In this document: one piece after another, positions 1 to 7,508 of the stretch
Numbering within the stretch: position 1 is the first letter of the stretch
How the letters are laid out: each line of letters opens with the position of its first letter
Origin: Okeania sp.
GTDB taxonomy: Bacteria > Cyanobacteriota > Cyanobacteriia > Cyanobacteriales > Microcoleaceae
Direction of reading: 5' to 3'
DNA length: 7,508 bases
NCBI RefSeq assembly: GCF_035285525.1
Contig: NZ_JAYKGW010000051.1
Location: 1-7,508, forward strand
Position numbers and translations under genes: made by a program
The notes under the pieces: model-generated
The model's database searches: none
What the model saw: the letters and a program-made list of their open reading frames with translations, nothing else
Told to the model about the DNA's origin: nothing

Positions 1-716
1 CTTATGATTTCATCATTCCTTGCTCTCACCAAATGGCAGATTGGTGTCACTCTATGGGAGTTCCAGAAGATAAGTTAGTAGTTGTTCCCAATGCCTGTGG
101 TTATCCAGTTGAAGATGAACTTGTGGAACAAATTCTGACTCGACGTTGGCAATTTCAGGATAGGAAAAAACTAAAAATCTTATTTCTTGGTAGATTTGCT
201 CGGCAAAAAGGTTTAGATCGTCTTTTAGCTGTTGTCACAGAGTCTCGCCGGAGAAAACTACCCATTCAGTGGCGTTTAGTAGGTAAGAATGTGCTAAAAG
301 ATGAAAATTCAGCTAATGAATTACAAACTATTACCGATCTAATTGAACCTCCAGCTTTAACTTCGGAAGCCATCAATGAAGTTTATGAATGGGCAGACGT
401 ATTACTGCTTCCTTCTTACTGGGAAGGTTTGCCCCTAACAGTTTTAGAAGCCATGCGTTTGGGAGTGGTTGTTTGTGCTTCCAATGTAGGTGCAATGGAG
501 GAAGTTGTGGATGATGGAGAAACTGGTTTTTTAATTCCTAATTTGAAGGGAGATGGATATGTAGAAGCCGTAATGAAAGTTCTCACCAAGTTAATTAACG
601 AACCAGAGGAGGTGAGAAAAATTAGTCAAACTGCTGCTATGGCTGCTGCACAACGTAATTGGAGTCAAGCTTGTGCTGGATTGATTGAAAAGTTGAATTT
701 GGTATTAAAAGCTTGA
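1..716 (+). CDS. Glycosyltransferase, GT1/GT4-type (Glycos_transf_1 domain), C-terminal portion; the 5' end lies outside the window
   Basis: The frame is open from nt 3 up to the listed ATG at 33 (YDFIIPCSHQ, no stop), so the gene is truncated by the window edge. It carries the hallmark GT-B C-terminal signature EGLPLTVLEAMRLGVVVCASNVGAMEEVVDDGETGF (nt 423-530, E-x7-E motif). Upstream are KLVVVPNA and KILFLGRFARQKG patterns typical of this family. Stop TGA at 714-716. Confidence 0.9.
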   Translation, partial: YDFIIPCSHQMADWCHSMGVPEDKLVVVPNACGYPVEDELVEQILTRRWQFQDRKKLKILFLGRFARQKGLDRLLAVVTESRRRKLPIQWRLVGKNVLKDENSANELQTITDLIEPPALTSEAINEVYEWADVLLLPSYWEGLPLTVLEAMRLGVVVCASNVGAMEEVVDDGETGFLIPNLKGDGYVEAVMKVLTKLINEPEEVRKISQTAAMAAAQRNWSQACAGLIEKLNLVLKA

Positions 717-762
717 GATTGTATGTTACAGGACTTACGCAAAGCAACCAATAAACCGGGTT

Positions 763-879
763 TACAGCGCTTTTCAAATGAATGAACCACATCGCCATCA
801 CCAATTTCTCGGGAACCGTAATTTAGTAGGGACGTTGCATGCAACTTCCCTACTGTGGTTTACTGATTTCACCGCTGTA
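763..879. mobile_element. Nested small hairpin element (113-bp body at 765-877) flanked by a duplicated TA
   Basis: Copy 3 of the host repeat reads GGGTT-TA-TTGCC (TA at 6761-6762). Copy 1 reads GGGTT-TA-[CAGCG...CGCTG]-TA-TTGCC (TA at 763-764 and 878-879). The body has 5-bp terminal inverted repeats CAGCG (765-769) and CGCTG (873-877). The arms share further blocks (AACCAC, AGTAGGGA) around a central palindrome. Confidence 0.5.
825..854. repeat. 30-nt near-perfect palindrome (core hairpin of the nested element)
   Basis: AGTAGGGA-CG-TTGCATGCAA-CT-TCCCTACT. The 8-bp outer arms are 825-832 and 847-854. The inner TTGCATGCAA (835-844) is self-complementary. There is one mismatch, 833 with 846. 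Confidence 0.85.
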
Positions 880-1004
880 TTGCCGTGATATTGTTGCTCA
901 AACCAGGAAACTTGGTTGATAAACCCGGTTTCTGCGTAAGTCCTAATTATGTAAAATTCAGATAATTATTATATTCTAGTCATTGCGACTGAAAGGAAGT
1001 GAAA

Positions 1005-1036
1005 GGAAGCAATCTCCTAACCCTGAGATTTCTTCC
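1005..1036 (-). terminator. Candidate intrinsic terminator for the 700-aa minus-strand gene
   Basis: The inverted repeat is GGAAGCAATCTC (1005-1016) and GAGATTTCTTCC (1025-1036), 11 of 12 pairs with an 8-nt loop. Read on the minus strand, the hairpin is followed at once by TTTCACTTCCTTTC, a U-rich tract. It lies 73-104 nt downstream of the stop at 1109-1111. An adjacent 15-bp palindrome CCTATCG-T-CGATAGG sits at 1035-1049. No free-energy calculation was done. Confidence 0.4.
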
Positions 1037-1108
1037 TATCGTCGATAGGGACAACTACTCTGAAAAGCTTATCCGAAAAAGTTTTTCTCTTATTTGTTAC
1101 TCCTCTAG

Positions 1109-3211
1109 CTACATAGAATCAAAAATTCTTTCTTGTAATTGTCTTTGCACATTACTCAGCATTGCCTGATTATACTCCAATATTGGATACATTTGTTTAT
1201 ACAAACTTTCCATTTCTTCATAGGATAAAGACGCAAGCTTTAAAATTTCTTGACAAACCATTTGAAACCTTTTAACAGGATCGATAACTTCATCATAGGA
1301 TTCGTCTACAAAATCGGAAAAAGTTTGAAAACCTAAATTTCTAAGATCCTTTAAAGTACCTGGTTGTCCAAGAACAAGGAAAGGATTTAAAGAAACAATA
1401 GATTTAATAGTTTTTTCTGTAAATCTGCGATTCCTTTTACCATCATCAAAATTACTTTCAGTAACGATATAAAAAAAAGAACTGCTAAACAATTCATCAT
1501 TGATTTTGAATACAAATTCACCTCTTTGAGCGTTGAATTCTTTTGTTTTATCTAGGTCTATTCTTAAAGGCAAAATACTATAAACTTCTTTGTATAGAGA
1601 ATCAACGTCGATATTTTTTGTAGTTACAGGTGAAATTAGATCGCGGATAAAATTAAGGTTTGGCTGCTCCTCAGGCATTAAATTAAAAGAAAAGTAACTA
1701 TCATCAAGTAAGCCTTCAGAATAAAAAAACATCGTTATTGCAATCCTGTGGATCCGGGGCATATTATTCAGACATAAAAACTTCTTTTGCCTTACTGAGT
1801 TAGGATTCCCTTTAACTTGAGAACTAAAAGAATTAAAATTCCAAAAATGGCTGTTGAATGGAAGAATATTTATCTCAGGTTGAGAATAATAATCTTTCGA
1901 GTGAGTTTTGAGGTAGATGGGTAAACAATTATTTTGTGATAAACAAACAAAAGAGTTATGAGTACACTCCAAGACTTGAGTGACTCGAGACATCATATTA
2001 AAGAACTCAGTGTGTTCCGGTATAGCACCCTCTCTACTAGAATCTAGGATAATTTTTGCATTGTTCTTAGAGAGTAAGTTTTTGAGAAAGTACGGAATCA
2101 GAAATAAAATTCTGTCCGCATCTACGAGCTGATGTGTAGGGTAGTTAGCACTTATCCAAAAACATAACACAGTTTTTATTTCTTTCTTCCACAGATTTGT
2201 CGGTAGTTTAGTGCCTAAATATTGACAATATCTACCAAAAATTCCCGTTATAATATTAACATTAATAAATATTATATTTTTGTCTTCTAAGTAATTAAAC
2301 ATTGGAAATTCACTTACTAATTCCATGAGAGCAAAAAAATCTTGCTTGGTAATAAAATCTGCAATCCATAGATAAAAGACTACATCAATATATCTACTAA
2401 TTAAATCCTTATTTTTTATTGTGGGTATAATAGGTATGACTGAGGCAACCTCTTTAATTGCCAAATCATGTTCTGCTTTGTTTCTGGCAAATCGAAATAA
2501 AAGAAAAGCTCTCTCTAATTTTTCTGCATTCTTATCAGTCTTTAGCTGATGAGCAGCACAGCTAAAGATAGTTTTCATCATCCGATCAAAATCACTTTTA
2601 CTCTGATGCCACTCACTAAACTTAGATACCTGTTCTGCATATCTAAATACTTCTTTTATTACGTCTACGTGTAATAATAATTTAATTTTTGGTAAAGTTA
2701 TATTGATATTTTCTTCAATAACTTTGCTCGCAGCAAAGTTATTTTCTCTTGTAGAAAGCTTGTTGGACTCAGACTTTAATATTTTGAGAAAATTTTCTAC
2801 TTCAAATATATCTTTATTTTCACTTTCATTTTCTCTCTTTTCTTGGAACTTATTTGAATTATCATCCTGAAATTTTAGTTTTCCCAATTTGCATAAAGCA
2901 TCAGTAAAATTTTCATCAATCTCCACTGCTTTTTGATAACAAATTAAAGCATTATCTAACTCACCACATTTCTCTAGCTCTTGCCCCAGATCGTACTGAA
3001 ACCAGGCAGAAGAGCTATTTAGTTCAACTGCTTTACGATAAGCGGTAATCGCTTCATTCAAATTACCCTTTTTCGACAAAGTAGTGCCTAAACCATGATA
3101 GTACCAAGCAAAATTTGGCATTTGCGCAATTCCTTGACGATACAGCACTACCGCTTGTTCTAGTTTACCTTCAGCAACGAGCTTACGCCCTTGTGTTAAA
3201 AAATAATTCAT
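1109..3211 (-). CDS. TPR-repeat protein fused to a large uncharacterised domain with a GT-B / GT10-like (fucosyltransferase-like) C-terminal motif pair; function unproven
   Basis: This is a 700-codon uninterrupted ORF. Residues 3-104 form three canonical 34-aa TPRs (YFLTQGRKLVAEGKLEQAVVLYRQGIAQMPNFAW, YYHGLGTTLSKKGNLNEAITAYRKAVELNSSSAW, FQYDLGQELEKCGELDNALICYQKAVEIDENFTD), followed by a capping helix. Residues 114-160 are a charged, N/E/K-rich linker. Residues 476-489 read KKFLCLNNMPRIHR (nt 1745-1786). Residues 579-640 read FFYIVTESNFDDGKRNRRFTEKTIKSIVSLNPFLVLGQPGTLKDLRNLGFQTF (TESN...FTEK at nt 1412-1462). These parallel, by eye, the GT10 pattern (hydrophobic)-SN-x-x-x-R ... F-E-N-S-x(n)-Y-x-TEK-x(n)-P-(I/V)-x-x-G. 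Residues 160-475 show no motif I recognise. Confidence 0.85.
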   Translation of the reverse strand: MNYFLTQGRKLVAEGKLEQAVVLYRQGIAQMPNFAWYYHGLGTTLSKKGNLNEAITAYRKAVELNSSSAWFQYDLGQELEKCGELDNALICYQKAVEIDENFTDALCKLGKLKFQDDNSNKFQEKRENESENKDIFEVENFLKILKSESNKLSTRENNFAASKVIEENINITLPKIKLLLHVDVIKEVFRYAEQVSKFSEWHQSKSDFDRMMKTIFSCAAHQLKTDKNAEKLERAFLLFRFARNKAEHDLAIKEVASVIPIIPTIKNKDLISRYIDVVFYLWIADFITKQDFFALMELVSEFPMFNYLEDKNIIFINVNIITGIFGRYCQYLGTKLPTNLWKKEIKTVLCFWISANYPTHQLVDADRILFLIPYFLKNLLSKNNAKIILDSSREGAIPEHTEFFNMMSRVTQVLECTHNSFVCLSQNNCLPIYLKTHSKDYYSQPEINILPFNSHFWNFNSFSSQVKGNPNSVRQKKFLCLNNMPRIHRIAITMFFYSEGLLDDSYFSFNLMPEEQPNLNFIRDLISPVTTKNIDVDSLYKEVYSILPLRIDLDKTKEFNAQRGEFVFKINDELFSSSFFYIVTESNFDDGKRNRRFTEKTIKSIVSLNPFLVLGQPGTLKDLRNLGFQTFSDFVDESYDEVIDPVKRFQMVCQEILKLASLSYEEMESLYKQMYPILEYNQAMLSNVQRQLQERIFDSM

Positions 3212-3484
3212 AATCTCACTCAGTAGGAAATTTTAAGGTTATTAAAATCTTGTTATCTGGTTTTGTTTCTTAATTTCTTGAGTAACTCAACCAAACTTAC
3301 GGTTGCTAATTTTTTGAAACACCGATGTTACACTAATGTCTAGTAATAATTTATAAATGGACACCTAAGTGGCTATAGTGGCCTCTCAAGCTTTAAATAT
3401 TACTTTAGGAAAATGGTTTAATCCTCAATTTTCAAAGCTTTTACTCATAAATTATGATAATGCAGTTTTGAAGTCAAACCTAAG

Positions 3485-3512
3485 AAATTTTATCATCATT
3501 ATGATAAAATTT
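3485..3512. promoter_or_regulatory. Perfect 12-bp inverted repeat (candidate operator) in the divergent intergenic region
   Basis: AAATTTTATCAT (3485-3496), then catt, then ATGATAAAATTT (3501-3512), with perfectly complementary arms. The 10-mer ATTATGATAA occurs twice, at 3451-3460 and 3498-3507. The first copy overlaps a second small palindrome, TCATAA-A-TTATGA (3445-3457). The palindrome is directly visible, but the regulatory role is an inference and the region is very AT-rich. Confidence 0.3.
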
Positions 3513-3576
3513 ATCCTACTGAAATAATTTCCTGAAGTTATTGCACAGTCAAAGTTTTGTATGTCCATGAAATCTT

Positions 3577-3604
3577 ACTTTTGACTTTTGATCTTTGACT
3601 TCGG
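3577..3604. repeat. Heptanucleotide tandem repeat, 4 units (ACTTTTG ACTTTTG ATCTTTG ACTTCGG)
   Basis: There are two perfect and two degenerate 7-bp units, read directly. The array generates two TTGACT hexamers 14 bp apart, at 3581-3586 and 3595-3600. Confidence 0.7.
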
Positions 3605-3624
3605 TAAAATGCTATGATTACAAT
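3581..3624 (+). promoter_or_regulatory. Two overlapping candidate sigma70-type promoters for the methyltransferase gene
   Basis: The first is TTGACT (3581-3586), N18, TAAAAT (3605-3610). The second is TTGACT (3595-3600), N18, TACAAT (3619-3624). They lie 27-70 nt upstream of the ATG at 3651. GGAG at 3631-3634 is a distant and weak SD candidate. Hexamer matches like these are common in AT-rich DNA. Confidence 0.3.
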
Positions 3625-3650
3625 CTAATTGGAGTATTGAAGAAAGTATA

Positions 3651-4442
3651 ATGAGAAATCAAATTAACACTAATTGGCAAAGTGAAAAAAATGATGAAAT
3701 TAATTTCTGGCGAAACCATATTGCTACAGGAGGTGGTAAATATCAAGAGGATTATAAAGCTCGATTTAATCCAGATTTACCTCTTCAAAATCATATTGCT
3801 CGATATATCAAAAAATCTGTTAAACCAGGTTCAACTGTTAAGATATTAGATGCTGGTTCTGGCCCTTATACAATACTAGGTAAGTGTTTAGCTGACTACA
3901 AATTAGAAATTACAGCCGTAGATGCCTTAGCAAATGAATATAATCAAATTTTGTCAGAATTTAATGTTATTCCTTTAGTAAAAACAGAGCTTTGTGATGT
4001 TGAAGGATTAATTAATTACTTTCCAGACAATTACTTTGACTGTGCTCATATACGAAATGCACTAGATCATTCTTACGATCCTTTATTAGGAATTTTACAG
4101 ATGATTGATGTGGTTAAACCAGGAGGATATGTTTTAATTGATACTTACATTAATGAAGGAGATGAAGGAAATTACCATGGTTTACATAGTTGGAATTTTT
4201 GTCCAAAGAACGATAAGTTTATCATCTGGAACCAGCAAGGTAAGTCTCTAGTAGTAAATGATTATATTCAAGGTGTTGGATACATTGAAGAAATGAAAGT
4301 CAACCAGGGAGCTAAAGCAAAGAAGAGACCTATGTTTATAGCTATTAAAAAAACAGAAAAAACAATATTTGAAAGTGCATCTAATTTTACTTTAAGAGCT
4401 TTGGAAGTATCTGATTCAAGCAATTTTCAAAAGGATCAATAA
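3651..4442 (+). CDS. Class I SAM-dependent methyltransferase (small-molecule or sugar O-/N-methyltransferase type)
   Basis: Motif I is VKILDAGSGPYT (nt 3837-3863 cover V63-G71). An acidic residue ends beta-2 (LEITAVDA). The post-II/III region is FDCAHIRNALDHSYDP...VVKPGGYVLI. There is no (D/N/S)PP(Y/F) or PCQ motif, so it is not a DNA methyltransferase. Stop TAA at 4440-4442. Confidence 0.85.
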   Translation: MRNQINTNWQSEKNDEINFWRNHIATGGGKYQEDYKARFNPDLPLQNHIARYIKKSVKPGSTVKILDAGSGPYTILGKCLADYKLEITAVDALANEYNQILSEFNVIPLVKTELCDVEGLINYFPDNYFDCAHIRNALDHSYDPLLGILQMIDVVKPGGYVLIDTYINEGDEGNYHGLHSWNFCPKNDKFIIWNQQGKSLVVNDYIQGVGYIEEMKVNQGAKAKKRPMFIAIKKTEKTIFESASNFTLRALEVSDSSNFQKDQ

Positions 4443-4466
4443 ATTATCTTTGAAGGATATATAGTC

Positions 4467-4494
4467 TTGACTAATTTGGTTAGGTACATATATA
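4467..4494 (+). promoter_or_regulatory. Candidate sigma70-type promoter for the first sulfotransferase gene
   Basis: TTGACT (4467-4472), N16, TATATA (4489-4494), about 100 nt upstream of the ATG at 4593. The -35 hexamer is part of the palindrome TAGTC-TT-GACTA (4462-4473), which is related to the TAGTCAAGACT repeat ends. Confidence 0.3.
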
Positions 4495-4592
4495 GATAGA
4501 TTTAGGAAAGAGAGACTAGGAAATAGAGAAAAATACTTGATTATTTCTATATAAAAATTGATTGATTTTTTTGTTATTGGAGATGTGTAGCC

Positions 4593-5531
4593 ATGAATAA
4601 ATCAAGAGATAAATCTTCTTCTTACTTTCTTCCTATACCTATCCTATATATAATTCTGATTTGTCTACTCATAAGAGTTTTTCAGAAAGCCCTAAGTAAA
4701 AGTTTATTGCAGTTTTTTTTAAGGAAGTCAATATTGTATTTATTTCCGCCCATAAACAAATGTATGAAAGAAATCGAAAAATTTTATCAGTGTATGTCTC
4801 AGAAGGAGTGTAATTACCACATTCATATTTCTGAACAAAACTCCTATATATACTTTGAAGTACCCAAAGTTGCTTGTACTACAGTAAAATCAACCTTGCA
4901 AGAACTTGAAGCTCTGACATTAGGTCAGAATTTACCATCAAAGGAAAGTTCAATAGTTCACAATAAGAAGCTTTCTCTACTACGATCGCCTTCAGACATT
5001 GGAATTGATAATTTTTTGGCGATGCTAAATAACAACAATGTGTTTAAGTTTTGCTTCGTAAGAAATCCTTATACAAGATTGCTTTCTGTATATCTTAACA
5101 AGATGAGTTGGCGTGAAGGGCAATTTTACAAGAAAATTGCTGAAATACTAGATATGTCAGTAAGTGAAAGAATTACATTTAAACAGTTTGTTATGGCAAT
5201 AAAAAATCAATCTCCTTTGGCGATGGATCCCCACTGGCGTGTACAGACATATCAAACATTTTATGGTTTAGTGGATTACAATTTTATCGGTCGCTTTGAA
5301 AACCTTAATCAAGATTTGAAAGTGGTTTTGAATAGGATAGAAAATTTTTCCGATCAGAAAAATAAATGTGCTGAAGCGATAGAAAAATTAAGTTTTATTC
5401 GTGGAGGCAAAAAAACTAATGCTGATTCAAAACTTAGAGATTTTTATGGCACTCAGGAGATTAGAGATTTAGTATTTTCTATATACAAAGAAGATTTTCA
5501 TAACTTTGATTACTCTGAATATTTAATTTGA
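4593..5531 (+). CDS. Sulfotransferase, Sulfotransfer_2 family (carbohydrate sulfotransferase-like), with a predicted N-terminal transmembrane anchor
   Basis: The 5'-PSB-like loop is FEVPKVACTTVKS (PKVACTTVKS at nt 4863-4892). The 3'-PB-like motif is FKFCFVRNPYTRLLSVY (FVRNPYTRLLSVY at nt 5055-5093). Family-typical DPHWRVQ and FIGRFENLNQDL follow. The SD GGAGA (4579-4583) lies 9 nt before the ATG at 4593. Residues 11-30 (YFLPIPILYIILICLLIRVF, nt 4623-4682) are a hydrophobic helix. Alternative internal starts at 4764 and 4794 have no SD. Confidence 0.85.
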   Translation: MNKSRDKSSSYFLPIPILYIILICLLIRVFQKALSKSLLQFFLRKSILYLFPPINKCMKEIEKFYQCMSQKECNYHIHISEQNSYIYFEVPKVACTTVKSTLQELEALTLGQNLPSKESSIVHNKKLSLLRSPSDIGIDNFLAMLNNNNVFKFCFVRNPYTRLLSVYLNKMSWREGQFYKKIAEILDMSVSERITFKQFVMAIKNQSPLAMDPHWRVQTYQTFYGLVDYNFIGRFENLNQDLKVVLNRIENFSDQKNKCAEAIEKLSFIRGGKKTNADSKLRDFYGTQEIRDLVFSIYKEDFHNFDYSEYLI

Positions 5532-5723
5532 AAATAGTCAAGACTTACACTAACAAGACTTACACGGGAGGAACCCGGTTTCTACGGTAAATCATTGTTT
5601 TTGACAGTAAACATCTAGGAGAAACCGGGTTTCAGGAGCCGCCTGCGTAAGTCCTAATTTTAGTAGATTGGGAATAATGCTTAAATCATGCGCCATAATA
5701 TAGCGGTACTGCGCAAGTCTTGA
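5532..5723. mobile_element. Composite nested repeat region (outer and inner inverted repeats of the AAGACTTAC / GTAAGTCCT family), copy 2
   Basis: The outer pair is TCAAGACTTACAC (5538-5550) and TGCGCAAGTCTTGA (5710-5723). CAAGACTTACAC is duplicated at 5539-5550 and 5554-5565. The first 16 bp, AAATAGTCAAGACTTA (5532-5547), are identical to 6720-6735. The region starts at the base right after the TGA stop at 5529-5531. Confidence 0.6.
5555..5655. repeat. About 100-nt long-hairpin MITE-like unit (inner element of copy 2)
   Basis: Stem 1 pairs 5555-5565 with 5645-5655 (9 of 11 pairs). Stem 2 pairs GGAACCCGGTTTCT (5570-5583) with AGAAACCGGGTTTC (5620-5633), giving 13 Watson-Crick pairs plus 1 G-U, around a 36-nt loop. 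The right end CTGCGTAAGTCCTAATT (5643-5659) is identical over 17 bp to 932-948. Confidence 0.65.
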
Positions 5724-5884
5724 TATACCAATCCTATGTGAGTTGTAATATTTGTGTGGCAAAAAAAAGTCACAATTCATGAGTGAGGAGCTATATTTTG
5801 TTAAAGGTTTTCAGCTTAAATTAACTATTATGAAATTTGTCACAACCAATGTAGGATTGCTATAGCTTATAAAAAGGAAGAGAT

Positions 5885-6712
5885 ATGTACAAAGATAAAC
5901 TCAAAGCACCAATCACACTAATTTCACATGGTAGATCGGGAACATCCTTACTACAAAATATTTTTGATGCTCACCCAGACATATCAGTAGCTGGAGAAAC
6001 AGCCGACTTAATATTCGGCACTTGGTATTCAATCTCTAAGATTAAGGGAATCGTTCCCGGTTTGTTTGATGAAAACGGAAAACTTGTTCCTTGGGAAGAG
6101 CGTGTTGCTCTGGGAGTACGTGCTGTTTTTGATCAAATTTTTAATCTTGATAGAAAATATTGGATGCAGAAACCAATTTCACAACCTTTTATAATGCAAT
6201 TTTTAAAGATGCAAGAAAAGAATGAAAAAGATTGGTTTAATGTTTATTGGTCTGTCTTAGACCAAGTCTTTCCAGAAGGCAAATTTATCACTATTCTCAG
6301 AGAACCACGGGATGTTGTTCTTTCTTCTAAGGAGTATTGGGGTCGGGATCACGCTAATGTATGGGGTAATATTGCGACAATGGCACGATGTATTGCACAT
6401 GAGTCATCAAAAGTCAATTATGCGGTTAGTTTTGATGAGTTAGTTCAAGAACCTGAGCCAACTCTAAAAAAGCTTTTTGCCCATATTGATGTTCCTTACA
6501 GTTCAGATGTTTTAGCTGCATTAGAACATATTTATGTTCCTGACCAAAAAAAGTGGAAACAGGATAAAAGTCTTTTTGAAGACAAAATTAAAAGGGGTTT
6601 TTCACGGCAAAAAGACTGGAAAGATTTGGATATGTCTATAGTAAAAACTGAAGATTTAGAGGCTATTGAAAAACTTTGGAATAAATTTGGTTATTCTTTA
6701 AATCTAAATTAG
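5885..6712 (+). CDS. PAPS-dependent sulfotransferase, Sulfotransfer_1/3-type (P-loop-like GRSGTS)
   Basis: The 5'-PSB loop is ISHGRSGTSLLQNIFDAHPDI (HGRSGTSLL at nt 5927-5953). The 3'-PB motif is ITILREPRDVVLSS (REPRDVVLSS at nt 6299-6328). A good SD, AAGGAAG (5874-5880), precedes the ATG at 5885. Stop TAG at 6710-6712. I could align no similarity to the neighbouring Sulfotransfer_2 gene. Confidence 0.85.
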   Translation: MYKDKLKAPITLISHGRSGTSLLQNIFDAHPDISVAGETADLIFGTWYSISKIKGIVPGLFDENGKLVPWEERVALGVRAVFDQIFNLDRKYWMQKPISQPFIMQFLKMQEKNEKDWFNVYWSVLDQVFPEGKFITILREPRDVVLSSKEYWGRDHANVWGNIATMARCIAHESSKVNYAVSFDELVQEPEPTLKKLFAHIDVPYSSDVLAALEHIYVPDQKKWKQDKSLFEDKIKRGFSRQKDWKDLDMSIVKTEDLEAIEKLWNKFGYSLNLN

Positions 6713-6719
6713 TTTTGAC

Positions 6720-6817
6720 AAATAGTCAAGACTTAAACAAAGCAACCAAGAAACAGGGTTTATTGCCGTGATATTGTGGCTAAAACCAAGAAATTTCCGT
6801 AAAGAAACCCGGTTTCT
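6720..6817. mobile_element. MITE-like dispersed repeat, copy 3 (short form lacking the nested insert and the right terminal GCGTAAGTCCT)
   Basis: 6728-6761 aligns to 730-763 at 29 of 34 positions. 6762-6817 aligns to 879-933. The 115 bp at 764-878 of copy 1 is absent here. It starts 7 nt after the TAG stop. Confidence 0.6.
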
Positions 6818-6834
6818 ATGAGAAACCGGATTTC
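6804..6834. terminator. Strong hairpin between convergent genes (possible bidirectional terminator or RNA-stabilising stem)
   Basis: GAAACCCGGTTTCT (6804-6817), loop ATG, AGAAACCGGATTTC (6821-6834), 13 of 14 pairs. There is no clear U-tract on the plus strand. On the minus strand it is followed by TTTACGGAAATTT, a weak tract. It sits between stop 6712 (+) and stop 6866 (-). Confidence 0.3.
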
Positions 6835-6843
6835 TGGGTTCCC

Positions 6844-6864
6844 TTAATTATTAATTATTAATTA
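6844..6864. repeat. Heptanucleotide tandem repeat (TTAATTA) x3
   Basis: Three perfect units at 6844-6850, 6851-6857 and 6858-6864, ending 1 nt before the stop codon (6866-6868, TAA on the minus strand) of the pentapeptide gene. Confidence 0.8.
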
Positions 6865-6865
6865 T

Positions 6866-7417
6866 TTAATATCCATCAGGACTAATAGTTGTACGATCGT
6901 ATTCTGCCATTGATAAATCAACTTGTCTAGCTCGAAACAAATTACACCATCCTAATTTAGCATTATCTAACTTTGCTTTTTCTAGGTTAGCTCCTCTTAA
7001 ATCTGCATATCTTAAATCTGTATCTCTTAAATCTGCATTATATAAATTTGCACCTTGTAAATTAACTCTAACTAAATTTGCACCTCGCAGATTAGCATTA
7101 CGCAAATTAGCTCTAGATAGATTTCCCTCTTGAATATTTGTATTTGATAAATTAGCTTTATAAAGTTTAATATCTCCCATTTCTGCCTCTCGTAAATTAC
7201 ATCCTTTAAGGTTAGCTTGATTTAAGTTGGCATAGGGTAAATAAGCTTTGGTTAAATTACAACCTTCTAAATTAATTCCTTCTAAATCAGCTTCAAATAA
7301 TTCAATATTACTTAAATCAATCCCAACAAATTCTCTTTGCCCCTCAGCATATTTCCATAGTAATTCCTCTGAACCCATTTTCTCCATTTTCGTATTTTTA
7401 AAGCTAATTGTTAGCAC
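6866..7417 (-). CDS. Pentapeptide-repeat protein (Rfr-type right-handed beta-helix), small and soluble
   Basis: About 26 consecutive A(D/N)LXX-type pentapeptides, for example ANLNQ ANLKG CNLRE ... ANLRN ANLRG ANLVR VNLQG ANLYN ADLRD TDLRY ADLRG ANLEK AKLDN AKLGW. The listed start at 7417 is a GTG. In-frame ATGs at 7387 (MEKMG) and 7378 are equally plausible, so the start is uncertain by up to 13 codons. Confidence 0.85.
   Translation of the reverse strand: MLTISFKNTKMEKMGSEELLWKYAEGQREFVGIDLSNIELFEADLEGINLEGCNLTKAYLPYANLNQANLKGCNLREAEMGDIKLYKANLSNTNIQEGNLSRANLRNANLRGANLVRVNLQGANLYNADLRDTDLRYADLRGANLEKAKLDNAKLGWCNLFRARQVDLSMAEYDRTTISPDGY
6994..7038. repeat. Three tandem 15-bp units inside the pentapeptide CDS
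   Basis: CTCTTAAATCTGCAT (6994-7008), ATCTTAAATCTGTAT (7009-7023) and CTCTTAAATCTGCAT (7024-7038). Units 1 and 3 are identical. They encode the DLRDT DLRYA DLRGA segment on the minus strand. Confidence 0.8.
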
Positions 7418-7444
7418 TTGATAACCATCATTTATTAAATAAAT

Positions 7445-7464
7445 AATAAGTATTTATACTTATT
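7445..7464. promoter_or_regulatory. 20-bp palindrome upstream of the pentapeptide-repeat gene (candidate operator or hairpin)
   Basis: AATAAGTAT (7445-7453), TT, ATACTTATT (7456-7464), with perfect 9-bp arms. It lies 28-47 nt upstream of the GTG at 7417 and 58-77 nt upstream of the ATG at 7387. The context is AT-rich, so chance is not negligible. Confidence 0.25.
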
Positions 7465-7508
7465 TGGATTATCAAAATTTATACTAAGATGGCTTTACAA
7501 AAATTATT

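Follow-up and report, generated by a model that had tools for sequence, protein, structure and literature searches.

Cyanobacterial sulfotransferase genes of the PF00685, PF03567 and PF13469 families lie mostly in EPS clusters, often partial ones (PMC8205485). In Synechocystis sp. PCC 6803, the synechan xss locus (pSYSM sll5042-sll5060) holds two distinct sulfotransferases (Maeda et al. 2021, PMC8205485). A second point of comparison is the decoration of Nod-factor fucose by NodZ, NoeI and NoeE of Sinorhizobium sp. NGR234, which follows the logic of a transferase, a methyltransferase and a sulfotransferase. We compared both systems with a candidate sulfated-glycan locus of Okeania sp.

The window analysed, 7,508 bp long, is a complete contig (NZ_JAYKGW010000051.1), and both of its edges are contig ends. 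A sequence-only reading had described five genes on it, encoding a glycosyltransferase (GT), a TPR-fused transferase-like protein (TPRX), a methyltransferase (MT) and two sulfotransferases, Sulfotransfer_2 (ST2) and Sulfotransfer_1/3 (ST3). Domains were assigned by HMM searches with Pfam and NCBIfam models, and all four calls that can be examined in this way (GT, MT, ST2 and ST3) were borne out. Catalytic and cofactor-binding motifs are intact where they can be checked by eye, and all encoded proteins look soluble and cytoplasmic. Since the TPRX gene lies on the opposite strand, the five genes must form at least two transcription units. The AT-rich region between the divergent TPRX and MT genes presumably carries promoters for both; promoter-like hexamers at 3581-3624 showed no excess over shuffle expectation. 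The segment had also been called an island; base composition gives no sign of a foreign segment, GC3 being 15-29% in all genes, the flanking one included. The window was found to hold no gene for an exporter (Wzx/Wzy, ABC, Wza/Wzc), for a priming transferase or for PAPS synthesis.

Table 1. Coordinates of the features on the Okeania sp. contig.
Feature	Position	Strand	Evidence or remark
GT gene, 3' end, GT4 domain	1-716 (frame of base 3; ORF 3-716)	+	PF00534, PF13692, homology
MITE-like small dispersed repeat, copy 1	729-948		left edge of the lineage-specific insertion
TPRX, 700 aa	1109-3211	-	TPR HMMs; AlphaFold2 and Foldseek
TPRX, predicted GT-B catalytic domain (about residues 305-700)	1109-2299	-	AlphaFold2/Foldseek
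TPRX, helical linker (about residues 126-304)	2300-2836	-	
TPRX, TPR repeats (residues 1-125)	2837-3211	-	HMM
Divergent AT-rich intergenic region, 439 bp, TPRX (-) versus MT (+)	3212-3650		ORF map; GC 28.5%
MT, class I SAM-dependent methyltransferase, 263 aa	3651-4442	+	PF08241
ST2, PAPS-type, Sulfotransfer_2, 255 aa	4764-5531	+	PF03567, E = 7.6e-26
MITE-like repeat, copy 2	5541-5660		inside the enlarged ST2-ST3 gap
ST3, PAPS-type, Sulfotransfer_3/1, 275 aa	5885-6712	+	PF13469, E = 7e-17; PF00685, E = 4e-6
MITE-like repeat, copy 3	6720-6840		downstream of ST3

Like the window, xss brings together glycosyltransferases and two different PAPS-type sulfotransferases in a cyanobacterial glycan locus, and in both xss and the window core the sulfate is presumably added on the cytoplasmic side, ahead of export. 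A pair of distinct sulfotransferases in a single locus is thus a feature that xss already shows. The enzymes themselves differ: over 223 aa, ST3 and XssE share 22% identity (E = 4e-5), ST2 has no counterpart in xss, and XssA and XssE each belong to PF13469/PF00685, whereas the window pairs PF03567 with PF13469. To speak of two unrelated sulfotransferase families would be too strong, as the 5'-PSB and 3'-PB motifs for PAPS binding are common to ST2 and ST3, and XssA is hit by all three Pfam sulfotransferase models. Moreover, xss comprises eight single-domain GTs, Wzx, Wzy, PCP and the XssQRS regulators; the window and its related loci, in contrast, carry multi-domain and TPR-fused soluble enzymes, with DUF6212 in the related loci and with Wzx/Wzy and regulators absent within reach. 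The proposed analogy to Nod-factor decoration failed every membership test: the NoeE equivalog model scored 18 bits against a cut-off of 500, and neither GT of the window matches NodZ/GT23. NoeI is an FkbM-type methyltransferase, whereas the MT of the window is a class I enzyme of the Methyltransf_11 type. The locus is orthologous neither to xss nor to NodZ/NoeI/NoeE.

The true family of the window core is an uncharacterised module, DUF6212-GT2+GT4 fusion-ST2-ST3, found in MAGs of Xenococcaceae MO_188.B29, Elainella sp. Prado103 and Gomphosphaeria aponina SAG 52.96, in which the GT4 end, ST2 and ST3 are 50-66% identical to the window proteins. Only the last 237 codons of the GT gene are present on the contig, the ORF being cut by its left end. 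This fragment is the C-terminal domain of a retaining GT-B enzyme of family GT4 (PF00534 Glycos_transf_1, E = 1.4e-27; PF13692, E = 2e-25) with an intact EX7E motif (EGLPLTVLE, at residue 141 of the fragment), and it is 62-66% identical to the C-termini of GT2+GT4 fusions at six related loci (L006, L008, L010, L016, L017 and L020). By homology, the full gene would encode a bifunctional GT2+GT4 enzyme of about 860-890 aa. At least four divergent lineages of cyanobacteria have the fusion, ST2 and ST3 genes directly side by side, with order and orientation as in the window: a Xenococcaceae group (L006/L007/L016/L017), Elainella (L008/L009), Gomphosphaeria aponina (L010/L011) and L020. At these loci the core genes are co-directional with gaps of 13-73 nt. 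ST2 and ST3 are neighbours in at least five divergent lineages, with proteins that are 50-66% identical, and this adjacency is therefore no chance juxtaposition; ST3 orthologues (58-66% identity) lie directly 3' of ST2 orthologues wherever there is sufficient upstream sequence.

Both sulfotransferases retain their motifs: EVPKVACTT (5'-PSB), FVRNPYTRLLS (3'-PB) and a conserved DPHWR in ST2, and SHGRSGTSLL (5'-PSB), ILREPRDVVLS (3'-PB) and a conserved AGETADLIF in ST3. In the database gene call and in all orthologues (244-272 aa), ST2 begins at the residue that corresponds to Met58 (window 4764); an alternative start at 4593, with GGAG upstream, would add 57 residues including a hydrophobic segment.

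The core loci usually also hold DUF6212, further sulfotransferases, TPR-fused GTs and a pyruvyl transferase (PS_pyruv_trans), and they are packed with GT2, GT4 and GT31 enzymes, many of them large and multi-domain. This content, together with the literature (PMC8205485), upholds the glycan context that had been proposed. The TPR fusion, which had seemed odd, is not: the related loci hold TPR+GT2, TPR+DUF6212, TPR+GT31-like (Galactosyl_T) and TPR+sulfotransferase proteins. Within 10 kb on either side of the related loci there were no genes for an exporter, a priming transferase or PAPS synthesis, the sole ABC system being PstSCAB.

What sets the Okeania contig apart is the interval between the GT gene and ST2. 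In the uncharacterised module ST2 begins 13-34 nt past the GT fusion, versus about 4 kb here, an interval unique to this contig that holds a MITE-like repeat, TPRX on the minus strand and MT. The first repeat copy has a perfect 12-bp terminal inverted repeat (AGGACTTACGCA / TGCGTAAGTCCT). A 62-aa ORF (5592-5780, minus strand), which overlaps the second copy, is probably spurious. No homologue of TPRX or MT was found in any of the related core loci recovered. The five genes are therefore not one conserved unit: what is conserved is the GT fusion-ST2-ST3 core and, separately, MT-ST2 in one lineage. The expected co-localisation in related genomes accordingly holds for the core, but in no recovered locus do all five genes occur together.

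TPR families match only the N-terminus of TPRX; beyond it, neither Pfam nor NCBIfam gave HMM support, and there was no PHROG or PDB sequence match. The AlphaFold2 model (pLDDT 89.3, pTM 0.90) retrieved only GT-B glycosyltransferases as top PDB matches in Foldseek, GT4/GT20/GT5 enzymes being the best. On the strength of this predicted structure, we are confident in assigning a GT-B fold to the C-terminus, in agreement with the transferase character suggested before. The family is uncharacterised and unannotated (a Pfam domain covers the GT-B region in 0 of 164 homologues) and very large, with 14,683 clusters at 50% identity. It is frequent in aquatic phage contigs, and relatives adjoin nucleotide-sugar genes or occur as fusions with GT2, methyltransferase, UDP-glucose dehydrogenase or epimerase domains. 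Its invariant residues, all kept in the window protein, are E259-K260 (TEK), G287, E297/Y299/D300 (ESYD) and N341, numbered within residues 341-700. With GT10 (H. pylori FucT, PDB 2NZW) TPRX shares the GT-B fold, and the family motif IVTET...TEK...PFIvlG falls in register with the GT10 donor motif FEN...YVTEK...IPIYWG, weakly (HHalign P = 0.003, probability 10%), whereas the alignment with a GT4 control was out of register (P = 0.069). After the first strand of the C-domain comes an Asn-x7-Arg element, whose likeness to GT10 is a reading of the sequences by eye. PF00852 matches 0 of 74 family members, a PDB search with the family profile found no GT10 chains, 2NZW ranks 35th in Foldseek (E = 0.034) and the N-domains are unrelated.

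MT matches PF08241 with 31.7 bits (cut-off 21.2) and has the motif I LDAGSGP; its closest homologues are at most 53% identical. In L014/L015, homologues of MT (51% identity) and ST2 (50%) are linked again, alongside a TPR-sulfotransferase. No GT was found within reach of this trio, thus the acceptor need not come from adjacent GTs.

Whether TPRX and MT work with the core can be questioned. The GT fusion, ST2 and ST3 might be the sole functional unit, the two other genes having dropped into the gap, perhaps aided by the MITE-like element, to act on other substrates. The related core loci all do without TPRX and MT, TPRX lies on the opposite strand, sulfotransferases are missing from the neighbourhoods of P0009 (the closest TPR-fused homologue) and of other family members, another MT homologue (52% identical, L012) sits among housekeeping genes, and a repeat marks the insertion's left edge. 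Yet MT is linked to ST2 a second time, TPR-fused glycan enzymes are typical of related sulfation loci, and MT, ST2 and ST3 are co-directional, so that we regard such an accidental assembly as unlikely.

Two further possibilities concern the product. A sulfated, methylated glycolipid or small glycoside, in the style of Nod factors or mycobacterial sulfoglycolipids, would fit the absence of polymerase and exporter from the window and the related 20-kb loci, the GT-less trio, and the lipo-oligosaccharides and glycolipids used by bacterial sulfotransferases of known substrate (PMC8205485). We hold it to be improbable given the many large multi-domain GTs and the polysaccharide pyruvyl transferase of the related loci, the negative NoeE, NodZ and NoeI comparisons and the lack of lipid- or acyl-handling genes. 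Still less probable is protein modification, in which the TPR module would recruit protein substrates as in OGT/SPINDLY-type enzymes, the GTs would glycosylate them and a TPST-like ST3 would sulfate tyrosines. TPRX does join TPR to GT-B, TPST1/2 are the nearest solved relatives of ST3, weakly (E = 5e-4), and the proteins appear soluble and cytoplasmic; but the GT41 HMM gave no hit, HMW1C appears only at rank 17 of a Foldseek list headed by GT4/GT20/GT5 enzymes, ST3 resembles TPST in its PAPS-binding motifs alone, few TPRX relatives have a TPR fusion (2 of 38 long members), and a polysaccharide is what the pyruvyl transferase and the arrays of GTs suggest.

All together, the gene-level observation of the sequence-only reading is confirmed and its interpretation partly supported. 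We favour, with a probability of roughly 0.6, a fragment of a cyanobacterial sulfated-glycan locus, most likely for a sulfated extracellular or capsular polysaccharide, made of a core and lineage-specific additions. For this proposed sulfated-glycan locus, we infer what is made, which donors and acceptors are used, what the TPR module does and how TPRX and MT are coupled to the core as follows. The GT2+GT4 enzyme would build or extend the sugar backbone at the cytoplasmic face; TPRX may add a single further sugar, possibly with a GDP-sugar as donor in view of its GT10-like E...TEK...G donor motif, and MT a methyl group; and ST2 and ST3 would sulfate two different positions or residues before export, which sulfation must precede because PAPS is only in the cytoplasm. 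The TPR module probably docks TPRX onto a multi-enzyme assembly complex, TPR being a common theme among the enzymes of related loci. The locus is plausibly an uncharacterised variant of the known cyanobacterial sulfated-glycan loci.

At 7,508 bp, the window is the complete recorded contig, and exact look-ups of its proteins for flanking DNA returned only shorter Logan contigs (L001 and L002, from SRR19514071). Related loci were found via the contigs of the closest ST2 (Sulfotransfer_2) homologues and by a metagenome scan with an alignment of ST3, the Sulfotransfer_3/1 enzyme. The glycosyltransferase gene (GT), open at the left edge, clearly matched Pfam PF00534 (96.8 bits against a cut-off of 26.4, E = 1.4e-27) and keeps the EX7E motif in its C-terminal domain (EGLPLTVLE, at fragment residue 141). 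It is truncated by the contig end; in its orthologues, 859-890 aa long, GT2 and GT4 domains are fused. Every time, the core order in the related loci is the GT2+GT4 fusion, then ST2, then ST3, on a single strand and with gaps of 13-73 nt. By pairwise identity, the carriers of this arrangement fall into no fewer than five divergent lineages, namely those of the window, a Xenococcaceae group (L006, L016 and L017), Elainella, Gomphosphaeria and a further locus (L020). A sixth lineage (L018) shows an ST3 orthologue only, on a contig that extends too little upstream for the adjacency to be assessed. The closest ST2 homologues are 49-57% identical and all cyanobacterial where named. Since the core order recurs with homologous fusions, the window GT gene is the tail of a bifunctional enzyme; likewise, recurrence of the ST2-ST3 order across lineages argues that the pair is a conserved couple and not a chance juxtaposition.

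Both sulfotransferases were readily assigned by Pfam: ST2 to PF03567 (92.2 bits against 22, E = 7.6e-26) and ST3 to PF13469 (62.8 bits against 27, E = 7e-17) and PF00685 (26.8 bits against 22, E = 4e-6). ST2 contains the PAPS motifs EVPKVACTT (5'-PSB, PKxxxT/S) and FVRNPYTRLLS (3'-PB, RxPxxRxxS), of which PKVACTT and RNPYTRLLS are invariant across five orthologues; ST3 contains SHGRSGTSLL (5'-PSB, GRSGTS) and ILREPRDVVLS (3'-PB, RxPxDxxxS), invariant across four. Because the two enzymes share PAPS-binding motifs, the sequence-only reading went too far in calling their families unrelated. Its domain calls for the five genes were right: Pfam confirmed the GT, TPR, methyltransferase, Sulfotransfer_2 and Sulfotransfer_3/1 assignments, and a GT-B model the transferase-like part of the TPR-fused protein (TPRX). 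No NCBIfam equivalog was found for any of the five proteins. Among solved structures, ST3 comes closest to TPST (E = 5e-4); no solved relative was found for ST2. The database gene call starts ST2 at ATG 4764 (255 aa), matching all orthologues (244-272 aa). An alternative ATG at 4593, with a GGAG 10 nt upstream, would give a 312-aa protein with 57 additional residues, including a hydrophobic, transmembrane-like segment (residues 7-35). Double-length ST2 relatives of 506-648 aa (P0122, P0123 and one encoded in L006) are encoded in loci of this type and are apparently tandem or fused Sulfotransfer_2 domains.

Features of the window and of related loci. Identities are tblastn values for window proteins against related loci.
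Feature	Position (strand)	Length	Identity	Remarks
GT fragment	3..716 (+)		58-66%	identity to last ~235 residues of the fusions
MITE-like repeat, copy 1	729-948			directly after GT stop; perfect 12-bp terminal inverted repeats AGGACTTACGCA / TGCGTAAGTCCT; nested extra block of ~113 nt holding palindrome 825-854
TPRX	1109..3211 (-)	700 aa		TPR-fused protein
MT	3651..4442 (+)	263 aa		SAM methyltransferase
ST2	4764..5531 (+)	255 aa	49-56%	Sulfotransfer_2
MITE-like repeat, related copy 2	5541-5660			after ST2
ORF	5592..5780 (-)	62 aa		overlapped by repeat copy
ST3	5885..6712 (+)		58-71%	Sulfotransfer_3/1
MITE-like repeat, related copy 3	6720-6840			after ST3
Pentapeptide-repeat gene	6866-7417 (-)			15-nt periodic repeat in the DNA, 6994-7053
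DUF6212 gene, L006 (Xenococcaceae group)	5254-7323	660-804 aa (all three)		directly upstream of GT2+GT4 fusion
DUF6212 gene, L008 (Elainella)	4716-7130			directly upstream of GT2+GT4 fusion
DUF6212 gene, L010 (Gomphosphaeria aponina)	5433-7415			directly upstream of GT2+GT4 fusion
Double-length ST2 relative, L006	12475-14421
Methyltransferase-sulfotransferase trio, L014	10001-13257			between phoX and pdxJ
Methyltransferase-sulfotransferase trio, L015	1924-5180			between phoX and pdxJ

Wherever a related locus could be seen in full (three cases), a gene for a DUF6212 protein precedes the fusion. Some of the DUF6212 proteins in related loci are TPR-fused; we found no NCBIfam model for this domain and no literature mentioning it. 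A relationship between TPRX and the DUF6212 partner was rejected (HHalign probability ~0). The related loci also encode more sulfotransferases of both types, GT4+sulfotransferase fusions, TPR+GT2 and TPR+Galactosyl_T proteins, and a PS_pyruv_trans polysaccharide pyruvyl transferase, and nearly all of their proteins appear soluble. Within +/-10 kb of these loci, neither Wzx/Wzy nor an ABC exporter nor a priming transferase was found. The sole ABC system found, beside the Gomphosphaeria locus, was considered as a sulfate transporter and rejected, being PstSCAB. A literature search on TPR and sulfotransferase clusters in cyanobacteria found nothing, and neither did one on the run SRR19514071.

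The ~4 kb that separate ST2 from the GT stop (716) are filled by TPRX and MT. TPRX is on the opposite strand, and a 439-bp AT-rich divergent spacer lies between it and MT. MT is a Methyltransf_11-type enzyme (PF08241, 31.7 bits against a cut-off of 21.2) with a glycine-rich class I SAM motif I (LDAGSGP, residues 66-72). Its best NCBIfam matches are UbiG/UbiE at 23-26 bits, far under the cut-offs, and its best homologues are 51-53% identical. The gaps between the window genes are long compared with those of the orthologous loci because of MITE-like repeats. As one copy lies across it in the ST2-ST3 gap, the 62-aa ORF looks spurious; it matched no family and probably does not represent a gene. 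A foreign origin of the island, judged by composition, was rejected: all genes, the flanking pentapeptide-repeat gene among them, have a GC3 of 15-29%, and the differences in total GC between genes come from codon positions 1 and 2, GC3 being uniformly low. The pentapeptide-repeat protein itself matched PF00805 (E = 8e-61) and scored below the HetL and Alr5209 equivalog cut-offs; its gene has no counterpart adjoining ST3 in related loci. Across the window, no structured RNA matched Rfam at E <= 1, promoter-like sites did not exceed those in shuffled sequence, and no convincing terminator was seen. A defence-system reading, raised by a GT4-conflict Pfam cross-match, was rejected, as PADLOC gave only trivial TPR and methyltransferase matches.

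TPR repeats are confined to residues 1-125 of TPRX, and the remaining 575 residues lack a Pfam match. The stretch 346-700 marks TPRX as a member of a family: a word-indexed search returned 164 matches, the best only 33% identical and none with Pfam annotation over this region, and none of 74 aligned members matched Pfam-A. A profile search of 1.84 billion representatives put the family at 14,683 clusters (50% identity) for E <= 1e-3, or 6,743 for E <= 1e-30; many members have two domains in tandem. No sequence relative was detected in NCBIfam, in PHROG, in the PDB (by single sequence and by profile) or in cultured phage genomes, and a scan of genome contigs with full-length TPRX gave one TPR-only match, in a Chitinophagaceae MAG (L003). 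An alignment-based AlphaFold2 model of the catalytic domain reached a pLDDT of 89.3 and a pTM of 0.90. Its top 50 Foldseek matches in the PDB were almost only GT-B glycosyltransferases or epimerases (best E = 2e-4), among them BshA, OtsA, SdgB, glycogen and starch synthases and PglA, with Helicobacter pylori FucT at rank 35. The TM-scores were low (0.3-0.47), which is to be expected when a two-domain fold is distantly related and its domain closure varies. From this model, the C-terminal domain of TPRX is predicted to be a GT-B fold with two Rossmann-like domains. The invariant residues (E259-K260, G287, E297/Y299/D300 of an invariant ESYD motif, and N341, numbered within residues 341-700) all lie in the second, C-terminal one of these two domains, which in GT-B enzymes binds the donor. 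A second model, of residues 126-700, showed a lower-confidence helical linker between the TPR and GT-B domains, and its fold search returned nothing new.

In HHalign, the family motif IVTET...TEK...PFIvlG aligned in register with FEN...YVTEK...IPIYWG of H. pylori FucT (sequence verified against 2NZW); the match is weak (P = 0.003, probability 10%). A GT4 control alignment gave P = 0.069, out of register. None of the 74 members matched the GT10 model PF00852, and FucT ranked low by structure. We regard the GT10-like motif as a lead towards a possible GDP-sugar donor and not as GT10 membership. Assignment to GT41, as an OGT/SPINDLY-type enzyme, was rejected: the TPR is present, the GT41 HMM match is absent, and HMW1C ranked only 17 (E = 0.012). 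Family members occur fused to GT2, methyltransferase, UDP-glucose/GDP-mannose dehydrogenase or epimerase domains, and one sits among genes for a sugar dehydrogenase, dehydratase, aminotransferase, radical-SAM protein and carbamoyltransferase; these fusions and neighbours support a predicted role in nucleotide-sugar or glycan metabolism. TPR fusion is rare (2/38 long members) and recurs in a Xenococcaceae MAG (P0009). Two other members (P0053 and P0113) end in a methyltransferase-like domain (PF05175-type, NPPH motif), an echo of the GT-B/methyltransferase adjacency of the window; by BLAST, this domain is unrelated to MT. Viral matches to the model comprised 22 "uncultured Caudovirales phage" proteins and one Mimivirus protein (BFVD; E down to 1e-16, TM up to 0.73), and members are also encoded on seven IMG/VR contigs of 42-119 kb (L026-L032). 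The family thus extends beyond cyanobacteria to other bacteria, to uncultivated aquatic phages and to giant viruses.

The synechan locus xss has two sulfotransferases of distinct subfamilies and uses Wzx/Wzy, and cyanobacterial genes of these three sulfotransferase Pfam families lie mostly in putative, often partial EPS clusters (PMC8205485). Both XssA and XssE, encoded on pSYSM, matched PF13469/PF00685, and XssA also matched PF03567, marginally. Identity between window ST3 and XssE is only 22% (E = 4e-5), ST2 has no xss counterpart, and plasmid searches with the window proteins gave no match to pSYSM at E <= 1e-3. Pfam detected no Wzx, Wzy, PCP or XssQRS in the window, nor were any of them found within +/-10 kb of the related loci. 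Judged by sequence comparison, the locus is of the same kind as xss and not its orthologue, with different component families and an apparently different assembly logic. The analogy drawn earlier with Nod-factor decoration fails on membership: the score against the NoeE equivalog NF052394 was only 18 bits for a cut-off of 500, and the window has no NodZ (GT23) match. NoeI is an FkbM-type methyltransferase, and MT gave no match to that family (PF05050).

The expected cofactor motifs are intact in the window enzymes, GT being a gene cut by the contig end; the GT2+GT4, ST2 and ST3 linkage is conserved, and the related loci carry polysaccharide-type genes. We propose that the bifunctional GT2+GT4 enzyme would build a backbone at the cytoplasmic face, where ST2 and ST3 would sulfate two different positions, PAPS being cytoplasmic. 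An extra sugar and a methyl group may be added in the window lineage, TPR modules may hold the soluble enzymes together in an assembly complex, and export would depend on machinery encoded elsewhere. To this sulfated-glycan mechanism we give a probability of about 0.6. The sequence-only reading, which had placed all five genes in a single tailoring island, is partly supported: the fusion-ST2-ST3 neighbourhood recurs, while tblastn found no homologue of MT or of the TPRX C-terminal region in the related core loci.

That absence would fit an accidental mosaic, in which TPRX and MT are unrelated to the core, and an MT homologue in another locus (L012) lies among cytochrome oxidase and glycolysis genes. 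Elsewhere, in the cyanobacterial MAG GCA_029976255.1 (L014/L015), an MT homologue (51% identity) forms a trio with a 437-aa Sulfotransfer_1/3 protein that carries a TPR fusion and with an ST2 homologue (50%). The trio has no glycosyltransferase nearby and looks like a portable cassette for methylation plus double sulfation. Such recurrence of a methyltransferase with ST2-type and ST1/3-type genes argues that MT belongs functionally with the sulfation genes; none comparable was found for TPRX. We consider an accidental mosaic unlikely. That the product is a glycolipid or small glycoside is less probable again, and a protein-modification system is the least probable of these readings; the related loci, with their polysaccharide-type genes, point to the sulfated glycan.

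Many cyanobacteria make sulfated polysaccharides, and to our knowledge synechan/xss is the only bacterial sulfated-polysaccharide pathway dissected genetically; a transfer of this pathway has been reported (PMC13125312). The function of the present locus is a prediction from a 7.5-kb contig, and the findings contradict nothing in current understanding. Of note are a compact core unlike xss and the very large unannotated GT-B family behind a TPR-fused gene that had been called odd. Tentatively, and at somewhat less than even odds, we suggest that the TPRX domain represents a new, CAZy-level GT-B family, and that the core is a minimal, Wzx/Wzy-independent "polymerase plus two sulfotransferases" route to sulfated polysaccharide. 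As a compact and widely distributed module, usually accompanied by DUF6212 and not orthologous to xss, the core could be a source of sulfotransferases with new specificities for the engineering of sulfated polysaccharides. TPRX, for its part, flags a family that current domain databases miss and that is common in aquatic phage genomes; its donor and acceptor, once determined, would annotate thousands of proteins.

Follow-up and report, generated by a model that had tools for sequence, protein, structure and literature searches.

The 700-aa protein encoded at positions 1109-3211 of the Okeania sp. stretch appears to be a soluble multi-domain enzyme, with tetratricopeptide repeats (TPRs, residues 1-117), a helical domain (157-300) and a two-lobed GT-B module of about 350 residues (349-700) that belongs to a large unannotated family of probable NDP-sugar glycosyltransferases. 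We give this reading a probability of roughly 60%. The domain layout, conservation, family size and gene context described below are direct observations, while the fold is taken as predicted.

Domain organization of the protein

The 700-aa open reading frame of the preliminary description was found in the window (the whole stretch analysed, 7,508 nucleotides; Table 1), and an exact-sequence look-up showed its product to be identical to WP_324235625.1 / MEB3340208.1, 'tetratricopeptide repeat protein [Okeania sp.]'. The 700 aa show no hydrophobic or TM-like segment, and secretion or a place in the membrane was rejected on this ground. The N-terminal 3.5 TPRs had been called textbook and were upheld as such by Pfam over residues ~2-113, where TPR_11 (E=1.7e-25; 88.9 bits, cut-off 26.8), TPR_1 (7.4e-17; 60.8 bits) and TPR_2 (1.3e-14; 53.5 bits) place the segment in the TPR clan, and by strong matches in the PDB, to consensus TPR proteins and to the TPR domain of OGT, all within residues 8-123. 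Beyond the TPRs, no match was obtained in Pfam, NCBIfam, PHROGs or PDB sequences for the protein, for 9 plus 20 more family members or for two family profiles, and the deep family profile matched zero PDB chains. The earlier statement that the rest of the protein lacks an assignable motif, except near the C-terminus, agrees with these searches, in which residues ~130-700 matched no entry of Pfam, NCBIfam or the PDB sequences; the helical domain (157-300) likewise received no family assignment from these three sources.

The orphan region of ~300 aa proposed to follow the TPRs was instead found to comprise a linker and the helical domain, followed by the N-terminal half of the two-lobed module. 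Nor is it an orphan, since residues 118-700 are 66% identical to residues 448-1022 of the closest relative (P0009; BLASTP) and residues ~349-469 are common to many homologues, with many alignments starting at fragment position ~200, i.e. with the N-terminal half of the module. The TPR residues 1-117 are 72% identical to residues 1-117 of the same relative (BLASTP), and the linker (118-156) marks the junction at which that protein has ~330 extra residues consisting of TPRs and an alpha/beta-hydrolase-like segment. The helical domain is kept in P0009, and partly so in P0011-P0016 and P0029. TPR fusions were found repeatedly in the module's family, yet most members have no TPR, and we regard the TPR and helical domains as accessory because the majority of the family does without them.

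Table 1. Features of the Okeania gene and its neighbours, with positions counted from the first nucleotide of the window
Feature	Position	Strand	Basis or description
Whole gene	1109..3211	(-)	700 aa, ATG start, soluble protein; ORF list
Residues 1-117, 3.5 canonical TPRs	2861..3211	(-)	Pfam, PDB matches
Residues 118-156, charged low-complexity linker	2744..2860	(-)	Model pLDDT <50
Residues 157-300, all-helical domain, ~7 helices, moderate confidence	2312..2743	(-)	AF2 helices H8-H151 (fragment numbering), pLDDT 55-81
Residues 301-348, connector from helical domain to putative catalytic module, poorly predicted	2168..2311	(-)	pLDDT 38-51
Residues 349-469, N-terminal alpha/beta (Rossmann-like) half of GT-B-like module	1805..2167	(-)	Strand/helix alternation E200-205...E299-302, pLDDT 78-93
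Residues 470-700, C-terminal alpha/beta half and long terminal helices	1112..1804	(-)	pLDDT mostly 95-98
Motif 1, KKFLCLNNMPRIHR, residues 476-489	1745..1786	(-)	Beta-strand ending N482, loop, R489 at helix start
Motifs 2-4, FFYIVTESN-x9-FTEK-x8-NPFLVLGQPGTL-x6-GFQTF, residues 579-631	1319..1477	(-)	Strand, loop, helix, strand
D636-E637-S-Y639-D640 block	1292..1306	(-)	Family's most conserved block
E394	2030-2032	(-)	Acidic in 95% of 116 homologous sequences, follows strand (column statistics)
N427	1931-1933	(-)	Kept in 84% of homologues (column statistics)
GT4 glycosyltransferase, C-terminal part, truncated at contig end	33..716	(+)	Pfam Glycos_transf_1 1.2e-27
Class I SAM-dependent methyltransferase, divergent from TPR gene	3651..4442	(+)	Pfam Methyltransf_11 2.4e-07
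Sulfotransfer_2 sulfotransferase, hydrophobic N-terminal segment	4593..5531	(+)	PF03567 7.6e-26; L002 orthologue E=2.7e-76
Sulfotransfer_3 sulfotransferase	5885..6712	(+)	PF13469 7.1e-17; L002 orthologue E=8e-122

Family size and conservation

A word-indexed search returned 8 relatives only, and the impression of a rare family was overturned by an exhaustive HMMER scan, which gave 8,934 representatives at E<=1e-3, of which 3,668 remain at E<=1e-10. Conservation peaks in the C-lobe, the best-kept stretch among the 8,934 representatives. The C-terminal half (470-700) thus forms the family's conserved core, and we presume it to be the donor-binding lobe. Four residues singled out in the preliminary description were kept in 95-98% of 124 homologues (R489, E599 and K600 each 98%, E585 95%); N482 (96%), P610 (99%) and F611 (96%) are kept as well, and G627 is invariant. 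Several positions not flagged earlier are conserved to the same degree in these homologues, namely E637, Y639 and D640 (all invariant), R648 (99%) and N681 (98%). The motifs lie where they had been placed, with a single correction to the second gap, which is x8 (FTEK-x8) and not x9; judged from sequence, they exceed chance. No literature on 'DUF6212' was found.

Predicted fold of the C-terminal module

The single-sequence AlphaFold2 model was unusable (pLDDT 37.8), and a model built with a 126-sequence alignment was used instead (pTM 0.79; module pLDDT 85-98). In it, two lobes of strand/helix alternation (fragment positions 200-302 and 327-465) are followed by long terminal helices (496-550), so that the two Rossmann-like lobes and returning C-terminal helices of the GT-B fold superfamily are predicted for residues 349-700. 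We assume that the conserved residues cluster in the cleft between the lobes. Foldseek was run against the PDB with the module together with the 200-residue helical N-terminus as query, and nearly all of the best 50 of 329 matches were GT-B enzymes or GT-B-fold relatives, at weak scores (E 2e-4 to 0.1, target-normalised TM 0.30-0.44). The best was OtsA (5tvg, E=2e-4), and others included Tps1 (5hut), Asp1 (5vaf), BshA (3mbo), PglA (8dqd), XcOGT (2vsn), SPY (8dth), EXTL3 (8og1), T4 AGT (1y6f) and SenB (8jjn). The GT-B-type fold suggested earlier for the C-terminal part is therefore predicted by the model (pTM 0.79) and agrees with these weak structural matches. At the level of sequence profiles, the module gave no significant match to curated GT families.

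Genomic context

The Okeania gene cluster was read from a 7.5-kb MAG contig (Table 1). The GT4 neighbour has an orthologue in a second locus (L002; E=9e-95), where it forms the GT4 part of a GT2+GT4 fusion of 882 aa, and a Synechococcales MAG keeps the cluster, with GT4, Sulfotransfer_2, Sulfotransfer_3 and a protein that joins TPRs to the family module. Other family loci contain GT2, GT4, a GT32-like gene, an AsnB-type amidotransferase, methyltransferase and UDP-Glc/GDP-Man dehydrogenase. Some members are themselves fused to UDP-Glc/GDP-Man dehydrogenase (P0132; BFVD A0A6J5TB28) or to methyltransferases (an L042 ORF and P0024). On viral contigs, 4-5 family paralogues are interleaved with genes for nucleotide-sugar dehydrogenase, GDP-mannose-dehydratase-type epimerase and B12-radical-SAM proteins, with no recognised GT among the scanned neighbours. 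Cultured-phage genomes (INPHARED) gave no match in tblastn with the Okeania domain and a viral-contig member, and the viral distribution of the family consequently rests on IMG/VR and uncultured-phage bins. Overall the gene context supports glycosyl transfer. No Rfam family was present in the window, promoter and terminator scans there gave nothing decisive, and the synechan (xss) paper names no TPR protein or comparable component.

Relationship to known protein families

One alternative is that the protein belongs to the chlorovirus A064R-D2/A071R glycosyltransferases, and its family would then be known biochemically though missing from Pfam. A064R-D2 (PBCV-1 A064R aa 213-438) is an inverting, metal-independent alpha-L-rhamnosyltransferase with UDP-beta-L-rhamnose as donor; A064R-D2/A071R were described as a new GT family that 'escaped in silico analysis' and has many uncharacterised bacterial homologues, while a Pithovirus homologue is annotated as a GT10 fucosyltransferase and a methyltransferase domain comes after A064R-D2 (PMC9614988). 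Compared by description only, the two families share a conserved unit of ~225 aa (equal in size to the conserved block here) overlooked by standard annotation, homologues in bacteria and giant viruses, an often following methyltransferase (fused to family members here as well) and inverting, metal-independent transfer, which would likewise be expected for GT-B (PMC9614988). Against this, none of the 24 family-level structural matches in BFVD (E<=1e-3) was chloroviral, though standalone A071R-like proteins would be expected among them if they were family members, and we consider this alternative rather unlikely.

The preliminary description had also proposed a GT10-like motif arrangement, noting that the Arg and the Glu-Lys of these motifs contact GDP-fucose in GT10 enzymes. 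In GT10 enzymes such as FUT9, N246 of F-E-N-[ST] provides a donor hydrogen bond and K256 lies on the diphosphate, while the GT10 arginine is R202 in FUT9 and R195 in Hp FucT and the catalytic glutamate is E137 and E95, respectively. When our family was compared by HHalign with a GT10 C-domain profile of 107 sequences, the result was P=0.0046 over 42 columns (probability 7.6%), and VTE[ST]..TEK..PF..G.P of the family was paired with FEN[ST]..TEK..P[IV]..G.P of GT10; a GT10 profile of 4 sequences had given P=0.047, a homologue list from H. pylori only had proved too narrow, and the profile was rebuilt with the 107 diverse sequences. Both HHalign and HMMER aligned the stretch 579-631 with the GT10 motif 'FEN[ST]...Y-x-TEK...P-[IV]-x-x-G-x-P'. 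Only 1 of 150 column-shuffled profiles reached the score, the reversed profile gave P=0.12, and a GT4 profile gave P=0.64, although the latter, built on only 4 sequences, controls only weakly for generic GT-B similarity. With the family HMM, 19 of 120 GT10 sequences further scored 5 bits or more, compared to ~0.25 per shuffled set. The motif arrangement is thus a weak, though reproducible and specific, resemblance and does not amount to GT10 membership by standard criteria.

The profile match to Glyco_transf_10 that would accompany such membership was not seen, as PF00852 and PF17039 gave none for this protein at E<=1, for 9 members of the family at E<=10, or for another 20 at E cut-offs of 1e-4 to 0.05, and the HHalign probability is low as given above. 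The GT10 structures 2NZW, 5ZOI, 8D0O, 7YRO and 9S6A were absent from the best 50 of 329 Foldseek PDB matches. In the BFVD Foldseek search, GT10-annotated viral proteins ranked 34 and 42 (E 6e-3 and 2e-2), and a Bodo saltans virus protein annotated as GT10 has the top target-normalised TM (0.48) of the non-family matches. At the level of residues, E599-K600 lies at the start of model helix 450-457 and aligns to TEK (HHalign, HMMER), whereas the FEN asparagine (FUT9 N246) is replaced by S586, a position occupied by S/T in the VTE[ST] consensus of the family, after the conserved E585. The spacing N482-x6-R489 equals N195-x6-R202 of FUT9, but this pair is matched to the GT10 Asn/Arg only by a sub-threshold HHalign alternative (P=0.09), and HMMER puts the GT10 Arg helix on a different family helix, in another upstream register. 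For E394 as counterpart of the catalytic Glu, the full-module HHalign returned the C-lobe match only, with no alignment to the GT10 N-domain. Roles of the FUT9 donor-site residues were taken from PMC12717137.

Compared with H. pylori FucT (2NZW) and human FUT9 (8D0O), the family module shares the GT-B fold (as predicted), a C-lobe strand with an E-[ST/N] end followed by a loop, a T-E-K helix start and a P-x-x-x-G-x-P strand, and an acidic residue after an N-lobe strand (E394 here; in GT10 the catalytic Glu likewise comes after a strand). It differs by a helical insertion of ~50 residues between the first and second motifs, and by the invariant G-F-x-T-F...D-E-x-Y-D block, R648 and N681, which have no equally conserved GT10 counterpart. 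A divergent GT10 member with GDP-beta-L-fucose as donor and an alpha-fucoside product, in which R489, E599 and K600 contact GDP-fucose, would account for the specific similarity to the alpha1,3-FucT motif that the GT4 control lacks, and cyanobacterial EPS commonly contains fucose (PMC8205485). The missing profile and structure matches, the replaced FEN asparagine, an N-lobe with no detectable GT10_N similarity and the DE-x-YD block argue otherwise, and fusions and neighbours suggest UDP-Glc/GDP-Man dehydrogenase products and deoxy-sugars, not fucose specifically. No evidence points specifically to GDP-fucose, by every standard criterion of sequence and model the protein is outside GT10, and we judge this reading unlikely. 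GT4 enzymes of EPS clusters, e.g. the neighbour at 33-716, share the superfold, the cluster type and a topologically equivalent acidic pair in the C-lobe (E-x7-E), but the 4-sequence GT4 profile shows no similarity (P=0.64) and the family's own E...E-K is variably spaced and flanked by other motifs.

The GT-B fold is also adopted by proteins that are not glycosyltransferases, including 2-epimerases, Asp1-type accessory proteins, and pyruvyl- and glycerophosphotransferases. The module could accordingly be a pyruvyl/glycerophosphate-type transferase acting on a glycan, a nucleotide-sugar epimerase or an Asp1-like non-catalytic scaffold; UDP-GlcNAc 2-epimerases (1v4v, 5enz, 3ot5), the accessory secretion protein Asp1 (5vaf) and a WcaK-like pyruvyl transferase are among the Foldseek matches, and the cluster in the window abounds in glycan-decorating enzymes. 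We find this quite improbable, as the near-invariant pattern of charged and polar residues favours catalysis, motif similarity could be detected to one known family only and that family consists of glycosyltransferases, the scanned viral arrays hold nucleotide-sugar enzymes without any other candidate GT, and 4-5 divergent paralogues per array are typical of linkage-specific GTs.

A TPR module joined to a GT-B transferase had been called an unusual architecture. This was overstated, since TPRs followed by GT-B are the defining layout of the GT41 enzymes OGT and SPINDLY (PMC10027727, PMC9715652), GT41 structures are found by Foldseek (2vsn, 8dth, 7y4i) and the TPR fusion recurs in the family. 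The protein has the GT41 layout in architecture only: it is soluble, with N-terminal TPRs that most resemble those of OGT, but it carries 3.5 TPRs as opposed to 11-13.5, a linker and distinct helical domain between TPRs and lobes, and a putative catalytic domain unrelated in sequence. An OGT/SPINDLY-like enzyme, in which TPRs and helical domain pick proteins and the module glycosylates Ser/Thr of cytoplasmic proteins instead of polysaccharide, would fit the order of parts, the lack of a TM segment and Foldseek alignments of 585-657 columns to XcOGT (2vsn) and SPY (8dth/7y4i; best probability 0.95-0.97), yet is unlikely given TM to GT41 structures of <=0.31 (rmsd ~18 A), no match to Pfam Glyco_transf_41, phmmer matches to OGT/SPY chains confined to residues 11-114, the absence of TPRs from most of the family and a polysaccharide-type context (GT2/GT4, sulfotransferases, nucleotide-sugar enzymes).

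Proposed function

For the preferred reading, a probable NDP-sugar glycosyltransferase, we infer catalysis, the use of a donor and an acceptor, and the roles of single residues and of the TPRs. The C-terminal lobe would hold the nucleotide-sugar donor, with N482 and R489 (strand-loop-helix) and E599-K600 at the next helix start gripping the sugar-diphosphate as the GT10 Asn/Arg/Glu-Lys do, while E585 and the invariant D-E-x-Y-D block may complete the donor pocket. The acceptor would be bound by the variable N-terminal lobe, which supplies E394 as candidate general base, and the resulting transfer would be metal-independent and probably inverting. The TPR and helical domains would most likely dock the enzyme on partner proteins or on a protein acceptor. 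The Okeania glycan pathway in which it may act also has a GT2/GT4 enzyme, along with a methyltransferase and two sulfotransferases, so that the product is probably a methylated/sulfated extracellular polysaccharide or glycoconjugate.

More tentatively, and with somewhat less than even odds, the C-terminal 350 residues may represent a new CAZy-level GT family, an ancient sister of GT10 with thousands of members and its own putative signature (K-K-F-L-x-x-N-x6-R ... V-T-E-[ST] ... T-E-K ... P-F ... G-F-x-T-F ... D-E-x-Y-D). Such a family would be the main linkage-former in uncharacterised glycan islands of uncultured phages and giant viruses and in bacterial EPS clusters, with the TPR forms tethered to sulfated-polysaccharide machinery. 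If the family does consist of glycosyltransferases, ~9,000 sequence clusters now called 'hypothetical' or 'TPR protein' would become recognised glycosyltransferases, filling an annotation gap for the biotechnologically interesting sulfated polysaccharides of cyanobacteria and for the sugar islands of viral contigs, where the family is perhaps the sole candidate linkage-former. GT10 would also gain a distant prokaryotic and viral relative that helps to trace the evolution of its donor site. For the Okeania gene alone the gain is modest, consisting of an improved annotation and defined residues for mutation.

Domain layout and predicted fold

We read the 700-residue product of the TPR gene as a GT-B-type glycosyltransferase of an unannotated family, with a probability of about 0.6. 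The results establish how the domains are arranged, the predicted fold, the pattern of conservation, the size of the family and the gene context; catalysis itself, the roles of single residues, the donor, the acceptor and the function of the TPRs are inferred. The window is the entire contig (7,508 bp) from Okeania sp., a marine filamentous cyanobacterium, and its features are collected in the table. The product was identical to WP_324235625.1 / MEB3340208.1, where its sole name is 'tetratricopeptide repeat protein'. TPR_11 (1.7e-25), TPR_1 and TPR_2 were observed on residues 2-113 using Pfam, and PDB sequence matches, restricted to residues 8-123, comprised consensus TPR proteins and the TPR regions of OGT and SPY. 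The remaining 580 residues had no match in Pfam, NCBIfam or PDB sequences. No hydrophobic segment was found in the protein, which is therefore presumably soluble.

Genes of the contig, domains predicted in the 700-residue protein, and conservation of C-lobe residues in 124 aligned homologues
Feature	Position	Strand or orientation	Detail
GT4 gene	33-716	convergent with TPR gene	Pfam
TPR gene	1109-3211	-	ORF, 700 residues
Methyltransferase gene	3651-4442	divergent from TPR gene	Pfam
Sulfotransfer_2 gene	4593-5531	after methyltransferase	Pfam PF03567
Sulfotransfer_3 gene	5885-6712	after Sulfotransfer_2	Pfam
HetL/Alr5209-like pentapeptide-repeat protein	6866-7417	-	contig end; Pfam Pentapeptide 8.3e-61
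Helical domain	residues 157-300		pLDDT 55-81 (AlphaFold2 model)
Connector, poorly defined	between helical domain and first alpha/beta lobe		AlphaFold2 model
First alpha/beta lobe	residues 349-451		AlphaFold2 model
Second alpha/beta lobe	residues 476-614		AlphaFold2 model
Long terminal helices	residues 645-700		AlphaFold2 model
C-lobe residue	N482		96%
C-lobe residue	H488		81%
C-lobe residue	R489		98%
C-lobe residue	S508		94%
C-lobe residue	P548		97%
C-lobe residue	D552		96%
C-lobe residue	E585		95%
C-lobe residues	E599, K600		98% each
C-lobe residue	P610		99%
C-lobe residue	F611		96%
C-lobe residue	G627		invariant
C-lobe residue	T630		95%
C-lobe residue	F631		99%
C-lobe residue	D636		85%
C-lobe residues	E637, Y639, D640		invariant
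C-lobe residue	R648		99%
C-lobe residue	N681		98%

AlphaFold2 gave an unusable model from the single sequence (pLDDT 37.8). With a 126-sequence alignment, residues 150-700 were modeled at a pTM of 0.79, and most of fragment 200-551 (counting residue 150 as 1) had a pLDDT of 85-98. The stretch previously described as an orphan region is predicted to resolve into a linker, the helical domain and the N-lobe (residues 349-469) of a GT-B-like module. Foldseek matches in the PDB were almost exclusively GT-B-fold proteins, including GT20 OtsA/Tps1, Asp1, GT4 BshA/PglA, GT41 XcOGT/SPY and starch synthase, and further EXTL3, T4 alpha-glucosyltransferase, SenB and UDP-GlcNAc 2-epimerases, although all were weak (best E=2e-4; target-normalised TM 0.30-0.44). 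No GT10 structure was among the best 50 of these matches, and in BFVD GT10-annotated proteins appeared at ranks 34 and 42, among other glycosyltransferases. The fold prediction thus favors the GT-B part of the preliminary description, which had proposed a divergent GT10-like transferase, but not GT10 specifically.

Comparison with GT10 fucosyltransferases

The proposed GT10-like motifs, KKFLCLNNMPRIHR (residues 476-489) and FFYIVTESN...FTEK...NPFLVLGQPGTL...GFQTF (residues 579-631), lie exactly where they had been placed, except that eight residues rather than nine separate FTEK from NPF. We compared the family with a GT10 set of 120 diverse C-domain sequences, all carrying PF00852, seeded from PDB alignments with the H. 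pylori FucT sequence (2NZW) plus partial sequences of FucTA, 7YRO and FUT9. HHalign (HH-suite) found a single match between the family C-lobe (residues 470-700) and the GT10 profile (score 25.5, P=0.0046, probability 7.6%, 42 columns), pairing family 'y.SyfsIVTET...TEKt.KPi...hPFIvvG.Pg' with GT10 'S.yKF.LafENs...YVTEKlf.al.aGsVPIy.GaPN'. Column-shuffled GT10 profiles scored a mean of 12.0 (sd 2.8) and reached the observed score once in 150, and the reversed GT10 profile gave P=0.12. A GT4 profile of only four sequences gave P=0.64 against the family and P=0.48 against GT10.

The second comparison applied the family HMM to sequence sets with filters off. Nineteen of the 120 GT10 sequences scored at least 5 bits and six at least 8 bits, compared with about 0.25 and 0.05 per shuffled set and none at either level for reversed sequences. 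Of 1,066 unrelated ORFs taken from the retrieved loci, five reached 5 bits and three reached 8 bits; the best three of these five are probably divergent family members. The HMMER residue alignments agreed across vertebrate, plant and bacterial GT10 sequences.

In FUT9, E137 is the base, R202 and K256 lie on the diphosphate, and N195 and N246 are hydrogen-bond partners of the donor (2025 review, PMC12717137). These residues appear in the FUT9 sequence as VVS-N-x6-R and FE-N-x8-E-K. The family shares the N-x6-R spacing (L-N482-x6-R489) and the E-K pair (E599-K600), but carries S/T at the N246 position. N482/R489 was paired with the GT10 N-x6-R solely in a sub-threshold alternative HHalign alignment (P=0.09), and the upstream extension of the main match took a different register in HMMER. 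The motif order is co-linear with GT10 only given a helical insertion of about 50 residues between the first and second motifs, and the AlphaFold2 model contains such an insertion.

The likeness to the donor-binding element of GT10 is short but real and specific, compatible with distant common ancestry or convergence, and it falls far short of family membership. The earlier reading is thus partly supported. The family failed the tests that define GT10 (HMM similarity, structural nearest neighbors and the FEN asparagine). A true GT10 fucosyltransferase is improbable, and nothing in the data singles out GDP-fucose as donor.

Conserved residues and proposed mechanism

R489, E585, E599 and K600, singled out in the preliminary description, proved conserved in 95-98% of the 124 homologues. 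The most conserved block, DE-x-YD, was absent from that list. The N-terminal half of the module was far more variable than the C-terminal half, its only strong features being position 394, which is acidic (E 70%, D 25%; n=116 sequences) and directly follows a beta-strand, and N427 (84%).

In the mechanism we propose, N482/R489, E599-K600, E585 and the DE-x-YD block of the C-lobe would bind an NDP-sugar, and the variable N-lobe would bind the acceptor and supply E394 as general base. Like GT10 and many GT-B enzymes, the protein would need no metal for transfer and would probably invert. Its TPRs and helical domain would be accessory, most likely docking the enzyme onto partner enzymes of its pathway; a role in choosing a protein acceptor, as in OGT/SPY, is less likely.

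Family size, distribution and relation to known systems

A word-indexed search found only eight relatives. By contrast, when residues 150-700 were compared exhaustively with 1.84 billion cluster representatives (HMMER), 8,934 proteins matched at E<=1e-3, of which 3,668 reached E<=1e-10 and 40 reached E<=1e-30. Matches usually covered fragment ~320-540 (full-length 469-689), and many started already at fragment ~200 (full-length 349). Members were typically standalone proteins of 330-470 aa, and some contained tandem pairs of modules (e.g. P0010, P0017). Pfam scans of ~30 members found no domain beyond TPRs, UDP-glucose/GDP-mannose dehydrogenase and methyltransferase, PHROGs held no model for the family, and neither the 9-sequence nor the 126-sequence family profile matched a PDB chain.

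The genome scan placed the family in cyanobacteria, alphaproteobacteria, Bdellovibrionota, Bacteroidota, Marinimicrobia, Nitrospirota and one Pacearchaeota MAG. IMG/VR viral contigs, which in some cases reach 360 kb, also carried it in at least 238 stretches, and the predicted structure matched 22 BFVD models named 'uncharacterized protein [uncultured Caudovirales phage]' and one mimivirus model (E=3e-15 to 6e-7). No relative was found in cultured-phage genomes, so viral assignment of the family calls for caution. Several short metagenomic homologues (P0002, P0003, P0005, P0006) start with MG-x-x-L-N/S, resembling N-myristoylation signals, and this subgroup would accordingly stem from eukaryotes or their viruses.

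The closest relative, P0009 (SRA run SRR6713268; 1,023 aa, 68% identical), shares the TPR N-terminus and the C-terminal 580 residues. It carries ~330 extra in-frame residues (118-447) at the junction of window residues 117/118 (nt 2860/2861), made up of additional TPRs plus a segment that resembles alpha/beta-hydrolases and contains a G-x-S-x-G motif (VIAGVSAGGYAALLLG). Either the Okeania protein has cleanly lost this internal stretch or P0009 has gained it.

Among known systems, the presumed donor site is closest to GT10, and the layout is that of GT41 (PMC10027727, PMC9715652), although the catalytic domain has no sequence relation to GT41. Because GT41 already combines TPRs with GT-B, the architecture is not new. 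As a fusion with accessory domains the gene is fairly ordinary, but it brings to light a very large glycosyltransferase-like family without a curated model. One lead is that the family may be that of chlorovirus PBCV-1 A064R domain 2 and A071R, rhamnosyltransferases (biochemically validated or proposed) that 'escaped in silico analysis'. They have been presented as a new GT family, whose homologues include many uncharacterised bacterial proteins and a Pithovirus protein annotated as GT10 (PMC9614988). No chlorovirus entry was observed among the family-level BFVD matches, which is mildly against this identity; if it held, one member would already be characterised.

Gene neighborhood and fusions

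A Synechococcales MAG locus (L002; JAABRE010000089.1, 1-11109) contained DUF6212, a GT2+GT4 fusion, one Sulfotransfer_2 and two Sulfotransfer_3 genes, followed by a TPR+family protein. Its GT4, Sulfotransfer_2 and Sulfotransfer_3 genes were clear orthologues of those in the window at 33-6712 (E=9e-95, 3e-76 and 8e-122), showing that their association with the TPR+family protein is conserved. The literature searched contained no paper on DUF6212. A many-TPR protein with a family module lies beside an FkbM-type methyltransferase in a Xenococcaceae MAG, and other bacterial loci held GT2, GT4, AsnB-type amidotransferase, methyltransferase, a GT32-like gene, UDP-Glc/GDP-Man dehydrogenase and GDSL esterases.

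At least two family copies were present in 58 of the 96 family-carrying loci, with five in one locus. In the viral loci examined, paralogues were interspersed with UDP-Glc/GDP-Man dehydrogenase, GDP-mannose-dehydratase-type epimerase, B12-radical-SAM enzymes and DUF6071, and no recognised glycosyltransferase was found among the neighbors scanned. Fusions joined the family to nucleotide-sugar (UDP-Glc/GDP-Man) dehydrogenase (P0132; BFVD A0A6J5TB28), to SAM methyltransferase (a 633-aa ORF in L042, 5539-7437; P0024 weakly) and to TPRs (P0009, P0014, P0022, P0024, P0036, P0042, L002, L003). This pattern of neighbors and fusions is as expected for linkage-forming glycosyltransferases; apart from the fold, no other argument on function is stronger.

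'Sugar islands', each combining 3-5 divergent paralogues, were observed on IMG/VR contigs (L092, L031, L042) and also in L007 and L011. Between the paralogues lie B12-binding radical-SAM enzymes, UDP-Glc/GDP-Man dehydrogenase, a GDP-mannose-dehydratase-type epimerase, DUF6071 and several ORFs without a Pfam match. Marine MAGs of Flavobacteriales and Marinimicrobia contain this gene set as well.

Other features of the contig

PF03567 is known above all for the carbohydrate sulfotransferases of the eukaryotic Golgi. The Sulfotransfer_2 protein has a hydrophobic N-terminal segment (YFLPIPILYIILICLLIRVF) and is therefore probably membrane-anchored. A dispersed intergenic repeat follows the GT4, Sulfotransfer_2 and Sulfotransfer_3 genes (729-948, 5532-5660, 6720-6837), with 86-100% identity between segments. 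Its termini are inverted (GGACTTACGCA ... TGCGTAAGTCC) and its core, GAAACCCGGTTTC, is palindromic, so that it resembles a MITE/REP-type element or terminator hairpins shared by the genes. A 62-aa ORF (5592-5780) within one copy is probably no gene. Within the TPR-gene coding region, a perfect 12-bp-stem hairpin (AATAACTTTGCT CGC AGCAAAGTTATT, 2717-2743) sits at the boundary of linker and helical domain (residues about 157-165). Tandem 15-nt repeats at 6994-7053 mirror the repeats of the pentapeptide protein. The G+C content falls from ~0.40 in the GT4 gene (1-750) to ~0.30 over the rest of the contig (1000-7508), a part that takes in the TPR gene and the sulfotransferases.
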